A stretch of DNA of 57,403 nt from a virus (taxonomy: Duplodnaviria > Caudoviricetes): positions 1 to 57,403 of IMG/VR virus record IMGVR_UViG_3300046170_000265. One strand, given 5' to 3'. Under the pieces are notes generated by a model. The model was not told where the DNA came from. It searched no databases and saw only the letters and a list, made by a program, of their open reading frames with translations. Made by a program: the position numbers and the translations under genes. Positions 1 through 57,403 of this stretch are shown here, piece by piece (positions within the stretch are counted from its first letter, which is position 1; the number at the start of each line of letters is the position of its first letter).

Positions 1-31
1 TTGAGATTTTGGTATTTTGTAATGAATGGAC

Positions 32-80
32 GTGAGGGGCGGCTCGTAAGGAGAGCAAACCGAGCCGTTGCTCCCCTCAC
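32..80 (-). ncRNA. Conserved stem-loop downstream of capsid gene A, loop GUUUGCUCUCCUUA
   Basis: GTGAGGGG/CCCCTCAC and CGGCTCG/CGAGCCG stems; same 12-nt loop core at 42332-42343. Confidence 0.6.
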
Positions 81-100
81 TCCAATTGGGTCGTTAACGC

Positions 101-984
101 TTAGGTAAGAGCGTTAATCATTCCACTGCCCTTCTGATTCATGTGCATCAATCCGTATTCCCCGACGACAAAATGTTTCTCGCAGTCGCCTGTTTTAGCA
201 AACAGTGAGAGAACGGACGCAGGACGGCAGAACGCCACATTGACGGATCAAGCAGGAACGCATGGTCAGTCATCTGGTGGCGGTTAAGGACAGTCTTGTA
301 AGTTCCAAATGGCCCAACGTAGACATCAACCGCTGCTGTAAGCGTTTTGTTGTCATCGTTGAACGTCCGGTTCCGACCGACGCTGGTGAAGTTTGACACA
401 ATGATTGCGTCTGCGGGCTTGATCATCAGATCGTTGGTCTGCACCTTCGTTGAAACACTTCTGCCCAAGTTGAGCAGCATTGTTTCTGTAAGTGCAGCTG
501 TACCACCGGCTTCGGTAGTTGCAGCATCGATCAGCTGATCACAGCTGTCCATCTCACGGGCTACAGGTGTAGCTGAGTTGTTACCAGCTACCTGTGCGTT
601 TGATGCGCCGATCATAGCGTGTTCTAAATCCCTTTTGATGGATTTTAGCGCACGACCAAGGGCGTATGCGGTGTCTTTTGCACGTCCGTATGTCGAAGTA
701 ACATCAGCCGTGGCGGCCACCTGGAAAGCCTCTGTCAGGATCTGAGTTGTCCCGCTGAGCATTGTTGTTGGGGTCAACGCATTGATTGTTGCGTCTGCAC
801 CTTCAACCTGTGCGTTGGACGCCGGGCTGCGAAGCGCATCAGATTGGTATTGATACACACGGTTGTGTACCTTCTGCGATTTCATCATCGAGAAGAATGG
901 TGTGTCAAAGGGTGTAATATCGGTAATGATGTCCGAGACATCTTCTTTCTGGCCGATACTTTCGTATGAGGTAAATGTACTCAT
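101..984 (-). CDS. Major capsid protein A (SU10/DUF5309-like), apparent frameshift near 205
   Basis: EDVSDIITDITPFDTPF and ALKSIKRDLE motifs; homologous to 42369-43259; a C-terminus matching copy B (HFVVGEYGLMHMNQKGSGMINALT) continues in another frame. Confidence 0.9.
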
Positions 985-1014
985 GGTATTGTATTCCTTC
1001 TTTTTTCGTTGGGA

Positions 1015-2075
1015 TTATGCTTCCCAGCGTTTTAAGAAGACGTCAGCAATATCATCCATGTCACTCCCACCATTGGCGCGAAGTTTCGCCAGCTGCTTGT
1101 CCACGTCAGATCGTTTCTGATCTGCTTGGTTTGCCGGTGCCTTCTTAGATCGAAGAACCTTTTGCTTGGCTGCTGATTTCTTTTTCTTCACTGTGCTTAC
1201 CTTCTTTGCTTCGTCATATAGTCGTGCCTTGTGGATTAGTAACACCACTGCCGGATCGACATATTGGTTCACGTCATTTTCGGGTAAGCCTTGGGCAATT
1301 GCGTAATGACGGATGTCATTGTAAAGCGCATTGCTCCAATCGGGGATTTGCTCTTGTAGGACTTTCACACATTCTACTGCTGCAGTTTTCTGCATCTCAG
1401 CTTGTTGTGCCTTCAGTCCACCGTAGTAGCTATCAGCTTCTTCGGTTAGGAATTGCAGGTTCTGGTAGGCGTCCTGAGCTTCTTTGCGAAGCGCAGCAAA
1501 GTCTTCCGTAGACATTTCCTTGGCCGCCACAAGCATATCGATTTTCTGATACGGCTCGTAGCGTTCTTGAGCTTGTTGGACCAGTTTATCAAAGACAACC
1601 TGGCTTTTTGATATTGCGTCTTCAGCTTCTTTACGCTGCGTAGCAACTTCTTGAGACTTTCGAGTAAGGCTTTTGTCCATCCCATAAAGACGTTTGAGAT
1701 CACGAATTGATGTCTGATGTGCTTTACCATCGACCATGATTTCGACTTCAGTGTCGTCAGAGAGTTCAACAGCATCGCTGTCATCGTCTTCATCAGTCTC
1801 TTCATCGACTTCAGTGTCTTGGTCAGCATCCTCTTCAGAGTCGCTTTCATCATCGTCAGTATCTTCATCGGTGGTTTCTTCCTCATCATTCTCCAGATCA
1901 TCGTCTGTCGTCTCTTCTAATTCATCGATGGCTGGAGTTGCCTCTGGTGTGTCTTCAGATAGCTTTTCAGCGTCTGCCCAACGCGCCAGAGATGGCGTCT
2001 TCCCAGTTACCGTCGTTCGAGTTCCTGAGAGTGCCCTCTTTCTGCGTGAGGTGTTTCATCTTGGACGTCGTTCAT
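1015..2075 (-). CDS. Capsid scaffolding protein A, frameshift near 1990
   Basis: Acidic N-terminal half, coiled coil LTRKSQEVA, position between portal and capsid, homolog at 43289-44321. Confidence 0.8.
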
Positions 2076-2083
2076 GATGGTCC

Positions 2084-2371
2084 TCACTCTTCTCCTCTCT
2101 GATTGTTGTCATCGTTTGCGGCTTCACTGGCTGATCGATCTCTGTCTTCGACTTGGACACGCTGTTGTCAGTGTCCCGAAACGATATCGACCAGTGCGCG
2201 ATAATGTTGATGTGCCTTTTCCCGGGCGTCGCTTTCCTCTGGTTTTGAGTTAGCGAACGCCTGGAAAGTGGCATCAACGAGTTGGTTTACGGTCGAGTTA
2301 AAGGCTTCTGCAGCGAGTAGTTTTTCCGCTGCAATGCCCTGCTCGACCAACTTCATTTGTTGGTCTTCCAT
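2084..2371 (-). CDS. Small conserved head-module protein; end approximate, frameshift near 2170
   Basis: AAGGAG RBS; homolog at 44314-44599 (FNS.VN.LV...FQ.F.NSKPEE). Confidence 0.7.
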
Positions 2372-2392
2372 CTATTTTCTCCTTGGGGAAAG

Positions 2393-4423
2393 TTAACCCG
2401 TGGGACTTGCGATCCCACGGACTTCAGTTGAATTGCGCTTGAGGATCTCGAGTTCGCCCTCATCGATGCGCTTCTTGAACTCAAACTGAGCTTCTTTCAG
2501 ATCCATGTTGTCGGACTGAAGTGCGTGTGAAGCTGCTGACTTCTCACGGTCCAGCTCAATCTTTCGCTGCTGCCAGCTGTGCGTCTGTCTGAGCTTTCAT
2601 CTCAGCAACTGCAATCTGACGTTCCTGCAGCTCCATCTGCTTCTGAGCCATCTGTGCTTGCATCTCTGCAGCTGGGTCAGGCTGAGGCGGCTGGAGTTGT
2701 TCTGGTGGTGTCAGATATTCCTCGACATTCAGGATGCCCTGCTGCTCGAGGATGCTTTTGAGCATCGCATATCTGTTTTCCAGGCCGTACATCGGCTGGA
2801 TGGTCGGGTCCTGGCTGAACATACTGTGGAGCGACAGCATCTTTTGTGCTTCGCGGTCCTGTTCGCCATAGCCGAGTTTCAGCTCGACCATCACGTCGCG
2901 CTTGTCTGTCCAGGATCTTGGGTCGACCTGGACGTAAGCACCGGCCAGCTCCACGATACGCTCTTGGTCTTCGTTCTCGACGACCAGGCGGTAGATTTCG
3001 TGGAATAGCGGTTTCACAAACTGATTAGCAAAGTTACGAGCGATGATCTTCTGGCGCTGCTGGGACATTGTTGCCAGCTGCTCGACCATAGCTGCGCTGT
3101 TCTGCTTACTGATGGCGTCCTTGTTCAGACCCTGGGACAGTCGGCTGACGCCGGTATTATCCTCGAGGTCCTGGTCCAGCTGCGTCAGCGTCTGGAACAC
3201 GAATGGGTTCAACGGCGCTTGTGGCATTGGCGATATGGCGTCCGGACGTGAAACATTGACCAGGCCGCCTACCCGATTGTCGATTAGCTCGCGTGGGTTT
3301 GTAAGACCACCTTTGACCACCATGTATCTCGGGTTGTTTGTGATCATGGCGTGATCGAGGATTGAGCGAGTTAAGACAGTTCGAGCGTTCTGTGTAGCGC
3401 ACAGCTTCTCCGCAAAGTTGGAACCATAAAATGCGTGGGGTATCGGTAGCGGGCAGAATGTGATGAAAGGCCGCCTTTGGACTTCCTCAACATCAAGCAG
3501 CACGTTACCGGCCTTGATGACCTTGTGTAGGGTCGCCATGCCCGTGCCTTCGACATCGAGCATGATGTAGGCTTCGTAGCACATGATATACCGGACCTGG
3601 TCCTGGTATCCGTGGCTGCTGAAAGCCTCTATTCTCATTTCACACCGTCGTGACGAGCCAGGATCTCTGGATCTGTCTCGAACTCGATGTCTTCTGAGCT
3701 GCCGATATCCTCGAGGTTTGCATCTGGGAACATCTCCCGCAGCTCGGTCATGGTCTTGCGGGTTCTGTGTGCGCAGAAGTTGCTGTCAGGCAAACTCTTG
3801 CATTGCGCCTCTACGATGAACTCTTCTGGCGGGATAGTCTCAACCATCACCTGGGACGTGTCCCTGGCGATGCCGATCGTACCGGACACCATGCCGAGAT
3901 CATCTGTCTCACTGTCGATCAGCTCGACATCATCCTGTGCCAGGAGCATGTCCAGCTCGTCCTGGGTGATGTTCTCAAATTCCTCGAGGTCAGTGGCTTC
4001 GCTTTGCTGCCAGAAAACCTTGGCTACGCCCACCCTGGCCATCAGGCCGTCGTGGATTACCTGGCTGAATACGTCGAAGCCGTCATTCTGACGGAACAGG
4101 ACATAGTCGGTGTAGGAAGAACATACAGCTGCTGTCTGCACGTCCTCTGGACCTTGTGGTGCGAATTTGACGATGCGGTTACCCGCAGCAAAGGTTTCCA
4201 GGAGGGCAGCTTGCATAGACTGGACGGCGTTATACACGTCCTGGCTCACATACTTGCTGTTTCCATCGTGCGCCGGTCTCGGCAGCTTGGCCTGGTAGTA
4301 TTCCTGGACCTTTTTGCGTTCCCTGGACAGCTGACTGTCGTAATAGCCAACCGAGGTTTTGATATTATCCTCGACGAGCTTCACGATCTCGCTGTCGTCG
4401 AGCTTTCGATAATCTGTTTTCAT
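2393..4423 (-). CDS. Portal protein A, split by frameshifts near 3640 and 2560
   Basis: ORFs 3635-4486 and 2556-3638 join into one portal-like protein (SKYVSQDV, IPPEEF, RRPFITFCPLPIPH) ending IASPTG like copy B. Confidence 0.9.
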
Positions 4424-4427
4424 TCGG

Positions 4428-6005
4428 TTATACCATTTCAATGTAGAGGTCAGCTGGGACATCGACCGGCTCCCAAGCCCCTTCATGGACGTGGTTTGCT
4501 AGTGCGAGTGACATGACGCAGTCGTCGAAGCAGCTGGCTTCGGCTTCCATCGCTCCACTTTCGGTAACGATGTAGGTCAACATCTCTCGGATGGTCGTGC
4601 GGTCATTGAGTTCGAGTTCGCCCTCGCGCATCGAGGCGCGTAACTGGTCTATTACCAGGGGCTTTGTTTTGGCTGTCGTTGTGAAGCCAAGTTTGACTGT
4701 TTCTCGATCAGTCAGCTTGTCGATTTGGACTTCGGTGTAGAAGTTTGGGTAAGCCATATCCTTACCGAGCCTGGTGCAGGTCAGTATTCCGTGGCTGTTG
4801 TTTTCCACGATGATGAAGGCTTCGTTGTAATATTCGCCGAGTGCATACAGGATTTCCGCGAAATAATCGGGGTGAACCTGTCCTCGCCAAGTGGCAACTT
4901 GCCTTTTCTTCGAGTCCAGAACCTGGGCAACTGACCAGTCTCCATTTCGCACACCCATAGCAACGTCTGCCCCAATGACATAGCGTTCTCCTGGGTCGTG
5001 ATTGATGTAGGTTGTCAGCTCCCCTCGCCGGTTATGCACAAACTCGTCGGCCTCGAGGGCCAGGCGTTCCTGTACATCCCTAGCTTCTGTCAGGCACTCC
5101 TGCAGCTGCTCGGGGTTGAATACGGGTCGACCGGTGGTCAGGAAGGCTTCTTCTGGCTCTGCAGGGTACTCTTGTCGCCATAGATCGACACCATTCTGGG
5201 CAATCTTTCGACGACGGAACATCAGCTGCTCATCATCCAGGTCGTATTTCTCGACCAGCTCATCTTCTTCTGGTGTTCGTTCGAAATTAGCCGGTACTGG
5301 CTCCCTGTAGTCGCTGTCGGTGAACCAGGGTATGAACACTGGCACATAGCCGTTACGGCCCTCCACTGCCCCTTTCCAGAGGTCGTAAAAGGCTCCTGTG
5401 ACACCGTTGGCGGTGCTTTCGACGAATACAGCTGTGCCTGGCGTGTTTGGCACTGCCTGGGTGAGGCCGTTCCATATCTCGAGTGCCGTGCTTTTCGGCC
5501 AGAACGCTAGCTCCGACGCATGGACGTGAGTGAGCGTTTCACCTCGGCCAACGCTGTCGCCACCCGCTGTCGCAACGACGAAACTTGAGTCAAGAACATC
5601 GAAAGACAACTCTCGTCGGCTGCTGTACTTGGTGTGCGGCCTAAGTATCTCGGGACAGTTTTCATGATACCTCTTTGTCATATCAAAAAGCGCACGGGTG
5701 CTATCGGCGTGGTGTGTAATGACCATCGCCTTCTTGGCTTTTTGTTGGGAAACGGAGTGGTAAAGATAGCCACCAGTGTAGGTGGACAATCCTTGCTGAC
5801 GAGCTTTGAGGATAATGACACGAACCTTGCCCTCGGCCTCAATTTGCTTCGTCACTGCATCATGCAGGATTTGCTGCGCTGCGTTGAGTTTCAGCGGCGC
5901 AATCTCACCTGCCTTGGTGCGGATCTTTAATGCGGATTTACTGTAGAAAGCGAAGTCATCGTACAGGCGTTTTCTAACCTGCTGTAGTTTCGGGTCCATC
6001 GTCAT
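4428..6005 (-). CDS. terL: Terminase large subunit A
   Basis: ILKARQQGLST Walker A, HASE Walker B, ESTANG coupling motif, GADVAMG nuclease motif, DDCVMSLALA. Confidence 0.95.
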   Translation of the reverse strand: MTMDPKLQQVRKRLYDDFAFYSKSALKIRTKAGEIAPLKLNAAQQILHDAVTKQIEAEGKVRVIILKARQQGLSTYTGGYLYHSVSQQKAKKAMVITHHADSTRALFDMTKRYHENCPEILRPHTKYSSRRELSFDVLDSSFVVATAGGDSVGRGETLTHVHASELAFWPKSTALEIWNGLTQAVPNTPGTAVFVESTANGVTGAFYDLWKGAVEGRNGYVPVFIPWFTDSDYREPVPANFERTPEEDELVEKYDLDDEQLMFRRRKIAQNGVDLWRQEYPAEPEEAFLTTGRPVFNPEQLQECLTEARDVQERLALEADEFVHNRRGELTTYINHDPGERYVIGADVAMGVRNGDWSVAQVLDSKKRQVATWRGQVHPDYFAEILYALGEYYNEAFIIVENNSHGILTCTRLGKDMAYPNFYTEVQIDKLTDRETVKLGFTTTAKTKPLVIDQLRASMREGELELNDRTTIREMLTYIVTESGAMEAEASCFDDCVMSLALANHVHEGAWEPVDVPADLYIEMV

Positions 6006-6462
6006 TTACCAATAAGCTGCTTAGGAACTCTTCGGCCTTGCCGATAGTCACTTCCTGTTTTGCCGCTGGGCGGGATTTCGTAAAATCTAACACCAATCTA
6101 GCTGCTGCTAGGCGTTCCCTGGTCTCGCCTGGGACACGCATGACCTCGACCGCAGTGGTCAAAGCCTCTTTGGCGTAGTCGTCTTGGATGTCGTATTTTT
6201 CAGTCATGATTTTCACCAGTTGTTGTGCTTCCTTTTTTGCCTCAGCCCTAATGGGTTCGATCTGAGACTTTCTGTATCCGTCAGGTGTGCCTTTTGGGCG
6301 ACCTGGGTTCTTGCGTGGTTTGGTTGACCACTGTCGTCGTAATTCACGACCCTCCGGGGTTTCCATGAGGGTCGCGAAGTAATTTTTCTTTGGTGCTTTG
6401 TGTGGAGCCTTGCCTTGACCTTTGGTCGAAGGCGATTTGGCCCTCGCTTTACGCTGGGTCAC
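5974..6462 (-). CDS. terS: Probable terminase small subunit A
   Basis: Directly upstream of and overlapping terL; basic N-terminus with GRPKG; homolog at 48191-48704. Confidence 0.7.
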   Translation of the reverse strand: MTQRKARAKSPSTKGQGKAPHKAPKKNYFATLMETPEGRELRRQWSTKPRKNPGRPKGTPDGYRKSQIEPIRAEAKKEAQQLVKIMTEKYDIQDDYAKEALTTAVEVMRVPGETRERLAAARLVLDFTKSRPAAKQEVTIGKAEEFLSSLLVNDDGPETTAG

Positions 6463-9400
6463 GCTGATAACGCTCCTTGTCCTAGAGTAAGTGCGCCTTG
6501 CTTTTCTTCTTCTTCGCCTTCAGCAACCAGCATATTTGCCATGATGGCAGCTAGTAAGGCTGCAAGAGGCATACTGTAGAGGGTGAAAACATCACCCCCA
6601 TTAAGCACCTCACGAAGCAGCTTTGCTGTCTTCGGCATCTGCTGTTTGGTCATTTTAGGGTCAAAGAAGTAAGCTGCGACTGGATCAGCCGACATTTCAT
6701 GAGGGGTTTGAAGGTAGTTTTCTTCAAAGTCGATCAAAGCCAGCTCATTCATTTGCGCCAGGTCATTACGCCCCGCTGCTTGCTGTCTGGTGATCGCTGC
6801 ACCCATTTCATCGTAGGACGGGCGTACTTTTTCACTTGTGCCATCTGGCATCGTGAGTGCGCCGGTTCTCTGGAAACGGATGATCTCATCGATGATGTCT
6901 TGGGCATCCTGTTGAGTATAGCCCTTGCGACCATCTTTACCGGTGACAGCAAAATCCATCATTGAAGCAAGTATGTCTCGGAAAGTGCCTCTGTAGACGT
7001 TCCCTACCGCAATTGGTTTCCCATCAACGGGGCGTCTGTAGGTCATTTTGCGTGATGTAGGAGCACCTTCTGGTGTGCCGGGTAAGAACCTACCCTCAAC
7101 GCCATGACCGATTTCGTGTAAACCAGCGAACAATGAACCTAATGGAGTAACTGTCTCATCCGGGTTTCGCTTGTTCTGATAAGGCTTTAAAACGCCAATC
7201 GTTTTGGCTACCACTTCACCGCTGATGCGGCTGCGGGTCATTTCTCTTGGGTCAGATGGACCTTGAGCTGCACCTACAGTGAAGCCCTTGCCCAAAGATT
7301 TTTTCCCGAAAACCTTGGCTAATTCACTTTTGTTTGTGACGAGATGAAACGCCAGATTTAAGGCTTTCGCCAGTTTTTGGGCTGTCTCAACATCTTTGAT
7401 GCCGTTTTCGTATTGAGAACCGGGTTTACCGATCTCAAACATAACTTGAGCAAGCTGCTGTGTTTCGCGTACCTCTTCAGGCTGCGCTGGCCTTGATCCT
7501 ACTGAAGGGCGGGTTTGATATTGTAATCCACTATCAGTTCTTCGCTGGCCGAAGTCGAGGGAGAGCTGTTTGCTTTGTTCAATTGACGCTGGTGCATCAT
7601 TCGTTCCGCTTCCAGCTTGCCCTGAAGCAATTCTTGCGTCTCTATCCGCATATGCCACGGCTTCTGTTGCTCTGAAGGCTTCTGCGCCTTCGGAGAATTT
7701 TTCGTAGATGAGGTTCGCGCCGAGGTCATTGTATAACTCCTGTTCGTATGCCCAAAGTATAGCCTGTGCAGACTGTGGTGTCACCCCAAGGTTTTCACCT
7801 ACTCTGGTAAACAAATCTTTCATTGTTGGGCGTTCTAATTCAGTTGGTGCATCGACCAATCCAGAGCCTTCCAGCTTTGGATCAGCTAACAAACCACCAG
7901 TGTGTCGTCTTACTGTTCTACTAGCCCACAAATCGACTGTGACTTCATGGATACCGTTAAGGTTCATGTAGAAAGGGCCAACTTTCGGTCCAAACAATTG
8001 GATGGCTGGAACAACAGCGTTTTTTCCGCCTTTGATCTTGCCTTGCGGCCCATAACCAGCCTCTTTACGCATTGCGTCAATTTCAGCTTTGGTTTTTGTG
8101 CTGTTAAGCCAGCTTATTGTCTCATTAAGGCCACGGGTGTTGAGCATATGGCGAAGAATGTAAAGTCCTGGCTCAATTGATCCAGCCTTCTGACCTAATA
8201 GTTTACCAGTGACTGGATTAACAAGGCGTTCTTCAAAGCGTTTCCGCTTGTCAGAGTAAATCTGCCCTATTTCACCTAACTCACCTGTTCTGTAGTAGTG
8301 CATGGCTAATGAGCCAGCATAACGCCAGTTAAGTTTTGGCTTTTGACCTACTGATGTGAGGGCAGCGAGTAGAAGAAACAGCTGCCTGTGATCAGGTGTC
8401 TTGTTGATTTCTGGTAACACTTCAGCAGTCGTTGCGATTGCCTCGCGAATGTCATTGTCATACCAATGCGCTGCATCAGGTGTTTTGTCTGACTGAAATT
8501 GCGCCTCTTTGGTCATTTCATCAGCGACGGTCTCAAAGTCACCAGCATCGTTGTAAGGGTCAAGGTCACGACCAAAACGCTGGTTCTGCTCATTCATCAA
8601 TTCTTCACCGATTTCACGGTGCTTTCGTCTTGGTGGAGCAGTCTCAGGTGAGCGGAGGTCAACAAAATAGTTGATGTCTTCATCTTGGCTAGTGTCGAGG
8701 ATGCCATCACGGTAAATGTTTGGACCGGATTTACGCCGTTTTGCCTGTGCTTGATCTTGCTGTTCCTGAACACGATCGACATATGGGCCGAGGTAAGCAG
8801 CTGCGCTAAGTTTGTCAGCGGCTTGATCTACTGCGTTATCAAGGATGTTATTTGCTGTCCGAACTGGGTCGCTGCCCAGATTGCCAGCCATGTTATCGAG
8901 AGCAGATGTGATGATGTCTTTGTCGTCCTGGTTTAAATCAGGATCGGTCTTAACATCCATCTTGATGCCATCGACAAACGTGCGGTTTGCTAGGATACCA
9001 CGCTGGTAGCCAGGTGACTCGTAACCGACTGTGCCTCGCGCAGGTGCTACACCTGGAACGTATGCACCGGGCCGGGTTGAGTACTTGCCTGGATTACGTT
9101 CAACCTCACCGGCTACTGCCCTTGCTAACTCTGGAAGTGCATCAGCGTAGGTTCCATCGGTCAGCATTTTACGGTAGCTGGCGATTTCTGGTGCAAGCTG
9201 TGGAACTGTTCGCTCCAACTCAGCAAGCACTTCTTTGACGCCTTCCCGTGTAAGACCAGTCGCCTTAAACATCACCGCTTCTGGCGATTGCTGTTGGGCA
9301 TCCGGGTCCATACCAGCTGGAGGGTTGTCTAGTTCGAGGTTTAGTTGGCGAAGTTCAGCTTCGCGCCGTTTCTGGGCTTCGTCCTGGTCGATATTCTGTT

Positions 9401-11006
9401 GACGTAAAGAAGGCAGATCAGGGTCAATAGAAACCCCACCACGGCCTTGGTTGTCGCGAACATATTTGGCAACACGGCTGCGCCGACCTGTTAAAGCATC
9501 GACTGCCCGGCCTGTTCCGACAGCTGCTATTTGTGCAGCTGGGATTGCTGGGTTCAATGTCGCACCAGCAGCTGTACCGATAAGCCTGGTTGGTAATTCG
9601 GCAGCTGAACGTGCAGTGTAGCCTACGTTCGAGCTAAATGGAGACAGCTGGTCAGTGATACGAGACAGGCCGCCAATGTAACCACTGTTGTGTAATCTGG
9701 TTAGTTCATTGCTTTCGCGAAATAGGCGAAGTAACTCTTGGCCTTCTTTTGTGTCGCCAACTAGACGCTCAGTGGCGTTATATTCTTGCTGACCAACAAT
9801 ACTCTTAGTTTTGCTTCTGGCTTCTCGCGTACCCGCTTCAGCTTCTACTTTGTCAGCTACGATTTCAGCTGGATCAAGACGGTCAACTTTCAATCGTTTC
9901 TTGAGATCAGCGATCTTTTGCTTCATCTCACTTGCGATCTGGACGTGAGCCAGGTCAACAGCTTGCCTTGCGCCTTCAGTAGATGTTTTGTCTAAATCCT
10001 TTGTATTAAGATTGTTTGCTTCAATGATGCCATTGAGTCGGTTTGAGAAGTCAGTTGCTGCATCAGGATCGGTTGGGGTGTCATTAGGGCCAATCGCATT
10101 TCCCACTGCTCCTGCAGTATCTAGCGTTGCCCTTGTGCCTCCACCCATTGATGTCCCAAGTACAAAGGAGTCAGTCAGACGGTCTTGAACCTCAGTACCG
10201 GTAAAGTCACCGCCCTGGGCCGCTGTACCTGTCATAACTACAGCGTCTTGTGCAGTTTCAGTAGCACCCTCAGCAAATCCAGCTTTGCTTACACGGCCAG
10301 TAAATGCTTTCGCTGCATCACCAAAACCCTTCTTGGTTAATTCTTCAGCAACTTCAGATGCTGACATTTTGGCAATTTTATCGACTGGGATAACCTTACC
10401 TGCACCAAACTTATCTAGGAAACCGACCAGTGCGCCAATCGATGTGGCGATCTTCGGGTCGTATGATCCAGTTTTCTCTTCTGTATCTAAAGCAGACTCA
10501 CCTGCCCCCATTAGCATAGAGCCACCAGTTACAGCTGCTCCACCGCCAAAGGTTAACCAGGCTGGTGCGCCTAGAAAAGCTGCGGCTGCGACAGCCCCAG
10601 AACCAGCAATTGCTGCTCCACCTGTGGGTGCAGTTTCGAGTAGCTTCTCACCCAATGCAGGGAGGAATGTACCTTTTTCGTAATTTTCGCGAAGGCTACC
10701 AGCGTACTGAGGCTGATAACCACCTTGTGCAATGTCTCTGTCCTGGTTTGCAACTTGGCGTGTACCAAAGTTTTCTATGGCTTCTGATCCAACTAATCGA
10801 CCACCGGCCTCGATGCCCTTACCAATCATCTTCTGCATATTATCGATGCCATATGCAAAAGCACCGTCGCGATCCTGGTTATTGTCTGCCACGCCTTGTG
10901 ATCTGAGTTGCTTGTAGCTGTTCGCCACAGTCTCAAACTCAGGTGTGCCTTGCTTGTTTTGGTTCGCAACGAGCCAATCAGCGTAGGCTGAAAGCCTATC
11001 TGCCAT
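6459..11006 (-). CDS. Large internal virion/ejection protein A (1515 aa), multidomain
   Basis: Ala/Gly-rich hydrophobic N-terminal region, HhH-GPD-like domain, HEIGH motif; last of three ejection-type genes. Confidence 0.75.
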   Translation of the reverse strand: MADRLSAYADWLVANQNKQGTPEFETVANSYKQLRSQGVADNNQDRDGAFAYGIDNMQKMIGKGIEAGGRLVGSEAIENFGTRQVANQDRDIAQGGYQPQYAGSLRENYEKGTFLPALGEKLLETAPTGGAAIAGSGAVAAAAFLGAPAWLTFGGGAAVTGGSMLMGAGESALDTEEKTGSYDPKIATSIGALVGFLDKFGAGKVIPVDKIAKMSASEVAEELTKKGFGDAAKAFTGRVSKAGFAEGATETAQDAVVMTGTAAQGGDFTGTEVQDRLTDSFVLGTSMGGGTRATLDTAGAVGNAIGPNDTPTDPDAATDFSNRLNGIIEANNLNTKDLDKTSTEGARQAVDLAHVQIASEMKQKIADLKKRLKVDRLDPAEIVADKVEAEAGTREARSKTKSIVGQQEYNATERLVGDTKEGQELLRLFRESNELTRLHNSGYIGGLSRITDQLSPFSSNVGYTARSAAELPTRLIGTAAGATLNPAIPAAQIAAVGTGRAVDALTGRRSRVAKYVRDNQGRGGVSIDPDLPSLRQQNIDQDEAQKRREAELRQLNLELDNPPAGMDPDAQQQSPEAVMFKATGLTREGVKEVLAELERTVPQLAPEIASYRKMLTDGTYADALPELARAVAGEVERNPGKYSTRPGAYVPGVAPARGTVGYESPGYQRGILANRTFVDGIKMDVKTDPDLNQDDKDIITSALDNMAGNLGSDPVRTANNILDNAVDQAADKLSAAAYLGPYVDRVQEQQDQAQAKRRKSGPNIYRDGILDTSQDEDINYFVDLRSPETAPPRRKHREIGEELMNEQNQRFGRDLDPYNDAGDFETVADEMTKEAQFQSDKTPDAAHWYDNDIREAIATTAEVLPEINKTPDHRQLFLLLAALTSVGQKPKLNWRYAGSLAMHYYRTGELGEIGQIYSDKRKRFEERLVNPVTGKLLGQKAGSIEPGLYILRHMLNTRGLNETISWLNSTKTKAEIDAMRKEAGYGPQGKIKGGKNAVVPAIQLFGPKVGPFYMNLNGIHEVTVDLWASRTVRRHTGGLLADPKLEGSGLVDAPTELERPTMKDLFTRVGENLGVTPQSAQAILWAYEQELYNDLGANLIYEKFSEGAEAFRATEAVAYADRDARIASGQAGSGTNDAPASIEQSKQLSLDFGQRRTDSGLQYQTRPSVGSRPAQPEEVRETQQLAQVMFEIGKPGSQYENGIKDVETAQKLAKALNLAFHLVTNKSELAKVFGKKSLGKGFTVGAAQGPSDPREMTRSRISGEVVAKTIGVLKPYQNKRNPDETVTPLGSLFAGLHEIGHGVEGRFLPGTPEGAPTSRKMTYRRPVDGKPIAVGNVYRGTFRDILASMMDFAVTGKDGRKGYTQQDAQDIIDEIIRFQRTGALTMPDGTSEKVRPSYDEMGAAITRQQAAGRNDLAQMNELALIDFEENYLQTPHEMSADPVAAYFFDPKMTKQQMPKTAKLLREVLNGGDVFTLYSMPLAALLAAIMANMLVAEGEEEEKQGALTLGQGALSA

Positions 11007-11029
11007 GTTATGACCTCATGATTTTGGTG

Positions 11030-12184
11030 TTAGTTGATGCCTACAATCGCATCGGCTGCGGAAAGGTTTCCTGCTGCGGCTGGGGCGTTCAAGTTGCTCC
11101 CAGGCATTTGGTATGGGTGATTGCCCTCACCATGAATGACGTCGTTGTAGACTTTCTGGACCCTGCGGAGGTTGTATGACAATTCATTTGCATCTTGTGA
11201 TTGCTCAAGTGAGCCAAAGACTGCCATCAGGTTTTGTAATTCAAACGTACTGACTTGTCCTAGCGCACCGCCAGTTGGGCTTTCTTCACGCATCGCTTGT
11301 AACTTATCGAAGCTGATGTTTGCTTTGATAGTCATCAGGCGGTTCTTCAACAAGTTCGCATCAGAGCCTGGAAACGCGCTCAAAAGAGTTCCCCAGCCTG
11401 TAGCTGGTAGATCACCGCTGAACAAGTTAGAAAGGAACCCGTTTTTGTCTTCTTGGACTAACTCAAACGCACGATCGATGTCGTCATTGACTACAAGACC
11501 CTTTGCTGAATTGTTTTTACCAGTTCCTGTGCCTTTGGCTTTTGCTTGGGCTTTCTGCATTGCAAGGTTGTACTGATTAATCCCGGAACGATTTGTATCC
11601 TGAATTGCGCCATACATATCGCCCATCGCACCAAGCGATGCTGTTGCGCCTTTGTTATTTGCGCCAAGACCAGCAAGGCCCACACGCATTAGCATTTCAT
11701 TGTTATCGATGGTTTGCGGCTTGAATGACATCGGTGTTTGGTCGCGTCGGTTGCCTGTAACTGGTTTTGTATTGGCTAGGATGCCTGGGTCAGCTGCTTG
11801 TGGAGACGACATGTCAGACAAGGCTGGCTGAGTTTGGACAGCAAGATTGTTGTTTAACTGGTAATCACGGATCACGGAACCGTCAGACACAACTTCTGGA
11901 TCGTTTTGAGCAAAACGAAGGCTTGGATCATTACCATCTGTTGGCATCACCGAGGCAGGGCGTACTACATTTCCGGCGTTAAGCGTTTTGTAATTACCCT
12001 GGGACATCTGGACTGGATCGCCTGGTCGCGCCAGGCTTCCGTCGTTGTTCTGTTCGATGAAATCTAGGATGCCTGGGTTTGGTGTGTTCCTGTAGTACCG
12101 ACCAGCGTTCGTAGCCGTGTCTAAAATGCCACCCACAATACGGTCGTACATACTTTGATTGGCAGGGTTAATTGAGTTGTTCAT
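11030..12184 (-). CDS. Internal virion/ejection protein A
   Basis: FDKLQAMRE.SPTGGALGQVS.FELQ shared with 53709-54704; gene position. Confidence 0.65.
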   Translation of the reverse strand: MNNSINPANQSMYDRIVGGILDTATNAGRYYRNTPNPGILDFIEQNNDGSLARPGDPVQMSQGNYKTLNAGNVVRPASVMPTDGNDPSLRFAQNDPEVVSDGSVIRDYQLNNNLAVQTQPALSDMSSPQAADPGILANTKPVTGNRRDQTPMSFKPQTIDNNEMLMRVGLAGLGANNKGATASLGAMGDMYGAIQDTNRSGINQYNLAMQKAQAKAKGTGTGKNNSAKGLVVNDDIDRAFELVQEDKNGFLSNLFSGDLPATGWGTLLSAFPGSDANLLKNRLMTIKANISFDKLQAMREESPTGGALGQVSTFELQNLMAVFGSLEQSQDANELSYNLRRVQKVYNDVIHGEGNHPYQMPGSNLNAPAAAGNLSAADAIVGIN

Positions 12185-12198
12185 TTTTAACCCCTCCT

Positions 12199-13548
12199 CT
12201 AGAAAAGTGGATCGTACATGTCGTTATTACCACCAGGGAAATAACTTGCCCCTGCTCTTTGCGGCTGTGAACCAAAGCCACCAAAGAAGTTGCTTATCTG
12301 CTGACCGTATTTGTTACCAAATCCGGCCCCAGCCATTGCGCCAGTCAACCCACCCATAGTTGGGTTGTTGTAGTTAGGGTTTTGACCCGGTGGTGACATA
12401 GGCGCACGGCCTAAGATGCCAGACATAAAGTTTCCGTACTGATTTGACGCAAAGTCACGATCACCCTCAAACCTTTGCCGGTCGGCATCAAGGCGGTTCT
12501 GTGCGTCAATTTGATCTGCGGAACCTGAGCCTAACATCCCTGTGATACCAGAATTTGCAGTATCCATTCCAATGCCGTATGTCGCAGCTAATCCACGATT
12601 GGCGGCCATCATGTTGTTGAAGGTGTTGTTGTTCGCGGAGTTCATCGCACCGAAACCGGTGTACATATTGTTGAAACGCGATTGGTCACCCGATCGCAAA
12701 TCAGACAACCCACCTCGCATGGCGTTAAGCTGGTTCATTGAACCTGATTTCATACCGCCGAGAGCGTTCATTCTATTACTGAAGTCTTGATTACCTTGAG
12801 ATAGTGAGCGTCCCATTAAGCTGTCATTTATTTGAGCCGTTGTGGAGGCTTCAAGTTCAGAGTTCCTGTCTCGCAAAACAGCTTCAGTCACGCCAGCCCT
12901 TGAGTTATTAGTATTGCCGGTGCCTGATGCTGAGATGTTTAAACCAGGTAATTGGACCTCATTAAGGTTCCTATTTGCCCCTCGCATTGCGGCATCAATC
13001 AAAGGACGCGAATTATTTAGGGCATAATTCTGGGCATTGCCCATGCTGTCTTGACCAGCTGCATTATAAAGATCGCGGGCTTCCTGATCGTAAAACCCAC
13101 CAGTTGCCCTATTGTAGATGTCATTAGCCTGGCCTGAATACATGTCGTTACCAGCTGCATCGTTATATAGATCCCTGGCTGCATTATTTGTATTGGTCGC
13201 GTTTGCGCGATTGTACAGGTCAGCGTAGTTCCCTGAGAAGCCACTGGCCGTATTCATCATGTTGTTGCCAGCACCAAAATTGGACTTGCCAAAATTGTAT
13301 TGACTATCAAGACCGAAACGCTGTCGGTCGTTCAGTCCAGCATATGTGTTACCGCCGTAATAGCCTTTAGAAAGCGCATCGTTTAGGGCGTCTTCACCAC
13401 CTTTGTAACCACGTTTTATGTAGTCCCGGGCGTCGGTGTAGCCTCGAGCGTTAAGCTCATCTGAGTAGCGTTGTGCGTTGCGGTCAGCCTTAGCTGATTT
13501 CGCGCCGATTAATGCACCGCCGATCGCGCCTATTGCACCCCATACCAT
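12199..13548 (-). CDS. Internal virion/pilot protein A
   Basis: MVWGAIGAIGGALIG N-terminus and Gly/Asn-rich composition typical of podoviral DNA-pilot proteins. Confidence 0.65.
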   Translation of the reverse strand: MVWGAIGAIGGALIGAKSAKADRNAQRYSDELNARGYTDARDYIKRGYKGGEDALNDALSKGYYGGNTYAGLNDRQRFGLDSQYNFGKSNFGAGNNMMNTASGFSGNYADLYNRANATNTNNAARDLYNDAAGNDMYSGQANDIYNRATGGFYDQEARDLYNAAGQDSMGNAQNYALNNSRPLIDAAMRGANRNLNEVQLPGLNISASGTGNTNNSRAGVTEAVLRDRNSELEASTTAQINDSLMGRSLSQGNQDFSNRMNALGGMKSGSMNQLNAMRGGLSDLRSGDQSRFNNMYTGFGAMNSANNNTFNNMMAANRGLAATYGIGMDTANSGITGMLGSGSADQIDAQNRLDADRQRFEGDRDFASNQYGNFMSGILGRAPMSPPGQNPNYNNPTMGGLTGAMAGAGFGNKYGQQISNFFGGFGSQPQRAGASYFPGGNNDMYDPLF

Positions 13549-13579
13549 ATCGTAAATTCCTTATTGTTATATTTGTCTT

Positions 13580-13852
13580 TTAGACGGCCACCCAAGTCGT
13601 GCCGTTGTAGACGTAAAGCCCATCACCGGAACCTGGGTTCCAGGGTGACACTGCGTATCTGACCATTCCTCTGATTGGGTTTTCGGGAGGGTCTTCAGCT
13701 ACTTGGATCGCTGATTGAACAAGTGTACCAATAGCAATTTCAATGCGTTGCAGCTCATCTTGAAAGTATCGTCTGATGCCTTCATCAAGGACTGGGTACT
13801 GTGTTCGCGTGTAGGGTTTGACTAGAATGTTAGTCTTATCACTGAGAGCCAT
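13580..13852 (-). CDS. Small virion-module protein A
   Basis: Homolog at 55778-56056 (RY.QDELQR.E.AI, SPW). Confidence 0.7.
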   Translation of the reverse strand: MALSDKTNILVKPYTRTQYPVLDEGIRRYFQDELQRIEIAIGTLVQSAIQVAEDPPENPIRGMVRYAVSPWNPGSGDGLYVYNGTTWVAV

Positions 13853-13854
13853 TA

Positions 13855-15468
13855 CTAACGCCTCCCAGTTGCTGTGACCTCTAGGTCGAAATTAGATAAC
13901 TCGAAGTCTTTGTTATCTGTGAATGACACCTTGTAGCTCAAATACCGCCCGGCTGCCCGGCTATCAATCTTGTGGTCTGTTGATATGTCGAAGACTTGGC
14001 TGGAACTATAAGCCGGTGTCGATTTTGGTATGTCAGACGCTCCAAACTGAAAGGTCAGAGTAGTATCAGCCGTGTTCACGGTATCTGCTTGCGGGTAAAT
14101 CCGCGTACAGACGACATACTGATTTGCTCCTAATCCTGCTTCATCGAGGTCAATCCCAGTGCGTTCCAGGAGAACTGGCTTTGTGGCTTCGGTATCTAGC
14201 TGGAAAGCAATCTTACCTTCGTCCGACAAATCCAAGCCATATAGCTTGTCGCTACTAAGACCATCAGCTGTCAGGGTTTCACCGACCATCAGGGAGTGCT
14301 TATCGAAGCTATCAGACTGTTGATAATATGTTCCACCTGTTAAGGCATATGTGGTGGTACTGGTTGCGTAGGTGGCAACAGAATCGACATTCGCAACTGC
14401 CCCTGCGCTGACATTTGGTAAGTCCATGAAGGACCAAGTGTCATTTCTGTAGTTATAGACAGCTGCCCGATTACAACGGTCAGCGTTAGGAAATGCGACA
14501 TACTGATCGCCTGACTGATAGCAGAACATAACCTCGTTCAAAGTTGGGTTGTGGTGAACGAAACAGACATCTGCTGCTTGGTTATTAAGGCTTCCAAAGA
14601 TGAAATCTTTTACTCTCTCATCGCAGATGCTTTGCTTTGATGTGCCATCGTGAACGTAGATGTCGAATGGCCCGAAGCAGAAATGCTTGCCCTCGATTTG
14701 GACTACGCAGTTTTGGGACATAATTCCGGCGTCTACGAACAGCTGACGGAAATTGAAGATAAAAGTTCCACCGACAAATTCCATTAACCAAACTTGGTCA
14801 TTAGAGTAGATGATGAAGTTTGAGCCTAATGGCGCACCATCCAGAATCTCAGTCTTAATTTGGACTAAATCGTTGAAGCCAGCAGACTTGGTTGTGTCAA
14901 ATTCAGACCAGCTGTCTGGGACATTGTTCGCAGTCGTAATATTTGACCACCTCACTCGCACCGGGAAGCTGGTAGCACCTTCGCTCATATTAAGACCAAG
15001 CAGGAAGTCACCGAAGCTCCGAAGTGAATTACAACGCCATGTGGCATCCCAATTCGGCAAATCAGCGAAGTTCGTACCCGCTGGCCCACGATACACTGGA
15101 ACGTGATCTGGTCTGTTTATATAGGTAACATTAGCGAGTGATGTACCGGTATAAGGGCGTGGGTCTGTTGATCCAGTTATGGAACCAGAACGATTACTGA
15201 CAGTTCCGTTGCTGTATTCTCCTAAGTACCAATCGTCTGAGACAACAAGTGTAGAATCAAAGTTGTTAGACGGTACAATACCGTAAGCAAACCGTGGGCT
15301 GTAGCCTATGTTGTCCTTGATGTTTCTGAAGATTGGAGACCGGCTCACCTTGCCTTCATCGAAGCGTACATTGATACCAGTTGAATAGGCATTGAGGGGT
15401 AAGTTGTATGGTGCAACATCAGTTATGACACCTACGGAGCCTAAGTCCTTGATTGGGAGCATAGCCAT
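13855..15468 (-). CDS. Tail nozzle / tail tubular B-like protein A
   Basis: 537-aa beta-rich protein with RVRWS and DSRAAGRYLSYK; homolog at 56056-57403. Confidence 0.7.
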   Translation of the reverse strand: MAMLPIKDLGSVGVITDVAPYNLPLNAYSTGINVRFDEGKVSRSPIFRNIKDNIGYSPRFAYGIVPSNNFDSTLVVSDDWYLGEYSNGTVSNRSGSITGSTDPRPYTGTSLANVTYINRPDHVPVYRGPAGTNFADLPNWDATWRCNSLRSFGDFLLGLNMSEGATSFPVRVRWSNITTANNVPDSWSEFDTTKSAGFNDLVQIKTEILDGAPLGSNFIIYSNDQVWLMEFVGGTFIFNFRQLFVDAGIMSQNCVVQIEGKHFCFGPFDIYVHDGTSKQSICDERVKDFIFGSLNNQAADVCFVHHNPTLNEVMFCYQSGDQYVAFPNADRCNRAAVYNYRNDTWSFMDLPNVSAGAVANVDSVATYATSTTTYALTGGTYYQQSDSFDKHSLMVGETLTADGLSSDKLYGLDLSDEGKIAFQLDTEATKPVLLERTGIDLDEAGLGANQYVVCTRIYPQADTVNTADTTLTFQFGASDIPKSTPAYSSSQVFDISTDHKIDSRAAGRYLSYKVSFTDNKDFELSNFDLEVTATGRR

Positions 15469-15485
15469 TGTCTATTACTCCTGTA

Positions 15486-16712
15486 TTACCAAATCCATAG
15501 TTCAATATAACCTGAGCGACCAGCTTCCGGCTGGATGCCGCCACCACCTGTTGTTGCTGTGCCGCCAGCACCAAGAGAATAGGACAAAACTTGACCGCCA
15601 ACATTTGCGCCAGTTACATATTTTTGCACCAGCACACCATTGCCGCCGTCTTGGCTTTGCCCATCGAAGTTGTTTGTGGTTGTCCGACCACCAGATGCGC
15701 CAGTATTATAGAAAATATCACCACCGGCTGATGATGAACCAACATTTGTAAACCAGTTAGTTGTGTCGGCTCCACTTCCCATATTGGTTCCGTGTGGGCC
15801 GCCAGCCGCAGTGATGGAAATGCCCAGCGTACCGTTGCTAACCGTTGTTGTACCGCCATCACCGCCTACAGTAACACTGTTTGTCCCAAGACCGCCGGTA
15901 GCAGGGTTTGCGTGTACGGAACCACCGCCACCCCCGCCTGATGCTTTAATCAGGATTGCTTTGGCTCCCGCTGGTATGGTGTAGCTTGTACCGCTAGTTA
16001 GAAAACGAATATCGAGTGGGTAGCCGCTGACATTGTTAAACTGCGTCTGAATGTTGCTTGTTACGCCATCCAAGTAGCCTAGTTCCGTAGCCGTTACGGC
16101 ACTGGTAGACATCTTTCCGCTACCGTCTGTGATCATGGCGCGGTTGGCTGAGAAGTTGTTTGACACGCCTGTTGATGCTGCACCAGTTACTGTAGCTTGC
16201 TTGGCGTTCAATTGAGGCTGAATGTAGTTTGCGACACCATCTAGGTAACCAAGTTCTGTGCTTGTGATGGCACTAGCGTAAATCTTACCGTCTGAGGCTG
16301 AATAGAGTGCGCGGTTGGCTGTAAGATTAGACGACAGAATAGTTGTAGCTGCGCCAGTTACGTTAGGCTGCTTGCTGTTCAACTGGGTCTGTAGGTTACT
16401 TGTGACGCCATCGAGGTAGTCGTATTCAGTTGATGTAACGCCTGTGGCTCGTAAGTCCTTGGCATAGTTGAGGTCAGTAACTGTACCTGTAAAACCATCG
16501 ACCTTGTTCAGTTCTGCGGTTGTTGAAGTCAGACCATCTAACAAGTTCAATTCATTTTGCGTAGCTGTGATCGCGCCTGTGATATTAGGGAAAGTGTTCT
16601 GGATGGTGCTTTTGATAAGTCGAAAATGTTCATCGGCTTGATTAAGACCGTCAGTTGCGACTGGGTTAAGTGGGTTAAGCTGGTTTATCGTGGTGGCGGA
16701 TTCTAGGGCCAT
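15486..16712 (-). CDS. Tail fibre/spike-like virion protein with internal repeats
   Basis: Repeated T.TE..YLDGV...Q.Q.N units and Gly-rich C-terminal domain (ASGGGGGGS). Confidence 0.65.
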   Translation of the reverse strand: MALESATTINQLNPLNPVATDGLNQADEHFRLIKSTIQNTFPNITGAITATQNELNLLDGLTSTTAELNKVDGFTGTVTDLNYAKDLRATGVTSTEYDYLDGVTSNLQTQLNSKQPNVTGAATTILSSNLTANRALYSASDGKIYASAITSTELGYLDGVANYIQPQLNAKQATVTGAASTGVSNNFSANRAMITDGSGKMSTSAVTATELGYLDGVTSNIQTQFNNVSGYPLDIRFLTSGTSYTIPAGAKAILIKASGGGGGGSVHANPATGGLGTNSVTVGGDGGTTTVSNGTLGISITAAGGPHGTNMGSGADTTNWFTNVGSSSAGGDIFYNTGASGGRTTTNNFDGQSQDGGNGVLVQKYVTGANVGGQVLSYSLGAGGTATTGGGGIQPEAGRSGYIELWIW

Positions 16713-17031
16713 ACTGTGTAATCCTTGGTTTTCTGGGGTGGACGCTGCTTTGAAAGGACGGACTACAAAAACAACAACGCCGGACCTTTATGTCTTTTTT
16801 TAAACTTGGTTGATCAATGGTGTGCCTGGGGGTCAAAATGACCGGGATGGAACCAAAAGCCTGACCGCTGCCGAGGTAATTCGACACGACACAAGCTAAG
16901 CGACTGTAATCGTTAGGTGTTGAGGTCAGGCGATCTTTAATCGCTTGCCCTTTTGGTCCCTGCTCTTCAGGACATTAGGCCATTAGAGAAAATTATTGGG
17001 ATGACCTATTCGATCTTCGATACAAATCGGA

Positions 17032-17073
17032 ACCTAAGCCACTACAGTCCACCTAAGCCACTACAGTCCACCT
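17032..17073. repeat. 19-bp tandem repeat ACCTAAGCCACTACAGTCC, 2.2 copies
   Basis: Exact copies at 17032-17050 and 17051-17069, followed by ACCT. Confidence 0.9.
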
Positions 17074-17175
17074 GAGTTGACTGCTGTTGTCTTGTGTATC
17101 AGTGGTAGTTCGTAGGTGGTTTAAGATGGTACTCATCAGACAAACCTAGGTCACTATAGGTAACTATAGTCCTCT

Positions 17176-17193
17176 TAGGTGATACCACTTAAT
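17176..17193 (-). promoter_or_regulatory. Putative phage RNAP late promoter (variant ATTAAGTGGTATCACCTA)
   Basis: 16/18 match to the repeated ATTAATTGGTTTCACCTA motif; points into the structural operon. Confidence 0.65.
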
Positions 17194-17334
17194 CGCTGTT
17201 CTTATTGCGTTTGGGAGACAAACAGCATATATCTTTAGTGTGCTTCGGCACCATCACCCTGAAGAAGGGCGATGTATAAAAGAATGGGTCAGTTGGTTCT
17301 CGGTCAAAAGAGAAACTCTGGCCCATTCGTTTAT

Positions 17335-18312
17335 CTAGGCTGCGTTGACCTTGTCCCAGATGATCTTGTGATGCTCCATCCAGAAGTCTAGTGGCTTAAC
17401 TAGGTCCTTCACACCTTGTGGGAAGACACGCAGCTCCTGTTCGAAGTACTCGCTGTTCAGTTCACCAGGCTCGATCGAAGCTATGACCCATTGACCTTTG
17501 GTATCTGCTTGTGTGCTTTTCTTTAGCGCAGCCTTAACAGGTTGGTCGTGATACTCAGGCAATGTACCTCGAACATAGTTCTTCTTAGCTCGGTTGGTGA
17601 TGTTTAACTGGATACGCTTACGTTGTGTCGTGTTTATACCAAGCCTCATGGCAAAGTACTTGTCGATGTGACCAAGCTTGCCGTCATGATAACCCGCACC
17701 AATGATACCGAACGCCCTGTTTGGGTTCTCGACAAAGTTAGGCCAATCTTTATCCAGCTCAGCTGCAGCTCCAAGCAGCTCAGCTCTTTCCCTCGGGGTC
17801 AGCTGCTCAAGCTCTTTGCGGTGGCGTTCTGCTTCTTCTTCCATCTGTTCATTTGTCTGGTTGAGCTGGTCTTCAAGCCACCTCTTGGTCTCATAAAAGG
17901 CAATCTTCGTCTTAATGATCTGCTCTTGTGCTTGCGGACCAGCGTCACTAGCGATGCTGCGGATGTTCACGTTAGCCAGAGGATATACAGAGCTGAACCA
18001 TTCTGTTGGGTTCCAGCCTGTTCCTGTTCTTGTGACAATAAGCTGGTCGATAAGCGTTTTCAGTCGCGCCTCTTTGGCTTTCCACGAGTAATAACGCTTA
18101 CTCATGCTGCATACGATGCCATTGTCGTTCTTGATCTGAAGGTAATTGCCTTCACTCGAGATTTCTTTCAGGCGACCAAACTCAGCGTAGGTATCGTTTT
18201 CAAACTTATATATCTTATTTGTCATGTCACGATCATAAGGGCTTTGAGTTAACTGATCCACATAATCTTGACCATATAATGCTGCCATGGTCTTCAGCCA
18301 GCTGTCTGTCAT
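17335..18312 (-). CDS. Uncharacterised 325-aa protein, homolog of the 774-aa protein at 32920
   Basis: Start moved to MTDSW, after the terminator and with a GAGG RBS; shares N- and C-terminal motifs with 32920-35244. Confidence 0.75.
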   Translation of the reverse strand: MTDSWLKTMAALYGQDYVDQLTQSPYDRDMTNKIYKFENDTYAEFGRLKEISSEGNYLQIKNDNGIVCSMSKRYYSWKAKEARLKTLIDQLIVTRTGTGWNPTEWFSSVYPLANVNIRSIASDAGPQAQEQIIKTKIAFYETKRWLEDQLNQTNEQMEEEAERHRKELEQLTPRERAELLGAAAELDKDWPNFVENPNRAFGIIGAGYHDGKLGHIDKYFAMRLGINTTQRKRIQLNITNRAKKNYVRGTLPEYHDQPVKAALKKSTQADTKGQWVIASIEPGELNSEYFEQELRVFPQGVKDLVKPLDFWMEHHKIIWDKVNAA

Positions 18313-18324
18313 CGCTTTCCCTCG

Positions 18325-18361
18325 AAAAAAAAGCCCTACCAGGGAGACATCTGGTAGGGCT
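18325..18361 (-). terminator. Intrinsic terminator after thyX
   Basis: 11-bp stem AGCCCTACCAG/CTGGTAGGGCT followed by a T run on the minus strand. Confidence 0.85.
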
Positions 18362-18371
18362 AAGGCACTCA

Positions 18372-18998
18372 TCATTTACACAAGGCTAACCAGCTGACCG
18401 GGAACTTGGTTATGGCTTGTTCCTGGATCATTCTGGCAATTTCTTGTGTTTCTTCTTGTGAATGGTGGTCGAGACGTTGGTTACAGACGCGAGCGAACGC
18501 CTGTAGTGAGCCTGACCAATACCATTCGGTCATCATTGTTTGAGGCAGGATCATCCGGGCTTGCTCCGGTGCTACACCCTGCTCGATCAACGAATTGTAG
18601 TTTTTGAAGGCAAGCAGGTTTGTCTGCTCGAGGATTAGCTTGGCTGTGTTCTGGTCTTCGACCTCACCACTTGATCCCTGTTTGCTGTTCTTTGGTCGTC
18701 CACGCCAAACTGTTGGGTTGTAGAACTCCGGCGGCTCGTCGACGTAACGCCGACTAACCTCGTTCCACGACAACCCAATCTGGTGCTTGACCAGTTGCCG
18801 GGCAACGAAGATTGGTGCTTTGATCCTGAACTGCAGAAACGCATGGGCAAAGGGTGACCAATGACCATGCTCTGCTAGGTAGTGGATCAGGCGTTCATCT
18901 TTGTCGTCGAGCTGTTCGCTGATCTTTGCAAATGAGACACGGGCAGCGTTCACAACCGTGAGGTCACTGCCCATGCTGTCTATCAGTTCAACTTGCAT
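18372..18998 (-). CDS. thyX: FAD-dependent thymidylate synthase
   Basis: VVNAARVSF, GHWSPF, ARQLVKHQ, NEVSRRY and PEQAR motifs. Confidence 0.95.
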   Translation of the reverse strand: MQVELIDSMGSDLTVVNAARVSFAKISEQLDDKDERLIHYLAEHGHWSPFAHAFLQFRIKAPIFVARQLVKHQIGLSWNEVSRRYVDEPPEFYNPTVWRGRPKNSKQGSSGEVEDQNTAKLILEQTNLLAFKNYNSLIEQGVAPEQARMILPQTMMTEWYWSGSLQAFARVCNQRLDHHSQEETQEIARMIQEQAITKFPVSWLALCK

Positions 18999-19188
18999 CG
19001 AGAAAAAACTCCTTTGTTAGCCCTTCATCAGCTGGGTTAAAGGTTGTTTCTTCGCTTCTGACTTCGCCGCACCAGTCGCACTCCGTCCAATCAATCTGTT
19101 TGACTAAGTGGCTATCCTCGATTGGTTCAAAGAATTGATCAGCGCACCGCACGGATTTGTCCATGCCGCAATCATTACATTGCATCAT
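18988..19188 (-). CDS. Small Cys-rich protein with two CxxC motifs
   Basis: CNDC and CDWC; fills the gap between nrdJ and thyX. Confidence 0.55.
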   Translation of the reverse strand: MMQCNDCGMDKSVRCADQFFEPIEDSHLVKQIDWTECDWCGEVRSEETTFNPADEGLTKEFFLDAS

Positions 19189-19191
19189 GAT

Positions 19192-20832
19192 CTACACCCC
19201 GCAGCTGCCACCGTGACCTGTGATGTCACAGATGTCATGCGTCTCCAGTATCTCTTCGCCTTGGCGATTTGATGCTTCAGAGTAAGGCACTGATGTCAGT
19301 GGCTGACCACCTCGGCTGCCGTCAGCGTAACAAGTGAAGCCCCGCAGCCGGTGAGCATACTTTGCCAGCATATTGGCAAATGGCTCGACTGTGTCTTCGT
19401 TGTTCAGCTTTGATCCCCAGGCTGGCAGGTTGATTGTCGATGAAATAGACATATCGACATAATCCTGCACATCAGCTTGGAACTTGATCCGGCGTTCAGG
19501 GTCTGCCGCCAGGTCAATTGCGCTTTCAATGGTCTCAGGGTCTGCACCGTATCGATCGATAAGGTCCTGGGCTGCACTATCGACGACATATTGGTAATGC
19601 CAACGGGTGCCACCCTTGAGGTAGCGACGCTTATAGGCGACAGCAAAGATTGGTTCTACGCCGGTTGAGGTACCAGCAAGGATGCCTATGCTTCCAGTAG
19701 GAGCAATAGCCCGGTTAGCGACAGGACGGCTAACGCTGAGGTGATCCGCAAATTCCTTCGACGCCTTATCCGAGACAATCTTGTAGACGTGTAACCACTT
19801 ATGTAGTTCTGAGGTGACATTGTACTTTTCTCCTCTTTGGATCAGCCACTCATGCATCCCCATCAGTCCAAGACCAAGACGACGGTTCTTTTCCCGTGTC
19901 TTTTCGATACCTTCATAAGGTACCTCACCTCGAATGGTTCCGCATAGTAAGAATTGAGTTGCTAAGTTCACCACATCAGCAAATTCACTGATGTTTTCGA
20001 TCCGTGACAGATTGACTGAGCCAAGGTTGCAAACGTCATCTGGATCAGCTGATGTGACCTCAGTACAGGCGTTGCGGAGGGTTTCGTCATCTTTCATGTA
20101 GTTGAAACTGAAGCCAGGCTCAGATGATTTGAGAGCTTGCTTCATATTCTGCATGAAGACCTCACCGACCTCACCGGTTTCCCAGTATTGGTTCTGCCAC
20201 TCAGTATCGTAATTGACGCTGATGTTAGTCATGTCCATCGGTGCTTTGAAATTGAAGTCAGCTTCTTTCAGCTTTGCCATTGTCGTGTCACCGACAGGCA
20301 TTTCATCCCAGTTCTTCATGTTCAAGAAATCGTGGATGTCGCCATGCTTCCAATGAAGGCTGGCATACATGGCTGATCGACGTGATCCACCCTGCATGAC
20401 ATTACGGCCAATACCATTGACCAGTTCCATCATCGGTAATGGACCAGATGCTTGGCCGCCTGTTCGAGCTAGACGCTCCCCTGATGGCCTGTAGACACTG
20501 TAGTCAATTCCAATACCGCCACCGCTCATCAAGGCACTGGTGGCCTTATTTGCCAGCGTTGCCCAGTCTTCACGGTTATCGTTCTCTGCTTTCAGCAAGA
20601 AGCAATTATTGTAATATTTGACATCTCGACCTGCGTACCAAAGGTACCTGCCGCCAGGGATGAACTTCATCTCTGTCATATAGTAGACCAGCTGATCGAC
20701 GTCGGATGGTGACATGAGGCCGTCGCAAACCTCATGCACCAGGGTGGCAGCAAGTGATGCCCATGTTTCGCATCCCTCATGCCGATATTTTAGGTTGAAA
20801 ATGTCTTCAGCAAATTTGTTACGGAAGGTCAT
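19192..20832 (-). CDS. nrdJ: Ribonucleotide reductase, probably class II (B12-dependent)
   Basis: PGGR, NNCF, GGSRRSA, NACTE, CNLGS and IAPTG motifs plus C-terminal Cys pair; no small subunit gene nearby. Confidence 0.88.
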   Translation of the reverse strand: MTFRNKFAEDIFNLKYRHEGCETWASLAATLVHEVCDGLMSPSDVDQLVYYMTEMKFIPGGRYLWYAGRDVKYYNNCFLLKAENDNREDWATLANKATSALMSGGGIGIDYSVYRPSGERLARTGGQASGPLPMMELVNGIGRNVMQGGSRRSAMYASLHWKHGDIHDFLNMKNWDEMPVGDTTMAKLKEADFNFKAPMDMTNISVNYDTEWQNQYWETGEVGEVFMQNMKQALKSSEPGFSFNYMKDDETLRNACTEVTSADPDDVCNLGSVNLSRIENISEFADVVNLATQFLLCGTIRGEVPYEGIEKTREKNRRLGLGLMGMHEWLIQRGEKYNVTSELHKWLHVYKIVSDKASKEFADHLSVSRPVANRAIAPTGSIGILAGTSTGVEPIFAVAYKRRYLKGGTRWHYQYVVDSAAQDLIDRYGADPETIESAIDLAADPERRIKFQADVQDYVDMSISSTINLPAWGSKLNNEDTVEPFANMLAKYAHRLRGFTCYADGSRGGQPLTSVPYSEASNRQGEEILETHDICDITGHGGSCGV

Positions 20833-21140
20833 GTGTCGTTGTATTCCTCTTCGAATGGGTTGTTATGTTCTGCTTTTGTTCTCATCGTGTCAATGAGCTT
20901 GTCGAGATACCAAGCGGCCTTCTCTACATCCTGTAGTCCACCTTTGTGATCACACCTGAAGTTGTATTTGAGGACGTTGCCACGACAGAACGCAGCGAAA
21001 CCTTCAGGGCCAAGTGCGGCCCGAATCGCATCAATGCACTCAATGTCGCCGTGGGTGTAGTGTGGTGGTGAATTGACCATATCCACATCTGACTGCTTGT
21101 TGGCTTGCTTCATGTATTCTTCATGCCTCAGCTGCGCCAT
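20829..21140 (-). CDS. DUF3310 / T7 gp1.7-like nucleotide kinase family protein
   Basis: VNSPPHY, IECIDAI, GNVLKY and KAAWYL motifs. Confidence 0.85.
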   Translation of the reverse strand: MAQLRHEEYMKQANKQSDVDMVNSPPHYTHGDIECIDAIRAALGPEGFAAFCRGNVLKYNFRCDHKGGLQDVEKAAWYLDKLIDTMRTKAEHNNPFEEEYNDT

Positions 21141-21316
21141 TGCTGCACCTCCGCCAGATCCCTGACAATCGCGCCGAGCTGGTAATAAGCGTCTGCGCTG
21201 CGGGTGTAATTGGTTGAAGACATTCTCTCTTGGTCACCACGACGATTGTTCATGGCCTCATCGAGGTCGTCCATTGCACGTTGAATTTCCTTAATTGCTC
21301 TCGTTAAGGGGTCCAT
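21128..21316 (-). CDS. Hypothetical protein
   Basis: Overlaps its neighbours in the operon; helical composition. Confidence 0.55.
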   Translation of the reverse strand: MDPLTRAIKEIQRAMDDLDEAMNNRRGDQERMSSTNYTRSADAYYQLGAIVRDLAEVQQWRS

Positions 21317-22038
21317 AGTATGATCTCCTGTATTTCGTCATGCCAATCGGTCCAGCGCAGTATCCTGGCTAGCCTGGCTTGTTGAATTGCGTCGTCACGG
21401 GTCATTCCGGCTTTGATGAAAGCTTGCTCGACTAATGACCAAGCTGGCCTCGAGCCGAGTATGGTCTCAGCCTTTTTTGGGCCGATCCCAGGCACACCTT
21501 TGTATCCATCAACTGGATCACCGGTCAGAACCTGGGTAAAAAACGCCCTATCAGCATCTTCTTCGCTGATCTCTAAGGTTTCATTGGTCATTGGTCGATA
21601 TAACCGGCCTGGTATTGTCCTGAGATCCTTATCGTCTGATACCATGATGCATTTGCCCTGGTTGACTGGCATGGTCGCCAGTATTCCAAGGCAATCATCT
21701 GCTTCCAGGCGTGGTTTGCGGAATGTCTTGAAGTTGTCTTCAACCCAGTCGCAAAGGGCCACATAACCAACAGGTTTGCGTGTGCCTTTACGATTGGATT
21801 TATATGACGGGTCAACAACCTTGCGAAAGTTAGCCTTGTGATCAGATAGACAGCAGACGTAATCCTTTACGCCCAGCGTGTCTGTGATCTTGGTAATTTG
21901 CGTTTCGAAGAGGTTCTTGGCTTCTTTGAGATCGGTCCATAAGGACCAGATATCATCGCCCATGTCATATTCCTGCTCAGCTGCTGTGGCAGCTCGAAAC
22001 ATCAGGATGTCAGTGTCGAGGGCTAAGAACATCTTCAA
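21304..22038 (-). CDS. 5'-3' exonuclease (T7 gp6-like)
   Basis: YKSNRK, LEADD, SDDKD and GDPVDGYKGVPGIGPKKA motifs. Confidence 0.92.
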   Translation of the reverse strand: MKMFLALDTDILMFRAATAAEQEYDMGDDIWSLWTDLKEAKNLFETQITKITDTLGVKDYVCCLSDHKANFRKVVDPSYKSNRKGTRKPVGYVALCDWVEDNFKTFRKPRLEADDCLGILATMPVNQGKCIMVSDDKDLRTIPGRLYRPMTNETLEISEEDADRAFFTQVLTGDPVDGYKGVPGIGPKKAETILGSRPAWSLVEQAFIKAGMTRDDAIQQARLARILRWTDWHDEIQEIILWTP

Positions 22039-22360
22039 TCCCCTCCATGGCCGCTAGGCCGTCCTGGGTAATCATCCAGACATTGCCGTAAGTGCTTTCA
22101 CCGATTTTGGTTGAGATCAGGCCATCACTGGCACAGATCCCAATTTCAGTGGCTGCCATCCTGGCAAAGTCACTTTTGGTGGTAAATGGGCTTTGCCTGG
22201 CTTTTGCCAGGGTCGACCAGATAGCCATTAGGCCCTCTAAATCTTCATCAGTGGGTGTCTGCCCAAGTGGCTCCGACTGAGTATTCGGCGTCGATTGGGA
22301 TTGAGAAGTTGAAGTATCTCCCCGCTTCTTGCGCCATTCGTCTAGCGAGATTACCGACAT
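22010..22360 (-). CDS. 116-aa protein overprinted on the 3' end of the polymerase gene, starting MSVISLDEWRKKR
   Basis: AAAGGAGA RBS 8 nt before the ATG at 22360; motif, S/T/Q linker and folded-looking C-terminal domain. Confidence 0.65.
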   Translation of the reverse strand: MSVISLDEWRKKRGDTSTSQSQSTPNTQSEPLGQTPTDEDLEGLMAIWSTLAKARQSPFTTKSDFARMAATEIGICASDGLISTKIGESTYGNVWMITQDGLAAMEGIEDVLSPRH

Positions 22361-24011
22361 GATGTGGGTCTCCTTTCGTTTGAATTTGAACCTCGTCGTG
22401 AACCCATGCGATGATGGTTGCGTCGAGTTGTTGGTGTTTGATTTCTTCGTCAATGAGCTTGATCCAGGCTTTAGAGATCAAAGCTGCGGCTGATTGCAGT
22501 AAGACATTCAGGTGTGCATGACCTCGAACCGGCAGTTTCCTGCCGTCCAGGCCAATAAGATGGCCCCTGCTCTCGACAACAGCCTTGAGTTGCCGTGTCA
22601 GCTCTTTGAAGGCTGGGTTGCTTCTGTAAAAGGCGTCACGCAGCTGCCGGCCTTCTTTGGCCGAGCCGCCGACAACCTCACCAAGCTTGCTATCGCCACC
22701 GCCGAAAATGAGGCAATAAATGGCGGTCTTAGCCTGATTTCTGTCAGTTAGACCCATGTCGTGCATATTCTGCGTGTGAATATCGCCCTGCATGATCGTG
22801 TCAGCGTATTTGCCACCATCCTGTAGGAAATGTGCCAAACAGCGCAGCTCGATGCCTGAAAGATCAGATCCGACTAAGGTGAAACCATTTGGAACTGTAA
22901 ACAGCTGGCGCACCTCAAGCCCGTATTCGGCTCGAGTTGAGACAACTTGCTGGAGATTTGGTGCAAAGCTCGATGCTCGACCAGTTACGGTACCCATTGG
23001 ATTGATGGTGTGGCGTAACTTACCATCACCGTCGACCAACGCCATATAGGCGTATTTGCCTTCTGCCAGTGCGCCTAACCGCTTTTGCAGCATAAACGAC
23101 CGGCTCAGCTTTTGAGCTTCTGGGTAGCGCAGCTGCGCCAATATTGTTTCATCGATCTTGGCGTCGCCCTGAACTGTGAAATTCTTGGGCTTCCAGCCGT
23201 ACTTTTTGCGTAGGCAGTATTCAATGTGCTTGCGTGAATTTGGATTGAAGACGACTTCACGCTGTTTGATAAAAGGTACACCTTTTTCGTAACCTAACTT
23301 GCTGTTGTTAACCTTTGGTATGAACTCTTCTTCTAGATACCAATTAGGAAACAATGTCTGCAGCTCATCTTCGATCGTCGACTGTTCCAATGACAACTGC
23401 GCGTATAGCGAAGCTGCCTTGTCTGTGTCGAAAGTCCAACCGGCATTACCAATGCGGCTGCATAACTCAGCGACTGTATGCTCAAATCTAATTGCTTTGA
23501 ATGACCACTTGTGTGGGGCTAACGCCTCCCACAAAACGTGGTTAACCTTGACGTCCTGAAGACAATAGTCAGACATGGATTGCGTCCATTCTGACCAATC
23601 TGTTTGCTCACCAAAATCACCTTTGTGTATGCCAAGACGTACACCCCACGCCTTTAGGCTGTGACTTCCGTACATTTTCTTTGGGAAATCGTCAGCATGA
23701 CGTGGGGTTGCGTAGTCTTCATTCCTAAGATCGGAATGGATCAACCTGGACAGGACAAGTGTGTCTGTCAGCAGGATGTCGGCATGATTGAAGGTGGGAT
23801 AGACTTTTTCCAGCGCAGGGATATCAAAGGCCAAGATATTATGGCCAATCAGCTCCTTGGCTGACTGCAGCAACTCAACGCCAGCCTCGATCTCCCCTGG
23901 GTTAAATACCCAGGTTTGATCGGGGTTATCGGCGTTAACAGCTGCTATGCAGTGGATTTTGGTAAGGTGGTTCAGGAAGCCGTCAGTTTCGACATCGAAA
24001 ACCAAGCGCAT
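22248..24011 (-). CDS. Family A DNA polymerase (T7 gp5-like)
   Basis: Exonuclease motifs DVET, GHNILAFD, YCLQDV; polymerase motifs DLSGIELR, AKTAIY, VHDE. Confidence 0.96.
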   Translation of the reverse strand: MRLVFDVETDGFLNHLTKIHCIAAVNADNPDQTWVFNPGEIEAGVELLQSAKELIGHNILAFDIPALEKVYPTFNHADILLTDTLVLSRLIHSDLRNEDYATPRHADDFPKKMYGSHSLKAWGVRLGIHKGDFGEQTDWSEWTQSMSDYCLQDVKVNHVLWEALAPHKWSFKAIRFEHTVAELCSRIGNAGWTFDTDKAASLYAQLSLEQSTIEDELQTLFPNWYLEEEFIPKVNNSKLGYEKGVPFIKQREVVFNPNSRKHIEYCLRKKYGWKPKNFTVQGDAKIDETILAQLRYPEAQKLSRSFMLQKRLGALAEGKYAYMALVDGDGKLRHTINPMGTVTGRASSFAPNLQQVVSTRAEYGLEVRQLFTVPNGFTLVGSDLSGIELRCLAHFLQDGGKYADTIMQGDIHTQNMHDMGLTDRNQAKTAIYCLIFGGGDSKLGEVVGGSAKEGRQLRDAFYRSNPAFKELTRQLKAVVESRGHLIGLDGRKLPVRGHAHLNVLLQSAAALISKAWIKLIDEEIKHQQLDATIIAWVHDEVQIQTKGDPHHVGNLARRMAQEAGRYFNFSIPIDAEYSVGATWADTH

Positions 24012-24433
24012 TAGCGGTTGTCGCCATTTCCACGCAATTGGTCTCGTCTGTCTCGATCCTGCAGCTTTTCTAGGTTCAGCTCAGCAATTTCTTCGAGCTG
24101 GTAACCAATGTCGTTTGCTACAGCTGTGACATACCAAAGCACGTCACCAAGCTCTTTTGCGATTTCGTGGCGCATCCTGGAACGCATCTCGATCATCGGT
24201 TCTTCCAGTGCAGTGTCATCGTGTTCACCGTCACGGAAGTATTTCTTCAGTTTTTCTGCGACTTCGCCGGCTTCGCCAACTAGACCAAGCACTGGATAAA
24301 CCAATGCACCTGGGTAGATGGCTGTTTGCATTGCCGATACGGCATAATCCTCGAAAGTCATGGGAAACGTATCCCAGTCTTCGAAATTATCGTTATCAGC
24401 ATCGAAATCATCGAATAGGTCACGCATGGTCAT
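24011..24433 (-). CDS. mazG: MazG-like nucleotide pyrophosphohydrolase
   Basis: GLVGEAGEVAEKLKK, KELGDVLWY and C-terminal GNGDNR. Confidence 0.9.
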   Translation of the reverse strand: MTMRDLFDDFDADNDNFEDWDTFPMTFEDYAVSAMQTAIYPGALVYPVLGLVGEAGEVAEKLKKYFRDGEHDDTALEEPMIEMRSRMRHEIAKELGDVLWYVTAVANDIGYQLEEIAELNLEKLQDRDRRDQLRGNGDNR

Positions 24434-26139
24434 GGTAATTCTCCTTGTGGTTTGTACTCAGGTGAAACCAATTGATCGGGTTCATCATCTGAGCCGAGTA
24501 GATGTGTAAGTTCTTCTTCAAGCAGTCGACCGCTATCCCTGTTGAAGACTAGAGTTCCGGCGTTGCTTGAGGTTTGTCCGGTAAAGCGATTTTTCAGGAC
24601 CGCTAGGTGTCGAATGTCGCTGTCTGGTTCGTCACGATCGACGTTGAGTGCAATGACAGCATCACTTAGCTGACCAAGGCTTGCCGATCCTCTGAGATGG
24701 TTCAACCTGACCGGCTGACCACCACTTTCATGGCCTGAGTTCCCTTCGGGGCGACGGACGTGCGACACCAGGATTAAACCAATGCCCAGCTCCTGGACTA
24801 ATGTCCGCAGCTTAGTCATGGCGTAATCAATCAGTTGCCGCTCGTTACCAAAGCCCCCTGCTCCCATTTGGGTGCAAAGGATTGAGATGTGATCCAATAC
24901 GATCCAACGGACACCCAAGGCTTTCACCATGTAGGTAATCCGTTGACAGATCAGATCGACGTCTGAGCTACCAAAATGGTCATAGAGGTAGACAGGATGC
25001 CGGCCATCACCGAACAAGTCGTCGAAGGCTGCAACGATCTCTTCATCAGTTGCCAGGCTTCGATCGATCGTAATGTTCTTGCTCATGTGTGTGCCAACCA
25101 GGCCAAGCAAGGTCCGCTTGTTGCTTTCTTCAAGCATAATCAAGCCAACCTGCTCACCGGATTGGTGCAGGTGATAGCAAATCTCTTTCACGAAAGTTGA
25201 TTTCCCGATCCCAGAGCCAGCAGCAATTGTGACCAGCTCATACGGTCTTAACCCGTGCAGAATGTCATTTAGCACCGAGTAAGGGTATGTGATGGATGAG
25301 GCTGCATCATCCACAGCAATTGCGCTTCTGAGATCGGTAGCAGCCACGATCCCGTCAGGCCGATAGTCACGGGCCTGAAAGATCGCCTGAATTACTTCTG
25401 CTGATTTACCTTGGACCAGGCACTCATTGGCGTCCTTGCAGGGTAAATATGCAATTTTGCATCTACCGACAGGTAGTGTTTCTGCGACAGCCAGGGCCGC
25501 ATTTTGGCCGCTACTGTCCATATCGAACATCAGGATCACTTCCTCGAAGCCGAGAACGTAATCCCAATTGTCTTTAATTGCTTTGACAGCCGATGGTGCG
25601 CCATTAGGCAGCGACACCACTGGCCATCTGTTGTTTTGGATCTGTGAGACGCTCAGGCAGTCAATTTCACCTTCTGTGATGACCAGCTTTTTTCCGCTGC
25701 GCCATAGGTGTGACCCAAACAACGTGCTTTCACGTTGGTTGCCAATGATTGAGAACCTTTTGTCTTTGGTCCTGAGCTTCTGGGCAACAGGTTTGCCATG
25801 CTTGTCTCGATAGACAGCAATCTGCGTCTCTTGCCCGTTGTGTTTACCAACCAGGTATCCAAACTTTTTGCAGGTCGCCTCAGTTAATCCTCGAGCTGGT
25901 ATCGCTTTTGGGATGCCCGAGAGTAAGACTTCTTGTTTCGTTTGACCTTGGTTCGGTACTGGTTGCGGTTTGTCGCCAACTGGCGAGCCACCGGATTTCT
26001 CACTGCCACTATAGGTGGTACAGGAGAAACAGAACGTATGTCCGTCATCAAATACTCCATTTGCGTCTGATGAGCCGCAAGCATCACAGCTGGTATGAGT
26101 TACGAACTGTGATTGGCTCTCCTTTGGTATTGCTTGCAT
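24430..26139 (-). CDS. Primase/helicase (T7 gp4-like)
   Basis: Zn finger CDAC..CFSC, TOPRIM TEGEIDC and FDMD, Walker A AGSGIGKS, LDH, LRGS, KNRFTG; AGGAGAG RBS before MQAIP. Confidence 0.95.
   Translation of the reverse strand: MQAIPKESQSQFVTHTSCDACGSSDANGVFDDGHTFCFSCTTYSGSEKSGGSPVGDKPQPVPNQGQTKQEVLLSGIPKAIPARGLTEATCKKFGYLVGKHNGQETQIAVYRDKHGKPVAQKLRTKDKRFSIIGNQRESTLFGSHLWRSGKKLVITEGEIDCLSVSQIQNNRWPVVSLPNGAPSAVKAIKDNWDYVLGFEEVILMFDMDSSGQNAALAVAETLPVGRCKIAYLPCKDANECLVQGKSAEVIQAIFQARDYRPDGIVAATDLRSAIAVDDAASSITYPYSVLNDILHGLRPYELVTIAAGSGIGKSTFVKEICYHLHQSGEQVGLIMLEESNKRTLLGLVGTHMSKNITIDRSLATDEEIVAAFDDLFGDGRHPVYLYDHFGSSDVDLICQRITYMVKALGVRWIVLDHISILCTQMGAGGFGNERQLIDYAMTKLRTLVQELGIGLILVSHVRRPEGNSGHESGGQPVRLNHLRGSASLGQLSDAVIALNVDRDEPDSDIRHLAVLKNRFTGQTSSNAGTLVFNRDSGRLLEEELTHLLGSDDEPDQLVSPEYKPQGELP
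24459..24476 (-). promoter_or_regulatory. Putative phage RNAP promoter upstream of mazG and the polymerase
   Basis: ATCAATTGGTTTCACCTG variant of the repeated motif. Confidence 0.6.
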
Positions 26140-26165
26140 TGCTGTCTCTCCTGTAATTGCTTGAA

Positions 26166-26378
26166 CTAGGCCAGGCTGTAACGTGTGTAACGCTGGCCTA
26201 GGTTGTCTTTCTTCCATTCACTGATGATCTCAAATCCAGCTTCACGCAGGTCAGCGATCCGTCGCGTAAGCGATCTGATCCGGTAAAGATCATTTGCTTC
26301 GACAAACGTGATACTGCCCACGTCAATCAAGTGGTTCAGGACTAGTTGGTATTGGGATTGCCCCATGTATTTCTTCAT
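26166..26378 (-). CDS. Small winged-HTH protein
   Basis: SITFVEA..LYRIRSLTRRIADLREAG pattern; start uncertain. Confidence 0.7.
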   Translation of the reverse strand: MKKYMGQSQYQLVLNHLIDVGSITFVEANDLYRIRSLTRRIADLREAGFEIISEWKKDNLGQRYTRYSLA

Positions 26379-26806
26379 GCGTCTTCTCCTTCTGTTAGCC
26401 ATTCGGTTGGGATTGATTTGTTCGCGTACTCAAACCCATGCTTGTCGCACCACTGGGCATATGTAGTTGGGCTGCCTTTGTAGAGACGGGCATTTTGGTT
26501 TGAGAACACGAAACGAATGTCGATTTCAGGGTGCTGATCACGGATAAGCAGATGCTTTTGTCGGTCGTCGACTAGCCAGCGGCCCTTGGTTTCGACATAA
26601 AAAAAGCCGCCTGGCTTAGGCAGCTTAAAATCTGGGCGATAGGTGGATGATCGCTCCGGCCAGAGATAACTGATCTTATCCTGTTCGTATTGAACTATAA
26701 GACCAGCGTCCTCGATTTGGCGGGAAACACTGTCTTCTAAGCCAGAGCGGTAGCCATTCTTGATGGCCCGTTTTCGTAGCTTAGAAATTGTATGCTTGAC
26801 CTCCAT
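26375..26806 (-). CDS. Endonuclease I / Holliday junction resolvase (T7 gp3-like); start uncertain
   Basis: YRSGLE, YRPDF, VETKG, HLLIRDQHPEIDIRFVFSN. Confidence 0.92.
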   Translation of the reverse strand: MEVKHTISKLRKRAIKNGYRSGLEDSVSRQIEDAGLIVQYEQDKISYLWPERSSTYRPDFKLPKPGGFFYVETKGRWLVDDRQKHLLIRDQHPEIDIRFVFSNQNARLYKGSPTTYAQWCDKHGFEYANKSIPTEWLTEGEDA

Positions 26807-27350
26807 CACCTTCTGCAGCTGGTTGATTGTCGTTAGCTGCTGATAGGTTGTCATTGGCGGCTACAAAGCCACCCTCTTCAGCTGCGAATGAAACACTTGA
26901 GGTTTCACCTTGAGACAGCTCAACGATCTGGACGCCAGCAAGTTGCAGTGAAACACCTTTGTTTCCACCTGCGACATAGGGGTAAATCGTGCCAGCGAGT
27001 TTCAATGTAGAGCCGCCGAAGATTGGCGGAACATTGTTTTCGCTGATCAGGTTGCCCTGGCTGTCCATGATCTTTGGTCTGAATTTCGATTTGGTAACGA
27101 TAATCAGCTGGCCTGTATCCTCATCCGTTTTGAACGGGAGGCGTACATTTTGCGCTTCTTTGGTGCCAAATTCGTTGTTTGCTGCTTCCTGGACCGCTTT
27201 GATCAGGTCCGCAGCATCAGCTTTGTCCAGCTTCAAGTTGACCTTGAACTGGCCGTTGCTGTCGAATTGAAAGTCTGCCTTGTTTAACCAAGGGTACATT
27301 GCGATGCCTTTAGCGGTGCTAAAGGTCAGTTTCTTCTTCGTGTTTGCCAT
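26781..27350 (-). CDS. ssb: Single-stranded DNA-binding protein (T7 gp2.5-like)
   Basis: GIAMYPWL, GGSTLK, GVSLQLAGVQI, acidic tail ending in Phe; AAGGAG RBS. Confidence 0.85.
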   Translation of the reverse strand: MANTKKKLTFSTAKGIAMYPWLNKADFQFDSNGQFKVNLKLDKADAADLIKAVQEAANNEFGTKEAQNVRLPFKTDEDTGQLIIVTKSKFRPKIMDSQGNLISENNVPPIFGGSTLKLAGTIYPYVAGGNKGVSLQLAGVQIVELSQGETSSVSFAAEEGGFVAANDNLSAANDNQPAAEGDGGQAYNF

Positions 27351-27513
27351 TGTGTGAATAATCTCCTTTTTCAGTGGCTTTAAATGTTGGCTCACCTAAA
27401 TATTCCAGCGATAAGCCGAGCTGGTCTGCCTGTGCGAGCAGGTCTAGTGGTATTGGGTCGCCGCGCTGGCGATATATCTGTGCCAGCCCAAGCAACTCCT
27501 CGATGGGATGCAT
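27319..27513 (-). CDS. Hypothetical protein (64 aa)
   Basis: AAAGGA RBS before MHPIEELL, just downstream of a phage promoter. Confidence 0.55.
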   Translation of the reverse strand: MHPIEELLGLAQIYRQRGDPIPLDLLAQADQLGLSLEYLGEPTFKATEKGDYSHNGKHEEETDL

Positions 27514-27547
27514 TAAGTTTCCTTTTTCCTGTTGATAGGGTTGTCTG

Positions 27548-27565
27548 TAGGTGAAACCAATTAAT
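27548..27565 (-). promoter_or_regulatory. Putative phage RNAP promoter
   Basis: ATTAATTGGTTTCACCTA, repeated intergenic motif shaped like the T7 promoter TAATACGACTCACTATA. Confidence 0.8.
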
Positions 27566-27579
27566 GGCTCCAAACGCAC

Positions 27580-27604
27580 AAAAGGCGGCCCGAGAGCCGC
27601 CCTT
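27580..27604 (-). terminator. Intrinsic terminator after the RNAP gene, between two phage promoters
   Basis: GGCGGC/GCCGCC stem followed by TTTTGTGCGTTT on the minus strand. Confidence 0.7.
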
Positions 27605-27609
27605 GTACA

Positions 27610-27627
27610 TAGGTGAAACCAATTAAA
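27610..27627 (-). promoter_or_regulatory. Putative phage RNAP promoter
   Basis: TTTAATTGGTTTCACCTA copy of the motif. Confidence 0.8.
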
Positions 27628-27638
27628 TCGGTGTCACG

Positions 27639-30518
27639 TCATGTCATGAAGTAGTCGCTTTCGCGAACCTTCGTAATGTCCAGATCGCCTTTGGCCGGTA
27701 CTTCTGGCCATTTCACTATCCGGAGTTTCAAGGCATCCAGTTCAGCATTAAGACCCTCGAGCAACCCTTCATCCTCTTCATGTTCAATTAGTTCTTGAAG
27801 GTTGTGAATTTGCTCCTTGATCTCGAGGCTGTCTGGATCTGGGTGTCTTGCTTTGCACTGCTCGAGAAGGTCGCTGTATAGACAATATCCGTCATACATC
27901 TCGACCATTGCGTCTCTGGCAGCATCCCGCATCACCTCAGCATTACCACAGGTAGTGGCATAGCTGTCGTGAACGACCATAAGATCAGTAACCCCATGAT
28001 CAGCGCAGCGTAAGGCAGTTAACATCAACAATGTGCTATCCATCGAATGGATTATGTTGGGACTTACTGCACTGACGCTTTTATTAGGATCAATGCCGGG
28101 CATTGTTTTGGTGTAGCTCATCAAGCCCCGAGATTTGATAGCCTCGATATCATGGCTGTAAAGAAACACCCGACGCCTTGCCGACTTATTGTTCCGATAG
28201 TATTGATGCACCGGAAAGTTGAGTTTTGGCGTTTTGAAAGTGAGATGTAGATCGGCGTCAACCATGATCTTGGCGCAAGCTTGGAAAAATTCCATGCCAT
28301 CTTTGGCTGACTTGATCACACTTTCGATTGCGTCTTGACTGATACCAGCTAAGTAATGAGATGCCTGGTAACCGCCATCTTCAGGGAATGGATGCTTCTC
28401 ACGTTCACCAGCGCGAACCTCAAGATCCATTTCGTCCATCCAGTCTTTTTTGAACTGCTGGGCGAAGCCATACTTGCGGCTCGAATAAGCCCAAACCATG
28501 GCCGGTCTCTTGATGACACTCCGGTTTAGGTACTTTTTGCCTTTTGGATTTTCATCAGTCGGCTCGACCTCATAGGACAACAGTACTCTTGCAATGTCGA
28601 TTTCTTGATCACGCTTCAATCTTCTGTGTGAAGCAGTCTTTTTATAATCACGCTTTGCCTTGCGTTTCCTTTTCTCGAGAGCGTCCATTTCATCTAGATC
28701 GTCAGCTTTTTCAGCCATGATCCTTTGATATGCTTTGTGCGCTTCCCGATCATTGTCATTCGCAGGGTCAAGCTCTTGATTTGCAAGTTTCTCAGCCTTG
28801 TCAGCTTCGATCATTTCTTCTGCAACCACGAGACAAGCCTTGTACAGGTCGTTAGGCTTATCTTCTGAGCCTTTGACCAGGTTAACTAGCAATCCGTCAT
28901 CTTCGTTCAAGCTAGCAGCAGCGTAATGCTGGATGCCGGATTGAGTTGCATCGACGGCAACAGGTAAACCAGACCAATGGTCCTTGCCTTCTTGCTGGGC
29001 AACCATGTATTCAGCCAAGTCACGGCAAGCAGCTAAGAACTGGAATGGATCGTCAGCCTTGCTCCAGAAATCAAATGACGCCTTGTAATCGATGCCGACG
29101 TTGACCACTTCTTCAAGGTTTTCTTCCACCCATTTGATCCGAGTGTCGTAGCTCTCTTTATCCAAGCCATAGGTGTTTGAAACCTGCAGAAGGATCCATG
29201 CTGAATTTTCCTCTGTTACCTTCGTCTTGTTGGCAAATAGAAACATTGCCCTCAAGAAATCTGTATTGTGGTGGCCAAAATCGCTGACGTGATAGACACG
29301 CCCTCGCCGGTCCCAATTGTGTGGCATCCAGAACTGATCATATTGAGCAAGCTTCCTAGCTTCATTCAATGTACGGCGGATCTTTGACCGGTTGGCCCGA
29401 GCTTGCCTGTTGACGGCTTTGCATCGAGTTAGATTTCGCATATGAGCGATTTGATCATCTTTATCGAGGTCATCGTAGTTCACGCCTTCGTCGAGCTTTG
29501 GAACCTCAACAGTTTTGGTGTTTGGAAACTTTTTGACCAAACGGCCCTTGCCCGTCTTGCGGACCCAATCGACAGCATCGACCACAAAGTCATTAACGGT
29601 GTAAGGCACCTGTTGCAGGAGGTTTAAAGCCTCAACAGCCTTGTCTAAGCTGCCATCTCGCAATCCTGCATCAAGATCCTTACGCTGCTCTGGGCCAGCG
29701 TGTTTGACCATTGGCGTCATGATTGCCAGGCGAGGTGTTATGTATGGACCGATTTGATCCAAACCCCATGGTCTTGGCATTACATTCATTGGTGCAAGGT
29801 ATGGCGACATACGGTCAAGATCAGCAAACTTTTCTTCGATCTCAGCTTCTACCTCGGGACGCAGGATCATGAATTTTTCTGGGAAGTCTTTCGTCTCATC
29901 CGCTAGATCTTTGTGCGTCATGAACACGTCTTTACAAGCAGCTTCGACCACTGACAGTAAAAATGAGCCGACAGTCTGTTCTAAACCGCCATCATCATCT
30001 TCCCACTTCTCGAAGGTAAAGCCTCTTTTGGCTGCCTGACGCAGGACGTAATCTTGACGTTTTTCAACCTTGTCACTTTGCAACGTGGCGTTTTGTGCCA
30101 GCCGCTTTGCTAGGCGGTCACCAGCACGATTTGCTTGAAGTCTGTGTTCAAAATCCAGACACTTGATCGCCTGGCCGACCCTGTTTGCCAGCGTATTGTA
30201 AGTCCATTCTTTCTCATGGCCATCAAGACACTGCATGAAAGCGACATAAGCGACATCAATCTGTGGTAGTTCCGCAAGTGGCTCAAGCCATTTGGCGTTT
30301 TGACCGCGGTTAGCACGGGTTTGCTCAGACTGGCTTACAATCTCATCCATGATGGGCTGAATGTATTGTTCGATTAGTTTGACAGATACAACACTGGCAG
30401 ACATATCAAGGCTCTGGCGGCGGTCTCTAGAGCGAGCTTCGCCCCGATCAACTATGTTGACCTGCTCATGCTCCAAAGCATCTTTTCTGGTCCTGGGTGT
30501 ATTGTCGTTTGCTACCAT
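27639..30518 (-). CDS. Single-subunit T7-like RNA polymerase (959 aa)
   Basis: DRRGRVY, PFQFLA, motif A DATQSGIQHY, motif B RSVIKRPAMVWAY, PNIIHSMDS, motif C VHDSY. Confidence 0.96.
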   Translation of the reverse strand: MVANDNTPRTRKDALEHEQVNIVDRGEARSRDRRQSLDMSASVVSVKLIEQYIQPIMDEIVSQSEQTRANRGQNAKWLEPLAELPQIDVAYVAFMQCLDGHEKEWTYNTLANRVGQAIKCLDFEHRLQANRAGDRLAKRLAQNATLQSDKVEKRQDYVLRQAAKRGFTFEKWEDDDGGLEQTVGSFLLSVVEAACKDVFMTHKDLADETKDFPEKFMILRPEVEAEIEEKFADLDRMSPYLAPMNVMPRPWGLDQIGPYITPRLAIMTPMVKHAGPEQRKDLDAGLRDGSLDKAVEALNLLQQVPYTVNDFVVDAVDWVRKTGKGRLVKKFPNTKTVEVPKLDEGVNYDDLDKDDQIAHMRNLTRCKAVNRQARANRSKIRRTLNEARKLAQYDQFWMPHNWDRRGRVYHVSDFGHHNTDFLRAMFLFANKTKVTEENSAWILLQVSNTYGLDKESYDTRIKWVEENLEEVVNVGIDYKASFDFWSKADDPFQFLAACRDLAEYMVAQQEGKDHWSGLPVAVDATQSGIQHYAAASLNEDDGLLVNLVKGSEDKPNDLYKACLVVAEEMIEADKAEKLANQELDPANDNDREAHKAYQRIMAEKADDLDEMDALEKRKRKAKRDYKKTASHRRLKRDQEIDIARVLLSYEVEPTDENPKGKKYLNRSVIKRPAMVWAYSSRKYGFAQQFKKDWMDEMDLEVRAGEREKHPFPEDGGYQASHYLAGISQDAIESVIKSAKDGMEFFQACAKIMVDADLHLTFKTPKLNFPVHQYYRNNKSARRRVFLYSHDIEAIKSRGLMSYTKTMPGIDPNKSVSAVSPNIIHSMDSTLLMLTALRCADHGVTDLMVVHDSYATTCGNAEVMRDAARDAMVEMYDGYCLYSDLLEQCKARHPDPDSLEIKEQIHNLQELIEHEEDEGLLEGLNAELDALKLRIVKWPEVPAKGDLDITKVRESDYFMT

Positions 30519-30552
30519 TAAACTCTCCTATTGTGACTAAAGTACTAAAGAT

Positions 30553-30577
30553 ATAGGGGGGTGAATACCCCCCATAG
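30553..30577 (-). terminator. GC-rich hairpin just upstream of the RNAP gene (terminator or attenuator)
   Basis: GGGGGGT-GAAT-ACCCCCC stem with only a weak U tract. Confidence 0.45.
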
Positions 30578-30585
30578 ACACAAGC

Positions 30586-30768
30586 CTAAGCAGCTTGGGT
30601 CTTGTTGTTGTCGTTAGCTGCATTAGCCAACAGGTCGCTAAGGTTTACCCGAGGTGTCTGGTGCTTCCATGGTGTTACTCCGGTTAGCACCTGATGCATC
30701 ATTTCTTCAGCATCTTGGTTGTAGTTTTGGACCTGGGTACCTTTGTTGTTGTCATTTAACATCATCAT
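30586..30768 (-). CDS. Small early protein ending in ssrA-tag-like AANDNNKTQAA
   Basis: AGGAG RBS; lies downstream of the phage promoter at 30811-30828. Confidence 0.7.
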   Translation of the reverse strand: MMMLNDNNKGTQVQNYNQDAEEMMHQVLTGVTPWKHQTPRVNLSDLLANAANDNNKTQAA

Positions 30769-30810
30769 TCTCCTACCTTGGTTGAACTAAAGACCGGAAC
30801 TGGCCGTATA

Positions 30811-30828
30811 AAGGTGAAACCAATTAAT
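30811..30828 (-). promoter_or_regulatory. Putative phage RNAP promoter upstream of the RNAP gene
   Basis: ATTAATTGGTTTCACCTT followed by TATA. Confidence 0.8.
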
Positions 30829-30863
30829 TCACTAAGGAAATCAATGGCTTCACCTTCTGGTCT

Positions 30864-31202
30864 TTAGGCTGCTTTTGACCAGCCTGTCAGGACCGTGTGG
30901 GGCAAGGTCGTCGTATGAGATGCTCGCCAATCGAAATTCAGATGATCCATCCGAGCGAATTGACGTCTGGCATGGATGTTTAACAATGGCTCGACGTCTG
31001 GGAACCGCTGAACCTGAAGAGCCATCCAGGCGCATAGCAACGCAACGCCGTCAAACTCCATGCGTTCGAATACGGCATCGCCTTCGCCAAAGCGGATGAA
31101 GACGGCATATTCGATTTCGTCCTGTGTGAACGAAAATTCATAGGGCCCATCGACACCAAGGTGATGAGTTACAAAATCGATAAATGTTTTTTCGGTTTTC
31201 AT
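30864..31202 (-). CDS. Hypothetical early protein (112 aa, ends KAA)
   Basis: AAAGGAG RBS; downstream of the promoter at 31246-31263. Confidence 0.7.
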   Translation of the reverse strand: MKTEKTFIDFVTHHLGVDGPYEFSFTQDEIEYAVFIRFGEGDAVFERMEFDGVALLCAWMALQVQRFPDVEPLLNIHARRQFARMDHLNFDWRASHTTTLPHTVLTGWSKAA

Positions 31203-31245
31203 AGTAAATGCTCCTTTTCACCAGAACCCGGGATGGGTTCGTATA

Positions 31246-31263
31246 TAGGTGAAACCAATTAAT
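31246..31263 (-). promoter_or_regulatory. Putative phage RNAP promoter at the head of the early region
   Basis: ATTAATTGGTTTCACCTA followed by TATA and a GAACCC/GGGTTC hairpin. Confidence 0.8.
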
Positions 31264-31420
31264 CTGCTGATGTGGATGTCCTGTGCCGGACAGCAGCGCA
31301 CTAGTGTGTGCGACTTCTTTGGATCGACGCGGTCGTGCCTTGTCGATGGAGCGTTAAATGTTCAATGACGGAGCATCGAGCATTTGCCCAAACTAGAACA
31401 AAAGCAGAACGCCGTCTACC

Positions 31421-31452
31421 AAAAAAAGGGCCACCGAGGTCATCGGCAGCCC
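31421..31452 (-). terminator. Intrinsic terminator after the integrase gene
   Basis: GGGCTGCCGA/TCGGTGGCCC stem with G-U pairs, followed by T7 on the minus strand. Confidence 0.75.
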
Positions 31453-31474
31453 ATCAGATTGGTTTGCTTGGATA

Positions 31475-32446
31475 TTATATTGACAGTGCGGACACAGCCC
31501 CTGCCCGTGCAGATGCGTCGCCATGATAGTACTTCTTTGTCGTAGCGACGCTGGAATGACCCAGCTGCTCAGCCACTGTCAATGAGTTGACCTTGGCCCG
31601 TGCCATATTGGTTGCAGCATAATGCCTTGTAGCGTGAAACTTGAACCAGGTGTCGTTGCCATGGCCCATAAAGTCCTTCACATCGTTCCAGCGGTCATAA
31701 AAGCGTCTGTGGGTGAACTCACGGCCAATGTTAGCCCGAAGCCACTGAGCGGCTTCCCATGCGCCATCAGCGACCAGGCTTACCCAGCGACCTTTGCTGG
31801 TCTTTGTAACTTGTGCCGGAAGCCAAACTTCCTTGGCATCATCGTTCCATTCAATAATGTCTAACGGTAACGCTACGATTTCGCCCTGCCTCATACCTGT
31901 AAGACAACCCAGCTTAATCATGTATGACACCCACTGGTCGCCATTGCGATCATGCAGCTCGATCATCTGACGTACCTGGTCTTTGGTGAAGGCACGGGTA
32001 TTTGGCTCAGCTTGCTTTAACAAGCCTACCCTTGGACGATCAGTCATGATCTGCAGTTCCTCGACTGCGAACCGGAAGCAAGCTGATACAGCAGACAGAT
32101 GCCGGTTGATTGTCGAATCAGTCATATCTGTATGTTGCTGGAGATAATTGCGATATGCGATACAGTCAGCAGCCGTGATCTGGTTCATCGGCTTCATGCC
32201 GTAGTCTTTGAAATCTGCGAATCGGGACACCTGCATCATACAGTCACGACGGTGCTTGAAGGCTCCCCACATATCACGCTGGTGCTTGTGAGCGAACATA
32301 AGGATATTAGAGCGGCTGCAGTCGAATTTGGTGTCGTCAATAGCAGCTGGAGCTGGCTCAGGGCGACTGTCGATTACATTGTTGGTACTGATGATTTCAT
32401 CTGAAGTGGGGTTAGAAAAGTCATCGAAAAGGTTAAATTGGTCCAT
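31475..32446 (-). CDS. int: Tyrosine integrase
   Basis: Catalytic residues TGMRQGE, TKTSK, FHATRH, LGHS and TKKYY; adjacent to the att site. Confidence 0.95.
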   Translation of the reverse strand: MDQFNLFDDFSNPTSDEIISTNNVIDSRPEPAPAAIDDTKFDCSRSNILMFAHKHQRDMWGAFKHRRDCMMQVSRFADFKDYGMKPMNQITAADCIAYRNYLQQHTDMTDSTINRHLSAVSACFRFAVEELQIMTDRPRVGLLKQAEPNTRAFTKDQVRQMIELHDRNGDQWVSYMIKLGCLTGMRQGEIVALPLDIIEWNDDAKEVWLPAQVTKTSKGRWVSLVADGAWEAAQWLRANIGREFTHRRFYDRWNDVKDFMGHGNDTWFKFHATRHYAATNMARAKVNSLTVAEQLGHSSVATTKKYYHGDASARAGAVSALSI

Positions 32447-32523
32447 CTTACGGTCTCCTTAGAGTTACATAAGATGAAACGGGGGGTGTGTCGCTTGACT
32501 ACCGCCGATTTCTAGCAGTCATT

Positions 32524-32575
32524 CAAGCGACTGTTAATCGCTTGGCCGGCGGTTCGAATCCGTCCCGGGGAGCCA
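32524..32575 (+). pseudogene. 3' half of tRNA-Asn(GTT), att core region
   Basis: Anticodon arm AGCGA-CTGTTAA-TCGCT, T arm GGCGG-TTCGAAT-CCGTC, acceptor strand CCGGGGA-G-CCA; no D arm or 5' acceptor strand upstream. Confidence 0.9.
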
Positions 32576-32587
32576 ACTCTCTAAGTT

Positions 32588-32600
32588 TATCAACAACTTA
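32588..32600 (+). promoter_or_regulatory. IHF binding site next to att
   Basis: TATCAACAACTTA matches the consensus WATCAANNNNTTR exactly. Confidence 0.65.
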
Positions 32601-32764
32601 GATGACATATCCCAAAACTTTAAATTCTTGCCTTTGGTAAAGCGATTGTTGCCCTCAACCTTCGCTTGTCCCCTTATATATAAGCTTTTCCTAGCTTAAT
32701 TACAACTGCTGGGAAACCGGTTCTGCTGGGATACTGTTGGTACATCAGGGGTTCTGCAAAGCCG

Positions 32765-32830
32765 TGTATGTCGCTTGACTGAGGAAAGCGATTGCCAGTC
32801 GCTTGGCCTAAAAGGGTAAAGCGACATACA
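32765..32830. repeat. Nested inverted repeats containing an att-core-like site
   Basis: TGTATGTCGCTT (32765-76) and AAGCGACATACA (32819-30) enclose AAGCGA-TTGCCAG-TCGCTT (32786-32804). Confidence 0.8.
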
Positions 32831-32854
32831 AAAAGGGCTATTTTTCACGTTTTC

Positions 32855-32883
32855 TTGTCTCGTAAAGATACTTTGGTTAGACT
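32855..32883 (+). promoter_or_regulatory. Putative sigma70 promoter of the 774-aa gene
   Basis: TTGTCT-17 nt-TAGACT, 36 nt before the ATG. Confidence 0.5.
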
Positions 32884-32919
32884 TTTGAATAACGCGATAA
32901 AGACACCAAAAGAGCTGCC

Positions 32920-35244
32920 ATGAAAATCCCACAACAAATGACTAAGCGACAAAAAGACAGGCTTACGGTTCTGAATTCAAAAGGCATCACCGCTCTTCAA
33001 ATAGCCAAAATACTTGAGCTTCCTTTAGTGTTGGTTGAGGAAGAAATTGAAACGCGAAAGCAAAATCTTTTGAAGAAAAGATGGACGAAAGACCAGTCAA
33101 ATGAAGCGTTAGACTTATATGTCAAAAACGTGTCTCTAACTGAAATTGCAAACCTAACTGGTAAAACTAGAGTGCAGATAGCAAGGCACTTCAGAGATAT
33201 TAGGGATGACTGGGTTAACGAAGGCACAAAATACAACTATTTGAATGTTGATTTGAGAGTGAAATTAGCAGCTAAAATTGAACGAAGGGAAAACACTGAC
33301 AAGCGGCCAATAAGAATGGCTAGAGCGAGGCTCCCTGACAAAATACGGAGCAAGCAGCTAGCTGGTCTCGCAGAAACACTCGCTTATAAAGAAAATGTGC
33401 TGCTTGATGAATGGTGGCAGTTTGGCGTCCTAAACAGCGTTGAGGATGACCGCCTTAGCCTGACTGCAATCTCGAAGGACAACAACAGGGTTACATTAAT
33501 CAAGAAGTACACGCCGAACTGGAAAGAAGTTCTGCTGAAACTGAAAGGCTTGATGGGTGAATTTGTTTCTGTCCGTGTAATTCAAAATTACTTACCAGTT
33601 GTTAATGCCGGAGCAGGAACTAAGAAAGATGTTGTCTACGAACCACGGATGGTTGACGTAACGGCATCTGAAGGCATCATGAGCCTCGCAAAGTCCTTCC
33701 CAAGTGACACCCGAAACCAGTCTTTCATTGGAAGGTATAAGTGGTTGCGCTTTGGCGAGTTTGAAGCCAAGTCAACCAGCGAACACATTCTCATTGGAAA
33801 TGTTGATGGTCGGGTCATGGCTTTCCGAAAGGGCAGCATCAACAGCGTTCTAGAGCAACGTCTCACGGACACTTTAGATATGGCTGAAGGTCAATCTATC
33901 TTGGTTTGTGTAGACCAAAAAAATCCAAAGCCTGACGGTGTTTTAAGCGTGTTTGTTGACGCACACATCGAAGAGGAAGGCATTGAGACTTACAACGAAG
34001 ACTACAATACAATTGTAGAAACGATTGCTCGCACAAAGGATGAAGCTGCTGAGGCTAACTTGACAGTGCAAAAAAAGCACAAAGAGATACAACAGCAGCT
34101 ACTAGAGAAAGAAGTGCAACATACAAAACAGATTACAGAACTGAAGTTTGAGTTCGAGCGTGAAACACAAGAAGTACAAGCACAGATAAAGGAACAAACA
34201 GGTGCTTTTAGACGCTTAGAAGCAGAATTACAAAGAGAGCTGCTAGATTACAATGAACAAGAGAGGTTTCTGCGCGACACAAAAGAAGGGCTTCAACAGT
34301 ACAAGGTAGGTGTTCTAGCAGCGGCTGCAGACCAAACAGGGTCGGGCAGCACTTTTCAAATGAAAGGGCTGAAGGTAATACAAGGCGAAGAGGCTCAGTG
34401 GCATGATTTCAATGAGGCAATCAAGGCATTTGAGGGGAGTGGAGGTGAAGAAGCACAAGAGCTTTACAAAGAAATCCAAGACCTAAAAAGGGAAGTGTTA
34501 AAAGCACATAAGAATGCAGCTGCTACTTCAAATACCTCTGAAGAAGAGGAAGGGTTTGAGCCACCAGAACCAGATTACATCCTCAACCCTGAAGCAGACC
34601 TCTCGCTTTTTGATGAAAAGCAACCAGACCCGGACAGCCCAATGATGGCAATGATGCGAGAGATGATGGCAGAAGTGCAGAGTTTAAAAAGCTCGCAACA
34701 AAGTTTTATTGAAGCATCAGCAATGACAGAGTTTGAAGTTCAAGAGTTACGTGACTATTCCCGTGCAGAAGACGAAGAGTTGAGTACAGACAACGCAAAA
34801 ACAGAAGCTGAACACAAAGACATACTGGAGAATGTGAGAGAGTTTGTCGGAAAGCCACCAAGGCAACTAAAAGTGTACGTTGGTCACGCTCGGAATACAC
34901 TATGTCTTCGCGCCGGTATCGACCTTACAAGGGAAAAACCTGACAACAGGATTGATGTTCAGTTTACCAAACACATTGGTAAATCAACGTTTCTGGTTCA
35001 CTTCCCCAAATACAATCATGACGCAATGCTATCCATTGTTCGAGACTCGAAAGACAAAAACGATTTTGCAGTAAAATCATGCCTTCATCTTGATGGTGAA
35101 AGGTGGAAAGAAATTGAACAGGAAGTCACAGGACAAGGTGGTAAGCGTCTGACAGGCAAAAAGCCCAAACAGTGGTTAGCATATCGCAAACAGATAATTG
35201 CAAAGCTAGAAGCACCTAAAGCGAAAAAAAAGGCCAGAGGATAA
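32920..35244 (+). CDS. Uncharacterised 774-aa accessory protein: tandem HTH, duplicated domain, coiled coil, C-terminal domain
   Basis: Only long plus-strand ORF in the window, AT-rich, between att and the endolysin. Confidence 0.85.
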   Translation: MKIPQQMTKRQKDRLTVLNSKGITALQIAKILELPLVLVEEEIETRKQNLLKKRWTKDQSNEALDLYVKNVSLTEIANLTGKTRVQIARHFRDIRDDWVNEGTKYNYLNVDLRVKLAAKIERRENTDKRPIRMARARLPDKIRSKQLAGLAETLAYKENVLLDEWWQFGVLNSVEDDRLSLTAISKDNNRVTLIKKYTPNWKEVLLKLKGLMGEFVSVRVIQNYLPVVNAGAGTKKDVVYEPRMVDVTASEGIMSLAKSFPSDTRNQSFIGRYKWLRFGEFEAKSTSEHILIGNVDGRVMAFRKGSINSVLEQRLTDTLDMAEGQSILVCVDQKNPKPDGVLSVFVDAHIEEEGIETYNEDYNTIVETIARTKDEAAEANLTVQKKHKEIQQQLLEKEVQHTKQITELKFEFERETQEVQAQIKEQTGAFRRLEAELQRELLDYNEQERFLRDTKEGLQQYKVGVLAAAADQTGSGSTFQMKGLKVIQGEEAQWHDFNEAIKAFEGSGGEEAQELYKEIQDLKREVLKAHKNAAATSNTSEEEEGFEPPEPDYILNPEADLSLFDEKQPDPDSPMMAMMREMMAEVQSLKSSQQSFIEASAMTEFEVQELRDYSRAEDEELSTDNAKTEAEHKDILENVREFVGKPPRQLKVYVGHARNTLCLRAGIDLTREKPDNRIDVQFTKHIGKSTFLVHFPKYNHDAMLSIVRDSKDKNDFAVKSCLHLDGERWKEIEQEVTGQGGKRLTGKKPKQWLAYRKQIIAKLEAPKAKKKARG

Positions 35245-35248
35245 ACCT

Positions 35249-35758
35249 CTAGCCCATAGCTAACGCTTGTTTTCTTGTCTCGTCATTTCTTCTTAACCAC
35301 CCTCGCCCAAACACATCAAAGTTAGACAGTGAGCGATAGAACTCTTCCCGATACACCGCAATTCTGTTGATGATATTTGCCACTTCATGCTTCTTAACGA
35401 GCATAAGGGTCAGTGGCCCGACAGAACCGTCTTCTTCGGCCTCTACAGCCTTCTGGAGCGTCCTTGCGGCTCTTCCAGTACCAGCGTTAACAGCGAAGTC
35501 AAAGACCGCCCAGTCAAGCCCTGAAGCTAGGTCTTGGCAGCGGCATCTGTTCCAGTAATTACGCCGATAGATTGGCTCAACGTCACCCTTCGTAAGAGCC
35601 TTCATGACCTCTTCAGTAGCATCGCCACCATAGAACTCATCATAGACCCGTTTTGTTACCCCGAGGTTGGTTTTGCCTCCGCTGTCGCGACTATCGTCCG
35701 AATACCCACCTTCGTGGGCTAGCAGCATCGTCATGCACACATCAAAGTTCTGGTTCAT
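35249..35758 (-). CDS. Endolysin, glycoside hydrolase family 108 with peptidoglycan-binding domain
   Basis: HEGGY, DSGGKTNLGVT, FDFAVNAG and FGRGWLRR motifs. Confidence 0.92.
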   Translation of the reverse strand: MNQNFDVCMTMLLAHEGGYSDDSRDSGGKTNLGVTKRVYDEFYGGDATEEVMKALTKGDVEPIYRRNYWNRCRCQDLASGLDWAVFDFAVNAGTGRAARTLQKAVEAEEDGSVGPLTLMLVKKHEVANIINRIAVYREEFYRSLSNFDVFGRGWLRRNDETRKQALAMG

Positions 35759-35946
35759 GCCTCTGCTCCGTTAATAATTGAGCATTTGTATTCGACCGAC
35801 TGCCAATTACCATCCTGTGGAAAATCTTCGTGGAGAGCCTTCATCTGGATGCATTCAGGTTTGTCTTCAAACCACGCGATAGTCTGAGATGCACACTTAT
35901 CGTTTAGGCAAACAGTGAGTAATAAAGTCCATATAATCTGGGTCAT
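35755..35946 (-). CDS. Small exported Cys-containing protein in the lysis cassette
   Basis: Hydrophobic N-terminus, four Cys, coupled to the endolysin gene. Confidence 0.6.
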   Translation of the reverse strand: MTQIIWTLLLTVCLNDKCASQTIAWFEDKPECIQMKALHEDFPQDGNWQSVEYKCSIINGAEA

Positions 35947-35948
35947 TT

Positions 35949-36341
35949 CTATTTACCCTTCCGCAACATTTTGGCTGCTTGGCCTACGCCCTTGATGCCG
36001 AAGCTGCTGCTGATGGCAATAAACAATAGGTACTGATACCAGTCTGGTAAGGTCGCCAAGATAGCGAAGCCTTCTTGGACTTTGTCTGGAACGAAGTAGA
36101 CGGCTACTGCTGGGGCCATTAGGGCCACAAGAGCAAACTCGTCTTTCCAAGATGACGCTGTGTTTTCTATAGCGGCCTGTTCCCAGTCGATGTCACCTGT
36201 CGCTACTTTCTCAGCAACCACCGCCCTGCTCTTTGCTTCAGCTACGTTTGCCTCTGCTTTGGCTTTGGTGGATGCCACCTTTCCTTCCATCCATGCACCA
36301 GCGATGCTGGCGATAGGGGAAATTAGTGCAGACCAAATCAT
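35949..36341 (-). CDS. Probable holin (3TM-holin-like)
   Basis: Hydrophobic segments, SWKDE and LPDWYQYLL motifs, basic C-terminus. Confidence 0.65.
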   Translation of the reverse strand: MIWSALISPIASIAGAWMEGKVASTKAKAEANVAEAKSRAVVAEKVATGDIDWEQAAIENTASSWKDEFALVALMAPAVAVYFVPDKVQEGFAILATLPDWYQYLLFIAISSSFGIKGVGQAAKMLRKGK

Positions 36342-36790
36342 TGGCTTGCCTCCTTTAAAATTAATGCAAAAATGCCCAGCACGGTTAGGGCCAGTCCGAT
36401 AGAGACAGCCCAGTAGATGCAGAGCATGATGTTGTCTTGAAGTTTGAGTGATTTGAGCCGCGCTTCTTTGGCTGCTTCGGCTCTTTGGCGTCTGGCTTCA
36501 GCACAGAATTTGACATAATCGTTGTACATGTTGGCTCTGCCGTACAACTGCATCATTGACCGAAGTTCAGCCTCTTTACGCCTCAGTTCATCTAAGGCAA
36601 GAAACTCTTCTAAGTCAGACTTTGAGCCATCAAGATTTGTGCCTCTGTCGTGGGCTTTCTTCTGGATGACATCTTTGTTGAGGGTGAAGTCGGATATGGC
36701 CTTGCCAGCTTTGGCAATGTCTGAGCCATTCTCGACACATTTCTTAATTATTGCGAAAGCAGCATTTGCTGCTGCAATCTCTGCCAGCAT
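36338..36790 (-). CDS. Membrane-anchored coiled-coil protein in the lysis cassette
   Basis: C-terminal transmembrane segment; stop overlaps the holin start. Confidence 0.7.
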   Translation of the reverse strand: MLAEIAAANAAFAIIKKCVENGSDIAKAGKAISDFTLNKDVIQKKAHDRGTNLDGSKSDLEEFLALDELRRKEAELRSMMQLYGRANMYNDYVKFCAEARRQRAEAAKEARLKSLKLQDNIMLCIYWAVSIGLALTVLGIFALILKEASQ

Positions 36791-36823
36791 AGAGCGTCTC
36801 CACTAGGGGTTACGCTCTCCTTA

Positions 36824-37027
36824 TTAAAGTTTCATCAAAAGGCTTCCTGCTAGGCCAACGATGACCACCGTTGACCCCATTATCATGGCTTCCAAACGCC
36901 ACAAGCGTTTATCAAGACCTGATAGTTTATCTTCTACAGACGCATAACGTACTGCACATTCCTTTTCGTGAGCCTCAAGTTCCAAGGCGACACGCAATTC
37001 TGGGGTGATGGCTTGCTCTAGCTTCAT
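36824..37027 (-). CDS. Small coiled-coil plus transmembrane protein
   Basis: HEKECAVRY..LDKRLWRLE followed by a hydrophobic tail. Confidence 0.7.
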   Translation of the reverse strand: MKLEQAITPELRVALELEAHEKECAVRYASVEDKLSGLDKRLWRLEAMIMGSTVVIVGLAGSLLMKL

Positions 37028-37386
37028 GCTGGCTTCTCAGGCCAAGTAACATCATCTAGTGATGTAGCACTGGTTGTAATGTCACGAAGTGCCTGACGAT
37101 AATCAAGCTGTGCTTGAGTTGCCGTAGCAGTGTCAGACAATGCCCAATGGTCTGTTTGTTTCAGCATACCATCACGAACCATTCGTAACATTTTTAACGG
37201 TTCTGCATTTTCAAGTGCTGTAACTCCAGCCTCAAACTCTTCTTCTGTGGGCTTAGTGTGTTCTGTGGTCATCCACTCAAGGTTTGCATAGACAGGCTCA
37301 CCATAGAAAACAAAAGCTCCAGTAACCGTTTCGTCTCCAATATGCTGGACAATAGAACCAGCCGCAAACTTTTGATATCTATCCAC
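37024..37386 (-). CDS. Tail fibre assembly chaperone-like protein
   Basis: LR..RD..L..TD.W, YRQALRDIT and WPEKP motifs; GTG start after a GGGAG RBS. Confidence 0.75.
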   Translation of the reverse strand: MDRYQKFAAGSIVQHIGDETVTGAFVFYGEPVYANLEWMTTEHTKPTEEEFEAGVTALENAEPLKMLRMVRDGMLKQTDHWALSDTATATQAQLDYRQALRDITTSATSLDDVTWPEKPA

Positions 37387-38227
37387 GGTCAATTCTCCCT
37401 CTGAAAATAAAACTATAAGTGTTAGAGGCACTACTGAAGTGGGTGCTGGTTGTATAAGTATCTAAATATTGATTAGACGCACCTCCGTTCCACGGAACAA
37501 TCAGTTGCACTTCATAAACATTGTAATACCAGTCATAGTGAGAAGCCCCAAAGCTTGTTGCATAGGTACTGCTTGGTTGGCTTTCTTGTATCCAATAACC
37601 GTTACAGTAGCCATGTGAGGTGTTTCCACCGTTGAATTGAAAGTAAAAACCACATATGAGAGCGATAGTGTTGCTGTTGGTGTAACTTGACATATCAGTA
37701 TGGGCTATTCGAGTAGCAGACGGGCTAGTGTTGAAGCCACTCAGCAAAGTCACGCCTGCTCTACTAATCGAGATGGGGCTTGTTGATAGCTTTGCGCTAG
37801 GTAGTGATGCGTCAGCAATACGAGCTGCGGCTAGTGTGCCTGTGCTAAGTGCAGAGGCGTCTAGGCCAGTGGACGGAAGCCTAGCAGCGGCTAGTGTGCC
37901 TGTGGTTAGAGTAGAAGCATCAGTCGATGCTGGAAGGTTCGTTAGGCTAGAGCCATCTCCGGCAAAGCTAGTGGCACTTACCGCACCGCCTGATGCCACG
38001 GTCACTTGGTTGTGGTTATCAATGCCCAGACTGGTTAAGGTTGGTGTCGGAATACCAGTTAGGTTTGCACCGGATACCGCTGGCAGTGTCGTAGGAAATC
38101 TACCGTCTGGCAGAGTGCCTGTGCTAAGTGCAGATGCGTCATTAGACGCTGGTACGTTGTCGAGTGCTGTAGACACAACATCCCCATTCGCGTCCAGTAA
38201 GGAGGCGAGGTCGTTAGCTTTTGTCAT
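37379..38227 (-). CDS. Short tail fibre protein
   Basis: Three DAS.L.TGTL...R repeats, F.GDGS.LTNLP motif, aromatic-rich C-terminal domain. Confidence 0.7.
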   Translation of the reverse strand: MTKANDLASLLDANGDVVSTALDNVPASNDASALSTGTLPDGRFPTTLPAVSGANLTGIPTPTLTSLGIDNHNQVTVASGGAVSATSFAGDGSSLTNLPASTDASTLTTGTLAAARLPSTGLDASALSTGTLAAARIADASLPSAKLSTSPISISRAGVTLLSGFNTSPSATRIAHTDMSSYTNSNTIALICGFYFQFNGGNTSHGYCNGYWIQESQPSSTYATSFGASHYDWYYNVYEVQLIVPWNGGASNQYLDTYTTSTHFSSASNTYSFIFRGRIDRG

Positions 38228-38228
38228 G

Positions 38229-41084
38229 TTAATTTGCCTCTAATGCCGCTAGGCGTGTTTCAATATTAGCCAGACGCTGTTCAGTTGCAGCACCTACAAA
38301 GGAAAGCAACTCAGGATAGCGGATGCCCATCCGTGTGCGTTTAGTTGCACCCTCTGGGGCTTCTTCTGCTGTGTCGTAGATGTCTGTGCTTGTATAAGCT
38401 GCAACGGCTTCTATGCCGTTTTCTTCGTCTGCTTCAACAGCCGGAACCTCTGTCTGTGTTTCCCACCAAGTATTGCTAATAAAAAACGCATAGTCACCAG
38501 CATCTAAACCAGCGGCAGTCATAGCTGCTTGAACATCTTGTGCAATTACGCCAGCATGTGTTCTAGCTGCATCACCTTTGGCTTCGACTGCGCTGTTCCA
38601 CTTAAACGTCTTAAACAGTGTGCTAATAGATTTAGCGGCTGTCATTTCAGCGTTAGTTAGTGTTGCAATTTGCTGCTTTTCATTCTGGTCAGATGTTTGA
38701 ATAGTGCCGTTGGTGGCACGAATATCGTCCCATCTGTAGCTAGGGTGTCCACAATCATAAGTGTTATCTACTGCTGTCCCATTGATATTTGTGGGAAGTA
38801 AACAAGCTTGATAAAAAGAAATTCCTGTATTTTGAGCTTGGTCTGCAAGAAATATTCTACCACCAGCGTCGCCAATTTTACCCACATTACTACCAGAGTT
38901 ACCAAAATGTATTAGGCTAGTACCACTCGCATTAGCTGTGCGTGTAACATACAAAGGAGCATTTGAACCATTTGATTGAATAACAGTGTAACCATTTGCA
39001 GTATTATTACTATGCATAATGCCGGTTACATTCTCGCCACCATTACCATTTAAAACAGTGCCTACCGCTTCACCAACCCAAAAACCACCACTGCTATTGA
39101 GCCGCATTTTCTCAATGTTGTTTGTGTAAAATTCAATATTAGCATTTTCAGATTGTTGGATTCGCATATGTTTGCTGCTACTTCTGCCAACAAGTGAACC
39201 TGCTACACTATCTCCAGCTTGCGAAAACTGTATGAAGTTATTTCCATTTTCTAAAATAGATAGTTTGTAAGCAGGACTTGCAGTGCCAATGCCCACGCGG
39301 CCACTGCTGTCGATGCGCATTGCTTCTGAGTTATTAGAGTAGAAAGTAGGAAAATAAGTGCCGCTGGAGTTGATTGCACCCATACGCACTTCACCGCCAA
39401 CAGGGTTAAGCAATATGCCACCCTTTGCATCACCGGAATATTCTAATACATAACCGTCAGTATCGCTTAGACCAATGCTTGCTGAAACTTTCTTGGTTGG
39501 TGAAGCAGTGCCAATGCCCACTTTGTCGCCATCTAAAATGATATCAAAGTTAGTATCGATTGTGACATCAGTGCTTGAAGATGCATTTGTTATTGTATCA
39601 ACCGCTAAACTGCCTGTTACTTGTGCGCCAAAAGAGGTGGTGGCTATTTTGGCTGCGTTGTCGTGGTAAAGAGTTGCCGCACCATCATCTGTAAAGCCAG
39701 CAAGGTTTTCACCACCATCCGCAGAGCGAATAAACACGCCGCTAGTTCCTTGAATATACAGTGACCCAGTACCAGAATCTGTTATGAATGAGTTACTACC
39801 ATCGTGATTGATGGTTAAGTCATTGCCAGCACCGAAAATAGCACTGTTATTATCACCAAAGTTTACATTGTTGCCGTTGGTGTCTAGGTTGCCCCCAAGC
39901 TGCGGGGTTGTGTCTTGGACGACATCTGAAATCCCTGCGGCTGGCAAGTTAGTCAAAGCAGAACCATCGCCACTGAAGGCAGTCGCAGTCATTGTGCCAT
40001 TCACAGTCACATTAGACTGGAATGTACCACCATTGGTTTTACTAACCATGTCAGCCGTAGTGAATGACTTGAACGCTACGATATTGATTTCGTCACCAAC
40101 TGCTGCTGCTACCGCCAGAACAATGCTTGTTCCGCTAGTGGCTGTATAGTCAGTGCCATCCTCAAGGACGATGCCGTTTCTGGTGACAATGAGGTTGTTC
40201 ACTGTGTAGCTGAGTGTATTGCTGTTCTCGTCTGAGCCACTGAATGTGGTCTGAGATGCAGTCGCAGTGTAGTGGTAGTTGTTTAAGCTGGCTGAACCAG
40301 CCGAAGAAGCTGCAATCCACCCTGCTCCATCAAATATCCGCATTTCGTTTGCATCGGCTGAGAAAAACAAACTTCCGCTGACCAATGCGTTACCGTCATT
40401 GTCGAGTGCTGGGCCAGTCTGAGCCGTGGCATAACCTGTTTTTGAACCAAGATACCTATCATCAAATTGGTCATAGCTGTTCTCTGCCGCTGCTGCCGAA
40501 GCTGCTGCTGACACCTGAGATGCTGAAGCTGCTAAAACTGATGCTGCTGACGCAGCTACATCTAGTCCAGTTTGAACACGGTCTGCTGCGGTAGCCACGG
40601 CATCTGCTGCTGCGTCTGTGGCTTCGCTAGCTGCGACTTGTGAGTAGTGTTTAGCTGAGTATTCTGAGCCATCTACGGTTGAACCTAAAGTGGTTGCCCA
40701 TTCTTTAGATGCACCGCCACTGCCGGTAACCCCTGTCCCACCGACTGCCCATGCTTTTGAGGCGTAGTCGGTGCTGTCAACAATACCATTAGTCTTTACA
40801 GCCCAGTCTTGAGCGTTATCGGATGATGACTGAGATGCAACGGCTGAAGCTGCGGCTGACGAAGCTTCTGAAGTTGCGGAAGTCGCGCTTGTTGCGGCGG
40901 CGTTCTGGCTAACCAGAGCTGCTGCGGCACTTGCGGCTGCATTGGTCTCTGAGGTTTGCGCTGCGTTCTCGCTGGCAAGCGCAGCTTGTTCTGACGCAAG
41001 GGCTGCGGCGGCTGAAGCAGCTGCGCTACCTTGCAATTGAGTGCTTGTGCCTGTGTTCTTAAAAAAACTGGATGAAGCTGCCAT
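38229..41084 (-). CDS. Tail fibre with C-terminal intramolecular chaperone (peptidase S74-like)
   Basis: Ala-rich coiled N-terminus, VGIGTASP repeats, TSDQNEK, GVIAQDV and GIRYPEL motifs. Confidence 0.88.
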   Translation of the reverse strand: MAASSSFFKNTGTSTQLQGSAAASAAAALASEQAALASENAAQTSETNAAASAAAALVSQNAAATSATSATSEASSAAASAVASQSSSDNAQDWAVKTNGIVDSTDYASKAWAVGGTGVTGSGGASKEWATTLGSTVDGSEYSAKHYSQVAASEATDAAADAVATAADRVQTGLDVAASAASVLAASASQVSAAASAAAAENSYDQFDDRYLGSKTGYATAQTGPALDNDGNALVSGSLFFSADANEMRIFDGAGWIAASSAGSASLNNYHYTATASQTTFSGSDENSNTLSYTVNNLIVTRNGIVLEDGTDYTATSGTSIVLAVAAAVGDEINIVAFKSFTTADMVSKTNGGTFQSNVTVNGTMTATAFSGDGSALTNLPAAGISDVVQDTTPQLGGNLDTNGNNVNFGDNNSAIFGAGNDLTINHDGSNSFITDSGTGSLYIQGTSGVFIRSADGGENLAGFTDDGAATLYHDNAAKIATTSFGAQVTGSLAVDTITNASSSTDVTIDTNFDIILDGDKVGIGTASPTKKVSASIGLSDTDGYVLEYSGDAKGGILLNPVGGEVRMGAINSSGTYFPTFYSNNSEAMRIDSSGRVGIGTASPAYKLSILENGNNFIQFSQAGDSVAGSLVGRSSSKHMRIQQSENANIEFYTNNIEKMRLNSSGGFWVGEAVGTVLNGNGGENVTGIMHSNNTANGYTVIQSNGSNAPLYVTRTANASGTSLIHFGNSGSNVGKIGDAGGRIFLADQAQNTGISFYQACLLPTNINGTAVDNTYDCGHPSYRWDDIRATNGTIQTSDQNEKQQIATLTNAEMTAAKSISTLFKTFKWNSAVEAKGDAARTHAGVIAQDVQAAMTAAGLDAGDYAFFISNTWWETQTEVPAVEADEENGIEAVAAYTSTDIYDTAEEAPEGATKRTRMGIRYPELLSFVGAATEQRLANIETRLAALEAN

Positions 41085-41102
41085 GTCTTTATTCCTCTTT
41101 AA

Positions 41103-41708
41103 TCAGCATATGTGTAAGCCGGTTGCATAACTTGCATCCCGCCAGTTCAGCTCTTGGTCATTGCTCTGTTCTTGTAATTCGGTGAGGAACTGATTGAACT
41201 TGGCTTCGAAAACTGATGAGCGTTCATCAAGGTAGAAATCTGCACTGTAGGCCAACGCTCCGTAGATGATGAGGTCGGGTGCAACAGCTGCCAGTGTGTT
41301 TTCATCTGTATTTGCGACCATTGGGGCAAATTCACTGTAGTAATACAGAACCAAATCCCCAGAAGTTGGTTGCGGGTGCAGAATGAGGTTCTGCTGTTGG
41401 CGTGTGAAATGCTTGGGGCTGCCTTGAATTGGGTTCGCTACATATGGCCTCATTTTTCCCATCGGTATGCGTTGCAGCTCTTTATCATCAAAATAGATGC
41501 TGATGATTTCCAAGAAATCTGTCGGCAAGGTTATCTGAGGCGTGGTGGTTGTGAGCGTGTAAGTTAGGACGCTTTCGTTGAGCGGGGTGCGCAGCTGCCG
41601 TTGAATACGTGCGATAGATTGGTCAATGAATGTTGTGGTAAGGGCCGCTGTAATATCTGAGCGGTTCAGTAGTGCTTCAAAGTGACTTTTGATATCGCCG
41701 TAATTCAT
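41103..41708 (-). CDS. Head-tail adaptor / tail tubular A-like protein; C-terminus possibly frameshifted
   Basis: LNRSD, I.R.LR, LPTDFLE and PDLIIYGAL pattern of podoviral adaptors. Confidence 0.75.
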   Translation of the reverse strand: MNYGDIKSHFEALLNRSDITAALTTTFIDQSIARIQRQLRTPLNESVLTYTLTTTTPQITLPTDFLEIISIYFDDKELQRIPMGKMRPYVANPIQGSPKHFTRQQQNLILHPQPTSGDLVLYYYSEFAPMVANTDENTLAAVAPDLIIYGALAYSADFYLDERSSVFEAKFNQFLTELQEQSNDQELNWRDASYATGLHIC

Positions 41709-41711
41709 AAT

Positions 41712-41864
41712 TTAAGCCCTGCCCGTTTTCTTTTTCTTTGGTTTCGCTGTCGCTGCTGCCTTGCGAAAAGCAGCATCGCTCGGCGCACCTTTGTCGCCAG
41801 CCGACCGCATCTTTTTACCGCTAGCACGGCGTTCGTGGATGTTTGCATAAAGCCCGGGCTTCAT
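41712..41864 (-). CDS. Small basic protein MKPGLYANIH...
   Basis: GGGGG RBS, TAATG coupling to the upstream ORF. Confidence 0.7.
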   Translation of the reverse strand: MKPGLYANIHERRASGKKMRSAGDKGAPSDAAFRKAAATAKPKKKKTGRA

Positions 41865-41947
41865 TAGTAAGCCCCCTTTGTTCGCTTGGCACATTTGCCA
41901 GCTTTGCGGCACTTCGCCTTCGTTTTGCATGATTTGCAAAGGGTCAT
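41864..41947 (-). CDS. 27-aa Cys/Lys-rich microprotein MTLCKSCKTKAKCRKAGKCAKRTKGAY
   Basis: AGGAG RBS; stop overlaps the next ATG; below the ORF-track length cutoff. Confidence 0.65.
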   Translation of the reverse strand: MTLCKSCKTKAKCRKAGKCAKRTKGAY

Positions 41948-41956
41948 ATCGTTCTC

Positions 41957-42274
41957 CTAGATACTTTTGTCTGTGGTTAAAAAGCCGTCCAAGTTTTCAG
42001 CTTTCAATCTGGATACAATCTCTGCACCCGTGATGTTTCTATCGGACATGATGTCGAAGCCTTCACGCCGCCACTTCTCGACCACAACAGTGGGAATTGA
42101 AGCTACACGCATGAAGTTACCTTCTCGCTGTCCACGGCTGGCGTCTCGCTCTCGCTTCAGGCCATCCATAAATGATTGAGGTATGTGCTGTGTATGTTTG
42201 CGGGTAAGCGTTTCGTCATCTTCTTCAACAAAGTTGGTATCGATGCCGATAAGGTTCGTGTCACGTTTTGACAT
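41957..42274 (-). CDS. Conserved hypothetical protein downstream of the capsid gene
   Basis: AGGAGA RBS; RVASIP.VVVEKW..EG.DI motif. Confidence 0.75.
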   Translation of the reverse strand: MSKRDTNLIGIDTNFVEEDDETLTRKHTQHIPQSFMDGLKRERDASRGQREGNFMRVASIPTVVVEKWRREGFDIMSDRNITGAEIVSRLKAENLDGFLTTDKSI

Positions 42275-42318
42275 GAGTTCTCCTATTGGTGTCTTTTTTA
42301 GGGATAAATTAAGAGAGA

Positions 42319-42356
42319 CGAGAGGCGCGACAAGGAGAGCAAATTCGCACCCCTCG
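42319..42356 (-). ncRNA. Conserved stem-loop downstream of capsid gene B, loop AUUUGCUCUCCUUG
   Basis: 12-bp stem CGAGGGGUGCGA/UCGCGCCUCUCG that is fully paired only on the minus strand (two G-U pairs). Confidence 0.6.
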
Positions 42357-42368
42357 CCCTCTAACTGT

Positions 42369-43259
42369 TTAGCTTAGGCCGGTAATCATACCTGAGTCTG
42401 AATACGACATATGCTTGAGCGAGTATTCGCCGACAATCGCATGGCGGTCGCCGTCTTGCTGTTTCGCAAGCAGTGTCCGTGTAAACGGACGCAGTACGCA
42501 TGAGCGGAACATGGTTGGGTCGATAAGCAGAGCGTGAGTGCTTAACAAGTGGCGGTTCAAAATGACGCGATATTCACCATAGGGGCTAACGTACAAATCA
42601 ATAGCGTTAACCAAGGTTTTATTGCCATCATTGATTTCACGGCTACGCCCAGAGGCTGCAGTGAAGCCAGCAACGATTTGTGCGTCAGCTGGTTTAATCA
42701 TGAAGGTAGTTGGGTCTGAACCATTGCCGTAACAATCTTCGCCTAGCTCCAGAAGTTTTGCTTCTGTTAGTGGGTCGGTAGCGTTTGAACCAGCATCTAC
42801 AGTTGTAGAAATCTGCGGGATAACACTATCCATCTCACGGGCGGTTGAAGCGTTACCAGTTACCTTGGCGTTGTCTTGGCCCACATAAGCAAATTCTAAA
42901 TCACGCTTTATGGATTTTAGGGCTTTCGACAGCTGATGAGCCGTTTCTTTTGCCCTGCCGTGTAGCCGAATTGAGTCAGCTGTGGCGGTCACCTCAAACA
43001 CATCAGAAAGTATCTGCGTATTATTAGTGCGTAAGGTTGTTGCTGAACGAGCTACGTTCACAAATTCAGCTCCCTCGACAGCCTTATTATCGGCTGCGTT
43101 TGGAAGCGCATCTTCCATCCATTCAAATACGCGAGCATTCACTTTTTCGGATTTGATAAGGGAAGTAAAAGGGGTGTCCGTAGGGGTAATCGAAGTGATA
43201 ATCGAACTGACATCCTCCGCTTTACCTACTTGGTCGTAGGTGGAAAATTCGTTTGCCAT
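42369..43259 (-). CDS. Major capsid protein B (SU10/DUF5309-like)
   Basis: Intact 296-aa ORF; EDVSSIITSITPTDTPF, NNTQI and LKSIKRDLE motifs. Confidence 0.9.
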   Translation of the reverse strand: MANEFSTYDQVGKAEDVSSIITSITPTDTPFTSLIKSEKVNARVFEWMEDALPNAADNKAVEGAEFVNVARSATTLRTNNTQILSDVFEVTATADSIRLHGRAKETAHQLSKALKSIKRDLEFAYVGQDNAKVTGNASTAREMDSVIPQISTTVDAGSNATDPLTEAKLLELGEDCYGNGSDPTTFMIKPADAQIVAGFTAASGRSREINDGNKTLVNAIDLYVSPYGEYRVILNRHLLSTHALLIDPTMFRSCVLRPFTRTLLAKQQDGDRHAIVGEYSLKHMSYSDSGMITGLS

Positions 43260-43288
43260 GTTGTAAGTATTCCTTTTTGGCTATTGGG

Positions 43289-44321
43289 TTATGTTTCCCA
43301 ACGCTTCAAAAGAACTTCAGCAATATCGTCGATGTCACTTCCTGCAGACTGTGCCAGCTTTGCCTCTGCATCTTGGATGCGCTTGGCTTTAAGCTGGGCG
43401 TTATTCGCCGGTGACTTATTAGATTTAAGCACCTTCTTGGCGACACGCTTTTTCTTTGTGGTGGTGACTTGCTTGGCTTGGTCGTAAAGACGAGCCTTGT
43501 TCAGCACCTTGATAACCACAGGGTCTACGTAGTTGTTGACTTGTTCTTCGGGCAATCCAAGCCCGATAGCATATGACCTGATATCGTCATAAAGCTGATT
43601 GTTCCAATCCGGCACATCTTGCTCCAGCACCTTTACAGCCTCTTTGGCTGCATCTTGCATTGCTGCTTGTTGCTGTTGCTTTAGTCCGTCATAGAAGCTG
43701 GCTTGCTTCTTCTTTGATAAATTTCAAATCATTGTGTGCGTCCTGAGCTTCTTTGCGCAGTTGCGTGAAGTCAGCGTCATCCAAGTTCTTTGAAGCTAAA
43801 ATCATGTCAACTTCTGAATATGGTTGGTAGCGTTCTTCAGCCTTCTGCACCATGCGCTGCAGGATAGCATCGGTTTTGCCGATATTGTCTTCAGCCTCTT
43901 TGCGTTGAGCTGCTACTTCTTGAGACTTTCTGGTAAGGCTTGCTTCTTGTCCGTAAAGACGCTTCAAATCTTTGATGGATGCCTGTTTGGTTTCGCCTTC
44001 GACTGAGATTTCAATGAGAGTGTCATCGTCAACTTCGACAGTTTCCTCTTCATCATCTTCTTCTTGGTCTTCGGCTTCTTCCTCTTCTTCGTCAGGGTCT
44101 ATCTCTTCATCTTCGTCATCTAGTTCGACTTCTTCAATCGCCTCATCTTCCTGCTCTTGGACATCTTTAGTCTCGTCATTGTCCTGAGCAGTAGCCTCTT
44201 CCGTAGCTTGTTCTGATGGCTGGTCACCAGCGTCTTCCCATCGCTTCAAAAGGGCGTCAGCCGCTTCGTTAACATCTAACGCTTGCGGCCTCTGTTCTTG
44301 AGATGTTTGCACGTTATCCAT
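43289..44321 (-). CDS. Capsid scaffolding protein B, frameshift near 43690
   Basis: ORFs 43689-44360 and 43289-43660 together match scaffold A. Confidence 0.8.
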
Positions 44322-44599
44322 GGTGCTATTCTCCACTGTTATCGTTGGCCTCAGCTTCACGCTTGGTCAGTATTTCGTCACGAATTGCCACACGCTGCTT
44401 TAAGCGTATGGACAACTCCGACAAGACCTCTGTAGTGAAAATAAGACTGTTCTCTTTGGTCGGCTTCTTCAGGTTTCGAGTTAACAAATCCCTGAAATGC
44501 CTCTTCTACTAGACTGTTCACAATGCTATTGAACGTATTGTTTTTCAATAACTCTTCAGCCTGATTGCCTTGGTCATACAAGGCATCTTCGTCTTGCAT
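44314..44599 (-). CDS. Small conserved head-module protein B; end approximate, frameshifted
   Basis: AAGGAGAG RBS; homolog of 2084-2371. Confidence 0.7.
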
Positions 44600-44624
44600 A
44601 GAATTCTCTCCTTAAAGTGTTAGC

Positions 44625-46662
44625 TTAACCAGTTGGGCTGACGATGCCTCGTCTGTCCTCTGTGGTTTTCAGCAATTCTAGTTCGCCTTCATCGACAAAT
44701 TTCTTATGCTCGAACTCAGCTTCTCTGAGGTCTTGCTGGTCTGACTGCATGGCGAATTGTGATTGCGCTTTGGCTGCATCAAGCTCCATCTTGCTGGCTG
44801 CTTGTTGCGCCTGAGTTGCCACCTTCTGTTCAGCAACAACTGTCTGACGCTCCTGCAGTTCCATTTGCTTCTGCGCCATCTGCGCTTGCATCTGAGCTGC
44901 TTGGTCAGGTTGTGGTGGTGGCAGCTGTTCTGGGCTTGTCAGGTACTCATTCACGTTGAGTATTCCTTGCTGCTCCAAAATCTGCTTCATCATGTTGTAT
45001 TTGTTTTCCATGCCGTATAGCGGCTGGAGCGATGGGTCTTGTGACATGAGGGTGTGAAGGGCCAGATACTTCTGTGCTTCACGCTCCTGTTCGCCATAGC
45101 CAAGCTTCATCTCGACCATAACGTCACGCTTCTCTTTCCAAGAGCGTGGGTCAATTTCGACAAAGCCCCCTGCTATATCCACGACCTTTTCGTACTGCTC
45201 GTTTTCAACTACTAGTCCTGTATGCTTCGTGATAAAGCGGCTTCAGGAACTGCATAGCAAAATTACGAGATATAATTTTGGCTCGTTGCTGGCTCATGGT
45301 GGCGAGTTGCTCGACCATGGCAGCACTATTTTGTTTGCTAATAGCGTCCTTGTTCATCCCAGTGCTGAGTGAGCTAACTGAGGATGTCTCTTCTTTTTCG
45401 TCATCAAGCAAATTGATGGTTTGGAAAATGAAGGGGTTTAGGGGTGCTTGCGGCATAGGCTGCACGGCATCTGGGCGGGTTACATTCACGATACCGCCAA
45501 CTTTGTTCGAAATTAGCTCTCTGGCGTTGCTCAAGCCACCTTTCACAATCATGTATTTTGGATTGTTAGCTACCACCGCATGGTCAAGAATTGAGCGTGT
45601 CAGTACAGTTTTAGCGTTTTGAGTGGCAATAAGCTTGCTTGCGAAGTTCGCACCGTAAAAGCTATGGGGCGTAGGTAATGGCGTAAAAGTGATGAACGGG
45701 CGTCTATCGACCTTTTCCATCTCAAGTATCTGGTTGCCAGCTTTGACTACTTTATGAAGCGTAGCCTCACCCGTGGCGTCTGGGTCAATTTTGATATACG
45801 CCTCGTACACCATGATTTCACGTACTTGGTCGATATAGCCATGAGCGTGGTTTCTACGACCGCCGCCGATTTGCTCAAACCTAGCCAGTATCTCAGGGTC
45901 AGTCTCAAGCTCTACGTCTTCATGGTCTGTGCCAATCAGTGAGATTTTGTCTTCGTCATCTGGGTACATCTGGCGCAATTCGGTCAGGCTTTTGCGTGTC
46001 CGGTGCGCACAGAAATCAACATCAATTGATGCAGCTTGTGCTTGGATTAGAAACTCTTCTGGGGCGATTGGCTCAATGCGTACTTGTGATACGTCTATTT
46101 TGCGTTCAATCGTGCCTGAGATAAGTCCAATCTCGTTGGTTTCGCTGTCTACTAGCTCGATGTCGTCATCAGCTAGAAGCAAGTCTAGCTCGTCTTCAGT
46201 TAGGTTCTGAAACTCTTCTTCTTGCGGCTCTGACGCCTGTTCCCAGTAGATTTTACAGACACCTATACGTGCCATCAGGCCATCTAAAATAACTTGTTGG
46301 GCCGCACCGAAAAAATCATTCTGGCGATGGATTACGTAGTCCGTATACGAGGAGCAGATTTCACTTGTTTGCACATCATCCGGCCCTGTTGGCGCAAATC
46401 TAACGATGCGGTTACCAGCTGCAAATGTCTCCAGAAGCAATGCTGACATTGACTGAACGCCAGCCCAAACATCTTGGCTAATATATTTGCTGTTAGCATC
46501 GTGCGCTGGTGTAGGCTTTTCGGCGTTGTAATATTCAGTGACCTTCTTGCGTTCTTGGCTCAACTCACTGTCGTAATAACCTACGGCTGATTTGATGTTC
46601 AGCTCCAAAGCCTTCAGGATATCGCCGTCATCCATGGGCTGGTAGTCATCTATTTTTGCCAT
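44625..46662 (-). CDS. Portal protein B, frameshift near 45210
   Basis: ORFs 45205-46662 and 44625-45182; shares DAISKQNSAAMVEQLATMSQQR with portal A. Confidence 0.9.
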
Positions 46663-48240
46663 TAAATCATTTCCGTATAAAGTTCGTCAGGTGTTTCGAC
46701 CGCTTCCCACGCGCCTTCGTGGACATAGTTAGCCAAAGCCAAGCTCATCACGCAGTCGTCATGACAGCCGTGTTCTGCTTGCATCGCCCCAGACTGGGTT
46801 ACGATGTAAGTAAGCATTTCCCTGATTGTGGTTTTGTCGTTTAGCTCCAGCTCGTTTTCACGCATAGCTGCTCTGAGCTGGTCAATGACAAGAGGTTTAG
46901 ATTTTGCAGTGGTTGTGAAACCAAGCTTTACCGTCTCTTTATCAGTCGTCTTATCGTGCTGAATTTCAGTGTACATACAAGGATAAGCCATGTCCTTACC
47001 CAGACGAGTAACCGTGAGAATGCCGTGGCTATTGTTTTCACAACAGATAAGAGCTTCGTTGTAATACGTTCCAAGATGGTAAAGAACTTCCGCAAAATAG
47101 TCTGGATGAACGTGACCACGCCACGTAGCCACTTGACGCTTTTTGCTGTCCAAGACTTGCGCGACAGACCAGTCTCCATCTTTGATGCCCATTGCAGTAT
47201 CTGCACCCACAACATAAGTTTCTCCTGCTGTCATGTTTTCTGTAAATTTGTAGTTCACCACGCGAGTGGTTGACCCATTCGTCTGTCTCCAAAGCCAGCT
47301 TTTCTTCAAGGTCTCTGGTTTCTTTCAGACATTCCTGCAGCTGCTCTGGGTTAAAAACAGGGCGTCCGGTCGTCAGGAAGCTTTCTTCTGGGGTCGCTGG
47401 GTATTCTTGTTTGAATAAATCGATGCCGTTTTGCGCTATTTTGCGCCGCCGGAACATCAGCTGCTCATCGTCGAGCTTGTAGGTTTCGACCAAGTCTTCT
47501 TCGTCTGGCGTTAACTCAAACTTGTCTGGAACAGGTTCTCGATAAGTTGGGTCGGTAAACCAAGGTATAAAGACCGGCACGTAGCCATTTTTGCCCTCGA
47601 CTGCCCCTTCCCATAGCTTGTGGAAGGTATTGCCAATACCGTTGGCAGTGCTTTCAATAAATATGCTTGTGCCTTTGGTATTCGGCACGGCTTGCGCCAA
47701 TCCATTGAATATTTCTTCTGCAGTAGATTTGGGCCAGAACGAAAGCTCACTCAGATGCGCTGCACTTAGCGTTTCGCCCCGTGCAATTGCTTCACCACCA
47801 GCTGTCGCAACAACGTAAGAGCTGTCGAGAATGTCAAAAGACAGCTCGCGTCTGCTTGAGTATTTGGTGTGCGGCCTAAGTATTTCGGGACAGTTTTCAT
47901 GATATCTCTTTGTCATATCAAAAAGCGCACGGGTGCTATCACTGTGGTGAGTGACAACCATCGCTTTTTTAGCTGGGTTCTGGGATACGGAAAAATAAAG
48001 GTAGCCACCGACCATAGTCGATAGACCCTGCTGTCGGGCTTTCAGGATAATAATCCTTACTTTGCCTTCTTCAGCTATCTGCTTGTCGATGGCTGCTTGA
48101 AGTATCTGCTGAGCTGGGTTCAACTTTAGAGGTGCGACTTTGCCTTCTTTGGTTCTGATTTTGAGAGCGGATTTTGCGTAAAATGGAAAGTCAGTGTGCA
48201 GTTTCTTGCGAACTGCTTTGAGCCTCTTGTCCATTTTCAT
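46662..48240 (-). CDS. terL: Terminase large subunit B, frameshift near 47240
   Basis: LKARQQGLST and ESTANG in 47038-48240; GAD and DDCVMSLALA in 46662-47309. Confidence 0.92.
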
Positions 48241-48704
48241 CCTCTAACAAACCAGACAAGAAATCCTCAGCCTTGCTGAGTGCGACTTCAGATTTTGAAG
48301 CTGGCTTTTGACGGGTGAAGTCCAAAACAAGTCTGGCAGCTGCGACACGCTCTCGATTGTCACCTACCGTGCGCATTACTTCGACTGCTGTTTCCAGAGC
48401 GACTTTTGCGTACTCGTCCTCGATATCAAATTCTTTTGCCATGATTTCTACTGCCTTTTTGGCCTCAGCTTTCACTTTGGCTCTTATTGGTTCGATTGTT
48501 TCTTTGCTATATCCATCGGGAACACCGCGTGGTCGCCCTGCATTTTTACGGGGCTTTGTTGACCACTGTCGCCGTAATGCACGGCCTTCTTCGGTCTGCA
48601 TCTAGCGAAGCAAAATAGTTATTTTTTGGTGCTTTTTGCGGGTGTTTTCCTTGGCCTTTTTTGCTGGGGCTTTTCGCCCGTGGCTTTGACGGCTTTGAAC
48701 CCAT
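48191..48704 (-). CDS. terS: Probable terminase small subunit B, frameshift near 48602
   Basis: LRRQWSTKPRKN.GRP.G.PDGY shared with copy A; N-terminus PRAKSPSKKGQGK in another frame. Confidence 0.7.
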
Positions 48705-48895
48705 TGATAGCTTCCTCGATTTTGGTTAGCACGATTGCTCTTGTGTCCTTGCAGTGAACGCAAAATTGAACTGGTGGGATACATCTTGCCATGTCATCCA
48801 GCACCAGAACCTTTTCGCTATCTGTCAATGCAGACGTAGATAATCGCTCAACGCTTGTGAGTATCCCCACAAGGTCGCTTAGCTGATGTTTGCAT
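48619..48895 (-). CDS. Hypothetical protein specific to phage B, overlapping terS; start probably frameshifted
   Basis: AAGGAGAG RBS before the ATG at 48895; ORF 48619-48870 contains CVHC. Confidence 0.5.
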
Positions 48896-48919
48896 CAGTT
48901 CTCTCCTTGATGTGTGTGT

Positions 48920-51900
48920 TTATGCTGCGCTGCTCAGTGAGCCAGAGCCTAAAGACAGAAAGCCTTTGGTTTCTTCGTCATCACCCATACCAGGCAAGAA
49001 GTGAAGTCATAACTCCAGCTCCTAACAATCCTGCGATTGAATGGAAGGTAATGAATTTGCCAACATCGCTGTTGTTGACCAGCTGCCGCATCAAAGCCGC
49101 AACCTCTGGGTTAAACCTTTTCATATGCCTTGGGGCAATCATATACTGCGCCAATGCATCTGCTGATAGTTCAGCTGGTTTGTAGAGGTAGTCGACTTGT
49201 TCTTTTCATTCGAGACAAGCCCTTCCATTAGTGGTGCGGGGTCTCCACCAGCCATTGAAATTAATCGGGCGTGTGTGCCAGTTATTCCTGCAAAATCGAA
49301 ATTAGACATATAAGCGATTTGCTTTATTGAAGGCACGGGAGCTATCGATGCAACTGCCTGAGATGCGTTTTCCCAATCACTTACATTCTTATCGACAACT
49401 GCCCAAGACTGAGGGCGTCTGTCCCTGCTTATCTCTTCCATTTGGTCAAGTATGTCTTCAGCGTTAGCTTTTTGTTGGTCACTAAAATCATCTTTAAACA
49501 ATGGGTTTAAAGCTCTTTTTAATGAGGTAACAGCTTCTCTTACACCGCTTTGACTCTCGATAGAATGTCCAAGCTCATGTAGAAAAGTTTCAAGCCATGA
49601 ATGCCCATCGTTGCGTCCATTTGCAAACTGCTCATCCAACTCCCTCATGCTTATTCTTCGGTCAGTTTTTGCTGTTGTCATGCTGTACTGACCACGAGAA
49701 TTACTACGTGTACCAAGCAGTGTGTCGAAAGCATCAACCAAATAAGGAAAAATCGTTTCGATTTCTTCGTTGGTGATTTGCGGTTTTCCACCAGCCAAAC
49801 CCACTTGAACAAGCGAAGCCACTTCCCGACCTTCAGAGTCGAGGCGCTTTAACTGCTTTTGGAAGGAATTTTTCTAACCTCATCGATGTAGCCATATTCA
49901 GGCTCAGTCATCTTTGTCAGGCGAGATATCAAGTCTGAAGCACGTGTTTGCTGCACCCGTGGCTCGGTAAAGTCTACTTGGCTCAGCAGCCTTTCGAGGT
50001 CACGGTCTTCATTTACGCCTTCGGTAGGTCGAAGAAGTGGTCTGGAAGGTTGGCTTCCAGTTCCCCGTCCATCTCCTGCTCTGGATACGCCAGAGCCAGA
50101 TAGGTTTCCTGCGTTGGCGACAATCCCAGCTTGTTCAGCTGTTGCAGAATTGGGTCGTTGTCCTTCCCATGCTGCTCTGTTAATGCCCCCTGCTGCATCG
50201 AATACCTCCTGTCTAGCTTGGTCTATAGTTATATCATTTGCGTCATATCTTTTCCAGATATTCGCAATGGTTTCTTGGTTTTTCTTCTGACCCTTGTAAG
50301 CGGGTGTAAACAAGCCCCTGACAGCTTCCCAAGTGATTGACTGCATCTCTCTAGGTAGAATACCAGCTTCTGCCGCTGCAGCGCGATATGCGTCTGCGTA
50401 GAGGCCATAAGCTCCAACAGCACCAGTAATTCCAGATTTGCCGCCAGCTTTGAAGTTTTCTGCGACTTCTTGGTGATTTCCTGAGAATGGGCGTAAATGA
50501 CCAGCTGCTACTGCATGAGTATCGATGGTGACATCGCCTTGGTCGGACATAGGGCTGAGAATGTTGTTATAGAAACTACGAACCTTATGCATCATGCCTA
50601 ATTGGACATCCACGTTTTCACGTGCGCCATTTTCGATGATTTCGACAGCTTTTTGTATGTCACCAAAGCCATTCCAAGCCGTGCCTGACTTTTCGCCTTT
50701 GACTGTGCGCTGAAAATCAATCAGCTCGCCTTCAGGTGTAATGACACGATGCCCACGTTCTGGGTTGTTTATCTCATCATAGAACCGGATGAACACTGCC
50801 TTTTCGTAGGCGTTCAAATCCTGAAACTGTGCGCCATTGATGATTTTCAATGTAGAATTGAGAACCTTTCTTGGCGCAGGGTTTTGCTTCTTAATCATAC
50901 GCCGGAAAGCAGTAGCCATTTCTTTCGGTAAACGTGTCTGTCGGCGCAATATTGGTATAAGCATCGATGGTTCTGATGCCCAAAGTCATAGTTCATATAC
51001 CAGTCTTTTTGAGGTGATAATGACGCCATGACACCAGCCACTTGATGAAGGGCCAGTCCATATTTGTCAGCTGCCTGTTGGCTTAGACGGTTTGCACCAA
51101 CATACCACTGCTTCGCTCTTGCACGGTATTCTGGGCTAACGCTGTTATAGAGGTGCAGTAAGTTGTCTTTGATGTGGTCAATAAAGACTTGTTCATCTGC
51201 TCTGTTATCACCTTTGTTACGACCACCTTGGATGCCCAAATAGTTCATGACTTTAGGCATGAGCTTTCTCGCCGAGTGACGAGTTCAGAATAGCATCTGT
51301 GCCAATTTGTAAGCTTTGCTCAAGTGGGTTTTCAGTCGCCCCAACTGCTGTTGGACGGCGTGGTGAAATCCGCATTGGGTCATTGTTGAACAGGCTTTCC
51401 ATAGGCTGGTCAGCGTTGGTTTCCGTGTTTCCTGCTTTGCTGCGCACGAACTCTATCCAGATATGGATTGAGATATCGAGTGACGTTGCCTTTGCTCTCA
51501 GCTAACGCCGCTGCGCCATGAACGATACGCTCAGCTGCCTGAACTGGATTGCGGCCCAAATCACGCTTCAAATCTAGAAGTGCGTCTTCAACCAAATCCT
51601 TATCTTGTTGGCTAAGTGTTTCATCAGCTGCCGCCTGTTGGCGAAGAGTATCGACACGCTGCTGATTATCCTTGAATACCCTGCTGTCTACGCGCCATAT
51701 CCAGTGGTGAAACCTGGTGGAACGCCGCCTGGTATTTGCTGAGAATTATTGTTTGTATTCTGTAGGTTAGGCGTTGCGCCGCCCTGTTTTCTTATCTCTT
51801 CGAGTATTCTGGCACTTACGTTCGAGATATTATCGACACGCTGATTGAAGCCCTGAACACTGCGAATAAGCTGCTCAAGCTGCGCCTTTATATCCTGATG

Positions 51901-53699
51901 CTCAGGCATTTGAGCCATACGCTCTGCAACGGCAACTTGTTGTTGTCTGTCTAATCCCGTGTCGTCAAAAATCATCCCAGCTGGAGATGTTTTGTTGGTA
52001 ATCGGGACGATTGGCGTCAAAGTCTTGCCGGTTCAGGGTTTCCTGCAGAACGCTGCGTTCTTGACGAGCTTGGTTCTGTTCGTCCATAGCCGTGCGAACT
52101 GATGGTGACGCTGCTTCACGAACACCAGTATTATCTCTGTTCTGCCTGATGAAAGTTGGCAACATTGCTGCGTTTGCCTGTGACTGCATCGATGGCTCTA
52201 CCACCAATAGCTGCCGCACCTAGTGCGATTGGGCCAGCTGGCCCTGCGCCAGCAAACGCACCGCCATATAGGGCAGTTTTACCAGCACCCTCTATAAGCC
52301 TCTTGGTTGCGTAACCTTCGCCAAAAGAAAGCGGGTTAATCTTGTCAGTAAAGCGAGAAACGCCGCCTTTTAGACCTTGGTTGTGCAAGGTTGTCAGCTC
52401 GTTGCTTTCACGCATCAAAGACAGCATTCTTTGGCCTTCGGCAGAGCCGCCAACCAGCTGTTCTACAGCATTGAACTCTTCTTTGGTAACGATGCCCTTT
52501 GTCTTGTTTCTAGCGTTGCGCAGTGCGCTTTTCGCTAGGTTTTTGACTTGTTTTAATACATCGCTATCGTTTTTGGTGTCGTGGGTAAGCTCTTTTTTAA
52601 GGGCTTTCTGTTCAGTCGAGATTTCATCGGAAATGTTGACATGAGCTTGGTCTACAAGCGCACGTGCGCCTTTGACATCCATCGCCTGTGATACATTGCC
52701 AGTGTTAAATTTATTGTTTTTGGCTGTACCTTCCAGCCGTCTTGCGAGATTGCCAGCTGCCTCTGTATCTTCAGGGGCTGTCATACCGCCAGCTGTAATA
52801 ACTTCTGTGCCTGTTCGAAGACCAGTACCAGCTCCTAAACCACCAACTGCGCCAGCCAATGCTTGGTCGCCAGCTTGCGCTGCATCAAAGCCAGTTTCAG
52901 TGCCAACTGTTTCACCAGCGTATTGAAGCGGGTTTTGGATGGCTTCAGTTCCAGACTCCTTGACGCCAGCTCCAACGATACGTTGAGCCACGTTTCCAGC
53001 ATTTTGTCCAAAAACACCTTTTGCACCAAAGCGTTCTGCACCCGCAATTCCTGCTGCGGTAACTGCTGCATATGCCAAATCTTCTGGTGTTACTTGAGTG
53101 CGACCATCGTTTGCAGCTCGTTTTTCTGCAATCGGGGACACATAACTTGCAAAGTAAGCTGGTGCGCTTATCAAAGCCGCTGCCATGTCCGGTAGACTGG
53201 TAACCGCCGCCTCACCCATAAATGCCAATACATTAGCGGTCGATGGGTTCGATTTGACTTCATTCCACGGTGTCAGTGGCTGATAGTTCAGGGCTTTTCT
53301 GTTTTTTGCGAGGTAATCGGCTGCATCTTCAAATTCAGTGCCGGTAAAGCCTAATGGGTTTGTTGCTTCTGCCGGTACGTCTTTTGCGTCCCGCATTTCA
53401 GTGTTTTTTAGGTCACTAAACTGAAACCCATCATCACCGGTTGGGACGTAGATACGTGGGTTTTCATAGCCAGTAACCGCTTTGGTAACGGTAGGCATGA
53501 AATCAGCTAAACCCTCACCAATAGCGTAAACCCTGTCCATCATTCCTGTGCCAAGGTTTTCGGCTACATTTCTCTGTGGAGCTGGAGCAGCTGCTTGCTG
53601 CTGTTGGCTCTGTATCATCTGAGCGATACGGGACGCAGCTTGAGTATCTCCTGCAGCATCTGCATTACGCAGTGCTTGCATTAGCTGGTTCATGTCCAT
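48920..53699 (-). CDS. Large internal virion/ejection protein B, fragmented by several frameshifts
   Basis: Fragments 52131-53699, 51688-52020, 50895-51260, 49849-50964 and 49139-49822 are collinear with 6459-11006 (RESNELT.LHN, HELGH). Confidence 0.75.
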
Positions 53700-53708
53700 G
53701 CCATGCTC

Positions 53709-54704
53709 CTATGATTGGGGATTTAGATATTTCCGCACTAAAGCTTCATCGTCAGCGTTTGGCTGCTGTGCGCCGCTGCCGCCAGAAAAATCTAGCTGGT
53801 CAGCAGATGGGTAAGGATGGTTGCCCTCACCGTGAATAATATTGTTATAGACATGAATAAGGTTAACGAGGTTGAGCCGAAGCTCTTCCGGGTCATTGGT
53901 CTGGTCTAGATTACCAAACGCAGCGTTCAGCTGCTGTAGTTCGAAGTTGGATACCTGACCAAGTGCGCCGCCTGTTGGTGATGCTTCACGCATAGCCTGA
54001 AGCTTGTCAAAACCAGCGTTACCTTTGATTGTGGTCAAAAGGTTGCCAAGCGTTTTTGCCTTGCTGTTAGGCATACCGCTCATTAACCCAGCCCACCCAG
54101 TTGCGCCGGAAAAGTAATTATTTAAAGCACCGTCATCGGTAATATCGTTCTGGATAATTTCCAAAGCTCTAGCACCAGCATCATTAACGATGTCTGAAGA
54201 TGCTTGTTTGGTTGCATTACCGCTTGAGCCTTTGCCTTTGCCAGCGTTCATTGCTTTCTGGGCTTGGGCTTCTCGTAGCTTCGCTAGAACAGCTGAATTG
54301 TAATCTTGGGTCTCATAGCCACGATTTGCATCTTGGATTGCACCAAACTCGTCTGTTGCTGCTTGTAAGGCATTCAAACCGCCTTGGGCTGAACCACCTA
54401 TCATTTTACCACCAATACGCATGAGTGCTTCATTTGTGCCGATTTGACGGCTGGGTGGCGGCGGTACATTCATTGGAGCTGCTGAGCGTCTATTTTGGCT
54501 GCTATTTGGGATTGCCATATAGGGAGCTGAGCCGCTTAGTGCGCCTTGGCCTTGCTTTGGTGAATTAGGCTCACTCAAGACGCCATTTACGCTGCTCGTT
54601 GTGCCTCCAAAAACGTTTTCGGGTATGTACCCGTAATTTTTCATGTAGTATTCGATAAGGTCAGAGCCGAAATTTTCAGTGCCGCCGTATTGTTGCTTCA
54701 TCAT
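53709..54704 (-). CDS. Internal virion/ejection protein B
   Basis: Homolog of 11030-12184, including YN..IHGEGNHPY. Confidence 0.65.
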   Translation of the reverse strand: MMKQQYGGTENFGSDLIEYYMKNYGYIPENVFGGTTSSVNGVLSEPNSPKQGQGALSGSAPYMAIPNSSQNRRSAAPMNVPPPPSRQIGTNEALMRIGGKMIGGSAQGGLNALQAATDEFGAIQDANRGYETQDYNSAVLAKLREAQAQKAMNAGKGKGSSGNATKQASSDIVNDAGARALEIIQNDITDDGALNNYFSGATGWAGLMSGMPNSKAKTLGNLLTTIKGNAGFDKLQAMREASPTGGALGQVSNFELQQLNAAFGNLDQTNDPEELRLNLVNLIHVYNNIIHGEGNHPYPSADQLDFSGGSGAQQPNADDEALVRKYLNPQS

Positions 54705-55762
54705 CCAAACCCCCTATAAACACCCGGCTCATATTGGTTATAAGGGCCGGTGTAAGCTGTTTGAGCCGGTGGTTGGACAGCGGGTTGTGCGCCACTACCA
54801 GTGAAAAAATTACCTAACTGTGGCCCATATTCGCCGCCAAAGCCGAAACCAGCTTTCATACCACCAAGAGTGGCTGAGAGTGGGTCAACTGTGTTTGCTT
54901 TGACTTGCCCGACTGACTGAGGTGCGTTGTTCAGAATACCGGCGTTGTACCGCATATACTGGTCAAGAGCGAAATCACGATTACCGTCAAAATTGGCTCT
55001 GGCGTCATTCATAAATCCTTGGTCGTTGGCCCGTCTGAGTTCGCCAGCTTGCAGCATTTGCGCCGCGCCAGCGTTAGTTTGGCCCATGCCGTAAAGGTTG
55101 GCGAGATTGGCGTTAGCACCGGTCATATTGTCTAGCTGGTTCTGTTGGGCTGTCATTGAGCGATTAATCAAGCTGTCTTGAATATTTGCTGATGTATCTG
55201 CTTTTCTGTCTAGGAAACCACGCTCAAGAATTGCTTCTCGAACACCCCGTCTGCTGGAGTTGGTGTTTCCAGTTGCTGATGAGCTTAGGCCAGTGTTTGG
55301 CAGCTGGTTTTCCATCAGGTTGCGATAATCATCTCGCATCGCATTTTTTAGCAATGGGTCTGAATTATTTGAAGCATAGTTGATTGCGTTACCCAGCATA
55401 TCGCCAGACGCTTGGTTATATAGGTTTGCGTAATTGTTAGCGAAGCCACGGCCTGTGTTCATAAAATTAGTGGCGTCATTTGCACCGGCCTGACCAGTGC
55501 CTTCCATGCTATTAAGAGCGTCCAGTCTGTGTATTGTTCAGCCCTGCGAAGGTTGGCCATTGTAATACCCTGCACCCAGAGATGCATTCAGAGCATCAGT
55601 GCCGCCACTATACATATCTCCAATGTATGGTTTGGCTAGGTTGAAGCCAGCCATTGGGCATCGATAGCCGCTTTGGTTAGCACGTTGCTGGTTTTTGGCT
55701 GACTTATTCGCCATGACGCCGCCAATAACGGCCCCTGCAATTTGTCCCCACAATAGGTTCAA
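54701..55762 (-). CDS. Internal virion/pilot protein B, frameshifted
   Basis: WGQIAGAVIGG N-terminus; S.TGNTN.SR.GV.EA and F.G.RDFA shared with 12199-13548. Confidence 0.65.
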
Positions 55763-55777
55763 TTCCTCTTTAATTTT

Positions 55778-56056
55778 TTATACATCGACCCAAGTCGTTC
55801 CATTGAACAAGACAAGACCCTCTGAGCTGTCGCCCAAGGCATCCCACGGGGAAATGTTGTATTTTAGCATCCCTTTAATTGGGTTTGCTGGCGGTTGGTC
55901 TAGAACCTCTACTCCTGCAACTGCAAGTGAGCGGATTGCTGCTTCTAAACGTTGTAATTCATCTTGAAGATATCGCTGGAAACCATCTTCCAAAACTGGA
56001 GGCGTTCCCCTGCTATAGCCGTTGATGACCACATTATTCTTATCGTTTACTGCCAT
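55778..56056 (-). CDS. Small virion-module protein B
   Basis: Starts MAVNDK; homolog of 13580-13852. Confidence 0.7.
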   Translation of the reverse strand: MAVNDKNNVVINGYSRGTPPVLEDGFQRYLQDELQRLEAAIRSLAVAGVEVLDQPPANPIKGMLKYNISPWDALGDSSEGLVLFNGTTWVDV

Positions 56057-57403
56057 TACACCGCCCTGTCGTAGTAACATCCAAGTCGAAGCCCGACAGT
56101 TCAAAGTCGGCATAATCGTCAATGCCTTTGCTGAACTTGTAACTGAGGTATCGACCAGCTGCCCTGCTATCGACCTTATAATCTGAGGTAATATCGAAGG
56201 TGGTTGTGGTGCTGTAGGTTGGCGTGTTGTTTGGTAGGTCAGATGCGCCAAATTCTATTGTTAGCGATGTGTTGGAACTGTTTGTGGTTGCTACCTGTGG
56301 CAGCATACGAGTGACGACTTTGTAGCCATCTAATGGTTCACGGATTTCATCTAAATCTATGCCTATGCGTTCAACAAATGGTGGCTTTGTAGCTTGTGCG
56401 TCCACGTTAAACGCCATGCTGCCTTGGTCAGACAAATCCAAGCCATAAAGCTTTGAACTGCTGATACCGTTACCACTATCCGTGTTTCCAACCATAATTG
56501 TATGACGGTTTTTGCTGTCTTCTTGGTCGTAATAAGAACCACCAATATTGTCGTATGTTCCGGTGGATGCAGCATAGGTGCTTACCGTGTCCACATTGGC
56601 TGTTGTTCCGGCTGATACGTTGGGAAGGTCATAAAAGCTCCAGCTGCTGTTTCTTATATTGAAAACAGCTGCTCTGTTGCATCTTGCAGTGTCTGGAAAA
56701 CCTACGAGGCTATCCCCGGATTTATAACAAAACATGATTTCATCCAGCACCTTGTTATGCTGCACAAAGCATCTGTCTGCATTTGCGAAGTTAAGGCCGG
56801 TGAAAATGAAATTTCGTGTTTTCTCATCGCAGATGCTCATTTTGGTTGTGCCATCTGTCACGTAAATATCGTGCGTTCCAAAGACAAAATGCTTCCCGTT
56901 AGCCTCTGCGATACAATTTTGGCTAATAACGCCCTCATCACCAAACAATTTTCTAAATCCAAATATAAAAGTACCGCCAACAAATTCGACCAGCATTGCT
57001 TCTGTTGAACTGTAGATAATGAAATTTGTACCCAGCTCTGCACCATCTACAATTGAGGTTTGCATTTGGACTAGGTCATTAAAGCCCGCTGACTTCTGGG
57101 TATCATTTTCATCCCAACTATCTGGGATTGAGTTACCTGAAACCAATTTGAGAACCGGACACGGTTTGGAAAATTAGTTGAACCTTGGGTGACATTCAGG
57201 GCCAACATAAAATCACCGAAAGGGCGTAACGCTTTTGTGCGCCAAGTGCTATCCCAGTTGGTAGGTCAGCAAAGTTTGTCGCCGATCCGACTCTAAACAG
57301 CAGGAACACGGTCTGGCCTGTTGATGTAAGCAACGTCTGCAAGTGAAGACATGGTGAAAGCACGGGGGTCGGTAGCCCCTGAGATTGAACCACTTCTGTC
57401 CGT
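56056..57403 (-). CDS. Tail nozzle / tail tubular B-like protein B, 5' truncated by the window and frameshifted
   Basis: KSAGFNDLVQ, EFVGGTFIF and DSRAAGRYLSYK shared with 13855-15468. Confidence 0.75.

What the first reader, a model, noticed from the sequence alone, without database searches (positions are those of the whole stretch)
42319..42356. Covarying RNA hairpin with an invariant anti-Shine-Dalgarno loop after both capsid genes
Seen: just after the capsid stop in both phages (32-80 and 42319-42356) lies a hairpin whose stem sequences differ but whose loop core UUUGCUCUCCUU is identical. The B stem is fully paired only on the coding strand through two G-U pairs, which points to an RNA element. 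There is no good U tract, so it is not a plain terminator. Known: several alphaproteobacterial sRNAs use C/U-rich loops to pair with SD sequences. Inference: this is either a 3'UTR-derived riboregulator from an abundant late mRNA, or a cis pseudoknot with the next gene's AGGAGA RBS (about 42281-42286) that sets capsid-to-minor-protein stoichiometry.
Basis: partly seen in the sequence, partly recalled or inferred. Interest (0 to 1): 0.85.

Follow-up and report, generated by a model that had tools for sequence, protein, structure and literature searches.

The report
Anti-ribosome-site RNA hairpin after phage capsid gene
A clade of uncultured aquatic T7-like phages keeps, right after the major capsid gene, an RNA hairpin whose stem changes freely while nine loop bases never change and mimic the ribosome's mRNA-docking sequence, so it probably masks ribosome-binding sites of other phage genes, though no experiment has tested this.

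Summary
Both hairpins exist (extended stems 42307-42366 and 27-84, minus strand). The same element follows the capsid gene in more than 100 related viral contigs. There are 65 distinct stems and 97% of cells pair. All 12 modelled pairs show changes on both sides. G-U pairs favour the coding strand. The loop core GCUCUCCUU is invariant and occurs once per genome. No Rfam family matches.

Outgroups (Methylophilales phage Venkman, pelagiphage HTVC106P, three prophage-like loci) have a plain hairpin at the same place. The stem therefore looks like an ancestral capsid-mRNA 3' hairpin in the position of T7's late terminator. It is not a canonical intrinsic terminator. The loop is a clade-specific addition.

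The next gene's SD varies while the loop does not, and it pairs over only 6-7 bp. The best complements are the ribosome-binding sites of a small gene heading the scaffold-capsid block ("g88", up to 13 bp) and of the primase/helicase gene.

Best reading (about 45%): an anti-RBS loop on a 3' hairpin, acting through long-range folding or in trans. No transcript end or RNA-RNA interaction has been shown.

The parts
42307..42366 (-). Hairpin B, extended stem. The covariance-model core is 42319-42356.
   Evidence: Fold -31 kcal/mol, z -3.96. Model R1 hit at 38.1 bits, E 3.6e-8.
42331..42344 (-). Loop B, AUUUGCUCUCCUUG. The invariant 9-mer GCUCUCCUU is 42332-42340.
27..84 (-). Hairpin A. It has an asymmetric AGCAA bulge in the 5' arm. 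The loop GUUUGCUCUCCUUA is 47-60 and the 9-mer is 48-56.
   Evidence: Fold -32.7 kcal/mol, z -4.02. Model R1 hit 40-67 at 21.5 bits, E 0.0044.
42369..43259 (-). Major capsid gene of phage B (296 aa). Its stop codon lies a few bases before the extended stem.
   Evidence: phrog_1328, E 3.9e-69.
101..984 (-). Major capsid gene of phage A, 52% identical to B. In this record the frame changes near residue 260.
41957..42286 (-). Next gene (105 aa, phrog_3982, function unknown) with its SD AGGAGA at 42281-42286. It pairs with the loop over 6 bp, -8.7 kcal/mol.
44378..44613 (-). g88 of phage B, a small acidic protein gene between portal and scaffold. Its RBS AAGGAGAGA is 44605-44613. It pairs with the loop over 8 bp at -13.5 kcal/mol, second best of the roughly 85 RBS regions scored in the window.
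2168..2384 (-). g88 of phage A, with RBS AAGGAGA at 2378-2384. It pairs with the loop over only 7 bp.
24430..26152 (-). Primase/helicase gene of phage A. Its RBS AGGAGAGA is 26145-26152. An exact AAGGAGAGC lies at 26116-26124, in codons 6-8.

Best explanation
The element has two layers.

First layer: the stem is the hairpin at the 3' end of the capsid mRNA. Outgroup phages also have it, there with a trivial loop. It sits where T7 has its late terminator T-phi (position recalled). It most likely attenuates transcription into the tail genes, protects the abundant capsid message from 3' decay, or does both (inferred).

Second layer: in one large clade of uncultured aquatic T7-like podophages the loop has grown to 12-17 nt. 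It displays an invariant pyrimidine sequence, U-run plus GCUCUCCUU, whose last bases copy the 3' tail of 16S rRNA.

I propose that this loop is an anti-RBS element. It would base-pair with Shine-Dalgarno regions of phage messages and keep ribosomes off them. It could act by long-range folding within the polycistronic late RNA. It could also act in trans, as a stable 3' fragment.

The partners with extended complementarity are two ribosome-binding sites. One belongs to g88, the small gene that heads the g88-scaffold-capsid block, in the form AAGGAGAGCAAAAUG. The other belongs to the primase/helicase gene, in the form (C)AGGAGAGCAAAGAUG. The capsid gene's own weak AAGGAA-type site escapes pairing.

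The predicted effect is that late in infection capsid synthesis stays high. Scaffold-block and replication proteins would be turned down. The next gene, which pairs over 6-7 bp, would be damped in cis.

Shown here: the structure, the strand, the conservation, the single copy per genome and the complementarity pattern. Inferred: the transcript ends, the pairing in vivo and any effect on translation.
For: Structure and strand:
- 73 unique hairpins have 65 distinct stems, and 180 of 1615 pairs are G-U.
- The coding strand is the more stable in 66 of 73, with means of -31.0 and -24.0 kcal/mol. Arms from the same locus pair at -26.9 kcal/mol, arms from different loci at -12.0.

Loop constraint:
- 138 of the 153 loci then held contain an exact GCTCTCCTT.
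- 35 of 37 further distinct capsid-downstream sequences passed a loose pattern for the motif.
- Four of five complete genomes have a single sense-strand copy. The fifth has a second copy away from the hairpin (strands read).

Ancestral stem:
- Venkman has a UUCG-tetraloop hairpin and HTVC106P a plain hairpin at the same position.
- Loci L151-L153, L161 and L179 also have plain hairpins.

Partners:
- Mean longest helix to the loop consensus is 8.75 bp for g88 RBSs, against 5.95 bp to the 16S tail. 47 of 65 unique g88 sites reach 8 bp or more and 26 of 65 reach 9 bp or more.
- The same counts at 8 bp or more are 4 of 48 for scaffold, 3 of 59 for capsid and 12 of 53 for the next gene.
- For primase/helicase, 23 of 56 sites reach 8 bp or more and 15 of 56 reach 9 bp or more.
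- After GGAG, the triplet AGC is the commonest in g88 (16 of 48) and in primase (11 of 37). It is absent in the other three classes.
- Among all 64 possible triplets at the GCU position, the real one ranks 3rd for g88 and 4th for primase. It ranks 32nd, 22nd and 35th for scaffold, capsid and next gene.
- The structure model, run on the opposite strand, picks up the g88 RBS of L100, L173 and L231 as reverse complements of the loop.
- Five of five informative outgroups that lack the loop motif also lack GGAGAG at the g88 site.
- Across five genomes plus the window, 13 RBSs form 9 bp or more with their own loop, against 5.65 +/- 2.89 for control loops. 8 of 300 controls reach 13.

Context:
- CCUCC is strongly depleted on the sense strand of these phages, 27 found against 94.9 +/- 9.6 expected.
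- A massively parallel assay in B. subtilis found that aSD-like 8-mers hundreds of nucleotides from an RBS pair with it, inhibit initiation and promote decay (PMC12697547, abstract seen).
- The icaR 3'UTR does the same through a UCCCCUG motif (PMC3868564, abstract seen).
Against: - No RNA end, discrete small RNA or RNA-RNA contact has been shown.
- In the window itself the complements are modest: 8 bp to g88 of phage B, 7 bp to g88 of phage A, 7 bp to the primase RBS of phage A.
- The partner is not universal. In two of the five genomes g88 is not among the eight best RBSs listed; in G001 its site pairs at only -5.3 kcal/mol.
- Genome-wide enrichment is only about twofold.
- Loops with C instead of U just 5' of GC usually lack a compensating G in the g88 site. 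Direct loop-target covariation therefore rests on very few cases: G001 pairs UUUUGC with GCAAA, and G003 pairs UUUCGC with GCGAA.
- The RBS sets are phylogenetically related, and start codons were chosen by a heuristic.
- A closed 14-nt loop cannot form a 12-13 bp helix without strain or partial opening of the stem.
- Whether g88 and the hairpin lie on one transcript is unknown.
Confidence: 0.45

Rival explanations
1. Cis H-type pseudoknot. The loop pairs with the SD of the gene immediately downstream (the 105-aa protein). This sets the ratio of capsid to minor protein, or insulates that gene from ribosomes that terminate at the capsid stop.
For: - The downstream gene is conserved, and its start lies 31-57 nt after the motif in most loci.
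- Most of its SDs are AAGGAGA, which gives 7 bp with UCUCCUU.
- The motif sits at the 3' side of the loop, 0-1 nt from the stem, with a U-run on the 5' side. That layout suits coaxial stacking of a second stem.
- The one clade with a changed loop (GCCCUCUCCU) is also the only one whose next-gene SD is GAGGG(U), complementary to the inserted CCCUC.
Against: - The SD drifts widely while the loop is invariant.
- The GC of the 9-mer is not explained: the triplet AGC never follows GGAG in this gene's RBS, 0 of 31.
- Mean helix is 6.6 bp, against 6.0 bp to the 16S tail.
- The real triplet ranks 35th of 64 for this class.
- The motif is kept where the next gene is 105 nt away, as in L083 and L148. 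In L056 the usual downstream gene and its SD are absent.
- In L003/L070 a canonical terminator lies between the hairpin and the SD.
- In several loci only 6-12 nt separate the stem from the SD. That linker would have to span a stem of 15-25 bp.
Confidence: 0.2
2. The loop is a recognition site for a protein, not for an RNA. One possibility is a signal specific to the phage's own single-subunit RNA polymerase, so that hairpin plus conserved sequence act as terminator or pause site. Other possibilities are a nuclease processing site or a translational operator.
For: - There is one copy per genome, at the T-phi position, in phages that encode a T7-type RNA polymerase.
- An invariant loop on a freely varying stem is the usual signature of a protein-recognised hairpin.
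- There is no U tract for the host polymerase: only 14 of 73 tails have 5 or more U in the first 8 bases.
- L003/L070 adds a separate canonical terminator behind the hairpin.
- Two RNA contigs from two studies both end at 42338, inside the loop.
Against: - It does not explain why two unrelated genes carry the reverse complement of the loop at their RBS.
- The tail genes behind the hairpin have no copy of the repeated promoter-like motif before them, so termination cannot be efficient.
- The neighbouring 105-aa gene is also present in outgroups that lack the motif.
Confidence: 0.2
3. It is only a 3' stabiliser or attenuator hairpin. The loop sequence would be conserved for structural reasons, or the element would act on DNA.
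For: Outgroups manage with plain hairpins at the same site. A hairpin alone would protect the 3' end.
Against: - Nine loop bases stay invariant while capsid identity falls to about 50% and all 12 stem pairs change. A passive loop would not do this.
- A 12-17 nt loop destabilises a hairpin compared with the tetraloop seen in Venkman.
- G-U pairs and the strand asymmetry argue against a DNA element.
Confidence: 0.05

Closest known systems
icaR mRNA 3'UTR-5'UTR pairing in Staphylococcus aureus (PMC3868564, abstract seen). Related case: hbs mRNA 5'/3'-UTR interaction in B. subtilis (PMC5737220, search listing only).
   Same: A C/U-rich anti-SD motif in a 3'UTR is complementary to the SD region of an upstream cistron. 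Its proposed effect is to block initiation.
   Different: Here the setting is a phage polycistronic late message. The motif sits in a hairpin loop about 2.3 kb from the g88 site. A second candidate target, primase/helicase, lies in another part of the genome. Nothing has been tested experimentally.
Long-range aSD-like anti-RBS sequences (Gill et al. 2025 preprint, PMC12697547, abstract seen).
   Same: Pyrimidine-rich aSD-like 8-mers far from an RBS pair with it and repress. Such sequences are depleted from genes, as CCUCC is depleted here.
   Different: There the sequences are accidental and selected against. Here one copy is invariant and is displayed in an open loop, which implies that it is used.
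T7 T-phi late terminator after gene 10 (recalled, no call).
   Same: Position directly after the major capsid gene of a phage with its own RNA polymerase. A strong hairpin. Essential tail genes lie behind it, which implies read-through.
   Different: There is no U run. The loop is large and has an invariant sequence. Termination has not been shown.
sRNAs with C-rich loops that pair with SD regions (RNAIII and RsaE types). RsaE was seen in a search listing only (PMC6158497). RNAIII is recalled.
   Same: A pyrimidine loop serves as the seed against SD regions. A strongly conserved seed would fit several targets.
   Different: This element has no promoter-to-terminator unit of its own and no U tail. 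If it is a separate RNA it would be a 3' fragment of an mRNA.
Earlier AI note e1-5823030: anti-SD RNA after gp23 of uncultured T4-like phages (unchecked lead).
   Same: An anti-SD-like unpaired sequence placed right after the major capsid gene.
   Different: It is a different phage group, reported there as a separate promoter-to-terminator unit. I did not compare it at sequence level.

Membership tests
Intrinsic (Rho-independent) terminator | G+C-rich hairpin with a short loop (3-8 nt) | tested here: not met
   The stem is strong, but the loop is 12-17 nt in all 73 unique sequences. The scan does not call the hairpin.
Intrinsic (Rho-independent) terminator | U tract directly after the stem | tested here: not met
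   Only 14 of 73 tails have 5 or more U in the first 8 bases. The longest U run is 3 or fewer in 70 of 73.
T7 T-phi-type late terminator of a phage RNA polymerase | Lies after the major capsid gene of a phage that encodes a single-subunit RNA polymerase | tested here: met
   PF00940 polymerase at 27639-30518. The hairpin follows the capsid gene in every locus that contains the capsid 3' end.
T7 T-phi-type late terminator of a phage RNA polymerase | Transcripts end at the hairpin | tested here: inconclusive
   Only assembled RNA contigs were available. No raw reads were laid.
3'UTR anti-SD element pairing with an upstream RBS (icaR type) | aSD-like motif in the 3' untranslated region | tested here: met
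   GCUCUCCUU lies in the loop, 20-60 nt after the capsid stop.
3'UTR anti-SD element pairing with an upstream RBS (icaR type) | Complementarity to an RBS beyond what a generic SD gives | tested here: met
   g88: 8.75 bp to the loop against 5.95 bp to the 16S tail, and 47 of 65 sites reach 8 bp or more. The other three gene classes average about 6 bp. The real triplet ranks 3rd of 64. The feature is not universal across lineages.
3'UTR anti-SD element pairing with an upstream RBS (icaR type) | Both sites lie on one transcript, and pairing lowers translation | not testable with these tools
   Needs transcript mapping and reporter or toeprint assays.
H-type pseudoknot with the next gene's SD | Loop and downstream SD covary | tested here: inconclusive
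   There is one coordinated change (loop CC insertion with GAGGG SD). Elsewhere the SD varies and the loop does not.
Trans-acting 3'UTR-derived sRNA | A discrete stable RNA species | not testable with these tools
   Contigs cannot show RNA ends.
Any Rfam family | Reaches a family's gathering score | tested here: not met
   0 matches in the window at gathering thresholds. The only E-value hits at the hairpin are miRNA-precursor models at 15-17 bits, against thresholds of 60-73.

The most novel reading that the evidence does not exclude
The loop is the seed of a phage riboregulator carried on, or cut from, the 3' end of the most abundant late message. It would switch off translation of a small regulon. 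That regulon would include the primase/helicase gene, the g88-scaffold block and, in some lineages, the polymerase, portal and integrase genes whose RBSs read GGAGAGC. This would be an RNA counterpart of a late translational repressor protein such as T4 RegA (recalled). It may also be convergent with the anti-SD RNA noted after gp23 of T4-like phages.
Probability: 0.25. Interest if true: 0.85.

Novelty: new variant of a known kind. Interest (0 to 1): 0.72.

Why it matters
This is a widespread and very strongly constrained structured RNA in abundant marine phages. It is absent from Rfam. Searches of the paper library for the motif returned 27 papers; the 10 listed were all biomedical or methods papers unrelated to phages.

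If the anti-RBS reading is right, a lytic phage uses the untranslated end of its capsid message to reshape translation late in infection. It would tune scaffold-to-capsid stoichiometry and shut down replication genes. That would extend 3'UTR-to-RBS pairing from a few bacterial mRNAs to phage development.

The reading also gives a clean test. There are nine invariant bases, two named target sites and obvious compensatory mutations.

Tried and rejected
- DNA similarity of the capsid region to 50,697 deposited phage records found no match. The best protein-level relative is 34% identical, so no annotated close relative could be consulted.
- Rfam found nothing.
- Earlier notes of this scan held nothing for this genome or sequence.
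- I tested whether GGAGAGC at RBSs is the start of phage-polymerase transcripts. It is rejected. The GGAGAGC sites of G001 share no upstream consensus. The repeated promoter-like motifs (TTGTGTCCACCC.., TTGTGTTCCCCCAT) lie elsewhere.
- I looked for strong genome-wide enrichment of loop-complementary RBSs. It is only about twofold, so I do not claim a regulon.
- I looked for covariation between the base 5' of GC in the loop and the g88 spacer. It is mostly absent.
- RNA runs: four metatranscriptome contig sets cover the capsid and scaffold genes, with little or nothing laid below 42306.
- The g88 protein and the downstream proteins matched only PHROG families of unknown function, or none. Pfam gave nothing for the 105-aa protein.
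- I considered a resemblance of UGCUCU to the BoxA antitermination sequence (recalled). It matches over only the first six bases, and the late genes are presumably read by the phage polymerase. I did not pursue it.
- An alternative hairpin can form in A-type stems, where GGGGAGCAA in the 5' arm is complementary to the loop. It is lineage-specific and remains unexplained.
- Supplementary files of papers were not consulted.

Full report
**What the window is.**
The record is a 57,403-base viral contig whose genes lie almost all on the minus strand. It carries two sets of packaging and head genes.
- Phage B has a portal gene at 45205-46662, a scaffold, a capsid gene at 42369-43259, and tail genes down to about 35 kb.
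- Phage A has a T7-type RNA polymerase at 27639-30518, a primase/helicase, a family A DNA polymerase, ribonucleotide reductase, a terminase, a scaffold, and a capsid gene that ends near base 101.

The two capsids are 52% identical. Complete relatives are 38-42 kb long. No deposited phage is close: the best capsid match is 34% identical, to an uncultured Caudoviricetes record, with pelagiphage HTVC106P and Methylophilales phage Venkman next.

**The observation.**
Both hairpins are real, and both fold far better than shuffled sequence.
- The 12-mer UUUGCUCUCCUU occurs only in these two loops.
- Hairpin B has two G-U pairs and is 8.5 kcal/mol weaker on the other strand.
- Neither hairpin has a U tract.
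- The capsid gene of phage A changes frame near its end in this record. Its true stop is at 101-103, so hairpin A also starts about 16 nt after the stop.

**Relatives.**
Four scans of viral contigs and one of genome contigs, all with capsid queries, gave more than 200 loci.
- All 58 loci of the first scan that reach the capsid 3' end show the element. Three of them carry a variant loop, GCCCUCUCCU.
- 138 of the 153 loci then held have an exact GCTCTCCTT. The 15 without it are nine truncated loci, the three variant-loop loci and three outgroup loci.
- 35 of 37 further distinct downstream sequences passed a loose pattern for the motif. These come from capsids only 49-61% identical to the query.
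- 73 unique sequences give 65 distinct stems. Each of the eight inner pair positions shows five or six pair types. 11% of pairs are G-U.
- The coding strand is the more stable in 66 of 73. Arms from the same locus pair at -26.9 kcal/mol, and arms from different loci at -12.0.

I built a covariance model from 11 sequences.
- It finds exactly the two copies in the window.
- It gives 83 sense-strand matches at E of 1 or less across the 96 sources searched.
- It gives none in the seven outgroup sources.

On the resulting alignment 97.3% of cells pair, against 57.3% in shuffles. All 12 pairs change on both sides. The covariation score is 0.663, against 0.159 in shuffles and about 0.1 when partners are slid. 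That alignment is fitted to the model, so it leans toward the structure. The independent arm-swap test says the same. No Rfam family matches.

**Two layers.**
Outgroups have the same gene order: portal, small gene, scaffold, capsid, hairpin, a gene of about 105 aa, then tail tube A and B. They also have a hairpin at the same spot, but with a trivial loop.
- Venkman has a UUCG tetraloop, preceded by the same UAAUACUAAUUG spacer seen in this clade.
- HTVC106P has a plain hairpin.
- Plain or terminator-like hairpins occur in L151-L153, L161 and L179.

So the stem is old and the loop is an addition of this clade. The position is that of T7's T-phi (recalled). The hairpin is not a canonical intrinsic terminator. 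One lineage has added a canonical terminator behind it (L003/L070). The tail genes behind the hairpin have no copy of the repeated promoter-like motif in front of them, so read-through is required.

**What the loop pairs with.**
The loop ends in CUCCUU(A), like the 3' tail of 16S rRNA (recalled motif), so any strong SD is complementary to it.

It is usually AAGGAGA but drifts widely, while the loop never changes. It gives 6.6 bp on average, hardly more than it gives to the 16S tail. Only the variant-loop clade shows a coordinated change: the inserted CC creates CCCUC, and only there is the next SD GAGGG.

Two other ribosome-binding sites match the loop well past the SD.
- The small acidic gene that follows the portal gene and abuts the scaffold gene, here called g88, often reads AAGGAGAGCAAAAUG. 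That is the reverse complement of the loop right up to the start codon. 47 of 65 unique sites form 8 bp or more and 26 form 9 bp or more. For scaffold, capsid and next gene the counts at 8 bp or more are 4 of 48, 3 of 59 and 12 of 53.
- The primase/helicase gene often reads (C)AGGAGAGCAAAGAUG. 23 of 56 sites form 8 bp or more.

After GGAG, the triplet AGC is the commonest in both classes and is absent from the other three. Among the 64 possible triplets at that loop position, the real GCU ranks 3rd and 4th for these two classes. It ranks 32nd, 22nd and 35th for scaffold, capsid and next gene. The structure model itself hits three g88 sites on the opposite strand. Five informative outgroups that lack the loop motif also lack GGAGAG at the g88 site. 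Those phages use weak SDs in general, so this co-absence is confounded.

The capsid gene's own site is of the weak AAGGAA type and pairs least with the loop.

**Limits of that evidence.**
- The pattern is patchy. In complete genomes g88 ranks first or second among all RBSs in three of five. Primase ranks first in two.
- In the window itself the complements are only 7-8 bp.
- Genome-wide, loop-complementary RBSs are about twofold enriched: 13 found against 5.65 +/- 2.89 for control loops, with 8 of 300 controls as high.
- GGAG followed by AGC occurs 11 times against 5.1 expected.
- Compensation at the base 5' of GC is seen in G001 and G003 for primase. It is usually not seen for g88.
- The RBS sets share ancestry, and start codons were chosen by a rule that was the same for all classes.

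**Context from the literature and from composition.**
- Canonical aSD words are strongly avoided on the sense strand of these phages. CCUCC occurs 27 times against 94.9 +/- 9.6 expected.
- This fits a recent massively parallel assay. It found that aSD-like 8-mers hundreds of nucleotides from an RBS pair with it and repress, and that such words are depleted from genes (PMC12697547, abstract).
- An invariant aSD-like word held open in a loop is therefore unlikely to be neutral.
- The icaR 3'UTR is the closest worked example (PMC3868564, abstract).

**RNA data.**
Six metatranscriptome runs hold parts of the region. Four were laid, as assembled contigs only. They show that the capsid and scaffold genes occur in RNA libraries. 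Two contigs from two studies end at 42338, inside the loop. Contigs cannot show ends, strand or level.

**Verdict.**
The element is a real, new, strongly constrained phage RNA motif. My estimates:
- About 45%: an anti-RBS loop mounted on the capsid-message 3' hairpin, with the g88 and primase sites as main partners.
- About 20%: the cis pseudoknot with the next gene's SD.
- About 20%: a protein or polymerase signal.
- About 5%: a passive loop or a DNA element.
- The remainder is unassigned.

None of the functional steps has been shown.

Noticed in passing
L009:3642-3873, L033:3641-3858, L047:3241-3464: In these three relatives an ORF-less group I intron of about 220-250 nt interrupts the major capsid gene (Rfam RF00028, 85-94 bits). 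In L009 the insertion lies after base 673 of the capsid coding sequence. Many other relatives have capsid matches about 250 nt too long. Both capsid genes of the window are intron-free.
   Followed up: partly
window 1-57403: The record holds two sets of head genes that are 52% identical at the capsid. It is about 1.4 times the length of complete relatives (38-42 kb). It is probably an assembly joining two related phages. The junction was not located.
   Followed up: partly
window 43660-43702, 44360-44402, 45182-45205, and about 190-214: Several head genes are split by frame changes: scaffold B, portal B, the g88 B end and the capsid A C-terminus. RNA contigs from other samples lack one base at about 43697-43702 and at 44402 relative to the window (table 4). 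This suggests indel errors in the record rather than real breaks.
   Followed up: partly
G004 (reverse-complemented record of L250-L252), sense positions 24331-24390: Just upstream of a 538-aa gene lies GGAGAGCAAA, the exact complement of the loop. It is followed at once by a canonical terminator hairpin with a T run, and then by the gene's real RBS GGGAGAGAAACUACAUG. It may be a short leader or a decoy. It is unexplained.
   Followed up: no
G001, G002, G004, G005: Sense-strand motifs repeated 3-5 times per genome are likely promoters of the phage polymerase. They are TTGTGTCCACCC(T/A)T in G002 and G005, TTGTGTTCCCCCAT in G001, and ACTAACCGACCCCCT in G004. None lies next to the hairpin.
   Followed up: partly
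window 62-79 (A-type stems); also L030, L052, L055, L059: In one stem family the 5' arm plus a conserved AGCAA bulge reads GGGGAGCAA, fully complementary to the loop UUGCUCUCC. An alternative 9-bp hairpin could therefore hide the loop. It is lineage-specific.
   Followed up: no
L199, L209, L211 upstream of g88: A terminator-like hairpin with a T5 run lies 13-15 nt before the g88 SD in these lineages. This would make g88 the first cistron of a g88-scaffold-capsid unit there.
   Followed up: no
G001 sense 8159-8995: A tyrosine-recombinase-like protein is encoded in a T7-like genome, and G003 is classed as a provirus. Some members may be temperate.
   Followed up: no
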